Virus record (IMG/VR): IMGVR_UViG_2703718824_000010
Span: 1-9,732 of that record
Reading direction: 5' to 3' (one strand)
From: a virus
Lineage: Duplodnaviria > Heunggongvirae > Uroviricota > Caudoviricetes
Length of the DNA stretch: 9,732 bases
The notes beneath the pieces are model-generated. The model saw only the letters and a list, made by a program, of their open reading frames with translations. It was not told the origin of the DNA and did no database searches. Below are positions 1 to 9,732 of this stretch, piece after piece (within the stretch, counting starts at the first letter, position 1; every line of letters starts with the position of its first letter). The position numbers were made by a program, and so were the translations under genes.

Positions 1-1
1 G

Positions 2-94
2 CAGCGGTCGGCAGGCGCTAAGGCAGAACTGGCACTGGCGGAGAAACTGGGGCATGCAGTTATTTTCCAGGAGGCAACCAGTGAGTGGGATTAA
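2..94 (+). CDS. 3' end of an upstream gene (partial, start outside window); unknown function
   Basis: Frame 2 is open from the window edge to TAA at 92..94. It competes with the 5' end of the next ORF, so only one of the two readings is real here. Confidence 0.3.
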   Translation, partial: QRSAGAKAELALAEKLGHAVIFQEATSEWD

Positions 95-425
95 TTATCA
101 GGCGCTGCGTGAGGCGGCACAAAACTATCAGTCGATGCTGGCGTGGTATCAGGAGAAACCAGACAGTCCAAACGCTGAGCAGGATTGTGATGCAGCTTTG
201 GCTGCGTTTAAGTGTGAAATCCGTCATCGTGAAGTGGATATTATCGCTGATTTGCTGGATGAACTGGAGGAAGCAAAACAGCGTATCGACGAGCAGGAGT
301 CCCGCATAGTGAAGTTACCAGAACCATTCAAGCTGGCTAAATCATCAAGTGGATTAACGTACTACTACGCTGATGAGGTCAATGCCGCACTGACTGCTGC
401 TGGTATTCGCATAGAAGGAGAGTGA
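54..425 (+). CDS. hypothetical phage nin-region protein (123 aa; alternative GTG start at 81)
   Basis: ORF with ATG at 54 preceded by GGAGA (40..44). An alternative GTG at 81 is preceded by a better AGGAGG (69..74, 6-nt spacer). Stop TGA 423..425 sits directly before the next gene's start. No family recognised by eye. Confidence 0.6.
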   Translation: MQLFSRRQPVSGINYQALREAAQNYQSMLAWYQEKPDSPNAEQDCDAALAAFKCEIRHREVDIIADLLDELEEAKQRIDEQESRIVKLPEPFKLAKSSSGLTYYYADEVNAALTAAGIRIEGE

Positions 426-426
426 G

Positions 427-795
427 ATGACCACTATTACCAAAGAGCGACTGCAATGGCTGGCTAACATTTCTGGCCGCGATGACATTGACGATATAGA
501 CGGCGGTGAAATTCGTGAGCTGGCGCTTATCGCACTGGCATCGCTGGAAGCAGAGCCAGTGGCAAAGATTATAGCTCATTACCCATTAGGAGTTGACGTA
601 GGCAAACAAAAGTTCGTACAGGCCATTGGAGAGCTTCCTGACTTTGGCGGATATCTATTTGCCGTCCCGCCAGCGCTGGTAGTGCCTGATAAGTCGCCGC
701 GTGAATACATAAGAGGTTGGCCTCTTGCGCATAGTGATTATGCTGAAGGATGGAACGATTGCCGTGCTGCAATGCTTAATGGAGATAAATCATGA
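427..795 (+). CDS. hypothetical phage protein (122 aa)
   Basis: ATG 427 follows the upstream stop by 1 nt and is preceded by AAGGAG (415..420). Acidic N-terminal region. The stop overlaps the next start (ATGA at 792..795). Confidence 0.7.
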   Translation: MTTITKERLQWLANISGRDDIDDIDGGEIRELALIALASLEAEPVAKIIAHYPLGVDVGKQKFVQAIGELPDFGGYLFAVPPALVVPDKSPREYIRGWPLAHSDYAEGWNDCRAAMLNGDKS

Positions 796-1145
796 TTGAT
801 CGAACCAAACTGGAGCACATCCTCGAATATGCCAGGCAGCAGAGGCATATTGGTCAGCATTGTAAAATTCCACCAGGAGATATGGTTGAAATCATGGAGA
901 TTGCCATGTGCAAGGCTGGCAATTCTCCGGTAACTCCGGATGGTTGGATAAGCTGTAGTGAGCGAATGCCGCCAGTTGGTGTTGATGTACAACTGTTTGT
1001 GTCCAGCACGGGGGAACAGTTTACAGGTTTTAACCTGGATAATACGGGTGACTTCCAGTATGCGCAGTGTTTCGGTGCGCCTATCGTGTGTGAAGCCACA
1101 CACTGGATGCCGCTACCAGAACCGCCGAAGGAGGTGCGCCAATGA
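792..1145 (+). CDS. DUF551-like phage protein (117 aa)
   Basis: ATG 792 overlaps the upstream stop, with GGAGA at 782..786. The C-terminal THWMPLPEPPK matches my recollection of DUF551 prophage proteins; this is recalled, not searched. Confidence 0.65.
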   Translation: MIDRTKLEHILEYARQQRHIGQHCKIPPGDMVEIMEIAMCKAGNSPVTPDGWISCSERMPPVGVDVQLFVSSTGEQFTGFNLDNTGDFQYAQCFGAPIVCEATHWMPLPEPPKEVRQ

Positions 1146-1225
1146 GCTGGCCTGAGGCCTTCTCAAATGTTGGTATTGCAATGGCGGTGGCGCTGGTGGT
1201 GTATTCGATTTGCCGCTGGGGATAA
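1142..1225 (+). CDS. small hydrophobic peptide, 27 aa (MSWPEAFSNVGIAMAVALVVYSICRWG), putative single-pass membrane peptide
   Basis: Strong SD AAGGAGG (1128..1134), 7-nt spacer, ATG 1142 overlapping the upstream TGA (ATGA coupling). Hydrophobic core consistent with one transmembrane helix. Below the 60-aa cutoff of the ORF track. Confidence 0.45.
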   Translation: MSWPEAFSNVGIAMAVALVVYSICRWG

Positions 1226-1317
1226 AAACGGTTTGCGGGGAAAGAAGAGTTAAGTAGAATTGCTGCGGGTGCTTGAGGCTGTCTGCCTCGGGCATGCCGC
1301 CGTAAGGCAGACAGAGA

Positions 1318-1395
1318 AAAGCCCCAGTTAACATTACGCGTCTTGCAGGACGCTTAACATTAATCTGAGGCCCAATCTATGCTTCACAAACGTAG
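1318..1395 (-). ncRNA. candidate Sok-like antisense RNA opposite the mok start region
   Basis: Minus strand has a possible promoter (TTGCCT, 17 nt, TAACCT) right of the mok start and an imperfect hairpin followed by a U-run (GGGGCUUUUCUCUG) ending near 1320. Placed by analogy to hok/sok; boundaries approximate. Confidence 0.3.
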
Positions 1396-1591
1396 GTTAG
1401 CCTCTTACGTGCCGAAAGGCAAGGAGAAGCAGGCTATGAAGCAGCAAAAGGCGATGTTAATCGCCCTGATCGTCATCTGTATTACCGTTGTTGTGACGGC
1501 ACTGGTAACGAGGAAAGACCTCTGCGAGGTACGAATCCGAACCGGCCAGACGGAGGTTGCTGTCTTCGTAGACTACGAATCTGAGAAGTAA
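1379..1591 (+). CDS. Mok-like in-frame N-terminal extension of hok (70 aa)
   Basis: ATG 1379 is in frame with hok and adds 19 codons (MLHKRRLASYVPKGKEKQA), the arrangement recalled for chromosomal mok/hok pairs. Weak SD CTGAGG upstream. Confidence 0.45.
   Translation: MLHKRRLASYVPKGKEKQAMKQQKAMLIALIVICITVVVTALVTRKDLCEVRIRTGQTEVAVFVDYESEK
1436..1591 (+). CDS. hok: Hok/Gef family type I toxin (51 aa membrane peptide)
   Basis: MKQQKAMLIALIVICITVVVTALVTRKDLCEVRIRTGQTEVAVFVDYESEK: transmembrane segment followed by the TRKDLCEV.IRTGQTEVA motif characteristic of Hok/Gef/RelF. SD AAGGAGAAG (1421..1429) before ATG 1436. Confidence 0.85.
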   Translation: MKQQKAMLIALIVICITVVVTALVTRKDLCEVRIRTGQTEVAVFVDYESEK

Positions 1592-1600
1592 GAGTGACCA

Positions 1601-1622
1601 GGCGAGGGAGAAATCCCTCGCC
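1601..1622 (+). other. 9-bp stem-loop just 3' of hok (GGCGAGGGA / GAAA / TCCCTCGCC), possible mRNA 3'-end fold-back element
   Basis: Perfect 9-bp inverted repeat with a 4-nt loop, 10 nt after the hok stop. No U-run follows, so it looks more like a stabilising or fbi-like element than a classical terminator. Confidence 0.45.
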
Positions 1623-1712
1623 ACCTCTGATGTGTCAGGCATCCTCAACGCACCCGCGCTTTACCATACTGAAAATGCTGTTTGAATGTTCATTTCTGAA
1701 AGAGGACTATGA

Positions 1713-2057
1713 ATGAAAAAGGTATTGATTGCAGCACTTATTTCCGGTGTGTCTTTTGGCGTTTTTGCACAGCAGGGTGGTTTCCAGGGGCCTGAAGCAG
1801 AGCGTTCAACAGTAGCGCAGGCAAAAGAACTGAAGGATGATGCATGGGTTATCCTTGAAGGGAGCATCATTAAAAAAGTGGGTGATGAACGTTATGAGTT
1901 TCGTGACAATAGCGGGACAATTGTCACGGATATTGATGACAGCGTATGGGCCGGGCAGAATGTTTCTCCGAAAGACAAAGTAAGAATTGAGGGTGAAATT
2001 GATAAAGACCTGAGCAGTGTTGAAGTTGATGTAAAGGCACTGAAATTATTAAAGTAA
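1713..2057 (+). CDS. YgiW/YdeI (BOF, DUF388) family OB-fold periplasmic protein with signal peptide
   Basis: SD AAGAGGA before ATG 1713. N-terminal signal peptide MKKVLIAALISGVSFGVFAQQ. The mature part (GFQGP...AWVILEGSIIKKVGDERYEFRDNSGTI.V.ID...V.IEGE.D) matches the YgiW-family pattern. An intrinsic terminator follows. Confidence 0.85.
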   Translation: MKKVLIAALISGVSFGVFAQQGGFQGPEAERSTVAQAKELKDDAWVILEGSIIKKVGDERYEFRDNSGTIVTDIDDSVWAGQNVSPKDKVRIEGEIDKDLSSVEVDVKALKLLK

Positions 2058-2075
2058 CCGTCCCGGCTTGCTAAG

Positions 2076-2102
2076 CCCGTCTTACTGACGGGTTTTCTGT
2101 TT
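2076..2102 (+). terminator. rho-independent terminator after the ygiW-like gene
   Basis: CCCGTC / TTACT / GACGGG stem-loop followed by TTTTCTGTTT. Confidence 0.6.
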
Positions 2103-2179
2103 GTACATTCCAGGCGTATTGACTTACAATTCGCGCCGTCAGCCTGAACAACTGACACCTGCTGTCACCGGAGAATCCG

Positions 2180-2452
2180 ATGACACAACACATAAAATCC
2201 CACAATTCTGAAGCCGACCCGGAAATTAAGCGGGGGTGGCGTTTTCGTACGCCTCAGTATGGCTGGTTTCACTATCTGTTCTGTACGACCGATGAGGCAG
2301 ATATGCTTCAAGAGGCGTATCTGCGTCGCGGTGTCCGTGTGGAGCGGAGTCTGAACGTTGATCGTCTGACCTGGACCGTTTCTGTATATCTTCCTGTTCG
2401 CGCACATCTGCCACGAACAAATGCCTGCTACCGTCAGCGTGTCTGGAGATAA
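2180..2452 (+). CDS. hypothetical phage protein (90 aa)
   Basis: GGAGA (2170..2174), 5-nt spacer, ATG 2180. Stop TAA 2450..2452 abuts the next gene's GTG at 2454. No family recognised. Confidence 0.55.
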   Translation: MTQHIKSHNSEADPEIKRGWRFRTPQYGWFHYLFCTTDEADMLQEAYLRRGVRVERSLNVDRLTWTVSVYLPVRAHLPRTNACYRQRVWR

Positions 2453-2453
2453 T

Positions 2454-3503
2454 GTGCGGGTATTACTTCGACCTGTTCTGGTCCCGGAACTTGGCCTGGT
2501 GGTCATTAAGCCAGGTCGCGAATTACTGCCGGTTTTTCATCGCGGCAGGGTGCTGGTGGAGCCGGAACCCAAAAGCATGCGGAGTTTGCCGTCCGGGGTT
2601 GTTCCTGTCGTTTGCCAGCCGCTGGCTGAGGATAAATCATTACTGCCATTTTTCAGCAATGAACGGGTGATTCGTGCCGCTGGCGGTGCTGGTGCGCTGT
2701 CTGACTGGTTATTACGTCACGTGAAATCCTGCCAGTGGCCACATGGCGATTATCATCACAGCGAAACCGTCATTCACCGTTATGGTACCGGCGCGATGGT
2801 GTTGTGCTGGCACTGTGACAACCAGCTGCGCGACCAGACATCAGAATCACTCGATCAACTTGCTCAGCAGAATCTGGTTGCCTGGATGATTGACGTCATC
2901 CGTCATGCAATAAGCGGTACGCAGGAGAGGGAGTTATCGCTGGCCGAATTATCCTGGTGGGCGGCCTGCAATCAGGTGGTGGATGCATTACCTGAGGCAG
3001 TAGCGCGTCGTTCGCTGGGATTACCAGCGGAAAAAATCCGCTCCGTATACCGTGAGAGTGACATCGTACCGGGAGAACAGACAGCCATCAGCATACTGAA
3101 GCAGCGCACAAAAAATATTGCGCTGCCACTTCACGTCCACCAGCAACAAAATCCACCACAGAAAAAAACGGTTGTCAGTATCGCTGTTGATCCGGAGTCT
3201 CCTGAATCGTTCATGAAGCGGCCTAAACGTCGCCGTTGGGTTAATGAGAAATACACGCGCTGGGTAAAGACACAGCCGTGTGCGTGTTGTGGTAAGCCTG
3301 CTGACGATCCGCATCACCTGATTGGTCATGGTCAGGGGGGAATGGGGACAAAGGCCCACGATATTTTCACGCTACCGTTGTGCCGGGAACATCACAACGA
3401 ACTTCATGCAGACCCGCTGGAGTTTGAGAAAAAGTACGGCTCTCAGGTTGAGTTAATTTTTCGTTTTCTTGATCACGCCTTTGCAACCGGCGTGCTTGGG
3501 TAA
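2454..3503 (+). CDS. DUF968 / NinG-like prophage protein with C-terminal HNH-type Cys/His motif (349 aa from GTG 2454; the ORF track's ATG 2421 would overlap the upstream gene)
   Basis: Long ORF whose C-terminus carries CACCGKP..DPHHLIGHG.......C.EHHNELH, a zinc/HNH-like signature. GTG 2454 is preceded by GGAGA (2444..2448) and starts 2 nt after the upstream stop. Resemblance to Qin-prophage YdfU-type proteins is recalled, not searched. Confidence 0.7.
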   Translation: MRVLLRPVLVPELGLVVIKPGRELLPVFHRGRVLVEPEPKSMRSLPSGVVPVVCQPLAEDKSLLPFFSNERVIRAAGGAGALSDWLLRHVKSCQWPHGDYHHSETVIHRYGTGAMVLCWHCDNQLRDQTSESLDQLAQQNLVAWMIDVIRHAISGTQERELSLAELSWWAACNQVVDALPEAVARRSLGLPAEKIRSVYRESDIVPGEQTAISILKQRTKNIALPLHVHQQQNPPQKKTVVSIAVDPESPESFMKRPKRRRWVNEKYTRWVKTQPCACCGKPADDPHHLIGHGQGGMGTKAHDIFTLPLCREHHNELHADPLEFEKKYGSQVELIFRFLDHAFATGVLG

Positions 3504-3515
3504 AAGAGGTTACTG

Positions 3516-3878
3516 ATGCGTATAGAGTTTGTTTTGCCTTATCCGCCGACGGTGAATACTTACTGGCGACGTCGTGGCAGCACATATTTTATATCTGAGG
3601 AGGGAAAGTGCTATCGCCGGGCAGTGGCGCTTATTGTTCGCCAGCAGCGGCTGAAATTAAGCCTGTCCGGAAGGCTGGCGATAAAGGTGATTGCAGAGCC
3701 ACCGGATAAGCGCCGCCGTGACCTGGATAATATCCTGAAAGCGCCGCTGGATGCGCTGACGCATGCAGGGTTGTTAATGGACGATGAGCAGTTTGATGAA
3801 ATCAATATTGTACGTGGCCAGCCAGTATCTGGTGGACGGCTGGAGATAAGAATTACAGAGGTGGGTGTGCATGAATAA
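3516..3878 (+). CDS. rusA: RusA Holliday-junction resolvase (120 aa)
   Basis: AAGAGG before ATG 3516. The size and the motifs PPT.N.YW....G, DKRRRDLDNILKAPLDALTHAG.L.DD and GGRLEI.ITE match RusA, including the catalytic acidic-residue region. Confidence 0.9.
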   Translation: MRIEFVLPYPPTVNTYWRRRGSTYFISEEGKCYRRAVALIVRQQRLKLSLSGRLAIKVIAEPPDKRRRDLDNILKAPLDALTHAGLLMDDEQFDEINIVRGQPVSGGRLEIRITEVGVHE

Positions 3879-4560
3879 CCAGTATTTACAGTTTGTTCGT
3901 GAGCAACTCATGATTGCCACTGCGGATCTCAGTGTGTCGATAAAAGGCCAACTGGAAGCCTGGCAGGAAAATGCACTGTTCGATACAGGGCGTTACAGAC
4001 GCAAAAAAATTCGTTACCGCGATGAGGTAACCGGAAAAATGATCACGCGGGATAACCCACCGATCCCGGGTAAACAATCACTGGCGAAAGGGACGTCAAT
4101 TGCTCTGGTCAGTCCGGTTGAGTTTTCGACATCATCATGGCGACGTGCAGTTCTGGAACTGGAAGCGCATCAGAAGGCGTGGTTGTTGTGGTGTTACGGC
4201 GGAAACATTTGCTGGGAGTATCAGATTGCGATAACGCAGTGGGCGTGGAATGAATTTAATACTCAATCCGGTACCAGAAAAATAGCTGGGAAAACGCTGG
4301 AACGTCTGAAGAAGTTGATCTGGCTGGCGGCGCAAGCGGTAAAAGCTGAGCTTTTTGGTGGGGAAGGTTATGAATACCGGGATCTGGCATCACTGGTGGG
4401 AGTGACATCAAAAAACTGGTCTGAGACATTTACTGAACGCTGGGTTGCAATGAAGCACATTTTTCTACAGCTTGATAGCCAAGCTTTATTGCTTTTAACG
4501 AAAACACGTTCAAAACAAAAGACCACATTTTCACAGCAAAATATTGCAAAACTGGATTAA
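3865..4560 (+). CDS. putative late-gene antiterminator Q-like protein (231 aa; possible start at ATG 3871)
   Basis: Assigned mainly by position: immediately after rusA, and its 3' end overlaps a strong sigma70 promoter followed by a nearby terminator, the pR'/tR' arrangement. No Q zinc-finger motif could be confirmed by eye, so the family is uncertain. Confidence 0.5.
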   Translation: MCMNNQYLQFVREQLMIATADLSVSIKGQLEAWQENALFDTGRYRRKKIRYRDEVTGKMITRDNPPIPGKQSLAKGTSIALVSPVEFSTSSWRRAVLELEAHQKAWLLWCYGGNICWEYQIAITQWAWNEFNTQSGTRKIAGKTLERLKKLIWLAAQAVKAELFGGEGYEYRDLASLVGVTSKNWSETFTERWVAMKHIFLQLDSQALLLLTKTRSKQKTTFSQQNIAKLD

Positions 4561-4572
4561 AAAGCATATATT
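4544..4572 (+). promoter_or_regulatory. candidate late promoter pR' (-35 TTGCAA, 17-nt spacer, -10 TATATT)
   Basis: Near-consensus sigma70 hexamers with ideal spacing overlap the stop of the Q-like gene. The predicted start near 4579 would give a roughly 70-nt transcript ending at the terminator at 4623..4649. Confidence 0.5.
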
Positions 4573-4622
4573 TCATGTAAATCTGATATTTTGCCGATTT
4601 TGTACGCGATGGCAAAGTAAGC

Positions 4623-4649
4623 AAACCCCGCCGCCGAGCGGGTTTTTTT
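4623..4649 (+). terminator. rho-independent terminator (tR'-like)
   Basis: AAACCCCGC / CGCCGA / GCGGG followed by seven T residues. Confidence 0.7.
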
Positions 4650-4753
4650 GTTGGCTTAACAGGTTATAATGTACAGTGCGAAACTGCCTGTTCAGCAGAA
4701 TCATTTTGTTTGTAGTGGAGTTCACAAGTCGTCATTATCAGGCAAAGAGATTT

Positions 4754-5155
4754 ATGGTGTTAAAGTATCAGCCGTCTGTTCGTTCTGTTTTAATGTGTGA
4801 TTTTCGGGGAATGGTTGTTCCGGAAATAGTCAAGGTCAGGCCAGTGGTAGTCGTGTCCAGAAACAGACACAACAATCAATTGGTAACAGTGGTACCAATA
4901 AGCACTACTGAACCGATTCCTCGCAGAGATTGCCATCATGAGTTATCAGAAAACCCCATCCCTGGTAATGAGCATATTACTTGTTGGGTAAAATGTGACA
5001 TGTTGATGACGGTTTCATTGAGCCGACTGGATCGCATAAAAACTAGAACCTGGGAGGGGCGAAATTATATTGTTCCTATGATTGCGGAAGATGAGTTTGA
5101 GAATATTAAACGGGCGGTATTGCACGGGATAGGGATGGCTTATCTGTATCGATAA
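4754..5155 (+). CDS. MazF/PemK/Kid-fold protein, putative endoribonuclease toxin (133 aa), with no adjacent antitoxin gene
   Basis: AAAGAGA before ATG 4754 (the track's longer ORF from 4676 lacks an RBS). VLMCDFRGMVVPEIVKVRPVVVVSRNRHNNQLVTVVPISTTEP follows the PemK/MazF N-terminal pattern (..DF.P..G.E....RP.vVvS ... vvP.T) as recalled. Confidence 0.65.
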   Translation: MVLKYQPSVRSVLMCDFRGMVVPEIVKVRPVVVVSRNRHNNQLVTVVPISTTEPIPRRDCHHELSENPIPGNEHITCWVKCDMLMTVSLSRLDRIKTRTWEGRNYIVPMIAEDEFENIKRAVLHGIGMAYLYR

Positions 5156-5172
5156 TCGAAAACGATTATCGA
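5149..5172. repeat. perfect 10-bp inverted repeat with AAAA spacer (TCGATAATCG aaaa CGATTATCGA), operator-like palindrome overlapping the stop codon
   Basis: Read directly from the sequence. With flanks, four TCGA tetramers lie within about 30 bp. No U-run follows, so it is not a typical terminator. Confidence 0.6.
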
Positions 5173-5190
5173 ATTCGATATGAATTTATA

Positions 5191-5219
5191 TTGACACACA
5201 TAGTGTGTTGACTGATACT
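5191..5219 (+). promoter_or_regulatory. candidate sigma70 promoter (-35 TTGACA, 17-nt spacer, -10 GATACT) with AT-rich upstream flank
   Basis: Consensus -35 and acceptable -10 with an AT-rich UP-like stretch (TATGAATTTATA). It points into a leader carrying an SD and two terminators. Confidence 0.5.
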
Positions 5220-5308
5220 GTCGCTGTACCCTGATGGGACTTGTGAGACTTCCGAACTGGAAGCCAGGAGTAGCAATAAGGTGATGACAAGCCTGCTGCC
5301 CCTGTGTA

Positions 5309-5340
5309 AAAGGCACCTTAATGGTGCCTTTGTCGTTTTT
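5309..5340 (+). terminator. intrinsic terminator 1 in the leader (AAGGCACC / TTAAT / GGTGCCTT + TGTCGTTTTT)
   Basis: 8-bp perfect stem followed by a T-rich tract. Confidence 0.55.
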
Positions 5341-5350
5341 ATCAAAAGAT

Positions 5351-5375
5351 CCCCGCCACTGGCGGGTTTTTTTTT
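5351..5375 (+). terminator. intrinsic terminator 2 in the leader (CCCGCC / ACT / GGCGGG + nine T)
   Basis: GC-rich hairpin followed by nine T residues. The pair forms a tandem terminator about 90-150 nt downstream of the 5191..5219 promoter. Confidence 0.7.
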
Positions 5376-5418
5376 CAAAATATTGGTGTGTCACGTTAAC
5401 CGGAAAAAGGAAAAAGAC

Positions 5419-5616
5419 ATGCTGAAACAGCAGGATATGACAGAAACCGCCAGAGTGGTGTTTAATGAATTAAGTGCCACCGAACCGGCGACAGTCGGGG
5501 AGATTGCGCAGAATACTTATCTTTCACGTGAACGCTGCCAGTTAATACTGACCCAGCTTGTTATGGCGGGTCTGGCAGACTATCAGTTCGGTTGTTACAG
5601 ACGCCTTCAGTCCTGA
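5419..5616 (+). CDS. small winged-helix DNA-binding protein, PapI/FaeA-like (65 aa)
   Basis: ATG 5419 has only a weak AAGGA upstream. TVGEIAQNTYLSRERCQLILTQLVMAGLA resembles the PapI/FaeA recognition-helix region as recalled. The stop lies inside a terminator hairpin. An in-frame upstream GTG/ATG (5281/5284) with strong AGGAG would read through both leader terminators. Confidence 0.6.
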   Translation: MLKQQDMTETARVVFNELSATEPATVGEIAQNTYLSRERCQLILTQLVMAGLADYQFGCYRRLQS

Positions 5617-5628
5617 AGGCTTTTTTAT
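5603..5628 (+). terminator. rho-independent terminator after the small wHTH gene
   Basis: GCCTTCA / GTCC / TGAAGGC followed by TTTTTT. Confidence 0.6.
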
Positions 5629-5766
5629 TTGTGGTAAATGGGCGGCTGGTGGGTGTTAGGGGCACTCACCAGCCATCTGCTCATGCGTCCGGATCACAAG
5701 CAAACCTCAGGCCCACTGCTTTGCGCAAAAGCAGAATGAGCCTATCAGAGACAGGCTTAATGATCC

Positions 5767-6825
5767 ATGCTTAATACTGTAAAAATATCCAGTTGTGAGT
5801 TAATCAACGCCGACTGCCTGGAATTTATCCGGTCGTTACCCGAAAATTCTGTTGACCTGATAGTCACGGACCCGCCGTACTTTAAAGTGAAGCCTGAGGG
5901 CTGGGATAACCAGTGGAAGGGCGACGATGATTACCTGAAGTGGCTGGACCAGTGTCTGGCGCAGTTCTGGCGGGTGCTGAAACCTGCCGGAAGTCTTTAC
6001 CTGTTCTGTGGCCATCGCCTGGCATCTGACATTGAAATCATGATGCGTGAACGCTTCAGTGTGCTGAACCATATTATCTGGGCGAAGCCGTCCGGACGCT
6101 GGAACGGGTGCAACAAGGAAAGCCTGAGGGCGTATTTCCCCGCCACAGAGCGCATTCTGTTCGCGGAACATTATCAGGGGCCGTATCGTCCGAAAGATGC
6201 CGGGTATGAGGCGAAGGGCAGGGCACTGAAACAGCATGTGATGGCCCCGCTGATTGCTTACTTTCGTGATGCACGTGCTGCCCTGGGGATAACGGCAAAA
6301 CAGATTGCTGATGCCACAGGAAAGAAAAACATGGTGTCGCACTGGTTCAGTGCCAGTCAGTGGCAGCTACCGGACGAAAGCGATTATCTGAAATTACAGG
6401 CGCTGTTTGCCCGGGTGGCAGAAGAGAAGCATCAGCGCGGAGAACTGGAAAAGCCACATCACCAACTGGTCAGCACATACAGTGAACTGAACCGACACTA
6501 TACGGAACTGCAGAGTGAATATAAGCATCTGCGGCGGTATTTCGGTGTGACGGCGCAGGTGCCGTACACCGATGTGTGGACGCATAAACCGGTGCAGTAC
6601 TATCCCGGGAAACATCCGTGCGAAAAACCGGCAGAAATGCTGCAGCAGATAATCAGCGCGAGCAGTCGTCCGGGTGACCTGGTTGCAGATTTTTTCATGG
6701 GGTCGGGTTCGACAGTCAAAGCAGCGATGGCGCTGGGGCGTCGTGCAACTGGCGTTGAGCTGGAGACTGAACGTTTTGAGCAGACGGTCAGGGAAGTTCA
6801 GGATTTAGCCAGTCAGAACGGATGA
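5767..6825 (+). CDS. beta-class DNA N6-adenine/N4-cytosine methyltransferase (352 aa), phage Dam-like orphan methylase
   Basis: Motif IV DPPY near the N-terminus (LIVTDPPYF) and motif I FxGxG near the C-terminus (DFFMGSGSTVKAA), the beta-class order typical of the N6_N4_Mtase family. ATG 5767 is the first start after an in-frame TGA. Confidence 0.9.
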   Translation: MLNTVKISSCELINADCLEFIRSLPENSVDLIVTDPPYFKVKPEGWDNQWKGDDDYLKWLDQCLAQFWRVLKPAGSLYLFCGHRLASDIEIMMRERFSVLNHIIWAKPSGRWNGCNKESLRAYFPATERILFAEHYQGPYRPKDAGYEAKGRALKQHVMAPLIAYFRDARAALGITAKQIADATGKKNMVSHWFSASQWQLPDESDYLKLQALFARVAEEKHQRGELEKPHHQLVSTYSELNRHYTELQSEYKHLRRYFGVTAQVPYTDVWTHKPVQYYPGKHPCEKPAEMLQQIISASSRPGDLVADFFMGSGSTVKAAMALGRRATGVELETERFEQTVREVQDLASQNG

Positions 6826-6865
6826 TATTGCAGGATTAGTTACGTACCGTTATTATCCTGCGCCC

Positions 6866-6941
6866 GGCCCTTTAGCTCAGTGGTGAGAGCGAGCGACTCA
6901 TAATCGCCAGGTCGCTGGTTCAAATCCAGCAAGGGCCACCA
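6866..6941 (+). tRNA. tRNA with anticodon CAU (Met, or Ile2 if lysidine-modified; ileZ-like in Stx phages)
   Basis: Hand-folded cloverleaf: acceptor GGCCCTT/AAGGGCC, D-arm GCTC..GAGC, anticodon loop CTCATAA, T-arm GCTGG-TTCAAAT-CCAGC, encoded 3' CCA. Confidence 0.9.
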
Positions 6942-6948
6942 TCACATA

Positions 6949-7025
6949 CCGCCATTAGCTCATCGGGATAGAGCGCCAGCCTTCGAAGCTGGTTGCGCGG
7001 GGTTCGAGTCCTCGATGGCGGTCCA
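6949..7025 (+). tRNA. tRNA-Arg (anticodon UCG)
   Basis: Acceptor CCGCCAT/ATGGCGG, anticodon stem CCAGC/GCTGG with loop CTTCGAA, T-loop TTCGAGT, encoded CCA. Confidence 0.85.
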
Positions 7026-7038
7026 TTATCTGTACACT

Positions 7039-7115
7039 GCGTTGTTAGCTCAGCCGGACAGAGCAATTGCCTTCTAAGCAATCGGTCACTGGTTCGAATC
7101 CAGTACAACGCACCA
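7039..7115 (+). tRNA. tRNA-Arg (anticodon UCU)
   Basis: Acceptor GCGTTGT/ACAACGC, anticodon stem ATTGC/GCAAT with loop CTTCTAA, T-arm ACTGG-TTCGAAT-CCAGT, encoded CCA. Confidence 0.9.
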
Positions 7116-7200
7116 CACTTATTTTTCCTGGCTCGCTTTTGTGGGCCTTTTTTGCCTCCGCGCCACGCCCGGCGCATATCAACCACAGAGCCTTTCACAA

Positions 7201-8136
7201 ATGGTTTTTCAGGAGTCCAATAATCGCGATGTCGCCAGAAAATACGCAGAGTACATCACGTCCGTTCCTTTGCGTCGGTTTGTCGCTGAAAAAGTGCGGG
7301 AATATTGTGGTGATCTGCCCCTGAGTATTTTTGATGGTGCGTGTGGCTCCGGGCAACTGGAGCAGTTTCTCACGGTGGGAAGTCTGTATGCTGTGGATAT
7401 ACAGGCCTCTCCGTTGTTGCATATCCCGGATAATTTCCCGGATGCCACAGTGAAGACGGTCAATGAAAATTTCTTCAACGCCATCGATGATGTCAGTGAC
7501 ACGGACACGTTCGATTGTGTCATCATGAATCCGCCTTTTTCGCTACAGTACAAAGCACAGAGCGCGGATATCAGGGAGAAGATTTCAGCGATGATGCCTT
7601 ATAAAAAGACCTCCGGTGTTCTGGATGACGCGTTTTATGTTCTGGCGAGCATGAAGGCAAGATTTTCATTTTTTTTGTGCTTTCCCGGGGTTGGTTACAG
7701 GCGTGGTGAGCTGGCAATGCGTCAGTATTTTGGCAACCGCGTTGTTGAGTTGGTTCAGATTTCAGGCGGGTTCGCTGATACATCGGTTTCTGTATTATTC
7801 GTCATTATTGATAACGAAAAGCAAAGCGATGATGTTGTTGTTTATGGCGTCGGGTTTAATGGGGAAACTTGCAAAAAGTCAGCGCCGGTGACGGAGAAGA
7901 TTAACACAGACAACTGGAACAGGCCGTACATTGCTGAAGAGAAGGAGGTCATTGACATTGTACAGGTGACGGCTGAGTTGCTTGTAAGGCAAACAAGAAG
8001 ACGGAAACTTGAAGATGAGCATAACGCCTTTGTGTGGTCCTTAATGAGTGATGATCAGCGGACGGAGGTTTCCCGTTTTCTGTCAGTGCACGGTTTGTTT
8101 TTTGATGCCGGTTCAGGTTGTGTGCACATACGTTAA
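7201..8136 (+). CDS. gamma-order SAM-dependent N6-adenine methyltransferase-like protein (311 aa from ATG 7201; the track's ORF opens at GTG 7141, too close to the tRNA)
   Basis: Motif I FDGACGSGQLEQF (like HsdM DPACGSGGFL) lies upstream of motif IV DCVIMNPPF, the gamma-class order. No signal peptide and no Stx-like features. No obvious SD before 7201. It is short for a DNA methyltransferase with a full target-recognition domain. Confidence 0.7.
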   Translation: MVFQESNNRDVARKYAEYITSVPLRRFVAEKVREYCGDLPLSIFDGACGSGQLEQFLTVGSLYAVDIQASPLLHIPDNFPDATVKTVNENFFNAIDDVSDTDTFDCVIMNPPFSLQYKAQSADIREKISAMMPYKKTSGVLDDAFYVLASMKARFSFFLCFPGVGYRRGELAMRQYFGNRVVELVQISGGFADTSVSVLFVIIDNEKQSDDVVVYGVGFNGETCKKSAPVTEKINTDNWNRPYIAEEKEVIDIVQVTAELLVRQTRRRKLEDEHNAFVWSLMSDDQRTEVSRFLSVHGLFFDAGSGCVHIR

Positions 8137-8200
8137 ATCTGGTGCCGGTCGCTGGTTGCCGGTGTCGTGATGATTGTCTTCCTGTTGCCCCGAAAATTTT

Positions 8201-8439
8201 AAATGTCTCACAATTCAGACGGTTGACAGTTGTCTGATTTGCGGGGAGTTTGTTAAAAGAAACTGGCATGGTGAATCCCCCTGAGCGGAGGGGCATATCA
8301 GCGACAGGTGTTTGGTTACATCCCTTATCCTTTCTGTGCGGGTTCAGGTGCTGATACTGAACTCACCGGGAGGCACCCGGCACCATGCGCATGATGATAC
8401 AGATACGCAGCGTCAGCCCCTCTCCGGAGGGGCTTTTCT
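8201..8439 (+). repeat. structured non-coding module, copy A (candidate sRNA gene): conserved 5' box, two hairpins, intrinsic terminator
   Basis: Shares ordered blocks with copy B: CTCACAATTCAG, TTTGTTAAAA (extended -10-like), hairpin CCCCT-GAGCGG-AGGGG (8276..8294), CTGAACTCACCGGGAGGCACCCGGCA (hairpin 8366..8380), and terminator AGCCCCTC/TCCG/GAGGGGCT+TTTCT (8415..8439). Candidate ORFs inside are not conserved between copies. Confidence 0.5.
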
Positions 8440-8512
8440 GTGCCGGATACATCACAGTTTCTGGAACCTTGGGTACTACAGTATCAGTCAGGGTGCTATA
8501 TTTTCAGATGTG

Positions 8513-8614
8513 ATGAAAGCCTGTCAGCAGGCAGGGCGTATCGGAAATGACCCAGTAGAGAAAACGTTGACTCAGATACCGGTGCTGAGTTACCGGGAAA
8601 CCGGCATCACATGA
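8513..8614 (+). CDS. possible 33-codon small ORF (MKACQQAGRIGNDPVEKTLTQIPVLSYRETGIT), speculative
   Basis: Extended -10 TGcTATATT at 8494..8502 just upstream and a terminator just downstream, but no SD. The longer 100-aa track ORF (8312..8614) runs through the copy A hairpins and terminator and is rejected. Confidence 0.2.
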   Translation: MKACQQAGRIGNDPVEKTLTQIPVLSYRETGIT

Positions 8615-8628
8615 CCGCTATCCTTCCA

Positions 8629-8656
8629 GGCCCGTCCGCTCCGGTGGGCCTTTTTA
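8629..8656 (+). terminator. intrinsic terminator (GGCCCGTCCG / CTC / CGGTGGGCC + TTTTT)
   Basis: GC-rich imperfect stem followed by five T residues. Confidence 0.5.
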
Positions 8657-8679
8657 CTGCAGAAAACAGGTTCCCCGTT

Positions 8680-8929
8680 AAATGCTATGTTGCTCACAAT
8701 TCAGTCAGTTGAAGGTTGTCTTCCCGACTGAGAATTTGTTAAAAAATTTCTGCATGATGAATCCCCCTGTGCGGAGGGGCGGCTGGTGTACGGAATGGTC
8801 TCTGATGATCGTTAGCGAGAATGACGCGGGTTCGGTGGCACCGGGCTGAACTCACCGGGAGGCACCCGGCATCATGTAATGAACGGTACATAGCGCTACT
8901 CTTCAGCCCCTCTCCGGAGGGGCTTTCTT
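8680..8929 (+). repeat. structured non-coding module, copy B (candidate sRNA gene), paralogous to copy A
   Basis: Same block order as copy A: CTCACAATTCAG, TTTGTTAAAA, hairpin CCCCT-GTGCGG-AGGGG (8764..8780), CTGAACTCACCGGGAGGCACCCGGCA (8849..8870), terminator AGCCCCTC/TCCG/GAGGGGCT+TTCTT (8905..8929). The stretches between blocks have diverged. Confidence 0.5.
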
Positions 8930-8933
8930 ATGG

Positions 8934-8964
8934 ATAAAAAAAGCCCGCATGGTGAGATGCGGGC
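8934..8964 (-). terminator. hairpin GCCCGCAT / GGTGAG / ATGCGGGC preceded by an A-run on +, i.e. a minus-strand intrinsic terminator (or insulator)
   Basis: 8-bp perfect stem. The + strand has AAAAAAA upstream and no T-run downstream, so it would terminate leftward minus-strand transcription. Confidence 0.4.
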
Positions 8965-9161
8965 AGCAAGGAATAAACAACAAAACGTGAAGTAATCAAT
9001 TTTTCAGCTGGAGAATAATACCCGACAGTAATCACTCTGCGCAACTGCGCGGCCTTTTTCGTATTGCGGGCTGTAGTCTTCCTCCTGCCATTGTCCTGTA
9101 ACTTCCGGACTTCAGCCCGCCCCTCATCTGACTCACAACATTATCCCGACCGGGAGGATTC

Positions 9162-9732
9162 ATGGCATTTAAACACTATGACGTGGTCAGGGCGGCGTCG
9201 CCGTCAGACCTTGCGGAGCGACTGACTCAAAAACTGAAGGAGGGGTGGCAGCCATTTGGCAGTCCTGTCGCCATCACGCCTTATACCCTGATGCAGGCCA
9301 TTGCGGCGGAAGGTGATGTCACCACACCTGTGTTAGTGAAGCCGTCGGCTGGAGAAGGCACAGTAATCAGCGCCACCAGAGACCCGGAGTATTACTTTGT
9401 TGTGGTTCTGGCGGGGCAGTCAAACAGCATGGCATATGGTGAAGGCCTTCCGCTGCCGGAGACATATGACCGTCCGGACCCGCGTATTAAGCAGCTGGCG
9501 CGCCGCAGTACAGTGACACCGGGTGGTGCCGCCTGTAAGTATAACGACATTATTCCGGCGGACTATTGTCTGCATGATGTGCAGGACATGAGCCGTCTTA
9601 ACCATCCGAAAGCGGACCTGTCAAAGGGGCAGTACGGAACCGTGGGGCAGGGGCTGCATATCGCCAAAAAACTGCTGCCGTTTATACCGGCGAATGCGGG
9701 TATTTTGCTGGTTCCGTGCTGCCGTGGTGCTT
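9162..9732 (+). CDS. nanS-p: NanS-p-like sialate O-acetylesterase (N-terminal DUF1737 plus start of SGNH/SASA domain); partial, continues past the window
   Basis: GGGAGG (9152..9157) before ATG 9162. The N-terminus MAFKHYDVVRAASPSDLAERLTQKLKEGWQPFGSPVAITPY matches the DUF1737 start of Stx-prophage NanS-p/YjhS-like esterases as recalled. A GQSN block (SGNH block I) follows. Open to the window edge. Confidence 0.8.
   Translation, partial: MAFKHYDVVRAASPSDLAERLTQKLKEGWQPFGSPVAITPYTLMQAIAAEGDVTTPVLVKPSAGEGTVISATRDPEYYFVVVLAGQSNSMAYGEGLPLPETYDRPDPRIKQLARRSTVTPGGAACKYNDIIPADYCLHDVQDMSRLNHPKADLSKGQYGTVGQGLHIAKKLLPFIPANAGILLVPCCRGA

Follow-up and report, generated by a model that had tools for sequence, protein, structure and literature searches.

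The closest described relatives of the locus considered here are the hokW-mokW-sokW genes of phages 933W (AF125520) and Sp5 (E. coli O157:H7 Sakai), the hok/sok (parB) locus of plasmid R1 and related IncF plasmids, and hokD (relF) of the Qin prophage of the E. coli K-12 type. For hokW-sokW, Hok toxicity and Sok antitoxin activity, with dependence on RNase III and Hfq, have been demonstrated; the sokW RNA was detected by northern blot, and HokW became toxic when the sokW -10 element was mutated (PMC8621323). Moreover, Sok is lost after mitomycin C treatment, and hokW-sokW speeds lysis and doubles phage release after induction, release being halved in the deletion mutant (PMC8621323). The R1 locus has the same architecture and logic as the one described below, in a setting of plasmid maintenance rather than in a prophage.

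The window analysed here is a stretch of 9,732 nucleotides (IMG/VR record IMGVR_UViG_2703718824_000010) from an E. coli prophage, specifically a non-Stx lambdoid prophage of STEC. We put the probability at about 90% that the region under study holds two independent items, namely a hok/mok/sok locus (1233-1655) and a separate 27-codon gene (1142-1225), the latter translated by coupling and encoding a single-pass membrane microprotein. The hok/sok part is not new. The hokW-sokW genes of the Stx phages 933W and Sp5 are already known, and the window shares ~92% DNA identity with them across the whole block and has all the canonical elements. This block of identity takes in the 27-codon ORF and, downstream, a YgiW-like gene.

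A sequence-only reading had placed the module in the nin region, and this agrees with the replication genes and RusA/Q that flank the locus in an identical RefSeq prophage. The position differs from that in the 933W record, where the locus lies at 58.4-58.7 kb, near the end. The gene upstream of the 27-codon ORF also differs, being a DUF551 gene in the window and the coiled-coil L0139 in 933W. We note that a YgiW-like gene lies downstream of the hok locus, where a terminator-like site is located at 2073-2095, and that the hok promoter sits between the 27-codon ORF and the hok ORF.

Elements of the hok/mok/sok locus

Judged from its sequence, 1233-1655 is an intact type I toxin-antitoxin locus, a hokW-sokW allele, with the following features:

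1233-1260, plus strand: hok promoter, read from the sequence, with a -35-like TTGCGG (1233-1238), a 16-nt spacer and a -10 TAGAAT (1255-1260)
1267-1655, plus strand: hok mRNA to the end of fbi, based on the Rfam match, the fold and conserved pairing; no intrinsic terminator follows
1267-1278, plus strand: tac element, GGGUGCUUGAGG, which in the folds pairs with fbi (full-length RNA) or ucb (3′-truncated RNA)
1279-1314, plus strand: 5′ leader hairpin, in both folds, its helix 97% paired among relatives
1317-1325, plus strand: ucb, the anti-Shine-Dalgarno box, AAAAGCCCC, partner of the mok Shine-Dalgarno sequence in the full-length fold and of tac in the truncated fold (element as defined in PMC9841398)
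1367-1370, plus strand: mok Shine-Dalgarno sequence GAGG, read from the sequence, pairing with ucb (full-length fold) or with dcb, 1400-1404 (truncated fold)
1374-1398, plus strand: Sok-target hairpin with the mok AUG, in the truncated fold, its helix 80.5% paired
1379-1591, plus strand: mok reading frame of 70 codons, in frame with hok, from the ORF list; mokW is annotated in 933W
1387 to ~1317, minus strand: predicted Sok RNA of ~71 nt, with a 5′ tail GUGAAGCAUAG, a long hairpin and then GGGGCUUUUCUC; coordinates via the sokW alignment
1394-1422, minus strand: sok promoter, read from the minus strand, with -35 TTGCCT (1422-1417), a 17-nt spacer and -10 TAACCT (1399-1394)
1421-1426, plus strand: hok Shine-Dalgarno sequence AAGGAG, read from the sequence and nearly invariant among aligned relatives
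1436-1591, plus strand: hok toxin gene, 51 aa, Pfam HOK_GEF, named Hok/Gef family protein by PGAP
1601-1622, plus strand: 3′ stem-loop with a 9-bp stem and a 4-nt loop, GGCGAGGGA GAAA TCCCTCGCC, in both folds
1643-1655, plus strand: fbi element, CCUCAACGCACCC, complementary to tac, from the full-length fold

The assignment of the 51-aa ORF to the Hok/Gef toxins is confirmed by Pfam HOK_GEF (PF01848; E=8.4e-23, 80.1 bits against a cut-off of 22) and by PHROG 251 'MokW-like host killing' (6.9e-32); the NCBIfam Hok family was matched at 2.6e-14, which is under that model's cut-off. HokW shares 49 of 51 residues with the window Hok, the differences being I16L and V19I. The toxin of the K-12-type hokD is the same at 45/51 residues, and in one genome PGAP labels the window hok gene itself as hokD. 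Identity to R1 Hok is ~35% (18/51) by our own alignment, and 44% has been reported between HokW and R1 Hok (PMC8621323).

The Mok-like start that had been expected in frame upstream is found at ATG 1379, opening a 70-aa ORF with GAGG at 1367-1370 ahead of it. The R1-type plasmid mok is also in frame with hok, over 71 codons, and an in-frame mok is therefore not peculiar to this locus. Further features common to R1 and the window are a 3′ hairpin, an fbi complementary to tac and, facing the mok codons, a sok promoter that is putative in the window; the tac element starts with GGCGCUUGAGG in R1 and GGGUGCUUGAGG in the window.

On the hok strand, the leader (1267-1441) matches the full Rfam model RF01794 (1-157; gathering score 59) with 117.7 bits (E=5.8e-27), and the match ends at the hok AUG. 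From the first position of this model we infer a transcript start at about G1267. The hok promoter was not called by a consensus scan; in the relatives with upstream sequence in the alignment, TAGAAT or TATAAT stands at a constant distance from GGGTGC. From the upstream genes to hok, the scan detected nothing like a terminator on either strand. Protein family, RNA family, regulatory elements and a studied ortholog, hokW-sokW, all bear out the reading of the region as a hok/mok type I module. That reading gave the span as 1128-1622, within which its features do lie, but the 3′ limit falls short, as the hok unit reaches at least 1655 with fbi at 1643-1655.

Conserved alternative folds of the hok mRNA

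Folding of 1267-1662 gave -164.6 kcal/mol (z = -5.8). In both the minimum-energy and centroid folds of the full-length RNA, 1267-1278 pairs with 1643-1655 and the mok Shine-Dalgarno sequence pairs with ucb. When the RNA is truncated (1267-1627), the fold switches to tac/ucb and mok-SD/dcb, the same switch that is known for R1 hok (PMC9841398). Both folds are kept across 100 related loci, in which 90.2% (full-length) and 89.2% (truncated) of cells are paired compared with 33-46% when the partners are slid, the range for the full-length fold being 34-43%, the tested structures having been derived from the window sequence itself and being favoured over the slid controls for that reason. Pairs changed on both sides number 37 in the full-length and 19 in the truncated structure, and none of 500 shuffles reached as many.

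Among individual helices, tac/fbi is 95.5% paired over the 100 loci, with one pair changing from G-C to A-U in 2 sequences, tac/ucb is 96.0% paired and mok-SD/dcb 96.9%. The tac element is itself nearly invariant (entropy 0.014). Because the tac/fbi helix hardly varies, its support comes from conservation, and covariation says little there. One base pair of the 5′ leader hairpin switches between A-U (49 sequences) and G-C (33 sequences). The 9-bp stem-loop that had been noticed at the 3′ end is present at 1601-1622, and 4/5 of its inner pairs change on both sides among relatives. By analogy with R1 hok, where the role of this hairpin has been described (PMC9841398), the active mRNA is expected to end at the stem-loop after processing and to be shielded by it from 3′-5′ exonucleases. 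Alignment for tac, fbi and the Sok target had been proposed as a check on the locus; all of these elements were recovered, and ucb and dcb as well.

The predicted Sok antisense RNA

A minus-strand promoter and a U-tailed hairpin had been described as present but weak, and both exist as sequence features. "Weak by consensus" is a fair description, since the scanner called neither the sok promoter nor the Sok terminator; we keep both features on comparative grounds. The promoter region is conserved (entropy 0.216), and the R1-type plasmid locus has the same layout in the same place (TTGCGC, 17 nt, TATCCT). Sok is predicted to start at the G at 1387 and coincides with the sokW annotated in 933W after mapping through the alignment (1387..1317). 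A 76-nt RNA from 1387 to 1312 on the minus strand would leave its 5′ end unpaired, followed by a long hairpin and CUUUUCUCU, with a folding energy of -30 kcal/mol (z = -4.67) that 0/200 shuffles equalled.

The Sok-target loop (1382-1390, CUUCACAAA) has a UUCA (YUNR) motif and a sequence complementary to the 5′ tail of Sok. No other stretch of the locus varies as much (1.04 bits, 34 variants), and the Sok 5′ tail and target loop of the window differ from those of 933W at several places (CUAUGCUUCAC versus CCAUGCUGAAC). The window agrees with 933W/Sp5 in the leader elements, in a predicted Sok of 71 nt with an extended hairpin, and in having no terminator after fbi. The R1 Sok is shorter, as the Rfam model lacks the 16-nt hairpin insertion. 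An intrinsic terminator after fbi is present in R1-type loci and most relatives, but missing here and in 933W.

This missing terminator, together with two promoters that are weak by consensus, could point to a decayed and inert relic, as are several of the hok copies on the chromosomes of laboratory E. coli. Some relatives have indeed lost the whole leader (e.g. L131, of the relBE-hokD type, L208, L236 and L087). The K-12-type hokD copy (L131) keeps the 3′ hairpin and fbi but is without the leader, mok and sok region, all of which the window copy has. Here, however, promoter, tac, ucb, mok Shine-Dalgarno sequence and ORF, dcb, hok Shine-Dalgarno sequence and ORF, 3′ hairpin and fbi are intact and in register, and the differences in stems from the functional hokW locus are compensated. 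The ortholog that was shown to work (PMC8621323) is also without a terminator, and at least 7 STEC chromosomes carry the sequence at 100% identity. We therefore regard decay of the locus as highly improbable. By transfer from the 96%-identical HokW and from sokW, Hok of the window allele would be expected to kill or arrest cells, and Sok to counteract it through RNase III.

How the module would act in the prophage

Under the mechanism that we propose, transcription of hok would begin near 1267. In the full-length RNA, the 5′ tac would pair with the 3′ fbi while ucb would hold the mok Shine-Dalgarno sequence, so that there would be no translation. Trimming from the 3′ end to the hairpin at 1601-1622 would then allow tac/ucb and mok-SD/dcb to form and expose the mok-AUG hairpin. 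Sok, made from its own minus-strand promoter, would bind the exposed loop through its 5′ tail and the duplex would be destroyed. Once Sok is lost, Mok would be translated, Hok would follow by coupling, and the inner membrane would be damaged. On induction, unterminated early-operon transcription running against the sok promoter would remove Sok, a case of transcriptional interference. The most likely role in the prophage, by analogy with the ortholog, is faster lysis after induction.

The 27-codon ORF

The second item lies immediately upstream of the hok promoter:

1128-1136, plus strand: Shine-Dalgarno sequence of the 27-codon ORF, AAGGAGGTG, inside the last codons of the DUF551 gene, read from the sequence
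1142-1225, plus strand: 27-codon ORF, MSWPEAFSNVGIAMAVALVVYSICRWG, 84 nt, from the ORF list; predicted single-pass membrane microprotein

The start codon shares an ATGA with the TGA stop of the DUF551 gene (792-1145), in accordance with the earlier description of a hydrophobic 27-aa peptide with an excellent Shine-Dalgarno sequence overlapping the stop of a DUF551-like gene. The peptide consists of a WPEAF motif, a hydrophobic helix and then RWG, with a Kyte-Doolittle mean of 1.96 over residues 6-24. By tblastn, 96 phage records carry the ORF at 27 codons, including phages without an adjacent hok. Its DNA is present in 1643 of 5426 complete E. coli genomes (~30%), and a profile search of 1.84 billion proteins returned 58 clusters matching the peptide at E<=1e-3. 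The E. coli prophages that supply most of the copies are close relatives of one another, so these counts do not represent independent events.

Evidence for coding comes from the pattern of variation. Across pairwise comparisons of 62 distinct 27-codon DNA variants, pN/pS is 0.39 in frame, whereas the two other frames give 0.74 and 1.78, and the three codon positions have entropies of 9.3, 5.6 and 16.7, i.e. variation is codon-periodic; the first 7 codons, which were fixed by the search pattern in one data set, were excluded from both counts. Among copies free of this bias (loci chosen via hok, n=40), ATG is followed by A in 39/40, a motif like a Shine-Dalgarno sequence is present in 38/40 and the length is 27 codons in 40/40. 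The 27-codon coding sequence is under purifying selection.

Moreover, the ORF keeps its length, Shine-Dalgarno sequence and ATGA overlap behind at least 4 unrelated genes. The upstream partners are DUF551, three proteins without a Pfam family and a coiled-coil protein. ORF and start features are also kept where both neighbours differ, including in a Vequintavirinae phage and in P1-like phage-plasmids, and in divergent members the DNA has diverged with WP[ED]AF and the hydrophobic helix retained. The ORF is tied to whatever gene precedes it and not to hok.

The ORF might nevertheless not be a gene, but hitchhike with its neighbours or have a role as DNA or RNA in spacing, as an upstream part of the hok promoter or in mRNA stability. 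PGAP leaves it unannotated in the three RefSeq records inspected, and the peptide is without a match in PHROGs or NCBIfam. Against Pfam only sub-threshold matches were obtained (DUF7220, E=0.05; DUF883_C, 0.04; PetL, 6.5e-4). The DUF7220, DUF883_C, PetL, PTR2 and B12D identities were rejected, as they are under the cut-offs and are plain hydrophobic matches. The motif was likewise not found in the parts of the supplements available to us from two small-ORF surveys, a Sakai ribosome-profiling study and an Enterobacteriaceae microproteome survey, and WPEAF in literature text led to unrelated papers only. Many of the copies are, in addition, near-identical prophage sequence. These points are outweighed by codon-periodic variation with pN/pS clearly lowest in the frame of the ORF, by the retention of length, start and overlap when both neighbours change, and by the survival of the protein motifs through DNA divergence. 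Gene callers may miss the ORF owing to its 84-nt shortness. No antisense RNA or leader structure belonging to the ORF was found. Overall, we consider a non-coding explanation unlikely, and the 27-codon ORF very likely to be a real small membrane protein.

We also considered that the peptide is a third component of the hok module, such as a membrane partner or modulator of Hok. Hok and, by prediction, the peptide are both small inner-membrane peptides, the ORF stops only 8 nt ahead of the hok -35 element, and the two are adjacent in about half of the loci sampled from either side (48/106 and 48/97). The other half, however, have hok or the peptide alone, which upholds the original treatment of the peptide as an item apart from hok. 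The ORF precedes other genes in ArgO145, BP-4795, Av-05 and a P1-like phage, and the distance from it to hok falls into several classes, in which a terminator or a further small ORF may intervene. R1-type plasmid hok/sok is without such an ORF in the 350 nt upstream that were examined. Membership of the module is accordingly very unlikely, and we retain the reading as a separate gene.

A further explanation is that the sequence serves above all to give the upstream protein a C-terminal membrane anchor, reached by frameshifting or through fused genes. In two clusters (143 and 206 aa) an Ead/Ea22-like protein does end in the peptide, in frame, and in the window no stop interrupts the peptide frame over at least the 15 codons before the ATG (P0026-like products). 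No slippery heptamer was seen in the last DUF551 codons, however, the ATG (39/40) and Shine-Dalgarno sequence (38/40) are kept, and the genes upstream are mutually unrelated. Because the second codon of the peptide always begins with A, the overlapping TGA stop is conserved. With ATG, Shine-Dalgarno sequence and stop conserved and no slippery site, -1 frameshifting from DUF551 into the peptide frame was set aside, and we give the anchor explanation very little credence. An apparent DUF551-peptide fusion from a 90% cluster was also rejected, as the 121-aa DUF551 members there are without the peptide; the name 'DUF551, partial' on 26-39-aa fragments reflects contig-edge calls in the frame of the peptide.

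As a separate gene, the 27-codon ORF would be translated by coupling to the stop codon of the gene upstream and yield a single-pass membrane microprotein; we infer translation, membrane location and function of the peptide alike. E. coli and its phages encode small hydrophobic peptides of the inner membrane, among them the type I toxins TisB, ShoB and DinQ and the regulators AcrZ, MgtS and PmrR, a class of 19-49 aa with one predicted transmembrane helix that is routinely missed by annotation. The peptide resembles TisB/AcrZ-type peptides in size and in its single predicted transmembrane helix. It differs in its proposed expression: rather than having a regulated mRNA of its own, it would be coupled through ATGA to the early phage gene upstream.

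Significance

As a discovery the hok/sok part is minor, being a complete hokW-sokW allele in a non-Stx lambdoid STEC prophage. One by-product is more useful: in a locus that is otherwise very conserved, no other part varies nearly as much as the Sok 5′ tail and its target loop, and single genomes hold up to 11 places matching the hok locus. This variability fits selection against cross-talk between such copies.

The peptide gene is the more interesting part, being conserved and almost never annotated. It probably founds an undescribed family of phage membrane microproteins, which would then have a distinct function at the inner membrane in early lytic growth. Members would be defined by an N-terminal WP[ED]AF, one transmembrane helix and usually a terminal RWG, with ATGA coupling at the ends of early-operon genes in lambdoid, P1-like and Vequintavirinae phages. 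The 27-codon ORF thus represents a common and well-conserved phage gene that lies outside the family libraries searched and the RefSeq annotations inspected, probably through its shortness, and it offers researchers of small proteins a concrete and easily testable candidate.

Identity and setting of the hok locus

The window belongs to a lambdoid prophage of Shiga-toxin-type E. coli; at least seven RefSeq chromosomes match it with 100% identity over positions 1100-1700. In one of these identical chromosomes, replication genes are followed by DUF1627, Ead/Ea22-like, hypothetical, DUF551 and hok genes, after which come a YgiW/BOF-like gene, DUF968, RusA, Q, a MazF-like gene, a methyltransferase and three tRNAs. 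This gene order places the hok locus at the position of the lambda nin region, in agreement with the sequence-only reading.

Features of the hok locus and its neighbours
792-1145: DUF551 gene (ORF list; Pfam match to DUF551)
1142-1225, plus strand: 27-codon ORF (ORF list)
1255-1260, plus strand: -10 element TAGAAT of the hok promoter, with TTGCGG 16 nt upstream and tac following (read from sequence)
1267-1278, plus strand: tac, GGGUGCUUGAGG, downstream of the hok promoter
1379-1591, plus strand: mok ORF of 70 codons, containing the 51-codon ORF from 1436 (ORF list)
From 1436, plus strand: hok ORF of 51 codons, inside the 70-codon ORF (ORF list)
Minus strand: sok promoter, TTGCCT, 17 nt, TAACCT (read from sequence)
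1601-1622: 9-bp stem-loop 3′ of hok
1713-2057: YgiW/BOF-like (OB-fold) gene, 3′ neighbour of hok

The 70-aa product matches Pfam HOK_GEF (E=8.4e-23, residues 25-66), and positions 1267-1441 (plus strand) score 117.7 bits with Rfam RF01794 ('sok'), whose gathering score is 59. Because this model's consensus has the hok SD and AUG at its end, we take the matched strand to be that of the hok leader and Sok to be complementary to it. A hit to RF01794, although the family is named 'sok antitoxin', thus points to the hok leader rather than to the Sok-encoding strand. The block carrying the locus is 92% identical to phage 933W, whose record has sokW, mokW and hokW, the first as a 71-nt antisense gene. 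Transferred through the alignment, its coordinates give a minus-strand Sok from 1387 to 1317, nearly the interval proposed from sequence alone, and Hok and HokW are alike at all but two residues. By sequence, the locus is hokW-sokW; the initial assignment to a hok/mok type I module was therefore right, and the system already known. The module should span 1233-1655.

The Sp5 copy of hokW-sokW was studied by Takada et al. 2021 (PMC8621323). HokW arrests growth; sokW, when transcribed from its own promoter, averts the arrest, in part via RNase III and Hfq. After mitomycin C, sokW RNA is lost while hokW mRNA stays, HokW appears in the inner membrane about 1 h ahead of endolysin, and deletion of the locus halves phage release.

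Elsewhere in the window, a PemK/MazF-like toxin ORF (4676-5155) directly follows the Q antiterminator gene, with no antitoxin annotated beside it in the identical RefSeq record. Three tRNA genes (6866-7112; Ile, Arg and Arg by annotation of that record) are flanked by a DNA methyltransferase gene on each side, and Stx phages carry tRNAs at the equivalent position, upstream of stx. Further downstream, past the tRNA cluster and a methyltransferase gene, the sRNA family STnc100 (RF02076) is represented by two copies in tandem, at 8237-8443 and 8723-8935 (134.9 and 164.6 bits).

Regulatory elements and RNA folds

Every regulatory element of R1 hok listed by Le Rhun et al. (PMC9841398) could be located in the window. 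In the full-length fold (1267-1662; -164.6 kcal/mol, z = -5.8), tac pairs with fbi CCUCAACGCACCC at 1643-1655 and the mok SD GAGG (1367-1370) with GCCCC of ucb AAAAGCCCC (1317-1325). In the truncated fold (1267-1627), tac moves onto ucb, the mok SD moves onto dcb GCCUC (1400-1404), and a hairpin carrying the mok AUG forms at 1374-1398. The first 11 nt of predicted Sok are complementary to its target loop, CUUCACAAA, which includes UUCA, a YUNR motif of the kind known from antisense target loops. Predicted Sok itself has an unpaired 5′ end, then a long hairpin and a tail rich in U (fold z = -4.67). The minus-strand promoter and U-tailed hairpin that had been described as weak are seen; the promoter scores poorly against consensus and is not called by a consensus promoter scan. 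In an R1-type plasmid this place is taken by TTGCGC, 17 nt, TATCCT. The stem-loop noticed at the 3′ end of hok lies at 1601-1622; in R1, mutating the equivalent hairpin lays the processed mRNA open to exonucleases (PMC9841398).

We aligned 100 distinct hok sequences from viral and genome collections and tested in them the structures derived from the window sequence itself. For the full-length structure, 90.2% of cells are standard pairs, compared with 34-43% when partners are slid, and 37 pairs change on both sides, matched by 0/500 shuffles, a control that overstates significance because hok loci are related to each other. The truncated-form leader is 89.2% paired (33-46% slid), and in 19 of its pairs both sides change. 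Covariation is clear in the 5′ hairpin (one pair is A-U in 49 sequences and G-C in 33), the Sok-terminator hairpin and the 3′ hairpin (4/5 inner pairs). The tac/fbi, tac/ucb and SD/dcb pairings are 95-97% paired and nearly invariant, so that their support is conservation of both partners, not covariation.

No stretch of the locus varies more than the Sok-target loop (1382-1390; Sok 5′ tail 1377-1387, minus strand). Its mean entropy across the 92 loci that have a canonical leader is 1.04 bits, compared with 0.01-0.22 bits for tac, ucb, SD, dcb and the coding region, and the target hairpin has 34 variants. E. coli genomes hold a median of 2 places matching this region, and up to 11; the loops may have diverged so that hok/sok copies sharing a genome avoid cross-talk.

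Proposed transcription through the locus

Most hok loci, and the R1 type, have an intrinsic terminator such as AACCCGCUUCGGCGGGUUUUUU within ~10 nt after fbi. In the window and 933W (27 loci in the set), however, it is replaced by sequence (1656-1712 in the window) leading straight into the YgiW-like gene, and the first terminator-like site after fbi is at 2073-2095. Since this hairpin follows the OB-fold gene, hok and that gene may be co-transcribed; the published northern blots state no RNA sizes. A consensus scan found no terminator-like site on either strand between the upstream genes and hok, and therefore early transcription after induction should cross the locus. It would run head-on against the sok promoter, which would account for the loss of sokW, reported as RecA-dependent in the ortholog (PMC8621323).

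A probable small gene upstream of hok

The 27-codon ORF occurs in 96 phage records at 55-89% identity. In ArgO145, Av-05 (Vequintavirinae), BP-4795 and a P1-like phage it is present without an adjoining hok and is unannotated, and the upstream CDS ends inside its first four bases. A degenerate DNA pattern with ATGA and WPEAF fixed matched more than 119 viral contigs, nearly all with a hydrophobic stretch next and a stop after 22-34 codons. The genes upstream end in at least four unrelated ways and encode DUF551, a coiled-coil protein or no Pfam family. The ORF lies upstream in 48/106 hok-selected loci, and hok downstream in 48/97 ORF-selected loci. The two are spaced in several classes, and a terminator or a further small hydrophobic ORF can intervene. 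In the viral contigs L023 and L012 a second hydrophobic ORF of 34 codons, preceded by the SD MSDDISLAMEGALAVIAVVGVYCLVVFLMDRLGN and followed by a hairpin, fills with that hairpin the extra 175 nt of the ~385-nt class; in the class of contig L036 a terminator takes its place. ORF DNA is found in 1643 of 5426 complete E. coli genomes, with 161 matching places on plasmids. PGAP annotation of it is absent from the three RefSeq records inspected, and scattered GenBank entries name it 'hypothetical protein' or 'bacteriophage protein'.

Selection was assessed on 62 distinct 27-codon DNA variants, with the seven codons fixed by the pattern excluded. The three codon positions have entropies of 9.3, 5.6 and 16.7, and pN/pS is 0.39 in frame compared with 0.74 and 1.78 in the other frames. 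Among 40 copies from loci chosen through hok only, hence unbiased, ATG is followed by A, giving the TGA overlap, in 39, an SD-like motif is found in 38, and all 40 have 27 codons. A profile search of 1.84 billion representatives gave 58 clusters at E<=1e-3, whose diverged members keep WP[ED]AF, a G/A-rich helix and a basic-aromatic end. The peptide matched no Pfam, PHROG or NCBIfam family, and a literature text search for WPEAF gave no relevant paper.

Two of the profile matches are fusions: P0085 (143 aa) and P0086 (206 aa) are Ead/Ea22-like proteins with the 27-aa sequence in frame at the C-terminus. They hint that the peptide is connected with the upstream protein, or that genes have fused or split.

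The ORF with an SD proposed from sequence for a hydrophobic peptide is confirmed; its coding sequence is under selection, and its overlap and SD are kept across contexts. From this comparative evidence we conclude that the 27-codon ORF is very probably a real gene, encoding a small predicted membrane protein and independent of hok. The description of hok was accurate but known, and it is the small ORF that merits follow-up.

Follow-up and report, generated by a model that had tools for sequence, protein, structure and literature searches.

Introduction

Among type II toxins, MazF and PemK are the textbook examples; a 'solitary' MazF gene is usually dismissed as an orphan. RalR/RalA and SymE/SymR are type I systems with enzymes as toxins, and RalRA is located in the rac prophage. 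Lambda 6S RNA and the StxS-type pR'-tR' leader RNAs are short terminated transcripts that lie between Q and the late genes. Type III toxin-antitoxin (TA) systems include ToxIN, CptIN and TenpIN (PMC5772629, PMC4627078), and ToxN acts as a sequence-specific endoRNase (PMC5772629, PMC4627078). AvcID is a system with a non-repeat sRNA (PMC10511110).

The window considered here, that is, the whole stretch of 9,732 nt that was analysed, contains a two-gene cassette at 4650-5340, in which a toxin gene is accompanied by the gene of a small RNA within an E. coli prophage. The cassette is probably best explained as a toxin gene combined with a separately transcribed structured RNA acting as its antitoxin in a type III-like manner, as comparative sequence analysis suggests.

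The toxin gene and its upstream region

The toxin gene (4754..5155, + strand) encodes a YifN-type protein of 133 aa with a MazF/PemK fold, an assignment based on Pfam, a structure model and selection. Its ATG at 4754 is preceded by AAGAG (4743-4747), and because homologues begin at the same Met, the longer reading from GTG-4676 is unneeded. The Pfam profile PF02452 (PemK_toxin) matches residues 12-95 (E=6e-14; 52.6 bits against a cut-off of 23.1) and is present in all 111 homologues. The AF2 model of the toxin reaches a pLDDT of 91.2 and a pTM of 0.84. Its top Foldseek matches in the PDB are the MazF proteins of S. aureus, B. subtilis, M. tuberculosis and E. coli (TM 0.67-0.83, probability 1.0), and the top 50 PDB matches are all MazF or close orthologues such as YdcE and MoxT (TM 0.56-0.83, probability 1.0). 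Profile and structure comparison thus bear out the MazF/PemK fold that the earlier note had read from the sequence.

In the profile alignment to 5ck9, RPvvvvS faces RPAVVLS and vvPiSt faces CVPCTT. Residues R29 and S50 of the toxin align with the catalytic R29 and T52 of MazF, and both are invariant in 35 family members, where the catalytic pair belongs to a set of 12 invariant residues. Purifying selection on the gene is strong, with pN of 0.13-0.17 against a saturated pS of ~0.75 and dN/dS <0.1. The protein is predicted, from sequence and model, to be an endoribonuclease with a MazF fold that belongs to the YifN branch within the PemK superfamily. Its identity to solved MazF proteins is only 12-20%, and a phmmer search with the single protein against the PDB returned chance matches only. 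The family forms a branch of its own, which carries the JGI name 'YifN (PemK superfamily)' and matches PHROG 15698; it comprises ~670 clusters at 50% identity, with relatives in ~500 GTDB species genomes. The toxin protein is absent from PADLOC and NCBIfam, and NCBIfam holds no model for the family.

The earlier note placed a perfect 10-bp palindrome at the stop codon. The TAA (5153-5155) does lie within the left arm of a repeat at 5149..5172, which is in fact an inverted repeat with a 4-nt spacer; its 10-nt arms (5149-5158 and 5163-5172) are 100% complementary. A rough estimate, made by hand and not by a tool, puts the chance expectation of such perfect repeats at ~0.01 per 1.2 kb. Only the E. 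coli lineage has the repeat, which the 79%-identical Enterobacter homologue does not share.

Upstream of the toxin gene, a perfect TATAAT (4665..4670, + strand), read from the sequence, is a candidate -10 element of a promoter belonging to the toxin itself. In distant homologues, TATAAT or TGnTATAAT is found 20-45 nt before the start codons, and the hexamer persists in S19-651, a derivative with a deleted toxin gene. A minus-strand promoter-like site at 4763-4734 was considered as a source of antisense RNA and rejected: Enterobacter has not conserved it, and promoter-like sites were no more numerous in the scan than in shuffles.

No MazE-, PemI-, AbrB- or RHH-type antitoxin gene was found adjoining the toxin in the window, and the Enterobacter and Pseudomonas contexts have none either. 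The + strand holds only two upstream ORFs, one of 41 aa (4544-4669) running across promoter and terminator and one of 43 aa (4669-4800) out of frame with the toxin; neither region is conserved in the Enterobacter cassette. Among 80 relatives, only 22 have any ORF of >=50 aa on the toxin's strand at most 80 nt upstream, and it looks genuine in only one case. Plasmid p5217 carries an uncharacterised 86-aa ORF upstream of its toxin gene, with no confident Pfam match. With this exception, the statement that a protein antitoxin is missing upstream holds here and in the large majority of the 160 relatives surveyed.

The small RNA and its promoter

Downstream of the toxin gene, the promoter P2 (TTGACA-17-GATACT; 5191..5219, + strand) precedes the RNA gene. 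It matches the consensus at 10/12 positions and is the best match in the promoter scan, which spanned 3.5 kb and in which promoter-like sites were no more frequent than in shuffles. Across diverse loci, a sigma-70-type -10 hexamer ends exactly 6 nt before the RNA 5' end in 40/44 cases, and the RNA promoter match averages 8.4/12 vs 5.25 at control positions. This spacing holds even where the promoter falls within the last codons of the toxin gene.

The structured small RNA of ~115 nt (5226..5340, + strand) is a candidate antitoxin, delimited by folding, a covariance model and covariation. It consists of SL1, the single-stranded segment CUUGUGAGACU, SL2 and a long SL3 with the apical loop GGUGAUGACAAGCC (5280-5293), and ends in the terminator hairpin T2 (5309-5331) followed by UUUGUCGUUUUU. 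The minimum free energy is -43.1 kcal/mol (z=-3.9), and the covariance model matches the RNA of the window with 138 bits. In the wide alignment, which contains 44 sequences, 96.6% of cells are paired and two-sided compensatory changes occur in 27/31 base pairs. The covariation score is 0.60 vs 0.21 for shuffles and 0.06-0.12 for slid controls, and 0/500 shuffles were as good. Candidate pseudoknots would join CUUGU in the 5' single strand with ACAAG in the loop, or the loop with the 3' tail UUGUCAU; the partners are nearly invariant. Two loci (L046 and L066) vary the 5' motif without a compensating change in the pseudoknot partner.

In comparison with the Enterobacter copies, identity is 88-90% for the RNA and only 70-72% for the CDS, and frame-shifting indels between homologues exclude a coding role. 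Peptides considered in this region, namely a 16-aa + strand ORF and minus-strand ORFs of 70 aa and 84 aa, were rejected because 1-nt indels break every frame; the same holds for a RefSeq 'hypothetical protein' of 66 aa, whose frame is broken by 1-nt indels between homologues. No family of Rfam 15 covers the RNA in the window or at 10 distant loci. The best Rfam match inside the RNA scores 16 bits (gathering threshold 64), and a 19.8-bit match to isrK (gathering threshold 50) clips the terminator end only. A query with the RNA against the 'phages' collection gave no match.

Linkage of toxin and RNA

The RNA in its full length, as recognised by the covariance model, adjoins ~155/160 homologous toxin genes. 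Linked pairs are found in Pseudomonas, Caulobacteraceae, Neisseria, Saccharibacteria, Anaerolineales and phage contigs. In GTDB species genomes, a full-length RNA lies beside the toxin gene at 78/80 loci, or 79 if the weak match at L088 is counted, and in viral contigs found with the toxin as seed the count is ~76/80. The exceptions are one contig end and one truncated toxin. Adjacency outlasts a swap of gene order (L174, L178, L180 and L181) and a strand flip on plasmid p5217, and it holds down to 36-40% protein identity across phyla. The settings range from prophages, small plasmids and integron-like contexts to the chromosomes of Pseudomonas, Caulobacter and Neisseria. A toxin that had been called an orphan thus has an obligate RNA neighbour, and the suggestion that the downstream promoter-plus-terminator RNA might be a non-canonical partner is strongly supported by this comparative evidence.

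Loss of one partner is one-sided. The cassette is rare in E. coli, where the toxin gene is present in 24/5,426 genomes; the RNA accompanies it in 24/24 of these, and 13 of the 37 genomes with the RNA lack the toxin, nine of the 13 (9/13) by a clean toxin deletion. No intact toxin gene on a complete contig was found without the RNA. Among viral contigs found with the RNA as seed, 9/27 are without the toxin, and a tenth is cut at the contig end. Orphan RNA copies retain the conserved motifs and show compensatory changes (L013), and in some toxin-less phages, of the E9 and L104 types, the RNA body is placed within a lambda-like pR' leader. The orphan RNA may thus have a function independent of a toxin in cis. 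The YifN gene of the E. coli core genome, whose product is 29% identical, has behind it only a reduced RNA-like element without the SL3 loop; at the chromosomal yifN loci of K-12 and O157 this element is weak and truncated, and yifN of K-12 is a pseudogene. Some family members may work without the full RNA.

The rarity of the cassette in E. coli, the toxin-deleted derivatives and the K-12 pseudogene would all suit a toxin that is an inactive, decaying passenger, close to the RNA merely because both hitch-hike on one mobile segment. This explanation is nonetheless very improbable, given that dN/dS stays below 0.1 at saturated synonymous sites, that 12 residues including the catalytic pair are invariant, and that a linkage at 36-40% protein identity across phyla is far past the reach of hitch-hiking.

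Position in the phage late region

The cassette is embedded in a phage backbone that begins, on its left, with a Q82-like antiterminator gene Q (3865..4560, + strand; Pfam PF06323, E=6e-90), which lies outside the cassette and shares 77% DNA identity with Q of phage 434, a gene labelled 'Q82-like' in its record. The candidate late promoter pR' (TTGCAA-17-TATATT; 4544..4572, + strand; 9/12 in the promoter scan) also belongs to the backbone and is conserved in phage 434 as well as in JE86 and SCU-482, two relatives that lack the toxin. It is followed by the intrinsic terminator T1 of tR' type (4627..4649, + strand, found by terminator scan; hairpin 4627-4642, T-run to 4649), which is resident and aligns with the terminator annotated in the phage 434 record. 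Homology of Q and of the terminator therefore upholds the pR'/tR' label given in the earlier note. T1 marks where, on the left, the sequence begins to depart from that of relatives without the toxin, and JE86 homology ends there. Backbone homology restarts at T3 (5352..5375, + strand; CCCGCCACTGGCGGG then a T-run), identified by a terminator scan and by comparison with relatives as the tR' variant seen in those without the toxin.

The toxin gene does stand right behind the Q82-like pR'/tR', its ATG lying 105 nt beyond the terminator, close to the ~100 nt first given. This position looks like a moron insertion site and not a part of the mechanism, and read-through from pR' into the toxin gene during induction is possible. 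The segment 5191-5375 was itself considered as the true pR'/6S/tR' of the phage and rejected: the Q82-like pR'/tR' is at 4544-4649, and outside phage genomes, too, YifN genes are followed by the RNA. For the late-control region of Stx-type lambdoid prophages this means that a second promoter/terminator unit after Q need not be pR'/tR'.

Beyond T3 lies a gene for a 65-aa wHTH protein (5419..5616, + strand), a phage backbone gene outside the module, which matches PHROG 331 (unknown function). More than 2,000 E. coli genomes without the toxin carry it together with a methylase, and it is missing from the other toxin loci. Co-occurrence of toxin homologues with both downstream elements thus holds for the RNA (~155/160 toxin loci) and fails for the wHTH gene, which is set aside as an antitoxin.

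In a rival model that builds on the first proposal, the toxin would be a true orphan RNase made only late under Q for host shut-off, with the wHTH protein as a possible antitoxin and the RNA as no more than a second pR'/6S-like leader. The place of the toxin gene directly behind pR'/tR' agrees with this, as does the RNA body inside the lambda-like pR' leader of E9 and L104. The wHTH gene, as backbone in >2,000 toxin-less genomes, does not; moreover, Pseudomonas, Caulobacter and Neisseria have the pair in their chromosomes, plasmids without Q carry it too, and the RNA has a conserved promoter of its own (40/44 loci). Late Q-dependent expression is likewise not supported as the defining logic of a pair that brings its own promoters to chromosomal sites outside phages, to plasmids and to Mu-like contexts. 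Taken as a whole, the model is hardly credible.

Complementarity between the RNA loop and the toxin mRNA

The 5'UTR of the toxin gene contains the element UCGUCAUUAUC (4729..4739, + strand), which is complementary to GGUGAUGAC of the RNA loop over 9 contiguous bp, 2 of them G:U. For this 9-bp run in E. coli the shuffle p is 0.03. The homologous Enterobacter element UUGUCAUCACC forms 11 Watson-Crick bp (p<=0.01), and two C-to-U differences between the E. coli and Enterobacter elements retain pairing as G:U. Complementarity of 9-11 bp between the invariant loop GGUGAUGACAA and the 5'UTR at -20 to -26 is found in the E. coli, Enterobacter/Klebsiella-type and Neisseria-type loci, with shuffle p<=0.03 in all three; L157 is weaker, at 8 bp.

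Such matches in three lineages, with C-to-U changes that preserve pairing as G:U, are what would be expected if the RNA acted mainly as a type I-like antisense regulator that pairs only with the toxin 5'UTR and blocks translation or triggers decay. However, p<=0.05 is reached in just 18.5% of the 108 non-redundant loci, and 81% have no significant site. Pseudomonas, Caulobacteraceae and most other lineages lack a UTR site and yet carry the identical invariant loop, which pure pairing with variable UTRs would not predict across phyla. Since UTR complementarity is missing in ~80% of lineages, base pairing is not the general mechanism, and antisense control as the main mode of action is quite unlikely.

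Proposed mechanism and significance

According to the preferred explanation, a toxin held in check by its RNA antitoxin, the near-consensus promoter P2 would produce the RNA in excess, and the RNA would keep the toxin inactive, most probably by direct protein binding through invariant single-stranded motifs. These motifs, CUUGUGAGACU and the apical loop GAUGACAAGC, could serve as pseudo-substrates, in the type III-like manner of ToxIN or AvcID. For the enterobacterial and Neisseria lineages, the loop could also pair with the toxin mRNA ~20-26 nt before the start codon, which would put an additional, type I-like brake on translation. If RNA synthesis stopped, through loss of the element or shut-off of transcription by a phage, the RNA would decay and the RNase would be freed. 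The prophage cassette would then represent a moron behind the tR' of a Q82-like late promoter, with abortive infection, superinfection exclusion and prophage retention as plausible roles. Phages that carry only the RNA, in the pR' leader, could be derivatives that lost the toxin, or the RNA could serve them as a decoy for toxins of this kind. We infer direct RNA-protein binding solely from co-occurrence, one-sided loss and invariant loops; toxicity, RNA cleavage and neutralisation by the RNA are predictions from sequence and structure model.

The strict pairing of the two genes shows joint work but not its sign, and this leaves room for a ribonucleoprotein with a function other than TA, in which the protein processes, stabilises or delivers the sRNA, or the RNA is a specificity or activating cofactor. 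Orphan RNAs under selection in phage pR' leaders, which suggest an activity of the RNA itself, and conserved single-stranded motifs resembling sRNA seed regions would fit such a particle. A pattern of loss in which the RNA outlives the toxin and never the reverse is more readily explained by poison and antidote than by a cofactor; the protein has kept the catalytic residues of an established toxin family, and prophages, small plasmids and integron-like settings are typical TA homes. A ribonucleoprotein of this kind is thus unlikely, and an RNA antitoxin is preferred.

The YifN subfamily, which includes the E. coli YifN group and Pseudomonas, Neisseria, prophage and plasmid copies, is nearly always accompanied by a covarying, separately promoted sRNA. 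No description of the toxin/RNA pair was found in the literature on YifN, on MazF with an RNA antitoxin or on a pemK RNA motif, and the occurrence of the pair across many phyla points to an undescribed toxin/RNA-antitoxin family. It is more tentatively suggested, with somewhat doubtful confidence, that the YifN branch forms a new, phylum-spanning TA class in which a MazF-fold RNase is neutralised by RNA in place of a MazE-type protein, and that RNA-only lambdoid phages, in which the pR' leader is transcribed constitutively, use the RNA as a decoy. If true, the MazF family would thereby gain its first RNA antitoxin. Should the RNA be the antitoxin, the type III-like principle would reach the best-studied toxin fold, hundreds of annotated 'orphan toxins' would be explained, and the catalogue of structured RNAs would gain a new family. 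It would also offer a simple, testable two-part system for studies of phage defence and of RNA-protein recognition.

Comparison with known systems

The cassette resembles type III systems in that the toxin gene and that of its RNA, here a candidate antitoxin, lie side by side on phages, plasmids and other mobile elements and in that the expected trigger is the loss of a labile RNA after transcription shut-off. AvcI, like the candidate antitoxin of the cassette, is a small RNA (PMC10511110). The toxin, however, is a canonical MazF/PemK protein (PF02452) and not of the ToxN/AbiQ or deaminase type. Antitoxins of the ToxI type are co-transcribed upstream tandem repeats processed by the toxin itself, whereas the cassette RNA is a single-copy, non-repetitive, four-helix RNA with its own promoter and terminator, and is usually located downstream; its direct binding to the toxin is a prediction. 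As for membership in type III, an adjacent, co-inherited RNA gene is present (~155/160 loci), and the upstream tandem-repeat architecture is absent.

With MazEF, PemIK and Kid-Kis the cassette shares the toxin fold (TM 0.67-0.83), the positions of the catalytic Arg and Ser/Thr, and the C-terminal helix, but the MazE/PemI-type gene upstream is missing here and in most of 160 relatives. As in RalR/RalA and SymE/SymR, an sRNA complementary to the toxin mRNA lies beside a nuclease toxin gene; in the cassette this complementarity covers just 9-11 nt, would act in trans and is limited to a few lineages, the RNA does not overlap its target in antisense, and its structure and loops are conserved across phyla irrespective of the UTR. 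Lambda 6S and StxS RNAs are likewise short terminated transcripts between Q and the late genes, and in E9- and L104-type phages the RNA is part of a pR' leader. Unlike them, the cassette RNA is not bound to Q or pR': it has its own promoter and follows YifN genes in non-phage genomes.

The toxin gene and its prophage setting

The window covers the late-control region of a lambdoid prophage of E. coli, with genes in the order hok/sok, a BOF/YgiW gene, DUF968, RusA, the Q antiterminator (Pfam PF06323), a 133-aa PemK-like ORF, a 65-aa wHTH gene, an N6/N4 DNA methylase, three tRNAs, a second methylase and STnc100-type sRNAs. Q is 'Q82-like', with 77% DNA identity to phage 434 Q, and the terminator annotated after the latter aligns with window 4627-4649 (T1). 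STEC strain 2013C-3033 is 100% identical to the window except for one 79-bp indel: the segment lies between a second terminator (T3, 5352-5375) and the wHTH gene in that strain (locus L001, 7030-7110) and in toxin-less relatives, and is missing at window 5375/5376.

All elements listed in the earlier note are present at the locus. A plausible Shine-Dalgarno site precedes the toxin ORF (4754-5155, + strand), and a profile search places its product with PemK_toxin (E=6e-14); upstream lie a promoter-like site (candidate pR', 4544-4572) and T1, and no conserved ORF is found between these signals and the toxin gene. The palindrome described at the stop codon has perfect 10-nt arms, with the stop in the left arm, but a 4-nt spacer makes it a hairpin-type inverted repeat and not a continuous palindrome; it is confined to the E. 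coli lineage. It falls within an ATCGA-rich block with dyad symmetry (5148-5179), which also ends in a 12-bp palindrome with an internal EcoRI site (ATCGAATTCGAT, 5168-5179) just 5' of the RNA-gene promoter, both specific to the E. coli cassette lineage.

Among 5,426 complete genomes of E. coli, only 24 have the toxin gene; the wHTH and methylase genes that flank it are found in more than 2,000. In the toxin-less relatives JE86 and SCU-482 the order is Q, pR', leader, a single terminator, about 110 nt and wHTH; the window carries about 725 extra bases between the terminator copies T1 and T3. The toxin-RNA segment is thus an addition to the phage backbone. Because the backbone genes persist without this segment, the wHTH protein, which had been proposed as a non-canonical antitoxin, is excluded as a dedicated one.

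Other RNA genes lie in the same prophage. A complete hok/sok type I module occupies 1267-1591 (Pfam HOK_GEF, E=8e-23; Rfam sok, 117.7 bits), so a second, classical RNA-antitoxin system is carried there. Three tandem STnc100 copies follow the second methylase (8237-8443, 8484-8657 and 8723-8935), scoring 164.6, 134.9 and a weak 28.5 bits. The tRNA at 6866-6941 is called Met (CAU) by ARAGORN, and the identical gene is tRNA-Ile in RefSeq; it is presumably the lysidine-modified ileZ-type tRNA of Stx-like phages.

The toxin protein

The AF2 model of the toxin (pLDDT 91) retrieves MazF structures at the head of the Foldseek list (TM 0.67-0.83, identity 12-20%), as expected from the proposed MazF/PemK fold. 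In the family profile alignment, R29 and T52 of E. coli MazF align with the family-invariant R29 and S50. Low pN (0.13-0.17) relative to pS (about 0.75) indicates strong purifying selection. The family, named 'YifN (PemK superfamily)' in sources, comprises 673 cluster representatives at 50% identity in an exhaustive search; it has no entry in NCBIfam or PADLOC, and the toxin's PHROG match is PHROG 15698, 'unknown function'. No conserved protein partner was found among the loci of surveyed relatives.

A core-genome yifN lies between rep and ppiC in 4,019 of 5,426 E. coli genomes. The K-12 copy (L201, 14905-15461) is a pseudogene; those of O157 Al Ain and EC17GD31 (L204 and L205) are intact, with a 149-aa product 29% identical to the window toxin. 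All that follows yifN is a reduced RNA-like element (12 bits, E ~0.02) comprising SL1, the single strand and SL2 as terminator, with no SL3 loop.

The adjacent RNA gene

A 79% identical homologue of the toxin occurs in Enterobacter prophages behind a different Q (PF03589), and also in a Mu-like context. At the DNA level the homology covers 4731-5338 and takes in the toxin gene, the promoter at 5191-5219 (TTGACA-17-GATACT) and a further stretch of about 115 nt running to a hairpin (5309-5331) and U-tract. The transcribed RNA part is 88-90% identical, against 70-72% for the toxin coding sequence, in which synonymous sites are saturated. A protein-coding role for the RNA region is ruled out by one-nucleotide indels between homologues, and none of the Rfam 15 families matches it.

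The RNA (5226-5340) folds into four helices (MFE -43.1 kcal/mol, z=-3.9). In an alignment of 44 sequences that resulted from the covariance-model search of GTDB loci (below), 96.6% of cells are paired, with two-sided changes at 27 of 31 pairs; the covariation score is 0.60, compared with 0.21 in shuffles (0/500 as high) and 0.06-0.12 with slid partners. Each RNA copy is preceded by a promoter of its own, whose -10 hexamer in 40 of 44 loci ends exactly 6 nt 5' of the modelled RNA start, with a mean consensus match of 8.4/12 (5.25 at control positions), and this spacing is kept even when the promoter lies inside the toxin's last codons. Two parts of the RNA, the single-stranded motif CUUGUGAGACU and the apical loop GAUGACAAGC, hardly vary over the whole range of hosts from E. 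coli to Saccharibacteria. The loop core AUGACAA (within 5280-5293) has two complementary partners, the conserved 3' tail of the RNA itself (5332-5340, UUGUCAU or UUGUCGU) and a toxin 5'UTR element (4729-4739). These matches suggest alternative intra- and intermolecular pairings, for which no covariation signal is possible since the partners are nearly invariant.

Linkage and one-sided loss

A covariance model built from 14 enterobacterial and viral copies was run on 80 loci from GTDB species genomes, retrieved by protein similarity only. A full-length RNA (30-94 bits) lies directly 3' of the toxin gene, on the same strand, in 78 of them; elsewhere in about 0.5 Mb of these loci a single weak match appeared (E=0.6). 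Hosts include Pseudomonas, Caulobacteraceae, Neisseria, Vogesella, Massilia, Pasteurellaceae, Geobacteraceae, Anaerolineales and Saccharibacteria. With later models (R1 and R2), the RNA adjoins the toxin in about 76 of 80 toxin-seeded viral contigs; in L174, L178, L180 and L181 (~1356-1498) it stands immediately 5' of the toxin on the same strand, the order swapped and adjacency kept. The mobilizable 5.2-kb plasmid p5217 (NC_011799; L203, 366-991) encodes a 41% identical homologue, a convergent RNA-model match on the opposite strand (26.7 bits) and an upstream 86-aa ORF without a confident Pfam match. A group II intron directly 3' of the pair in a Saccharibacteria MAG (L046, 3611-5423) and an sRNA-Xcc1 element after it in a Pasteurellaceae genome (L022, 3631-3719) point to mobile contexts.

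The RNA is present in all 24 toxin-bearing E. coli genomes and, without the toxin, in 13 more: nine (S19-651 type) have a clean microhomology deletion of 4705-5198, three (E9 type) hold the RNA body within a lambda-like pR' leader, and one (A34) has a diverged copy with compensatory changes. Of the RNA-seeded viral contigs, 17 contain the toxin and nine do not; the remaining one is interrupted by its contig end. Across both toxin-seeded sets the RNA is entirely missing only in L081 (contig end) and L159 (truncated toxin). With the RNA often alone and no intact toxin gene on a complete contig found without it, the pattern is that expected of a poison and its antidote. The A34 orphan (L013, 1567-2600) is 80% identical, its stems covary, and it lies 3' of a Panacea-domain gene and 5' of parDE; the RNA's terminator hairpin is found again, on its own, at ~2310-2345.

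Proposed mechanism

The locus is a two-gene, co-inherited protein-RNA module, in which the RNA has separate transcription signals and the toxin keeps its catalytic residues. From this we infer that the RNA neutralises the toxin. Direct, type III-like binding of the RNA to the toxin protein is the favoured reading, because CUUGUGAGACU and GAUGACAAGC are near-invariant while the UTRs of the toxin genes are unrelated. Complementarity between the loop and the toxin 5'UTR, located at -20 to -26, extends over 11 bp in cassettes of the Enterobacter and Klebsiella type, 10 bp in those of the Neisseria type and 9 bp, G:U pairs included, in the window; in about 80% of lineages no such site exists, and this pairing may form a second layer in some lineages only. 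In lysogens T1 is expected to keep pR' transcription out of the cassette; during induction Q-modified polymerase would read through T1 into it.

Comparison with known systems

Literature searches gave no description of the toxin-RNA pair. Its nearest relatives among known systems are type III modules (ToxIN, CptIN, AvcID), type II MazEF, and the type I systems RalRA and SymER. Unlike type II MazEF, the module has no protein antitoxin, and it lacks the upstream repeat array of classical type III loci, but it does possess the adjacent RNA partner by which type III is more broadly defined.

Follow-up and report, generated by a model that had tools for sequence, protein, structure and literature searches.

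We asked what controls an adenine methyltransferase gene that lies, in a stretch of E. coli prophage DNA of 9,732 nucleotides (the window), behind a promoter, two terminators and a gene for a 65-aa winged-helix protein. The original prediction, made from the sequence alone, read this arrangement as a possible phage-borne epigenetic switch in which a PapI/FaeA-like protein acts with a Dam-like methylase, and gave control of the methylase by the small protein as a fallback. Our comparison with related prophages assigns the region to a lambdoid (lambda-like) E. coli prophage, where it opens the block of late genes. We consider it likely that the methylase, an orthologue of M.EcoGII, is carried and expressed as part of the late operon, and by analogy with characterised relatives we expect Q to permit read-through, the gene to be silent in the lysogen and the enzyme to act against restriction.

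The methylase gene lies at the head of a lambdoid late operon

The features of the region are as follows.

3871..4560, plus strand: late antiterminator gene Q of phage-82 type (Pfam Phage_antiter_Q, 6e-90; 80% DNA identity to phage 82 Q)
4544..4650, plus strand: phage-82-type pR' unit of promoter, early transcribed region and terminator (promoter/terminator scan, alignment)
4754..5155, plus strand: PemK/MazF-like gene (Pfam PemK_toxin, 8e-14, cut-off 23.1 bits; PHROG 15698)
5150..5179, no strand assigned: overlapping palindromes CGATAATCG-AAAA-CGATTATCG and ATCGAATTCGAT, upstream of the 5191 promoter (read from the sequence)
5191..5219, plus strand: sigma-70-type promoter, TTGACA-17-GATACT (scan, 10/12 matches)
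5226..5340, plus strand: structured leader or small RNA, including terminator T1 (fold z -4.76)
5352..5375, plus strand: terminator T2 (stem 5352-5366 and T9; -11.9 kcal/mol, z -2.9)
5419..5616, plus strand: gene for a 65-aa stand-alone winged-helix protein, PHROG 331 (codon comparison, AlphaFold2 model)
5603..5626, plus strand: T3, a hairpin over the stop codon of the 65-aa gene, with a U-tract, making it a third intrinsic terminator
5637..5766 (~130 nt), plus strand: spacer of near-invariant sequence with predicted structure, forming the methylase 5' UTR (conservation, RNAalifold)
5767..6825, plus strand: gene for a beta-class N6-adenine DNA methyltransferase, the M.EcoGII/M.EcoGI orthologue (Pfam N6_N4_Mtase, 7e-44)
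6866..7115, plus strand: three tRNA genes (CAT anticodon of ileZ type, Arg-TCG and Arg-TCT; ARAGORN, Rfam and the annotation of relatives)

The assignment of Q agrees with the RefSeq record of a near-identical prophage. As in lambdoid late control generally, this Q82-type gene is followed immediately by a sigma-70 promoter (TTGCAA-17-TATATT, 4544-4572), a -10-like element (GATATT) in the early transcribed region and an intrinsic terminator formed by a stem at 4627-4642 and a T-tract. Positions 4544-4650 align base for base with the regions after Q in phage 434 (Q82-like) and in a Klebsiella prophage, and homology to Q82-type phages stops near 4651. This late promoter unit had no place in the original prediction. 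In phage 82 itself, a Q-dependent pause and read-through of the terminator are established (PMC4914094), and by analogy with that system the unit at 4544-4650 would likewise depend on Q. We also considered the 5191 promoter as pR' and rejected it: the Q82-type unit is the one at 4544-4650, and the -35 element at 5191 arrives with an indel that carries the PemK-like gene.

Between 4400 and 7200, terminator-like sites are enriched (10 observed against 2.8 +/- 2.0 expected), whereas promoter-like sites occur at chance level (4 observed against 3.4 expected). T2, the second of the terminators ahead of the winged-helix gene, occupies the place that the late terminator tR' holds in front of this gene pair in Stx2a phages and is its positional homologue, as seen in alignments with 2012EL-2448, TUM1881 and the Stx2a_1447 phage; in TUM1881 the stem is altered and the hairpin retained. 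Homology of the window to Stx2a phages begins directly past T2, at 5381.

The gene order of the window recurs widely. Q is followed by a late promoter and terminator, the winged-helix gene, about 150 bp, the methylase and then either a holin or tRNAs and stx, and this order is found behind three unrelated types of Q: Q82-type in Klebsiella, lambda-Q-type in Salmonella and the short Q of Stx2a phages. It is also present in mEp460 and in a Providencia phage. Winged-helix gene, conserved spacer and methylase thus recur as a unit in phages of E. coli, Klebsiella, Salmonella and Providencia, upstream of lysis or stx genes. In Stx phages, tRNA genes lie between the methylase and stx, in the same position relative to the methylase as in the window. 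In phage N15, an annotated promoter and terminator lie upstream of the methylase homologue and a holin downstream.

The methylase is an orthologue of the non-specific enzyme M.EcoGII

The beta-class assignment in the original prediction, made from the DPPY and FxGSGST motifs, was borne out by the Pfam match: DPPY falls at residues 35-38, followed by a central target-recognition domain and FMGSGST at 310-316. The protein is 97% identical (340/352) to the enzyme of phage 1720a-02, which has been named as a close relative of M.EcoGII (PMC5778455). Against M.EcoGII itself, taken from the supplement of PMC11551740, 333/348 residues are identical (~96%), a figure that is approximate in that the reference was machine-read from a PDF with errors. 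A few of the differences from M.EcoGII fall in the target-recognition region.

M.EcoGII is a non-specific adenine methyltransferase that is borne on a prophage, unexpressed in the lysogen and harmful if expressed constitutively (PMC5778455, Murray et al. 2018). Given 96-97% identity, we assume that the window enzyme also methylates adenines without sequence specificity. The proposal to map a methylase target motif in nearby regulatory DNA therefore falls away, as an enzyme of the M.EcoGII type has no such motif to map. The window enzyme resembles M.EcoGII/M.EcoGI of E. coli O104:H4 C227-11 in sequence, in beta-class motif order and in being prophage-borne. The upstream winged-helix gene, the conserved spacer and the position at the head of a late operon are not described in the M.EcoGII paper (PMC5778455), and our search for literature on the regulation of M.EcoGII-type genes returned nothing.

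The 5191 promoter and its leader RNA form a separate module

The promoter at 5191-5219 and the two terminators behind it, all three part of the original prediction, are real features of the sequence. The promoter hexamers are kept as TTGACT ... AATACT in loci L027 and L038 despite an unrelated spacer between them, and the PemK gene of L027 is only 76% identical. The leader folds into three hairpins (5226-5240, 5249-5263 and 5265-5304), and the third presents an invariant loop, GGUGAUGACAAGCC, at 5280-5293. T1 consists of a stem at 5309-5331 followed by the T-tract UUUGUCGUUUUU, ending at 5340 (-16 kcal/mol, z -5.45). Among prophages of E. coli type we found 19 sequence variants of the leader, with compensatory changes in 5/31 pairs. 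The leader at 5226-5375 matched no Rfam family, the nearest being isrK, which scored 19.8 bits where its gathering score is 50 and covered only the terminators. A blastn search of the phage collection with 5130-5380 gave no match, and a pattern scan for the leader across species-representative genomes gave one chance match.

With its strong promoter and its conserved, highly structured leader directly upstream of both genes, the 5191 unit could be read as a regulated attenuator or riboswitch-like element dedicated to the winged-helix and methylase genes, with termination relieved by a signal. Comparison across loci makes this very unlikely. The same leader precedes a holin in L027 and ParDE in L017, directly follows a lambda-type pR' in strain E9 and occurs without the -35 element in strain S19-651, while the gene pair stands without the 5191 leader, behind unrelated late promoters, in Klebsiella, Salmonella and Stx2a phages. 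Moreover, no alternative antiterminator fold is evident and, as above, Rfam offers no match. As a module in its own right, the 5191 RNA turns up in places where the methylase is absent, and the idea that the promoter and tandem terminators are a dedicated leader of the gene pair did not hold.

The module travels with the PemK-like gene, a gene that the original prediction had passed over. The N-terminus of its product from 4754 is conserved in L027, and the gene lies within an indel of about 4703-5198 that is absent from the otherwise collinear prophage of strain S19-651 (locus L015); the -35 element of the 5191 promoter comes with this block and is missing from L015. The match to a toxin domain is one hallmark of a type II toxin-antitoxin system; the other, an adjacent co-transcribed antitoxin gene, is lacking, with no suitable ORF between Q and PemK or just after PemK. 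The palindromes at 5150-5179 showed no conservation in L027.

These observations raise the possibility that the 5191 RNA is a regulatory sRNA of the inserted PemK-like module, an antitoxin-like repressor pairing with the PemK 5' UTR and unrelated to the methylase. PemK, promoter and leader travel together both in the window type and in relatives of 76% identity, no antitoxin protein is encoded next to PemK, and in L027 and L038 an 11-nt stretch of the PemK 5' UTR is a perfect complement of the invariant loop GGUGAUGACAA (duplex -20.3 kcal/mol, equalled by ~2% of background windows). In the window itself, however, the pairing shrinks to 9 bp with two G-U pairs (-11.9 kcal/mol), no better than background. 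The leader RNA is also found without PemK, and the order of toxin followed by RNA is unlike that of known type I or type III systems. We regard a function of this kind as unlikely. The 5191 promoter is part of the inserted PemK-like module, and its product should be no more than a short structured RNA ending at T1/T2.

Short terminated RNAs have precedents in lambdoid late control, in lambda 6S RNA and in StxS, the latter made from a constitutive promoter of Stx phages during lysogeny (PMC7547250). The window resembles these systems in having a promoter that leads to a short terminated RNA and accessory genes between tR' and the lysis genes, but differs in having a second promoter, leader and terminator unit (5191-5375) downstream, associated with the PemK-like insertion. 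The leader RNA was considered as StxS and rejected: the RNA of this unit is not homologous to StxS, and O157 genomes contain no match to it.

The small protein is a generic winged helix and not a PapI relative

We turned to the 65-aa protein, whose gene the original prediction had correctly delimited. Codon comparison indicates a real, conserved gene, with 28 synonymous and 11 non-synonymous differences against Klebsiella and 24 and 6 against Salmonella. The AlphaFold2 model (pLDDT 89) shows three helices and a beta-hairpin, and the protein is a generic minimal winged helix. A motif in helix 3, RCQL(I/L)LTQ, is retained even in variants of 48-52% identity. The family is narrow: an exhaustive search of 1.8 billion representatives returned only 66 homologues, all phage-type, none of which linked it to a characterised family.

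The proposed switch takes this protein to be a PapI/FaeA-type co-regulator that acts with site-specific adenine methylation to set a heritable on/off state at the 5191 promoter. The idea has its attractions, as the protein, predicted to be a winged helix that stands alone, is about as small as PapI and its gene adjoins an adenine methylase. Yet the resemblance to PapI/FaeA proposed for the recognition helix was not confirmed. None of 22 family members matched Pfam FaeA at E <= 10, hhalign against PapI gave a probability of 1.2% and BLASTP an E value of 0.13, using a PapI sequence verified against PDB 2HTJ. The phage-restricted distribution of the family points the same way, as does the independent assortment of promoter and leader on the one hand and gene pair on the other.

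The context is equally unlike that of fimbrial phase variation by PapI/FaeA/PefI with Dam and Lrp. The gene lies in a prophage late region, with no paired GATC sites, Lrp sites or fimbrial operon. GATC is under-represented (19 sites against about 37 expected), and the leader contains just one, at 5348, as originally described; further sites not listed in that description lie at 5692 and 5762. Finally, the methylase here is expected to be non-specific rather than GATC-specific and to act in the lytic phase only, and a non-specific enzyme that is silent in the lysogen could not sustain a heritable pattern. Failing both by sequence classification, which the original prediction had itself set as a refuting test, and by context, the PapI/Dam switch retains next to no credibility.

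The winged-helix gene, a structured spacer and the methylase form a cassette

The fallback, that the small protein is a controller for the methylase, fared better. Searching IMG/VR with an 18-mer from the spacer identified 119 loci, of which 107 carry both genes; three to four have spacer and methylase without the winged-helix gene, and eight have the winged-helix gene without an intact methylase. The winged-helix protein is a fixed partner in a cassette with the methylase, and this tight linkage of small gene, invariant spacer and methylase strengthens the notion of a controller, for which the part played by the protein itself is conjecture.

The hairpin of T3 is kept in other genera with compensatory changes, and its U-tract is weak there; T3 had not been described in the original prediction. 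The spacer at 5637-5766, also new to this analysis, is more conserved across four genera than the genes that flank it. It contains the 21-mer AATGGGCGGCTGGTGGGTGTT, which includes a Chi site (5645-5652), a 12-bp inverted repeat and a long hairpin at about 5638-5684, and it folds with z scores of -4.7 and -4.1. A predicted long-range helix pairs GGAUCAcAAGC (from 5692) with GCUUaaUGAUCC (ending at 5766) and closes around the sequence immediately 5' of the ATG; the bases next to the methylase start are predicted to be paired. No Shine-Dalgarno sequence precedes the start at 5767, and the spacer has no match in Rfam. Its variation fits G-U pairing on the plus strand only. Covariation is sparse, as the sequence hardly varies, and for this reason the conservation could instead reflect a function at the level of DNA, such as Chi or an operator.

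A spacer that is near-invariant, structured and Chi-bearing, and that buries a start region without a Shine-Dalgarno sequence, suggests a gate of the kind formed by com and mom in phage Mu, perhaps with the winged-helix protein as a participant. In Mu, as here, a late-expressed and potentially toxic DNA-modification gene lies behind a small regulatory gene, and translation of that modification gene starts within RNA secondary structure, here a predicted one. In Aeromonas phage phiARM81ld, furthermore, the gene ahead of a methylase homologue of 55% identity is truly Com-like, matching Pfam Zn_ribbon_Com above threshold. The two systems differ in that Mom is not a methyltransferase and that a winged helix takes the place of the Com zinc ribbon; the 65-aa protein has no Pfam match to Zn_ribbon_Com, so that the likeness to Com is one of function only, with RNA binding and translational activation putative. 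That the winged-helix protein gates methylase expression through the structured spacer, as Com does for mom, is the role we favour for it, but a conjecture that we put forward tentatively, with a confidence of about one in three. Its stricter form, in which the protein and the Chi-containing spacer are a dedicated gate that licenses translation or transcription of an otherwise toxic genome-wide methylase only late in the lytic cycle, is possible, though we would not call it likely.

Alternatively, the protein might be a conventional DNA-binding transcription factor, similar to a C protein, that binds GGCTGG...CCAGCC or the 21-mer as double-stranded DNA and represses or times transcription of the methylase, or of a promoter hidden in the spacer. 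Winged-helix domains are mostly DNA binders, and the best sub-threshold Pfam matches of the family are TrmB, MarR and DprA_WH. An invariant helix 3 accompanied by an invariant DNA element adjoining the gene, together with the inverted repeat, would suit a protein and its operator. Like the C proteins of restriction-modification systems, this is a small protein of DNA-binding type encoded just upstream of a modification gene and plausibly timing its expression. C proteins, however, are Xre-type helix-turn-helix proteins that act at C-boxes and mainly control a restriction gene, whereas the window has a winged helix and no restriction gene. A scan of 5590-5790 found no plus-strand promoter-like site. 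Of the two repeat arms, the left never varies and the right changes in a manner that preserves G-U pairs, which fits RNA better than a symmetric operator, and the net charge of the protein, about -1, is unusual for a nucleic-acid binder. An operator in the spacer is thus doubtful, and less probable in our view than a com/mom-like gate.

A model for late expression of the methylase

Under the late-operon account, the methylase would be silent in the lysogen because its gene sits behind stacked terminators. Without Q, transcripts from pR' (4544-4572) would end at its own terminator (4627-4650), and those from the 5191 promoter would end at T1/T2, leaving a structured RNA of about 115-150 nt as their sole product. 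T3 and the structured 5' UTR without a Shine-Dalgarno sequence may add insulation of the methylase gene, and some read-through from the 5191 promoter could occur in lysogens. Upon induction, Q would load onto RNA polymerase at pR', and the modified polymerase would pass all four terminators, with expression of everything from the PemK-like gene through the winged-helix and methylase genes to the tRNAs and the genes farther downstream. The M.EcoGII orthologue would then methylate adenines of the replicating phage DNA without sequence specificity, which may shield packaged genomes in the next host from many restriction systems that are sensitive to adenine methylation.

Implications

The analysis removes a tempting but wrong reading of this locus as a PapI/Dam switch and places a family of widely used enzymes in its natural setting: in many enterobacterial phages, including Stx2 phages, the methylase gene heads the cargo of the late operon. 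It also gives the methylase two conserved partners, the winged-helix gene and an invariant structured spacer, of which the literature that we consulted on the M.EcoGII enzymes makes no mention. The gate, if true, would be an undescribed control module common to the M.EcoGII-type methylases of enterobacterial phages and might exemplify a stand-alone winged-helix protein whose target is an mRNA structure. If the winged-helix gene and spacer do control expression, this would explain how phages safely carry a genome-wide methylase, and could bear on anti-restriction and on the host range of Stx phages.

Identity of the small protein and the methylase

The original prediction read 5191-6825 as a PapI/FaeA-like regulator with a Dam-like methylase, possibly acting as a phage-borne epigenetic switch or as a controller of the methylase. 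The 65-aa open reading frame (5419-5616) is, from its codons, a real gene under purifying selection, with 28 synonymous and 11 non-synonymous differences from its Klebsiella counterpart. Close homologues number in the hundreds among Enterobacteriaceae prophages, and the protein falls in PHROG 331, whose function is unannotated. Its AlphaFold2 model (pLDDT 89) consists of three helices and a beta-hairpin, a predicted minimal winged helix, and Foldseek against the PDB returned winged-helix domains of O-methyltransferases, of IclR and MarR regulators and of SelB. In Pfam, we obtained only generic winged-helix matches, all sub-threshold (TrmB at 1.2e-3, MarR_2, HTH_24 and DprA_WH). The Pfam FaeA model found no match among 22 family members, even at E <= 10. 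When hhalign was used to align the family profile with PapI, whose reference sequence we checked against PDB 2HTJ, the probability was 1.2% over 27 columns of generic helix-2/helix-3 pattern, and BLASTP against PapI gave an E of 0.13. By these comparisons the protein is no PapI/FaeA relative in any specific sense. Searching 1.84 billion cluster representatives exhaustively turned up only 66 relatives, all within the protein's own phage family, and helix 3, RCQL(I/L)LTQ, is retained even in variants that are 48-52% identical.

The methyltransferase (5767-6825) does carry the beta-class motifs first noticed in it, DPPY at residues 35-38 and FMGSGST at residues 310-316. The best phage match to 5381-6870 is phage 1720a-02, whose methylase is 97% identical to that of the window and was named as very similar to M.EcoGII by Murray et al. 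(PMC5778455). M.EcoGII, from E. coli O104:H4, methylates adenine in DNA without sequence specificity; it is prophage-borne, unexpressed in the lysogen and harmful to the cell under constitutive expression (PMC5778455). Against M.EcoGII itself (PMC11551740 supplement; the reference text was machine-read, with a few errors) the window methylase is 96% identical, and it is an M.EcoGII orthologue. 'Dam-like' thus misjudged its specificity, and the proposed search for its motif in regulatory DNA nearby has nothing to look for. The leader holds a single GATC (5348), as first reported, and two more lie at 5692 and 5762; over the whole window GATC is under-represented, at 19 sites where base composition predicts about 37. 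The methylase of strain 2012EL-2448 is annotated as frameshifted; that of the window is intact.

Prophage setting and the late promoter

The window is a section of a lambdoid E. coli prophage, near-identical to a prophage of 2012EL-2448. Its genes run in the order hok/sok, a YgiW-like OB-fold gene, DUF968, RusA, Q and a PemK/MazF-like gene; after these come 5191-6825 and three tRNA genes, then a second methyltransferase-like ORF and two STnc100 RNA copies. The hok/sok-type type I toxin-antitoxin locus (1267-1591), with an Rfam sok match of 117.7 bits and a Hok/Gef ORF, falls within the nin-like region. The second methyltransferase-like ORF (7141-8136; Pfam N6_Mtase 1.7e-4, PHROG 6380; type I R-M subunit M in RefSeq) sits after the tRNAs, in the slot of stx2AB in Stx2a phages, and 3' of it the Rfam sRNA STnc100 occurs as tandem copies at 8237-8443 and 8723-8935 (134.9 and 164.6 bits). 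Chi sites lie at 1192, 2552 and 5645 on the plus strand of the window and at 3137 on its minus strand.

Features between Q and the methylase
4544-4572, promoter TTGCAA-17-TATATT directly 3' of Q, followed by GTAAATCTGATATTTTGCC and a terminator (4627-4650)
4754-5155, PemK/MazF-like gene, inside an indel (4703-5198) absent from strain S19-651
5191-5219, promoter TTGACA-17-GATACT
5309-5331, terminator T1, 9-bp stem, then TTTGTCGTTTTT; fold -16 kcal/mol, z -5.45
5352-5366, terminator T2, 6-bp GC stem, then T9; fold -11.9 kcal/mol, z -2.9
5603-5626, predicted hairpin across the stop codon of the small gene, with a U-tract in the E. coli group
about 5638-5684, predicted long hairpin; -31.6 kcal/mol, z -4.7
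5692 to 5766, predicted long-range helix joining GGAUCAcAAGC (from 5692) to GCUUaaUGAUCC (the bases immediately before the ATG, up to 5766); -29 kcal/mol, z -4.1

Q, the late antiterminator, matches Pfam Phage_antiter_Q (6e-90), and its gene shares 80% DNA identity with the phage 82 Q gene. The stretch 4544-4650 can be aligned, nucleotide by nucleotide, with the sequence that follows Q in phage 434 (annotated as Q82-like) and in a Klebsiella prophage, and homology to Q82-type phages stops at about 4651. It is the pR'/qut/terminator unit matching the window's Q, and the true late promoter is the one at 4544-4572, not that at 5191. A perfect TATAAT is present at 4666-4671. The PemK/MazF-like gene has no adjacent antitoxin ORF, and its start is likely at 4754, since a 76%-identical relative keeps the N-terminal residues; the annotation puts it at 4811.

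A composite leader

The consensus-like promoter originally placed at 5191 is present, with 10/12 matches. By count, promoter-like sites are not enriched in 4400-7200 (4 found, 3.4 expected). Its hexamers are kept as TTGACT and AATACT in two prophage relatives, L027 and L038, in which the neighbouring gene is only 76% identical and the sequence between the hexamers is unrelated, which argues that the promoter is functional. Overlapping palindromes of ATCGA units lie 5' of it (5150-5179) and an ACACAC-ATA-GTGTGT repeat lies between its hexamers (5194-5208); both look operator-like, but neither is conserved in the divergent L027.

The interval 4400-7200 is enriched in terminator-like sites, with 10 where 2.8 +/- 2.0 would be expected, and T1 and T2 are both real. 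The 'tandem-terminator leader' is a composite, since the leader body (5229-5375) recurs elsewhere and T2 is homologous by position to the terminator ahead of the gene pair in Stx2a phages. Among other E. coli prophages the leader body is found in four settings: after a lambda-like pR' (TTGATT-16-TAAATT with AACGATGGG) in strain E9; after the pR'82 unit in S19-651, where 4703-5198 is absent and both PemK and the TTGACA -35 are therefore missing; after the 76%-identical PemK gene and the conserved promoter in L027 and L038, followed by a holin and no methylase; and 5' of a ParDE module in strain A34. The A34 prophage (L017) also has a second, partial T1-like hairpin copy (GGTACCGTAATGGTGCCTTTGTCAT) about 200 bp 5' of its leader-RNA homologue (3310-3370 and 3501-3606). 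Homology between the window and Stx2a phages begins at 5381, right after T2, and 79 bp directly after the T2 U-tract (5375/5376; 6745-6825 in L002) are missing in the window and present in the near-identical prophages of 2012EL-2448 and TUM1881 and in Stx2a phages. By these comparisons, T1 closes a mobile small-RNA or leader module and T2 is the resident late terminator.

The leader RNA is strongly structured (z -4.76), with three hairpins and an invariant loop, GGUGAUGACAAGCC; across 10 variants, compensatory changes affect 5 of its 31 pairs, and it matches no Rfam family. The loop (5280-5293) is complementary to the PemK 5' UTR (4730-4745; about 2402-2430 in L027), at an equal distance from the ATG. 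In L027 and L038 this match is perfect across 11 nt; that of the window covers only 9 bp, two G-U pairs among them, and does not exceed background. In lysogens, the product of the 5191 promoter should be no more than a short RNA, as has been shown for StxS at pR' of Stx phages (PMC7547250).

A conserved cassette at the head of the late operon

The gene pair is the first late-operon cargo behind at least three unrelated Q types, as its surroundings attest: short Q, two reverse genes, terminator, small gene, methylase, ileZ-argN-argO and stx2AB in Stx2a_1447; Q82-type Q, 194 bp, small gene, about 150 bp, methylase and holin in Klebsiella; lambda-type Q, one ORF, small gene, methylase and lysis genes in Salmonella and phage mEp460; and Q, small gene and methylase in a Providencia phage. 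Distant methylase homologues (55-56% identical) share this position as first gene before the holin in N15 (L207, 1276-2589), where an annotated promoter and terminator precede it, and in Aeromonas phage phiARM81ld (L087, 1001-2195). In phiARM81ld the gene 5' of the methylase homologue is a Mu Com-like zinc-ribbon gene, matching Pfam Zn_ribbon_Com above threshold.

Across E. coli, Klebsiella, Salmonella and Providencia, the spacer between the two genes (about 150 bp; 5637-5766 in the window) is better conserved than the small gene or the methylase; it has no match in Rfam. It includes an invariant 21-mer, AATGGGCGGCTGGTGGGTGTT (5637-5657), which holds a Chi octamer (5645-5652). Just upstream, the predicted stop-codon hairpin is a third terminator in the E. 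coli group because of its U-tract there. In the long hairpin the left arm is invariant and right-arm variation retains G-U pairing on the plus strand; the long-range helix is backed by a few compensatory changes, covariation being sparse because the sequence hardly varies. No Shine-Dalgarno sequence precedes the methylase, and the predicted structure encloses its start region. Small gene, spacer and methylase form a three-part cassette: the spacer 18-mer occurs with sufficient flanking sequence at 119 IMG/VR loci, of which 107 contain the complete gene pair, 8 just the small gene and 3-4 just the methylase.

Implications for methylase expression

Four intrinsic terminators stand between Q and the methylase. 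Judging from characterised relatives, the methylase would be silent in the lysogen; after induction, Q-modified polymerase from pR' would pass the terminators, and the enzyme would methylate phage DNA non-specifically ahead of packaging, as an anti-restriction device. We also entertain, as a conjecture with the odds against it, that the winged-helix protein gates methylase expression via the invariant structured spacer, on the model of Mu com/mom and of the Com-like gene in the Aeromonas phage. Against this, the 65-aa protein has a net charge of about -1, one partner is missing at a few loci, and the spacer could be conserved for a role played by the DNA itself, for example as Chi or as an operator.

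The sequence features that suggested a PapI/Dam epigenetic switch are real; the switch itself is unsupported, the small protein lying outside PapI/FaeA and the methylase being an orthologue of the non-specific M.EcoGII. As an arrangement the locus is ordinary and of a well-understood kind, the head of a lambdoid late operon with a known methylase family, and its one worthwhile loose end is the conserved winged-helix partner together with the invariant structured spacer.

Follow-up and report, generated by a model that had tools for sequence, protein, structure and literature searches.

A predicted small RNA gene and its probable partnership with a YifN-type MazF-fold toxin gene in the late-operon leader of a lambdoid prophage

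The segment between positions 5191 and 5375 of the window, by which we mean the whole stretch of 9,732 nucleotides that was analyzed (positions 1 to 9,732 of the Caudoviricetes record IMGVR_UViG_2703718824_000010), is very probably a self-contained sRNA gene and not the translated leader of the downstream wHTH gene. The best overall explanation, which the sequence comparisons lead us to favor with moderate confidence, would be that this sRNA gene is partnered with a YifN-type MazF-fold gene located just upstream, a presumed toxin. The pair forms a cassette that occupies the late-operon leader of a lambdoid prophage of Stx-phage-like type, with the phage-82-type pR'/tR' (4545-4648) on one side and the wHTH-methylase-tRNA module on the other; its anatomy can be read from the DNA and its function is proposed below on the same basis. 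Between the two features that overlap in this segment, an upstream reading frame would be the false gene and the unannotated sRNA gene the real one. We know of no antidote to the 'orphan' MazF/PemK-type toxins, and the covarying RNA, which has a conserved promoter and accompanies almost all YifN-type genes in hosts as distant as E. coli and Geobacter, is a candidate for that role.

The predicted gene begins with a near-consensus sigma-70 promoter at 5191-5219 (TTGACA-17-GATACT, 10/12 matches), from which transcription is expected to start at about 5226. The RNA elements that follow lie, as the promoter does, on the + strand. They make up a core of about 115 nt (5226-5340), whose minimum free energy is -57.4 kcal/mol (z = -4.4) and with which the RNAalifold consensus agrees. 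This core comprises helix P1 (5229-5231 with 5236-5238), a nearly invariant, single-stranded linker ACUUGUGAGAC (5239-5249; also given as CUUGUGAGAC), helix P2 (5249-5253 with 5259-5263) and a hairpin formed by P3 (5265-5274 with 5295-5304) and P4 (5280-5282 with 5291-5293), the tip of which is a conserved apical loop, GAUGACAA (5283-5290). The second nearly invariant single-stranded motif is GGUGAUGACAAGCC. The core ends in terminator T1 (5310-5330, with the tail UUUGUCGUUUUU to 5340), and the terminator scan detected a stronger one, T2, at 5352-5375 (a 6-bp G+C stem followed by U9), which is kept in the E. coli relatives and has a counterpart downstream of T1 in Atlantibacter. As predicted from these elements, T1 would yield an RNA of about 115 nt and T2 a 150-nt isoform, T2 presumably acting also as a further block to late-operon read-through. 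In the region, 8 terminator-like sites were observed against 1.3 expected.

The promoter is found 6-7 nt ahead of the conserved RNA 5' end in all 13 of the checked copies with an upstream YifN-type gene, and near one of five RNA copies that lack such a gene. It scores 9-11/12 matches in E. coli, Enterobacter, Klebsiella, Atlantibacter, Xenorhabdus, Arsenophonus, Geobacter and Photorhabdus; the Pseudomonas version is weaker (7/12). Just upstream of it, overlapping the toxin stop codon, lies a perfect palindrome, TCGATAATCG-AAAA-CGATTATCGA (5149-5172), the loop of which is inverted in one contig (L020) and part of which is deleted in another (L014). The helices covary. In an alignment of 13 sequences, 95.5% of the cells are paired and 7 pairs show a compensatory change. 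Compensatory pairs rise to 20/29 with 21 sequences and to 28/29 with 39, where 94.5% of cells are paired against 38-53% in slid controls and none of 500 shuffles reaches that level; these two larger alignments were fitted to the covariance model, which biases them towards the structure and inflates the percentage paired. Since promoter, structured region and terminators are conserved with covariation across the Proteobacteria, they stand far above chance. A pseudoknot between CUUGU in the linker and ACAAG in the loop was also considered and is unsupported either way; both motifs scarcely vary, and in the clade carrying GCUUAAGUCC and GAUUGCAAUCC the linker and loop changes are not compensatory by eye.

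The preliminary description of this DNA had offered, as one of two readings, that the 5191 promoter drives a stand-alone sRNA of about 110-150 nt ending at 5340 or 5375, and this is the one that the conserved promoter and the detection of an sRNA at the corresponding K-12 locus support. The other reading was that ribosomes starting at GTG 5281 or ATG 5284 suppress termination by melting the hairpins, either to make a 111-aa isoform of the wHTH protein or to tune read-through into the methylase gene. Inspection of the sequence located its elements where they had been placed: AGGAG at 5266-5270, both start codons, two terminator-like hairpins (5309-5331 with a tail to ~5340, and 5352-5366 with nine T at 5367-5375) and a stop-free 111-aa frame at 5281-5616 that runs ...PPLAGFFFKILVCHVNRKKEKD-MLKQ... 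into the wHTH gene. The equivalent 65-codon frame is even called a 'hypothetical protein' by PGAP in 2012EL-2448 (WP_134790173.1), and contig L015 also contains an in-frame fusion. Yet L015 is the only other contig to do so, and its fusion is a different one, of 137 aa. The fusion of the window requires a deletion that was found in no other genome: alignment with 2012EL-2448, otherwise identical here, reveals a lineage-specific loss of 79 nt at 5375/5376, a junction flanked by two similar short sequences, GGCGGGTTTTTTT and GCTGGCTTTTTT. The best matches among 5,426 complete E. coli genomes all have the 79 extra nt at this point; the contiguous junction of the window is absent from these 5,426 genomes, and the exact junction has no match in the viral contigs. 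The 111-codon frame is accidental and reaches the wHTH gene only because this lineage recently lost 79 nt; a long isoform is very improbable. The open frame shows no excess over chance expectation, the prior for 46 codons without a stop being ~0.1 by our own arithmetic.

The comparison with relatives points the same way. The equivalent frame is 65, 46, 39, 33, 26, 25, 20 or 12 codons long, and neither its length nor its sequence is conserved. A frameshift is tolerated: the 46-codon version is shifted by a 1-nt deletion, and the 1-nt deletion of the S19-651 group, which shifts the frame, takes no more than a bulge out of helix P3. AGGAG is base-paired within the 5' strand of the covarying helix P3; Photorhabdus, Symbiopectobacterium and strain A34 have other letters in its place, and compensatory changes preserve the helix there. 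Its spacing, 10 nt to GTG and 13 nt to ATG, is long for a Shine-Dalgarno sequence; both start codons are located at the tip of the P3/P4 hairpin, where GTG 5281 runs from the final P4 pairs into the opening base of the loop and ATG 5284 is contained in the loop. The 46-aa extension matches no profile family. The wHTH gene has its own start at ATG 5419 behind AAGGA (5406-5410), and PGAP annotates it as 65 aa in all annotated relatives fetched (5419-5616 in the window, + strand; phrog_331 E=2e-37, with a weak TrmB match in the profile search). It opens a widely shared wHTH-methylase-tRNA module: over 2,000 E. coli genomes, as well as Stx2 phages, have homology to it that begins only at 5381, and more than 2,000 genomes carry the module behind different upstream sequences. 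As for control of read-through into the methylase gene (5767-6825), a third terminator-like hairpin, detected by the terminator scan at 5603-5626 (+ strand), would still stand between it and the wHTH gene; for read-through, moreover, a Q antiterminator is already available in the prophage.

Nor does the segment look like an attenuator. No conserved leader ORF with a functional ribosome-binding site was found, the frame ranging from 12 to 137 codons behind a variable AGGAG. The consensus fold shows just one set of helices, four in number and covarying, together with the terminators and without mutually exclusive terminator and antiterminator folds, and neither the fold nor the consensus alignment contains a predicted or conserved alternative pairing with the terminator arms. 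No fixed link between leader and downstream gene was found either: depending on the locus, the RNA is followed by wHTH, holin, tRNAs, an HTH gene, SRAP or baseplate genes. A translation-coupled attenuator starting at 5281/5284 is therefore very improbable, the upstream frame not being conserved among relatives. Annotation pipelines already call the false frame, both as the above protein of 2012EL-2448 and as an over-extended HTH protein in strain C5. It is equally hard to believe that the transcript encodes a short peptide (MTSLL...) from the conserved AUG of the loop, alone or as a dual-function RNA. Of the homologues seen, Geobacter alone lacks this AUG and has AUU instead; the first five codons of the frame coincide with the conserved loop and stem, and MTSLL recurs in most enteric copies. 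However, the peptides diverge after codon 5 (lengths again 12-137 codons), the Shine-Dalgarno sequence is not conserved, and the substitutions obey base-pairing and not codon rules, as when a change of CUG to CCG is matched on the other helix strand.

The distribution of the RNA was studied with a covariance model of what we call the YifN-associated RNA family, defined by P1-P4, the terminator and the motifs CUUG(U/C)(G/A)AGAC and GAU(G)ACAAGC. The window RNA scores 144.5 bits (R1) and 117.4 bits (R2), a match by construction because the window was a seed sequence; independent members score 20-130 bits, and the E-values come from a shortened calibration and are rough. The family is absent from Rfam 15. 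No Rfam family reaches its gathering threshold over 5191-5375, scans of the homologues and of the K-12 locus gave none, and the sub-threshold matches to isrK, Hrs1 and rpsB within 5191-5375 concern the terminators only. The INPHARED phage genomes contain nothing matching 5140-5385, even in distant mode. A first sequence pattern gave no matches over the genome collection; the matches to a second one are real only in Photorhabdus and Symbiopectobacterium, the others being due to chance or to coding sequence (archaea, marine Gammaproteobacteria such as Neptuniibacter and Marinobacterium). The literature searches returned nothing on the RNA sequence, on the function of YifN or on MazF-type toxins with RNA partners.

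This family is a near-obligate neighbor of YifN-type MazF-fold genes. It adjoins such a gene in 78-79 of 80 viral contigs, the YifN-like genes being 36-100% identical, and the covariance model places it 15-80 nt past the toxin stop codon in 18/18 loci fetched through eight homologous proteins (Enterobacter, including one copy in a Mu-like phage, Xenorhabdus, Arsenophonus, Klebsiella, Atlantibacter, Pseudomonas and Geobacter). In a few viral contigs the RNA is upstream of the YifN-type gene or on the opposite strand, which argues for a trans-acting partner and not for a 3' UTR element. The RNA occurs without the toxin gene in 26/71 metagenome loci and in five genome contexts, the toxin gene alone almost never, an asymmetry expected of an antitoxin. 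Some of the toxin-less copies stand directly behind Q genes, often without the promoter (L006, L007, L037), and may have a second role there or be relics. In K-12, an sRNA downstream of yifN on the same strand has been detected by RNA-seq and northern blot (Romero et al. 2014, PMC4681348). The yifN stop codon overlaps a TTGACA-17-GATAAT promoter, followed after ~6 nt by a short RNA and a terminator; yifN is a pseudogene in this strain, and its RNA is short, diverged and devoid of the P3/P4 hairpin (15 bits, E=0.008).

The presumed toxin gene (4754-5155, + strand) encodes 133 aa and ends 70 nt before the RNA start. Its product belongs to the PemK superfamily (Pfam PemK_toxin E=8e-14), matches phrog_15698 and the phrog_1936 'MazF-like growth inhibitor' profile, and has homologues named 'YifN (PemK superfamily)' in their source records. 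PADLOC and NCBIfam gave no match for it, and searches of PDB sequences gave none for it or for Q. Its AlphaFold model (pLDDT 91.8) has only MazF structures as top Foldseek PDB matches (TM 0.6-0.8). The start is placed at 4754 because the N-terminus, MxLxFQP, is conserved. K27, R29, P48 and S50 are invariant and P30 nearly so; R29 and S50 sit where the catalytic Arg29 and Thr52 of E. coli MazF would be expected. A conserved small ORF beside the toxin gene was found neither in the 18 loci nor in the window, and the neighboring genes of YifN-type loci vary from locus to locus. An ORF at 4669-4800 was considered as a protein antitoxin and rejected; it straddles the cassette boundary and is missing in relatives. 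In S19-651, the closest relative without the toxin gene, a segment with approximate limits 4713-5198 (+ strand) is absent and the Q/pR' module abuts the RNA region, '...cagcagaatcat' being directly followed by 'agagtgttgactgatact...'.

The 5' UTR of the toxin gene contains a site complementary to the RNA (4721-4739, + strand), which ends 14 nt before ATG 4754. There, TTCACAAGTC pairs with the RNA linker ACUUGUGA and GTCATTATC with the loop GGUGAUGAC, including two G-U pairs. This raises the possibility of a type I-like antisense regulator whose main mode is pairing with the toxin 5' UTR. In the Enterobacter and Klebsiella-type relatives, the loop matches the UTR perfectly over 11-12 nt at the same position, the match starting 25 nt ahead of the ATG; in the window, each of the two conserved motifs finds a match of 9-10 nt at that site, and the U/C differences in the mRNA face G in the RNA. 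Shuffled sequences did as well in 6/1000 cases for the window and in 10/1000 for L011, in tests chosen after seeing the data. However, Atlantibacter, Xenorhabdus, Arsenophonus, Pseudomonas and Geobacter have no comparable match, even though these five genera conserve both RNA motifs, and 9-mers with G-U pairs are common in the window. A sliding RNAduplex scan of the window gave no informative signal, G+C-rich stretches dominating it. Because of its absence from the five genera, the complementarity is specific to one clade, and antisense control of the toxin 5' UTR was rejected as a general mechanism. As the main mode of action of the RNA, such pairing seems unlikely.

The surroundings of the cassette raise another alternative, namely that the segment is only a late-operon leader with its tR' terminators, comparable to lambda 6S RNA or StxS and unconnected to the toxin gene. 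The Q antiterminator gene (3865-4560, + strand; PF06323 E=6e-90; phrog_304 'anti-termination protein Q-like'; 'bacteriophage antitermination protein Q' in the PGAP label of a homologue) belongs to the context and lies outside the cassette. Sequence reading and the terminator scan place a putative phage-82-type late promoter module at 4545-4648 (+ strand). It consists of TTGCAA (4545-4550), a 17-nt spacer, TATATT (4567-4572), a +1 near 4579, an extended -10-like pause element TGaTATTTT (4584-4592), GCC at 4593-4595 (+15 to +17), a predicted pause at +25 (4603) and the tR' terminator (4627-4642, T-run to 4648). This layout fits the published description of the 82 pR', with its extended -10-like element, GCC at +15-17 and pause at +25 (PMC5001585). 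Other phages with this type of Q have the module as well; an isrJ Rfam match at 4576-4647 is sub-threshold. In Stx prophages, pR' is described as firing constitutively, with termination a short way downstream (PMC7547250). The 5191 promoter had been considered as the pR' of this Q and was discarded once the 82-type pR' was found at 4545; it does not sit as a lambdoid late promoter does, being 630 nt from Q with another gene between.

For a leader without any tie to the toxin speak S19-651, E9 and Symbiopectobacterium, in which the RNA directly follows Q genes of different families and has no promoter of its own; in E9 it follows a lambda-like pR' (TTGATT-17-TAAATT, then AACGATGGG). Moreover, a short pR' RNA works as an sRNA in Stx phages (PMC7547250). 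Nevertheless, the window has its separate 82-type pR'/tR' 580 nt upstream, and by eye the first 25 transcribed bases after 5226 (5226-5250) contain no obvious -10-like pause element. Outside phages, the RNA also accompanies chromosomal YifN-type genes in Pseudomonas, Atlantibacter, Geobacter and K-12, and the family occurs in a Mu-like phage and in a tail-gene region. A role as late leader only is thus improbable.

A partnership with the YifN-type protein is the reading that we prefer, and it is quite likely that the RNA is a functional partner of this protein. Whether the partnership amounts to antitoxicity, by whatever route, seems to us an even question; direct binding of the toxin by the RNA is a more tentative proposal. 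Under the proposed mechanism, transcripts from pR' would end at 4648 in the lysogen, and the cassette would yield little toxin mRNA and far more RNA from its strong dedicated promoter. This RNA would hold the MazF-like endoribonuclease harmless; along the likeliest route, its conserved ACA-containing loop and the linker would bind the protein directly in the manner of type III systems, with base-pairing to the toxin mRNA 5' UTR as a possible addition in the E. coli/Enterobacter/Klebsiella clade. Upon induction, RNA polymerase modified by Q would pass from pR' through four terminators (4648, 5340, 5375 and 5626) into the late genes. It is conceivable, if somewhat less than even in our estimation, that YifN-type proteins and single-copy sRNAs represent an unrecognized class of toxin-antitoxin system, or a phage-borne defense or exclusion module, in which the non-repetitive RNA would probably act as a pseudo-substrate by way of its ACA-containing loop. 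If true, this would account for MazF/PemK genes regarded as 'orphan', E. coli yifN among them. The module is widespread in Proteobacteria and recurrent at the head of temperate-phage late operons. The pair sits behind four kinds of late-gene activator, three Q families and Mu Mor, and just ahead of lysis or Stx-position cargo genes; this placement could suggest, speculatively, that it contributes to the fitness of the lysogen, to superinfection exclusion or to timing the shut-off of the host.

Several known systems share part of this arrangement. IsrK (Salmonella Gifsy-1, RF01394) is encoded in a prophage close to the Q region and occurs in two forms, a short terminated sRNA and the leading part of a longer read-through mRNA, a short/long logic resembling the one first proposed for the window. 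The RNA described here is not a member of that family; its score is 19.8 bits against a gathering score of 50, and the match is confined to the terminators (5313-5372). The sRNA detected downstream of yifN in K-12 has the same layout as the window RNA, and the paper assigns it no family, structure or function (PMC4681348). Lambda 6S RNA and StxS (Stx2 phage Sp5, PMC7547250) are similarly located between Q and the late genes and give a short terminated RNA in the lysogen, lytic growth requiring an override by Q, as is predicted here; no Sakai/Sp5 record is among the 37 E. coli genomes that match the RNA segment. Unlike the present RNA, however, they start at pR': in the window, pR' (4545-4573) has its own terminator and the RNA comes from a separate promoter, and the family is also found outside phages.

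With type I systems (tisB/istR-1, dinQ/agrB, zor/orz) the cassette shares a strongly promoted sRNA beside a toxin gene and, in the E. coli clade, a short complementarity to the toxin mRNA 5' UTR. In contrast, type I toxins are small hydrophobic peptides and not, as is predicted here, a soluble 133-aa MazF-fold protein, and the complementarity is not conserved across the YifN-associated RNA family. A hok/sok locus, likewise of type I, is also present in the window (1267-1441). The predicted MazF fold recalls the type II systems MazEF and PemIK (Kid-Kis), but the cassette has no MazE/PemI-type gene or other conserved protein-coding neighbor; its conserved neighbor is the RNA. Parallels also exist with the type III systems (ToxIN, CptIN, TenpIN/AbiQ), which are common on phages and mobile elements and in which an endoribonuclease toxin stands next to a structured RNA without a protein antitoxin, as the predicted endoribonuclease does here; in a few members of the YifN-associated RNA family, the RNA is upstream of the toxin gene as it is in type III. 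Type III antitoxins are tandem-repeat arrays located upstream in the same transcript as the toxin, with a terminator between them, and to our knowledge every known one has such repeats. No tandem RNA repeat array was found at 4560-5450, and the toxin belongs by sequence to the MazF/PemK superfamily (Pfam PF02452) and not to the ToxN, CptN or TenpN families. Unlike type III antitoxins, the RNA consists of one unit of about 115 nt without repeats, usually downstream and with its own promoter; if it is an antitoxin, it would represent a new RNA-antitoxin architecture, single-copy and separately transcribed.

The window is a lambdoid, Stx-phage-like E. coli prophage without stx. Its genes are ordered, from 5' to 3', as hok/sok, DUF968 and RusA, the Q antiterminator (PF06323, 3865-4560), the PemK/MazF gene, the wHTH gene, an N6/N4 methylase gene, three tRNA genes, a second methyltransferase gene and two STnc100 elements. 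The annotated tRNA genes (Ile, Arg, Arg; 6866-7112, + strand) correspond to the ileZ-argN-argO set of Stx phages, the second methyltransferase gene (7141-8136, +; "type I R-M subunit M" according to PGAP) occupies the position of stxAB in Stx2 phages, and the wHTH-methylase-tRNA block is also found ahead of stx in Stx2 phages and phiP27. The two STnc100 copies are full-length (8237-8443, 134.9 bits; 8723-8935, 164.6 bits; both +) and lie 3' of the second methyltransferase gene; STnc100-like stretches were also seen by eye between Q and the toxin gene in the contigs L011 and L016. The methylase gene (5767-6825) is intact in the window (352 aa), whereas the annotation of strain 2012EL-2448, whose prophage is otherwise nearly identical, gives a frameshift in it (L001 5707-6755).

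The signals reported in the preliminary description upstream of the wHTH gene are present. AGGAG (5266-5270), GTG 5281 and ATG 5284 can be read in the sequence, the ORF list contains a 111-aa open frame (5281-5616) whose translation, ...PPLAGFFFKILVCHVNRKKEKD-MLKQ..., enters the wHTH gene, and a consensus scan recovers both terminator-like hairpins (5309-5331, and 5352-5366 followed by nine T) as well as a third one between the wHTH and methylase genes (5603-5620); the region has 8 terminator-like sites vs 1.3 expected. The frame had been interpreted as a possible translation-coupled device acting on the first two terminators or, failing that, the region as a stand-alone RNA. The observation is real, but the main interpretation is wrong and the alternative is right.

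The long frame into the wHTH gene is an accident. In more than 2,000 E. coli genomes and in Stx2 phages, homology to the wHTH module starts at 5381, just past the T-run. The 2012EL-2448 prophage is identical across the region except that 79 additional nt separate the T-run from the wHTH leader, and its upstream frame stops after 65 codons, ahead of the wHTH start. The deletion is flanked by two similar short sequences, GGCGGGTTTTTTT and GCTGGCTTTTTT, and the contiguous joint of the window was found in none of 5,426 complete E. coli genomes and in none of the viral contigs searched. When the frame is followed from the equivalent GTG in 17 homologues, it spans 111 codons in the window, 137 in one other contig with an independent in-frame fusion, 46 in the S19-651 group, where a 1-nt deletion shifts it, and 65, 39, 33, 26, 25, 20 or 12 in most others. 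PGAP starts the wHTH protein at ATG 5419 (65 aa) in all the annotated relatives fetched, and the 46-aa extension matches no PHROG family. The phrog_331 profile has 111 positions, the 65-aa protein aligning to 35-98, so some phage annotations of the wHTH family bear N-terminal extensions. Relatives likewise have an open frame 5' of ATG 5419, and TTG (window 5383) and GTG (window 5386) codons are in phase with it. Over the sRNA, RefSeq places a 65-aa "hypothetical protein" in 2012EL-2448 (WP_134790173.1; L001 5142-5339), the start of which looks spurious; a 306-aa "HTH domain protein" of strain C5 (L005 2692-3612), starting inside terminator T1, looks spurious too.

The translation-coupled reading is further contradicted by the structure of the RNA, since the AGGAG is the 5' strand of its long helix P3. 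The GTG and ATG lie at the tip of the P3/P4 hairpin, within GGUGAUGACAAGCC, which is invariant across 13 distinct variants. The RNAalifold consensus of these variants consists of three helices, the terminator stem having been put in by hand owing to the alignment of its loop. P3 is maintained by compensatory changes (GUAGCA/UGCUGC in the window, GCGGCA/UGCCGC in contig L016, ACAAUA/UAUUGU in Photorhabdus), and the frame-shifting 1-nt deletion of the S19-651 group only takes a bulged C out of this helix. In the MAFFT alignment of 13 sequences, 95.5% of the cells are paired and 7 of the 29 pairs are compensatory; the alignments of 21 and 39 sequences give 95.9% with 20/29 and 94.5% with 28/29, respectively, both having been fitted to a covariance model and thus being biased towards structure. 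Slid-partner controls pair 38-54% of the cells, and 0 of 500 shuffles matched the observed pairing and compensatory counts in any of the three alignments. The single-sequence fold reaches -57.4 kcal/mol (z = -4.4).

The region 5130-5380 is found, whole or in part, in 37 of the 5,426 E. coli genomes, in three types of context: downstream of a PemK-type gene; immediately after the same Q with its short, terminated leader, with no PemK-type gene (S19-651); and, in strain E9, after another Q gene, which has a lambda-like pR'. Pattern scans retrieved diverged copies from the IMG/VR contigs L010, L011 and L016, Symbiopectobacterium, E. coli A34 and Photorhabdus temperata, the last one in a Mu-like tail-gene region. 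The A34 copy (L009 2440-2810) is preceded by a gene with a Panacea domain and by an ORF without annotation, and is followed by a ParDE pair; some 200 nt upstream of this copy, the terminator motif recurs in part (ggtaccgtaatggtgcctttgtca).

The RNA has its own promoter, TTGACA-17-GATACT in the window (5191-5219, consensus scan). Its general form, TTGAC(A/T), 16-17 nt, (G/A/T)A(T/G/A)A(C/A)T, is located 6-7 nt 5' of RNA position 1 and scores 9-11 out of 12 in E. coli, Enterobacter, Klebsiella, Atlantibacter, Xenorhabdus, Arsenophonus, Geobacter and Photorhabdus; it is weaker in Pseudomonas (7/12). All 13 copies checked with an upstream YifN-type gene have this promoter, as does one of five without (Photorhabdus). 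Just 5' of the promoter, the stop codon of the toxin gene is overlapped by a perfect palindrome (5149-5172; 10 bp, 4-nt loop), a possible operator or recombination site; its loop is inverted (TTTT) in L020, and L014 has lost half of the palindrome. In E. coli K-12, a near-consensus promoter, TTGACA-17-GATAAT, overlaps the stop codon of the yifN pseudogene, and 6 nt further on begins a short RNA, ended by a terminator and devoid of the P3/P4 hairpin (yifN-ppiC intergenic region, L064 2900-3030, - strand). This is probably the unnamed sRNA that Romero et al. 2014 (PMC4681348) detected, by RNA-seq and northern blot, "downstream of yifN on the same strand". Given the conserved promoter and the K-12 layout and blot, the region is well supported as the gene of an independent RNA of about 110-150 nt (5191 to 5340 or 5375).

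The late promoter of this Q (TTGCAA-17-TATATT, 4545-4573, +1 at about 4579) is followed by an extended -10-like element, TGaTATTTT, at +6 to +14 of the late transcript, GCC at +15 to +17, a predicted pause at +25 and the leader terminator (4627-4648). The pR' of phage 82 has been described with the same arrangement (PMC5001585), and in other phages, too, the module is found with this type of Q. The toxin gene (about 4713-5198), absent from S19-651, sits between the late leader and the RNA region. In lysogenic Stx phages, constitutive pR' firing with termination immediately downstream is established (PMC7547250). Q-modified polymerase would be expected to read through the terminators at 4648, 5340, 5375 and 5626, which would make a translation-coupled device unnecessary. 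The predicted short pR' transcript (about 70 nt, 4576-4647, +) matches Rfam isrJ over the full length, but below the threshold (21.3 bits, E=0.23). IsrJ, a Salmonella Gifsy-1 RNA encoded near a Q-like gene, may be a homologous pR' RNA.

The product of 4754-5155 belongs to a family named "YifN (PemK superfamily)" by sources. The top PDB matches of its AlphaFold model (pLDDT 91.8) in Foldseek are all MazF (TM 0.6-0.8, 14-19% identity). Among 32 diverse homologues K27, R29, P48 and S50 are invariant and P30 nearly so; R29 and S50 presumably occupy the positions of Arg29 and Thr52, the catalytic residues of E. coli MazF. The covariance model finds the RNA 15-80 nt past the stop codon, on the same strand, in 18 of 18 loci fetched for eight homologous proteins: in Enterobacter, after a Q gene of the PF03589 family and, in one instance, within a Mu-like Mor/GemA context; in Xenorhabdus and Arsenophonus, after a PF06530 Q gene; in Klebsiella; at chromosomal loci of Atlantibacter and Pseudomonas (53% protein identity); and in Geobacter sulfurreducens (49% identity, E=6e-8). 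The protein-coding neighbours vary by locus, so there is no conserved protein partner. Among 80 viral contigs encoding relatives of 36-100% identity, the first model places the RNA next to 53 genes, and a broader second model does so in 27 of the 31 loci searched, four of which had already matched the first; switching the filters off brought in three of the remaining four, one of them weakly (E=0.03), for a total of 78-79 of 80. The RNA lies upstream of the gene in five loci and convergent to it, on the opposite strand, in L237 and L239. The converse association is looser: among 71 metagenome loci that carry the RNA motif and extend far enough upstream of it, a YifN-type ORF immediately precedes the motif in 45; in many of the other 26 the RNA follows genes that look like HigA-type antitoxins, and in others apparent LysR-type or transposase genes. 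Pseudomonas-type RNAs without a YifN gene (among others L074, L087, L107, L108, L120 and L132) repeatedly lie just after such an "addiction module antidote" gene or truncated forms of it, which suggests a toxin-antitoxin hot spot or exchange between modules. A toxin gene almost never alone and an RNA often alone is the distribution that would be expected of an antitoxin.

Neither the element of the window nor its homologues nor the K-12 locus matches any Rfam 15 family, and PADLOC and NCBIfam have no model for the toxin-gene protein. Beyond the K-12 northern blot, no account of the RNA or of YifN function was found in the literature, of which our coverage is incomplete, so that earlier work is possible. 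This uncatalogued family of RNAs, with its link to "orphan" MazF-like toxins, is more interesting than either of the original readings.

As judged from genome comparisons, the RNA is independently promoted, structured and tightly coupled to the MazF-fold gene, with no protein antitoxin gene. It would counteract the MazF-fold protein; the prophage would then carry two RNA-controlled toxins, the other being the type I hok/sok locus (1267-1441, +; Rfam sok 117.7 bits), where a Hok/Gef family CDS is annotated in the closest genome. One possibility is an antisense route, in which the linker and the loop of the RNA base-pair with the 5' UTR of the toxin mRNA: the window has a complementary site at 4721-4739, ending 14 nt ahead of the ATG, Enterobacter and Klebsiella-type copies have a perfect match of 11-12 nt at the equivalent site, and 6 (window) and 10 (L011) of 1000 shuffles paired as well. 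Yet this match is missing from five other clades, so antisense pairing cannot be the general mode of the family, and a direct RNA-protein interaction, as in type III systems, seems preferable. The most conserved parts of the RNA among 39 diverse members are two single-stranded motifs, and a loop ACA, the recognition core of E. coli MazF, is present in the enteric, Pseudomonas and Geobacter copies. The module differs from type I systems in that its toxin is not a small peptide, and from type II systems in the absence of a protein antitoxin. The RNA contains no repeats, so a defining feature of type III is lacking. Type III systems have the RNA upstream of the toxin gene, as do the distant members L215, L218, L220, L221 and L235.

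Follow-up and report, generated by a model that had tools for sequence, protein, structure and literature searches.

A predicted solitary gamma-class adenine DNA methyltransferase in the stx slot of an stx-negative lambdoid prophage

What fills the position of the toxin genes in a prophage that has the late-regulatory backbone of Stx phages and yet no stx, and how much of the DNA at this position is really cargo? The window, that is, the whole stretch of 9,732 nucleotides that was analysed, comes from a lambdoid prophage without stx, located at ompW in STEC O146:H21 strain 2013C-3033, and represents its late-regulatory region. A preliminary description, made from the sequence alone, had placed a methyltransferase-like gene and an sRNA-like island between the tRNA genes and nanS-p. 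It is probable, in our judgement, that the stx slot of this prophage holds a compact solitary phage DNA N6-adenine methylase, which is predicted to be expressed as a Q-dependent late gene and to serve in anti-restriction.

The stx position and its backbone

All sequence features listed in the preliminary description (tRNAs, open reading frame, motifs, nanS-p and the two RNA modules) are indeed present (Table 1). The gene order is Q, the beta-class methylase gene, tRNA CAU/Arg/Arg, cargo, STnc100, nanS-p and holin/lysis genes, as in Stx2 phage ASU11. In ASU11, stx2AB occupies the slot, and the backbone is collinear with the window, which confirms that this is the stx slot. Between the tRNA triplet (6866-7115) and nanS-p (9163), there is one intact gene of 311 aa, followed by about 1 kb without credible genes. 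The leader behind the tRNAs shows 91-96% identity to the same position in ASU11 up to 7164, and the same level of identity to a prophage with TerB/DUF3927 as cargo, there up to 7196. Homology to three other slot variants ends at 7151-7196 and restarts at 8186-8207. By these sequence comparisons, the real insert is the methylase cassette of about 990 bp, and the other 1 kb, as far as nanS-p, belongs to the normal backbone.

Table 1. Features of the late-regulatory region, with positions in the window
Feature	Position	Strand	Basis or remark
Q gene	3865-4560		PF06323, E 6e-90
Candidate late promoter pR', TTGCAA-17-TATATT	4544-4572	+	Consensus scan; overlaps end of Q; inferred function
tR'-like terminator	4627-4642 and T-run	+	Terminator scan; inferred function
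Beta-class adenine DNA methyltransferase gene, M.EcoGII orthologue	5767-6825	+	DPPY ... FxGxG; PF01555, E 7e-44
tRNA(CAU)	6866-6941	+	ARAGORN, Rfam; labelled Ile in RefSeq
tRNA-Arg(UCG)	6949-7025	+	ARAGORN, Rfam, RefSeq
tRNA-Arg(UCU)	7039-7115	+	ARAGORN, Rfam, RefSeq; the triplet is the left border of the slot
Backbone leader 3' of the tRNAs	7116-7196	+	Terminator-like hairpin 7130-7147 and T-run
Cargo cassette, about 990 bp	~7197-8185	+	Single gene (methylase); only stretch of the slot without counterpart in other variants
Predicted solitary gamma-class N6-adenine DNA methyltransferase ('mini-HsdM'), 311 aa	7201-8136	+	Motifs, profiles, AF2 model
STnc100 sRNA gene, proximal (divergent) copy	8237-8443	+	RF02076, 134.9 bits, model 1-206/206; terminator 8415-8434
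Decayed STnc100-like remnant	8484-8657	+	RF02076, 28.5 bits, E 5e-4, under gathering score; terminator 8628-8651
STnc100 sRNA gene, distal copy	8723-8935	+	RF02076, 164.6 bits, model 1-206/206; terminator 8905-8924
nanS-p, 5' part	9163-9732	+	SASA family carbohydrate esterase / NanS (RefSeq and phage annotations); right border of the slot

Synteny comparison, which had been suggested in the preliminary description, found the slot in sampled E. coli genomes to be empty or filled with TerB and DUF3927, IraM or stx2, and rarely with this methylase; STnc100 is constant. The stx position is thus a general cargo slot, and the adjoining structured RNA is fixed backbone and not cargo.

The 1 kb downstream of the methylase gene had been taken for cargo with two sRNA-like modules. 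By their covariance-model scores, the modules are indeed sRNA genes, of the STnc100 family (RF02076, gathering score 47), but they are neither new nor cargo. The two paralogous modules (8207-8436 and 8693-8926) share 69% identity with each other, and both terminate in the same hairpin and T-run. The distal copy is the usual one adjoining nanS-p, found downstream of stx2B in Stx2 phages, and the block at 8677-9230 has 84-86% identity with phi296, ASU11 and SCU-171; the proximal copy has 71-78% identity with the one copy that other phages carry. Because STnc100 follows stx2B in Stx2 phages (about 75 nt 3' of it; also PMC12370729) and directly follows the tRNAs in empty-slot phages, and because the two-copy arrangement is found in phage PhiR5_2 in the absence of the methylase, this 1 kb is the usual stx-flanking sequence, an outcome that the preliminary description itself had named as refuting, and the claim that it is cargo has to be given up. 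On sequence grounds, it is ordinary, catalogued STnc100 backbone, the sequence downstream of stx2B in Stx2 phages, and not a new island. No credible ORF was found in 8137-9162; a 100-aa ORF at 8312-8614 was rejected as a gene, as it overlaps the proximal copy and the remnant. Identity of the modules with the anti-sRNAs AgvB/AsxR was also rejected: these are separate Rfam families, and neither was detected at E<=1 in 8100-9250. Other copies of STnc100 are expressed as a small RNA in EDL933 without induction, as seen by RNA-seq and Northern blot (PMC5331693), and STnc100 has been found in outer membrane vesicles (PMC12370729).

Upstream of the slot, a PemK/MazF-like ORF, small ORFs and a 352-aa beta-class methylase, all unmentioned in the preliminary description, lie between Q/pR' and the tRNAs. 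The methylase is identical to M.EcoGII at 333 of 353 aligned positions (94%; PMC11551740 supplement), although the reference text was machine-read from the supplement and a few of the differences may be reading errors. It is also 97% identical to the methylase of phage 1720a-02 and 97% identical to that of Stx2a_1447. Stx phages commonly carry a methylase of the M.EcoGII type 5' of their tRNA genes, and the one in the window lies 375 bp upstream of the gamma methylase gene.

A methylase core without a recognition domain

The product of 7201-8136 is, as predicted from its sequence and its AF2 model, a gamma-class N6-adenine DNA methyltransferase with an HsdM-like core. Its motifs follow the series AEYIT..LR, FDGACGSGQLE (motif I), MNPPFS (motif IV) and FPGVGYR, which is the gamma order (X - I - IV). 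Every catalytic motif is kept unchanged throughout the family, and G49, S50, G51, N110, P112 and F113 are invariant among 40 homologues. The start at ATG 7201 is backed by the invariant residues E5, N8, R9, A16, E17 and T20 of 40 homologues starting at the same place. RefSeq gives this gene three different truncated starts or names. One annotated start is at TTG 7270, leading to 288 aa, another leads to 253 aa in another genome, and one genome has the label 'type I restriction-modification system subunit M'. Both later starts remove conserved sequence; ATG 7201 is the correct start. No hsdS, hsdR or nuclease genes were found near the methylase gene; its neighbours and its motif order bear out the earlier view of a solitary gamma-order adenine methyltransferase without nuclease or specificity partner.

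In profile searches, the protein matches PHROG 6380 'DNA methyltransferase' over its whole length with E 2.1e-78 (residues 1-294 on positions 8-350 of the 382 in the profile), and it marginally passes Pfam N6_Mtase PF02384 (21.7 bits, gathering threshold 20.4). A profile of the methylase family matches EcoR124II HsdM with E 8e-16, limited to the catalytic domain (HsdM residues 196-415). Identity as a true type I HsdM was rejected: the equivalog TIGR00497 is far from being reached (25.6 bits, cut-off 242.75), the N-domain is absent, and the neighbours are tRNA and sRNA genes. PADLOC gave weak generic methylase matches only (mad2, E 3e-7) and no defence-system context.

In the confident AF2 model (pLDDT 91.5), a Rossmann core (about 20-205) is followed by a small beta subdomain (211-233) and, at the C-terminus, by a hairpin of helices (253-296). 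Neither the N-domain of HsdM nor a target-recognition domain (TRD) is seen in the model, and nothing but the beta subdomain and the hairpin follows the core. Specificity of such an enzyme may be of a short-motif type or relaxed. Structurally, the protein is best matched by type I HsdM, M.TaqI, M.BseCI and CamA, and the fold is nearest to solved DNA m6A methyltransferases, not to RNA, protein or small-molecule methyltransferases. In BFVD, the fold search found no close full-length counterpart; the best matches there were much longer proteins, reaching at most 0.58 in TM-score on the query.

The preliminary description had left the substrate open between DNA, RNA and protein, and had proposed HMMs and structure prediction as the check. 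By fold and by PHROG 6380, the enzyme is placed with the DNA methyltransferases. It is very improbable that it is instead an rRNA/tRNA m6A methyltransferase or a glutamine methylase of the PrmC kind. A homologue is labelled 'predicted RNA methylase' in one source, and there are weak matches to MTS (PF05175, 19.9 bits) and PrmC (TIGR03534, 20.8 bits); however, both scores are far under the curated cut-offs (MTS 23, PrmC 199), the match extends past the Rossmann core, and FPGxGYR and NPPF are motifs typical of HsdM. With 20.8 bits against 199.1 for TIGR03534, identity as PrmC or an rRNA methyltransferase was rejected.

The relation to HsdM raises the question of whether the protein works alone. 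As a partner-dependent mini-HsdM, it would be inactive by itself, and its C-terminal hairpin would dock to the host HsdS or an S-like protein, copying host type I specificity onto phage DNA. Among solved structures, type I M subunits are its nearest relatives in both sequence and fold, Foldseek alignments to the M subunits of PacII and EcoR124I span 325-340 columns, and the protein itself lacks a TRD. Helices 253-296 occupy the place of the C-terminal HsdM helix that packs on the HsdS coiled coil, and are collinear with the helices at the C-terminus of EcoR124 HsdM (473-514). The match of the C-terminus alone is, however, not significant (i-Evalue 48), and this part is poorly conserved across a family that extends over Enterobacteria, Pasteurellaceae, Fusobacterium and Streptococcus. 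The N-terminal domain of HsdM is absent, and many family members end in a clamp-binding-like peptide instead. No S gene was found adjoining the methylase or its homologues at the loci examined. We consider partner-dependence quite unlikely, and keep to a solitary DNA methylase.

Distribution, expression and proposed role

By sequence, the methylase is a member of PHROG 6380, a small, uncharacterised and phage-restricted family, which has 55 clusters at E<1e-30 among 1.84 billion representatives. The homologues are always solitary genes within prophages or phages, including those of Streptococcus, Fusobacterium and Mannheimia; one homologue is in the nin region of a Providencia prophage, and one is a moron in a head module. 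About a fifth of the family members carry QLxLF, the clamp-binding-like peptide, at the C-terminus. The methylase is present in 12 of 5,426 complete E. coli genomes, the same 12 that match the interior of the cassette, and a search of 50,697 phage records gave no DNA match; it is thus not the common methylase of Stx phages. A near-identity search of phage DNA with 7116-9161 matched only the STnc100/nanS backbone and nothing in the methylase part. A homologue of 80% identity is found in the same tRNA-to-nanS-p slot with a different Q upstream. The literature search turned up no paper that describes a methylase at the stx position, nor one about a phage HsdM lacking a TRD.

Several genes of this prophage, the terminase small subunit and portal genes among them, are frameshifted, and the RefSeq starts of the methylase are inconsistent, as might be expected if the gene were a non-functional relic decaying within a cryptic prophage. 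This explanation is hardly credible for the methylase, since the ORF is intact and of full length with all family-invariant residues kept, dN/dS against the 80%-identical homologue is 0.098 at dS 1.2, a sign of purifying selection, and the copies in the 12 genomes share at least 99.5% identity and lie on at least two different prophage backbones.

In Stx phages, expression of stx and of the late genes requires pR' and Q (PMC8065619). Lysogens keep M.EcoGII silent; the enzyme is toxic on expression, and thought to be activated at induction (PMC5778455, PMC12707154). The region 4400-9300 contains 18 terminator-like sites against 4.6 +/- 2.3 in shuffles. The scan of 7116-7200 passed no promoter-like site before 7201. 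A weak sigma-70 match, TTGCCT-17-CATATC, was spotted by eye at 7152-7180 and is a possible promoter. Because no promoter-like site belonging to the gamma methylase gene passed the scan, and because the gene lies behind pR'/tR' and the terminator-like hairpin at 7130-7147, it would be silent in the lysogen, and would be transcribed after induction by Q-antiterminated RNA polymerase, in the same mode as stx2 and the upstream M.EcoGII orthologue. Q-dependent expression, as put forward earlier, is plausible with this arrangement. The enzyme would then methylate adenines of replicating phage DNA, and the progeny would escape restriction in the next host.

The gene could also act in the lysogen: transcribed from its own promoter or by read-through from the tRNAs, it would be an epigenetic regulator of lysogenic conversion, altering host expression or protecting the chromosome, with no lytic role. 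Morons of the stx region can have their own promoters (PMC8065619), the weak match at 7152-7180 might be one, and STnc100 copies of the same region are expressed in uninduced EDL933 (PMC5331693). This is nevertheless unlikely: against it stand the failed promoter scan and the hairpin upstream of the methylase, and related prophage methylases (M.EcoGI/II and the orphans of GAS prophages) are silent in lysogens (PMC5778455, PMC8597746).

Two points can be raised against the anti-restriction role. The M.EcoGII orthologue, if as non-specific as M.EcoGII, would make a second adenine methylase redundant for protection, and, lacking a TRD, the protein may fail to bind DNA productively by itself. In a broader reading, the family of about 300 aa (HsdM core and C-terminal helices, no TRD) would give phages a gamma-class way to methylate adenines broadly, the third such route after the alpha-class Hia5 group and beta-class M.EcoGII. 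Its members could have a relaxed sequence preference and be directed by a partner: the sliding clamp of the replisome through QLxLF in about a fifth of them, and possibly a dimer or the host HsdS in the others. We regard this as rather unlikely; if true, the tRNA triplet of the prophage would have on either side a promiscuous adenine methylase, the two differing in mechanism. Hia5-type non-specific methylases were rejected as relatives, being of the alpha class (PMC5778455).

Comparison with known systems

The RNA stretch next to the methylase differs in nothing essential from STnc100 (RF02076), a prophage sRNA family related to PasD: the full model is matched in the usual context adjoining nanS-p (bioRxiv 10.64898/2026.05.13.724894; PMC12370729), and PhiR5_2 shows the same variant, with two copies in tandem and a remnant.

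Compared with type I HsdM (EcoR124I/II, PDB 7bst; S. thermophilus 3lkd), the methylase is about 200 residues shorter and lacks the N-domain, and it has no adjacent hsdS/hsdR, being always solitary in phages. M.TaqI, M.BseCI and CamA are solitary gamma-class type II enzymes with a C-terminal TRD of 150-300 residues, whereas here the core is followed only by a beta subdomain of about 25-40 residues and the helical hairpin. The family thus keeps the catalytic core of HsdM without recognition domain or S subunit. If the enzyme is active alone, its rules of specificity would be worth knowing, and it might become a footprinting tool like M.EcoGII and Hia5.

Like M.EcoGII and M.EcoGI (PMC5778455), it is an adenine methylase that is encoded as an orphan in a prophage, in the stretch from Q to the lysis genes of Stx-type phages. 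All of them presumably stay silent until induction, and their presumed function is to counter restriction. Unlike them, it is of the gamma and not the beta class, with no sequence relation, and it is a rare gene downstream of the tRNAs, whereas the M.EcoGII type is upstream and common in Stx phages. With the stx2AB cassette (ASU11, 933W type), it shares the insertion point from tRNA-Arg(UCU) to STnc100/nanS-p, the leader to about 7164 and the expected dependence on pR'/Q (PMC8065619). In contrast to that cassette, the cargo is no toxin but a predicted DNA-modifying enzyme for the phage.

Cargo of the stx slot

The window is 100% identical, by sequence comparison, to a prophage of E. coli 2013C-3033 whose integration site adjoins ompW. 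This strain is STEC O146:H21 ST442 and has two stx1c genes elsewhere in the chromosome (PMC12113909). The gene order of the window (see table) is common to the Stx2 phage ASU11, in which stx2AB fills the interval between the tRNAs and nanS-p. Thus, the preliminary description was correct in calling this interval the stx slot; its observation is borne out, and its interpretation finds support in part. After the last tRNA, homology to three other slot variants continues as far as 7151-7196 and returns at 8186-8207. The insert thus spans about 7197-8185, with the methylase gene as its sole content.

Features of the window, in order of position
Feature	Position	Strand	Remark
DUF968 and RusA			first in order, before Q
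sok antisense RNA	1267-1441	+	RF01794, 117.7 bits
hokD-type toxin ORF	1379/1436-1591	+	overlapped by sok
Q	3865-4560		PF06323
pR'-like site	4544-4572	+	consensus scan, at end of Q
tR'-like terminator	4627-4642	+	after Q; strong, within about 60 nt of pR'-like site
PemK/MazF-like toxin ORF	4676/4754-5155	+	PF02452, E 8e-14; with small ORFs between Q and beta-class methylase
Beta-class methylase, 352 aa	5767-6825	+	
Three tRNAs	6866-7115		
Terminator	7130-7147		in conserved leader
311-aa methylase ORF	7201-8136		
Gene-free stretch, about 1 kb			between 311-aa ORF and nanS-p
STnc100, proximal copy	8237-8443	+	RF02076, 134.9 bits, full-length
STnc100-like unit, decayed	8484-8657	+	28.5 bits, E 5e-4, sub-threshold; own terminator 8628-8651
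STnc100, distal copy	8723-8935	+	RF02076, 164.6 bits, full-length
Terminator-like hairpin	8943-8964	-	strong, 7-T run
Promoter-like site	9140-9168	-	
nanS-p	from 9163		followed by lysis genes

The interior of the insert was found in 12 of 5,426 complete E. coli genomes (blastn, distant mode), always at 99.5% identity or more, and had no match among 50,697 phage records. In a spread sample from about 10,000 homologous places, the slot was either empty or occupied by TerB plus DUF3927, DUF3927 plus a hypothetical gene, IraM, or stx2. The slot swap is ordinary moron exchange. In strain 48, isolated from a deer, the same Q-to-nanS module occupies another site, within a prophage whose integrase differs; the module thus moves among lambdoid phages by recombination.

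Two toxin loci lie upstream of the slot. Within the nin region, the sok RNA and the hokD-type ORF make up a type I toxin-antitoxin module. The PemK/MazF-like ORF, just 3' of tR', has no obvious antitoxin gene adjoining it in the window, and it is missing from the strain 48 module, which is otherwise identical.

STnc100 units downstream of the methylase

The sRNA-like island after the methylase gene had been regarded as part of the cargo. This part did not hold, since its modules are copies of the prophage sRNA STnc100 (gathering score 47), the usual stx-flanking sequence. ASU11 has a single copy starting 74-75 nt 3' of stx2B, phi296, whose slot is empty, has one directly after the tRNAs, and PhiR5_2 has two, collinear with the window over 8191-9230. 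STnc100 has been described downstream of stx2 (PMC12370729), eleven copies are known in EDL933 (PMC5331693), and its relation to PasD has been reported (bioRxiv 10.64898/2026.05.13.724894). On these comparisons the 1 kb is known backbone with an already catalogued RNA island. A terminator scan found a hairpin plus T-run closing each unit, and the decayed unit suggests that the sRNA gene has repeatedly duplicated in tandem and decayed.

The conserved spacer between the distal copy and nanS-p also contains, on the minus strand, a terminator-like hairpin and a promoter-like site about 180 nt upstream of it. This pair may represent an antisense small transcript. Rfam gave only chance-level matches for the element (8943-9168, minus strand).

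The methylase and its family

In an alignment of 40 homologues that begins at residue 1, E5, N8, R9, A16, E17 and T20 are invariant, so the methylase starts at ATG 7201. The shorter RefSeq models (288 and 253 aa) are accordingly truncated, and all of them lose this N-terminal motif. RefSeq starts (7270 or 7375 of the window, against 7201) vary between the 2013C-3033 prophage (L001) and the strain 48 module (L015), as do the names, which include 'type I restriction-modification system subunit M'.

The motifs are in gamma order and every one is intact. PF02384 passes marginally (21.7 against 20.4 bits). Scores for the HsdM and PrmC equivalog models fall far short, and PHROG 6380 matches end to end (E 2e-78). 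A confident AF2 model (pLDDT 91.5) predicts a Rossmann core followed by a small beta subdomain (211-233) and then by a long helical hairpin (253-296). EcoR124II HsdM aligns with the family profile only over its residues 196-415 (E 8e-16); unlike HsdM, the methylase lacks the N-domain, and likewise any TRD. An exhaustive profile search returned 55 cluster representatives with E<1e-30, a number that rises to 161 with E<1e-10. Full-length members have about 280-350 aa. In Providencia, Pasteurellaceae, Fusobacterium and Streptococcus, relatives occur in prophages and phages as solitary genes. The phage DNA methylase family to which the methylase belongs, as a rare new member, is recognisable but uncharacterised. 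A further reading, in which this TRD-less gamma-class methylase is partner-guided or promiscuous, is considered improbable.

A second lineage of the slot arrangement is seen in the metagenome contig ERZ27287602 k141_1676 (L013), with the order RusA, a different Q (DUF1133 type), three tRNAs, methylase, 226 nt and nanS-p. Its methylase is 80% identical to that of the window, and the arrangement includes neither STnc100 nor an M.EcoGII-type gene. Between the two methylases, dN/dS is 0.098 at dS 1.2. The gene is evidently functional, with a history in the tRNA-to-nanS-p slot.

Beta-clamp-binding-like C-terminal peptides occur in 33 of 185 full-length members (QLSIF, QISIF, QMDLF, QLTLF, QLNLF, QLGLF and QLKLLSLF among them), far above the chance expectation of 0.003 per protein, which suggests replication-coupled methylation in the tailed members. 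Many of the 33 come from a few subclades, and at least 10 tails are distinct. The E. coli methylase, ending in ...SVHGLFFDAGSGCVHIR, has no clamp motif.

Comparison with M.EcoGII and stx2

The beta-class protein upstream of the tRNAs shares 333 of 353 positions with published M.EcoGII, and its identity to the methylase of phage 1720a-02 is 97%; on this similarity it is an M.EcoGII orthologue. M.EcoGII methylates adenine non-specifically and serves as a tool in chromatin footprinting. The tRNA triplet is thus flanked by two unrelated adenine methylases in the same prophage, and the second seems redundant if the orthologue shares this non-specificity. Given this puzzle, the 311-aa methylase may have a role or mode of action of its own, such as partner dependence or a role in the lysogen.

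The promoter scan found no promoter-like site before 7201. More terminators lie downstream of tR', including the one in the conserved leader. The pR'-tR' layout (4544-4650, plus strand) is that which yields a short, StxS-type pR'-tR' RNA in Stx phages; Rfam matched no family there. By analogy with stx2 and the late genes (PMC8065619) and with M.EcoGII (PMC5778455, PMC12707154), expression of the methylase would be Q-dependent and follow induction, and the enzyme would methylate phage DNA and so protect it against restriction.

Follow-up and report, generated by a model that had tools for sequence, protein, structure and literature searches.

A probable tandem array of three STnc100/PasD-type small RNA genes in the late region of a Shiga-toxigenic Escherichia coli prophage

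Two repeated, structured modules that end in the same intrinsic terminator lie between a methyltransferase gene (upstream) and the nanS-p esterase gene (downstream) of an Escherichia coli prophage, in a stretch over which RefSeq annotates no gene (positions 10038–11062 of locus L001, corresponding to about 8137–9162 of the window). The question raised by this locus is what the modules encode, if anything, and whether they act as RNA, as DNA or through a protein product. We consider it quite probable that the stretch is a tandem array of three paralogous small RNA (sRNA) genes of the STnc100/PasD type, A (8266–8440), M (8508–8656) and B (8752–8931), which would operate by the mechanism outlined below.

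The window, i.e., the whole stretch of DNA that was analysed (9,732 nt), is late-region sequence from a Shiga-toxigenic E. coli lambdoid prophage, with the array at the moron site, and is 100% identical to a prophage locus of E. coli 2013C-3033 (NZ_CP027323). The annotated gene order in NZ_CP027323 runs from the Q antiterminator through a PemK/MazF toxin, a DNA methyltransferase, tRNA-Ile/Arg/Arg and a SAM-dependent methyltransferase to an unannotated gap of about 1 kb, which is the array, and continues with the SASA (nanS-p) esterase, a holin and a lysozyme. This order places the array in a prophage late region at a moron site, which is the location given for Rfam family RF02076. In an Stx2a phage, stx2AB is found in place of the second methyltransferase gene, followed by one STnc100 unit and then by the same type of convergent RNA as here; because stx2AB occupies the methyltransferase position, the array can be assigned to the moron site of the Q-dependent late operon. 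Outside the array, an Rfam scan of the window returned a sok RNA and three tRNA genes. Terminator-like sites are frequent in the region 7800–9300, where eight are found as compared with 1.3 expected from shuffled sequences.

The sequence-only reading of this stretch had described two paralogous modules with shared blocks in identical order, and inspection of 7800–9732 finds every block in both copies; a repeat finder and pairwise alignment recover the same blocks. On the plus strand these are CTCACAATTCAG (8207–8218 in A, 8693–8704 in B), TTTGTTAAAA (8249–8258 and 8735–8744), the hairpin CCCCCTG(A/T)GCGGAGGGG (8277–8293 and 8763–8779), CTGAACTCACCGGGAGGCACCCGGCA (8357–8382 and 8846–8871), and an identical 20-nt terminator AGCCCCTCTCCGGAGGGGCT (8415–8434 and 8905–8924) followed by short T-runs. 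The hairpin is indeed present in both copies, but its variable loop base is A or T rather than G or T as first described. A covariance-model search against Rfam, which had been suggested as a check, identifies both modules as full-length matches to RF02076 (STnc100), for which the curated gathering score is 47 bits: unit A matches at 8237–8443 with 134.9 bits (E 2.5e-30) and unit B at 8723–8935 with 164.6 bits (E 6e-38), each over model positions 1–206; similarity of this degree greatly exceeds chance. Our own covariance model of the 5′ domain, R1, built from 17 diverse units and comprising 128 positions with 29 pairs, gives 121.4 bits for unit A and 125.1 bits for unit B. The A and B modules are copies of the catalogued prophage small RNA STnc100, related to EcOnc27 and PasD from pathogenic E. 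coli. As delimited by RF02076, R1 and the minimum-free-energy fold, unit A (8266–8440, plus strand) consists of a five-helix 5′ domain (8266–8388), a linker that is the candidate seed (8389–8414), and the terminator (8415–8434) with its UUUUCU tail. Unit B (8752–8931, plus strand), delimited by RF02076, R1 and its fold, has the corresponding parts at 8752–8877 (5′ domain), 8878–8904 (linker, candidate seed) and 8905–8924 (terminator), with the tail UUCUUAU. The proposal of duplicated non-coding sRNA genes in a prophage late region is borne out by the curated-family match, the covariation, the lack of a conserved open reading frame (ORF) and the gene context. A and B are paralogous sRNA copies as claimed, but they are not a pair, since there are three units, with M between them.

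Unit M (about 8508–8656, plus strand) is a diverged member of the STnc100/PasD superfamily, recognised from a subthreshold Rfam match, R1 and its fold. It occupies the stretch that separates A and B, and has its own extended −10 element and its own terminator. In a permissive Rfam search of 8100–9200, unit M was matched at 8484–8657 with 28.5 bits (E 4.9e-4), which is below the gathering score of 47, and R1 matched it at 8508–8612 with 30.7 bits (E 3.4e-6, filters off). The family architecture is retained with different letters: the closing helix is formed by AUGUGAUG/CAUCACAU, which replaces GCAUGGUG/CACCAUGC, and encloses three internal hairpins (GCCUG/CAGGC, GACUCAG/CUGAGUU and CCGG/CCGG). 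A single-stranded linker at about 8613–8627, within GACCGCUAUCCUUCC, is followed by a terminator with a 9-bp stem (8628–8651) and U5, all on the plus strand. The single-sequence fold of unit M has the family architecture with a z-score of −2.4. Upstream, a putative TG-extended −10 element (TGcTATATT, 8494–8502, plus strand) can be read from the sequence, 6–8 nt before the first base of the closing helix as placed by R1. Of 5426 complete E. coli genomes, 673 (12%) contain unit M; it is annotated in no genome among the matches listed, and is missed by standard annotation.

Folded singly, A, B and M each give the family architecture at minimum free energy and reproduce the RF02076 consensus structure, a closing helix around several hairpins followed by a terminator. 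The 5′ domain is built from an 8-bp closing helix around four inner stems, one of which is a 3-bp stem enclosing a variable module.

Arrays of this kind recur. Searching IMG/VR for a 24-nt core yielded 119 loci, and R1 detected 156 units in the first 100 sources (the window, two PasD loci and 97 IMG/VR loci). The 102 arrays sampled comprise 74 singletons, 6 doublets, 20 triplets of the X-M-B kind found here, and 2 quadruplets. Among the complete E. coli genomes (5426), 353 match at least 80% of the full 751-nt array and 2711 contain some part of it; the exact arrangement with this methyltransferase gene occurs in only 12 genomes. An array that is 88% identical is known in an ST131-type strain. 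An 18-nt core is present in many other Enterobacterales genera. The same core also matches in Streptomyces and other high-GC taxa, where R1 finds no unit, and those matches are taken as chance.

The family is already documented experimentally through its homologues. Tree et al. 2014 described Hfq-bound convergent sRNA pairs at this position in eight or more Sakai prophages, and the sense RNA after stx2B is EcOnc27, or sRNA103 (PMC4104026). EcOnc27, EcOnc05 and EcOnc06 were detected both by Hfq-CRAC and on northern blots. According to Paganini et al., EcOnc27 overlaps an STnc100 annotation, and variants there predict haemolytic uraemic syndrome (PMC12711010). STnc100 homologues are Hfq-bound and have been seen on northern blots (PMC4104026, PMC8550237, PMC5331693); EDL933 has 11 STnc100 copies, of which STnc100_4 was confirmed by northern blot (PMC5331693). 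In EPEC, PasD1/2 of about 172 nt were found by RIL-seq and northern blot, are Hfq-stabilised, start at the homologous GCAUGG, and have a predicted seed just before the terminator (PMC8550237). Common ancestry of PasD and STnc100 has been proposed in a 2026 preprint. Among the units collected here, the EcOnc27 northern probe matches the class III STnc100 linker exactly, the EcOnc05 and EcOnc06 probes match an STnc100 5′ domain exactly, and the EcOnc04 probe matches another STnc100 tail with three mismatches.

Units A and B share the full RF02076 model, the structure, the position and the convergent partner with STnc100 as represented by EcOnc27 in Sp5/933W and EcOnc05/06 in Sakai, but there are three tandem units here, and the upstream moron is a methyltransferase gene instead of stx2. 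Sakai EcOnc27 also differs in having a class III linker, as compared with class I in A and class II in B. PasD1/PasD2 (EPEC E2348/69; EcOnc13 in Sakai) reach 41 and 38 bits with the STnc100 model, and PasD reaches 40.8 bits with R1. They share the 5′ start GCAUGGUGAAUCC, the closing helix, the order of hairpins and the single strand before the terminator, as well as a location downstream of Q and upstream of a nanS-type esterase gene or lysis genes. Neither the CCGGG/CCCGG hairpin nor the CTCACAATTCAG box is found in PasD. Its predicted seed, UUGUGAG in CCTTGTGAGTTCTGG, is absent from the window even when three mismatches are allowed, and only the architecture of the 5′ domain is common to both.

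The predicted promoters of units A and B are assigned with reference to the 5′ end of PasD. In unit A, the upstream control region (8197–8259, plus strand), identified by reading the sequence and by block conservation, contains the CTCACAATTCAG box (8207–8218), a −35-like TTGTCT (8230–8235), an 18-nt spacer, and a TG-extended −10 element TAAAAG (TG at 8251–8252, hexamer at 8254–8259). The control region of unit B (8683–8745, plus strand) has equal spacing, with the box at 8693–8704, TTGTCT at 8716–8721, TG at 8737–8738 and the −10 hexamer TAAAAA at 8740–8745. Across some 60 distinct upstream regions, these blocks are conserved and their spacing does not vary. The −35 elements of the array units are weak. 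The reported 5′ end of PasD2 is the G of GCATGGTGAATCC, and the homologous G in the window is at 8266 and 8752; the 5′ ends that had been predicted from the sequence, 8266 and 8748, are within 4 nt of these positions. In relatives from other genera, sigma-70-like −35/−10 matches are enriched at the corresponding place, with a mean best score of 6.0 as compared with 2.7 for shifted controls, and scores of at least 9/12 in 11% as compared with 2%. Homology to PasD and the promoter-like matches in other genera point to transcription beginning with the first base of the closing helix. The northern sizes reported for homologues, about 222 nt for EcOnc05 and about 235/247 nt for EcOnc27, are some 60 nt above the length from GCAUGG to the terminator, and together with homology that begins about 20 nt upstream of the CTCACAATTCAG box they suggest a second start near the box.

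A possible regulatory site overlaps the same region. When scored against the pattern TGTGA-N6-TCACA at the class I position, −61.5 from the start, CRP-like sites with 8/10 matches are found at 8197–8212 and 8683–8698, centred at −61.5 from the putative starts G8266 and G8752. Among 60 distinct E. coli phage upstream regions, 56 have a CRP-like site of 8–9/10 within about 4 nt of −61.5, and in 46 it is at −61.5 or −60.5. The second G of the left half is never present, and the whole window holds nine CRP-like matches as compared with 5.4 expected. Beyond the E. coli subfamily, relatives in other genera lack the CTCACAATTCAG box. That the box is the well-matched half of a CRP site is a weak lead, and it may also be read as a TGnTAAAT extended −10. 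The interval between the box and TTTGTTAAAA contains inverted repeats in every variant, but in differing registers, so that they do not define one common leader hairpin.

In the mechanism that we propose, each unit would be transcribed from its own weak TG-extended sigma-70 promoter and end at its own intrinsic terminator, and because of this combination a discrete RNA of about 150–180 nt would be produced from each unit in the lysogen, possibly with a second isoform that is about 60 nt longer. Each RNA would consist of the conserved five-helix 5′ domain, an unstructured linker of 15–27 nt, and the terminator hairpin, with linker and terminator serving as an Hfq-binding, base-pairing module; we infer that the RNAs depend on Hfq in this strain. 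During lytic growth, Q-modified RNA polymerase would override each of the three terminators and go on to transcribe nanS-p and the lysis genes.

The position of the array inside a Q-antiterminated late operon could also be taken to mean that the units are cis-acting elements of the late transcript, such as insulators, processing sites or stability elements, with the small RNAs of the homologues as by-products. The inverted repeats in varying registers upstream of each unit, some homologue transcripts that exceed unit length, and a 5′ domain that is conserved far beyond what a passive scaffold or a simple seed-plus-terminator RNA needs, are all compatible with such a role. A promoter-like element at a fixed distance from each unit, enriched in other genera too, speaks against it, as do homologues that are abundant in uninduced lysogens, stabilised by Hfq and found in chimeras with many mRNAs, and the presence of related units on a Pantoea plasmid, with arrays of up to six copies. 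We regard the cis-acting explanation as unlikely, and prefer that of separate sRNA genes.

For these sRNA genes, the distribution of conserved and variable parts is informative. Comparison of 30 representative units reveals a modular build, in which an invariant 5′ end and hairpin 1 are followed by the variable module with its covarying 3-bp stem, hairpins 3 and 4, the closing helix, the linker and the terminator. The linker of about 25 nt comes in a small number of discrete alleles, which recombination has joined to various 5′ domains: unit A has class I, unit B class II, Sakai EcOnc27 class III and unit M a type of its own, and the linker of the Stx2a phage Stx2_95 is a near variant of class I. 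In the homologue EcOnc27, the Hfq-CRAC peak at 1268411–1268490 covers, by coordinate estimate, the linker and the terminator. The linker is a likely base-pairing seed because it is covered by this peak and because the predicted PasD seed, too, immediately precedes the terminator. As the linkers differ among A, M and B, the three units probably act on different targets, which we predict to be different host or prophage mRNAs. Complementarity between the unit B linker and 7933–7944, and between the 5′ end and the nanS-p ribosome binding site, was considered and set aside as being within chance by a rough estimate. The T-runs of A and B are short and interrupted (UUUUCU and UUCUUAU), and weaker than the 3′ ends typical of Hfq-dependent sRNAs; since they are short, read-through between units is possible.

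The same modularity could be explained at the level of DNA, if the conserved blocks are recombination linkers for swaps of moron or 3′ modules, and the RNA is a passenger. Mosaicism is strong, with 5′ domains joined to different linkers and terminators and vice versa, and homology among units starts abruptly, about 20 nt upstream of the CTCACAATTCAG box, beside unrelated cargo (tRNA genes, stx2B or a methyltransferase gene). However, compensatory changes are found across all five helices of the 5′ domain, both in 57 distinct E. coli phage units and in 87 units from many Enterobacterales genera, and these indicate selection on RNA pairing and not on DNA identity only, as the sequence-only reading had proposed from the blocks. 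In the phage units, 99.1% of cells are paired and 20 of 29 pairs are changed on both sides, values that none of 500 shuffles reach, with 2–6 double-sided pairs in slid controls; in the cross-genus units, 95.3% of cells are paired as compared with 77.7% in shuffles, double-sided cells number 441 as compared with 119, and the covariation score is 0.475 as compared with 0.04–0.07 for slid partners. Both alignments were fitted to the model, which biases these figures toward pairing, but the margin over the controls is still large. The core of hairpin 4 is uninformative with respect to covariation because it was fixed by the search pattern. Roles in recombination and as RNA are not mutually exclusive; recombination with the RNA as a passenger is improbable, more so than the cis-acting explanation.

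That the ORFs of the modules are not conserved had been claimed at the outset, and conserved coding potential was looked for over 83 homologous units without being found. In a six-frame scan of these units, even the most open frame contains an ORF of 30 amino acids or more in just 44 of 83 (53%), domain lengths modulo 3 are distributed as 35/33/14, and a Pfam search with five overlapping ORFs gave no match. In unit B, the ATG is directly followed by TAA (8874–8879), as was described for one copy. A reading in which small proteins are made from the units, with translation starting at a conserved ATG that lies in the closing helix, on its 3′ strand (ORF 8385–8513 in unit A), or from ORF 8682–8849, could appeal to the SD-like GGGAGG located 11 nt upstream of that ATG, to ribosome footprints on some EDL933 copies, with ribosomal coverage values up to 3.2 (PMC5331693), and to hypothetical proteins annotated here in some phage records, but is rejected as highly improbable, since no frame is conserved, ORF lengths are inconsistent, domain lengths are spread modulo 3, Pfam gives no match, and the unit A ORF crosses the terminator, so that the terminated RNA would be without a stop codon.

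Facing unit B on the minus strand is a convergent RNA of the EcOnc08/21/42 type (8936–9048), delimited by terminator scan, fold and probe match, whose 5′ end may lie beyond 9048. Its terminator stem (8964–8943) is followed by U7 (8942–8936), and the fold shows a G/U-rich unstructured stretch upstream of the terminator. This RNA can be aligned to an sRNA found by RIL-seq in EPEC, 'E2348C_1409.E2348C_1408.IGR', and to its positional counterpart in the Stx2a phage, and the northern probe of Tree et al. 2014 for EcOnc08/21/42 matches 9014–9048 on the minus strand at 32 of 35 bases (three mismatches). As in the dyads described by Tree et al. (AsxR/AgvB and EcOnc08/21/42), a strong minus-strand terminator with U7 converges on the last STnc100 unit; the partner sequence differs from that in the AsxR/AgvB dyads and is of the EcOnc08/21/42 type. 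An identity as AsxR or AgvB was considered and rejected in favour of that type, as an Rfam search of 8100–9200 with RF02703 and RF02702 gave no match to their conserved 3′ region of about 42 nt at E values up to 10, and on alignment the sequence proves to be of another type. AsxR or AgvB does occupy this position in other loci that have the same array. In Sakai Sp4, EcOnc08 is located 24 nt from EcOnc05 on the opposite strand, and the Sakai RNA of the EcOnc08/21/42 type is about 271 nt long. At that length, the convergent RNA would overlap the nanS-p start codon (9163) in antisense orientation.

Paralogous sRNA genes that are adjacent or in several copies, and in which parts are conserved and the rest differs, as in this array, are known from OmrA/OmrB and Qrr-type sRNAs, which are core-genome regulators with known regulators and targets. 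The array is different in that conservation falls on a large structured 5′ domain and variation on the putative seed. A tentative and rather doubtful further reading is that the 5′ domain is a protein-recognised scaffold for interchangeable 3′ seeds, deployed in cassettes of two to six genes, with M as a third functional lineage beside STnc100 and PasD.

The initial observation is real and was read correctly, but the family has already been named and studied, and the locus does not represent a new kind of element. What the analysis adds by way of refinement is a third unit, evidence that the array recurs, the division of the linkers into alleles, and an identity for the convergent RNA. RNAs of the STnc100 type rank among the sRNAs most often annotated in enterobacterial genomes, and one copy lies directly after stx2B, with variants that are linked to the risk of haemolytic uraemic syndrome (PMC12711010). 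The window provides a compact case, in which three putative seeds, a diverged member that annotation has missed, and a conserved pairing with a convergent sRNA are found together. The known picture of the family is unchanged by this, and the features of the array could guide searches for targets.

Between the two tandem sRNA units of the STnc100/PasD superfamily, A and B, lies a third, diverged STnc100/PasD-like unit, M (8508–8656, plus strand), which has an extended –10 element and a terminator of its own. Its Rfam score falls below the gathering score for STnc100; the unit occurs in 673 of 5426 complete E. coli genomes, where it lacks annotation in those listed.

Units A and B are each preceded, at a constant spacing, by a conserved box, CTCACAATTCAG (regions 8197–8218 and 8683–8704, plus strand), the conservation of which is confined to the E. 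coli lambdoid subfamily. Two readings fit the box: a CRP-like site centred at –61.5, with 8/10 matches, or an extended –10 element (TGnTAAAT) together with the start of an RNA isoform longer than the unit. The interval from the box to TTTGTTAAAA contains inverted repeats on the plus strand, at 8216–8248 in unit A (TCAGAC/GTCTGA) and at 8701–8731 in unit B (TCAGTC/GACTGA and GAAG/CTTC). An inverted repeat of some kind occupies this interval in all family variants, in differing register.

A convergent RNA of the EcOnc08/21/42 type is encoded on the minus strand at 8936–9048, possibly extending to about 9200, and is also related to the EPEC sRNA 'E2348C_1409.E2348C_1408.IGR'. It comprises an unstructured G/U-rich stretch and a terminator ending in U7. 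If it were as long as reported for Sakai, roughly 271 nt, this RNA would run antisense across the start codon (9163) of nanS-p and its ribosome binding site. On the plus strand, TAAAAAAAGCCCGCATGGTGA (8935–8955) resembles unit A at its –10 element and 5′ end (TAAAAGAAACTGGCATGGTGA; 81% identity), and may derive from a former fourth unit, whose remnant would today lie within the terminator of the minus-strand RNA. The nanS-p 5′ leader contains two plus-strand structures (9037–9052 and 9066–9120), one an additional terminator-like hairpin, CTGCGCAACTGCGCGG with a T-run behind it, the other an inverted repeat of 13 nt around a 29-nt loop; both are kept in the Stx2a phage with only minor sequence differences.

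Elsewhere in the window, the early region of the prophage contains a hok/sok toxin–antitoxin module, made up of a full-length sok antitoxin RNA (1267–1441, plus strand; Rfam RF01794, 117.7 bits) beside an annotated hokD gene. Three tRNA genes carried by the phage (Ile, Arg, Arg; 6866–7112, plus strand) are flanked by DNA methyltransferase genes at 5767–6825 and about 7270–8136; in Stx2 phages, the slot of the second methyltransferase gene is instead held by stx2AB.

A diverged STnc100-like unit at two other loci (L096 12897–13031 and L115 12614–12748) scores 57.9 bits on R1, our covariance model of the 5′ domain. In L096 its setting is that of a Qin-like prophage, directly 3′ of a DicF RNA gene, and the STnc100/PasD superfamily is therefore also found beyond the moron site. 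Outside E. coli, arrays of 5–6 STnc100-like units within about 1–1.4 kb occur on a Pantoea sp. plasmid (L178 950–1988) and in L164 (3116–4485). Members of the STnc100 family are in general prone to tandem amplification.
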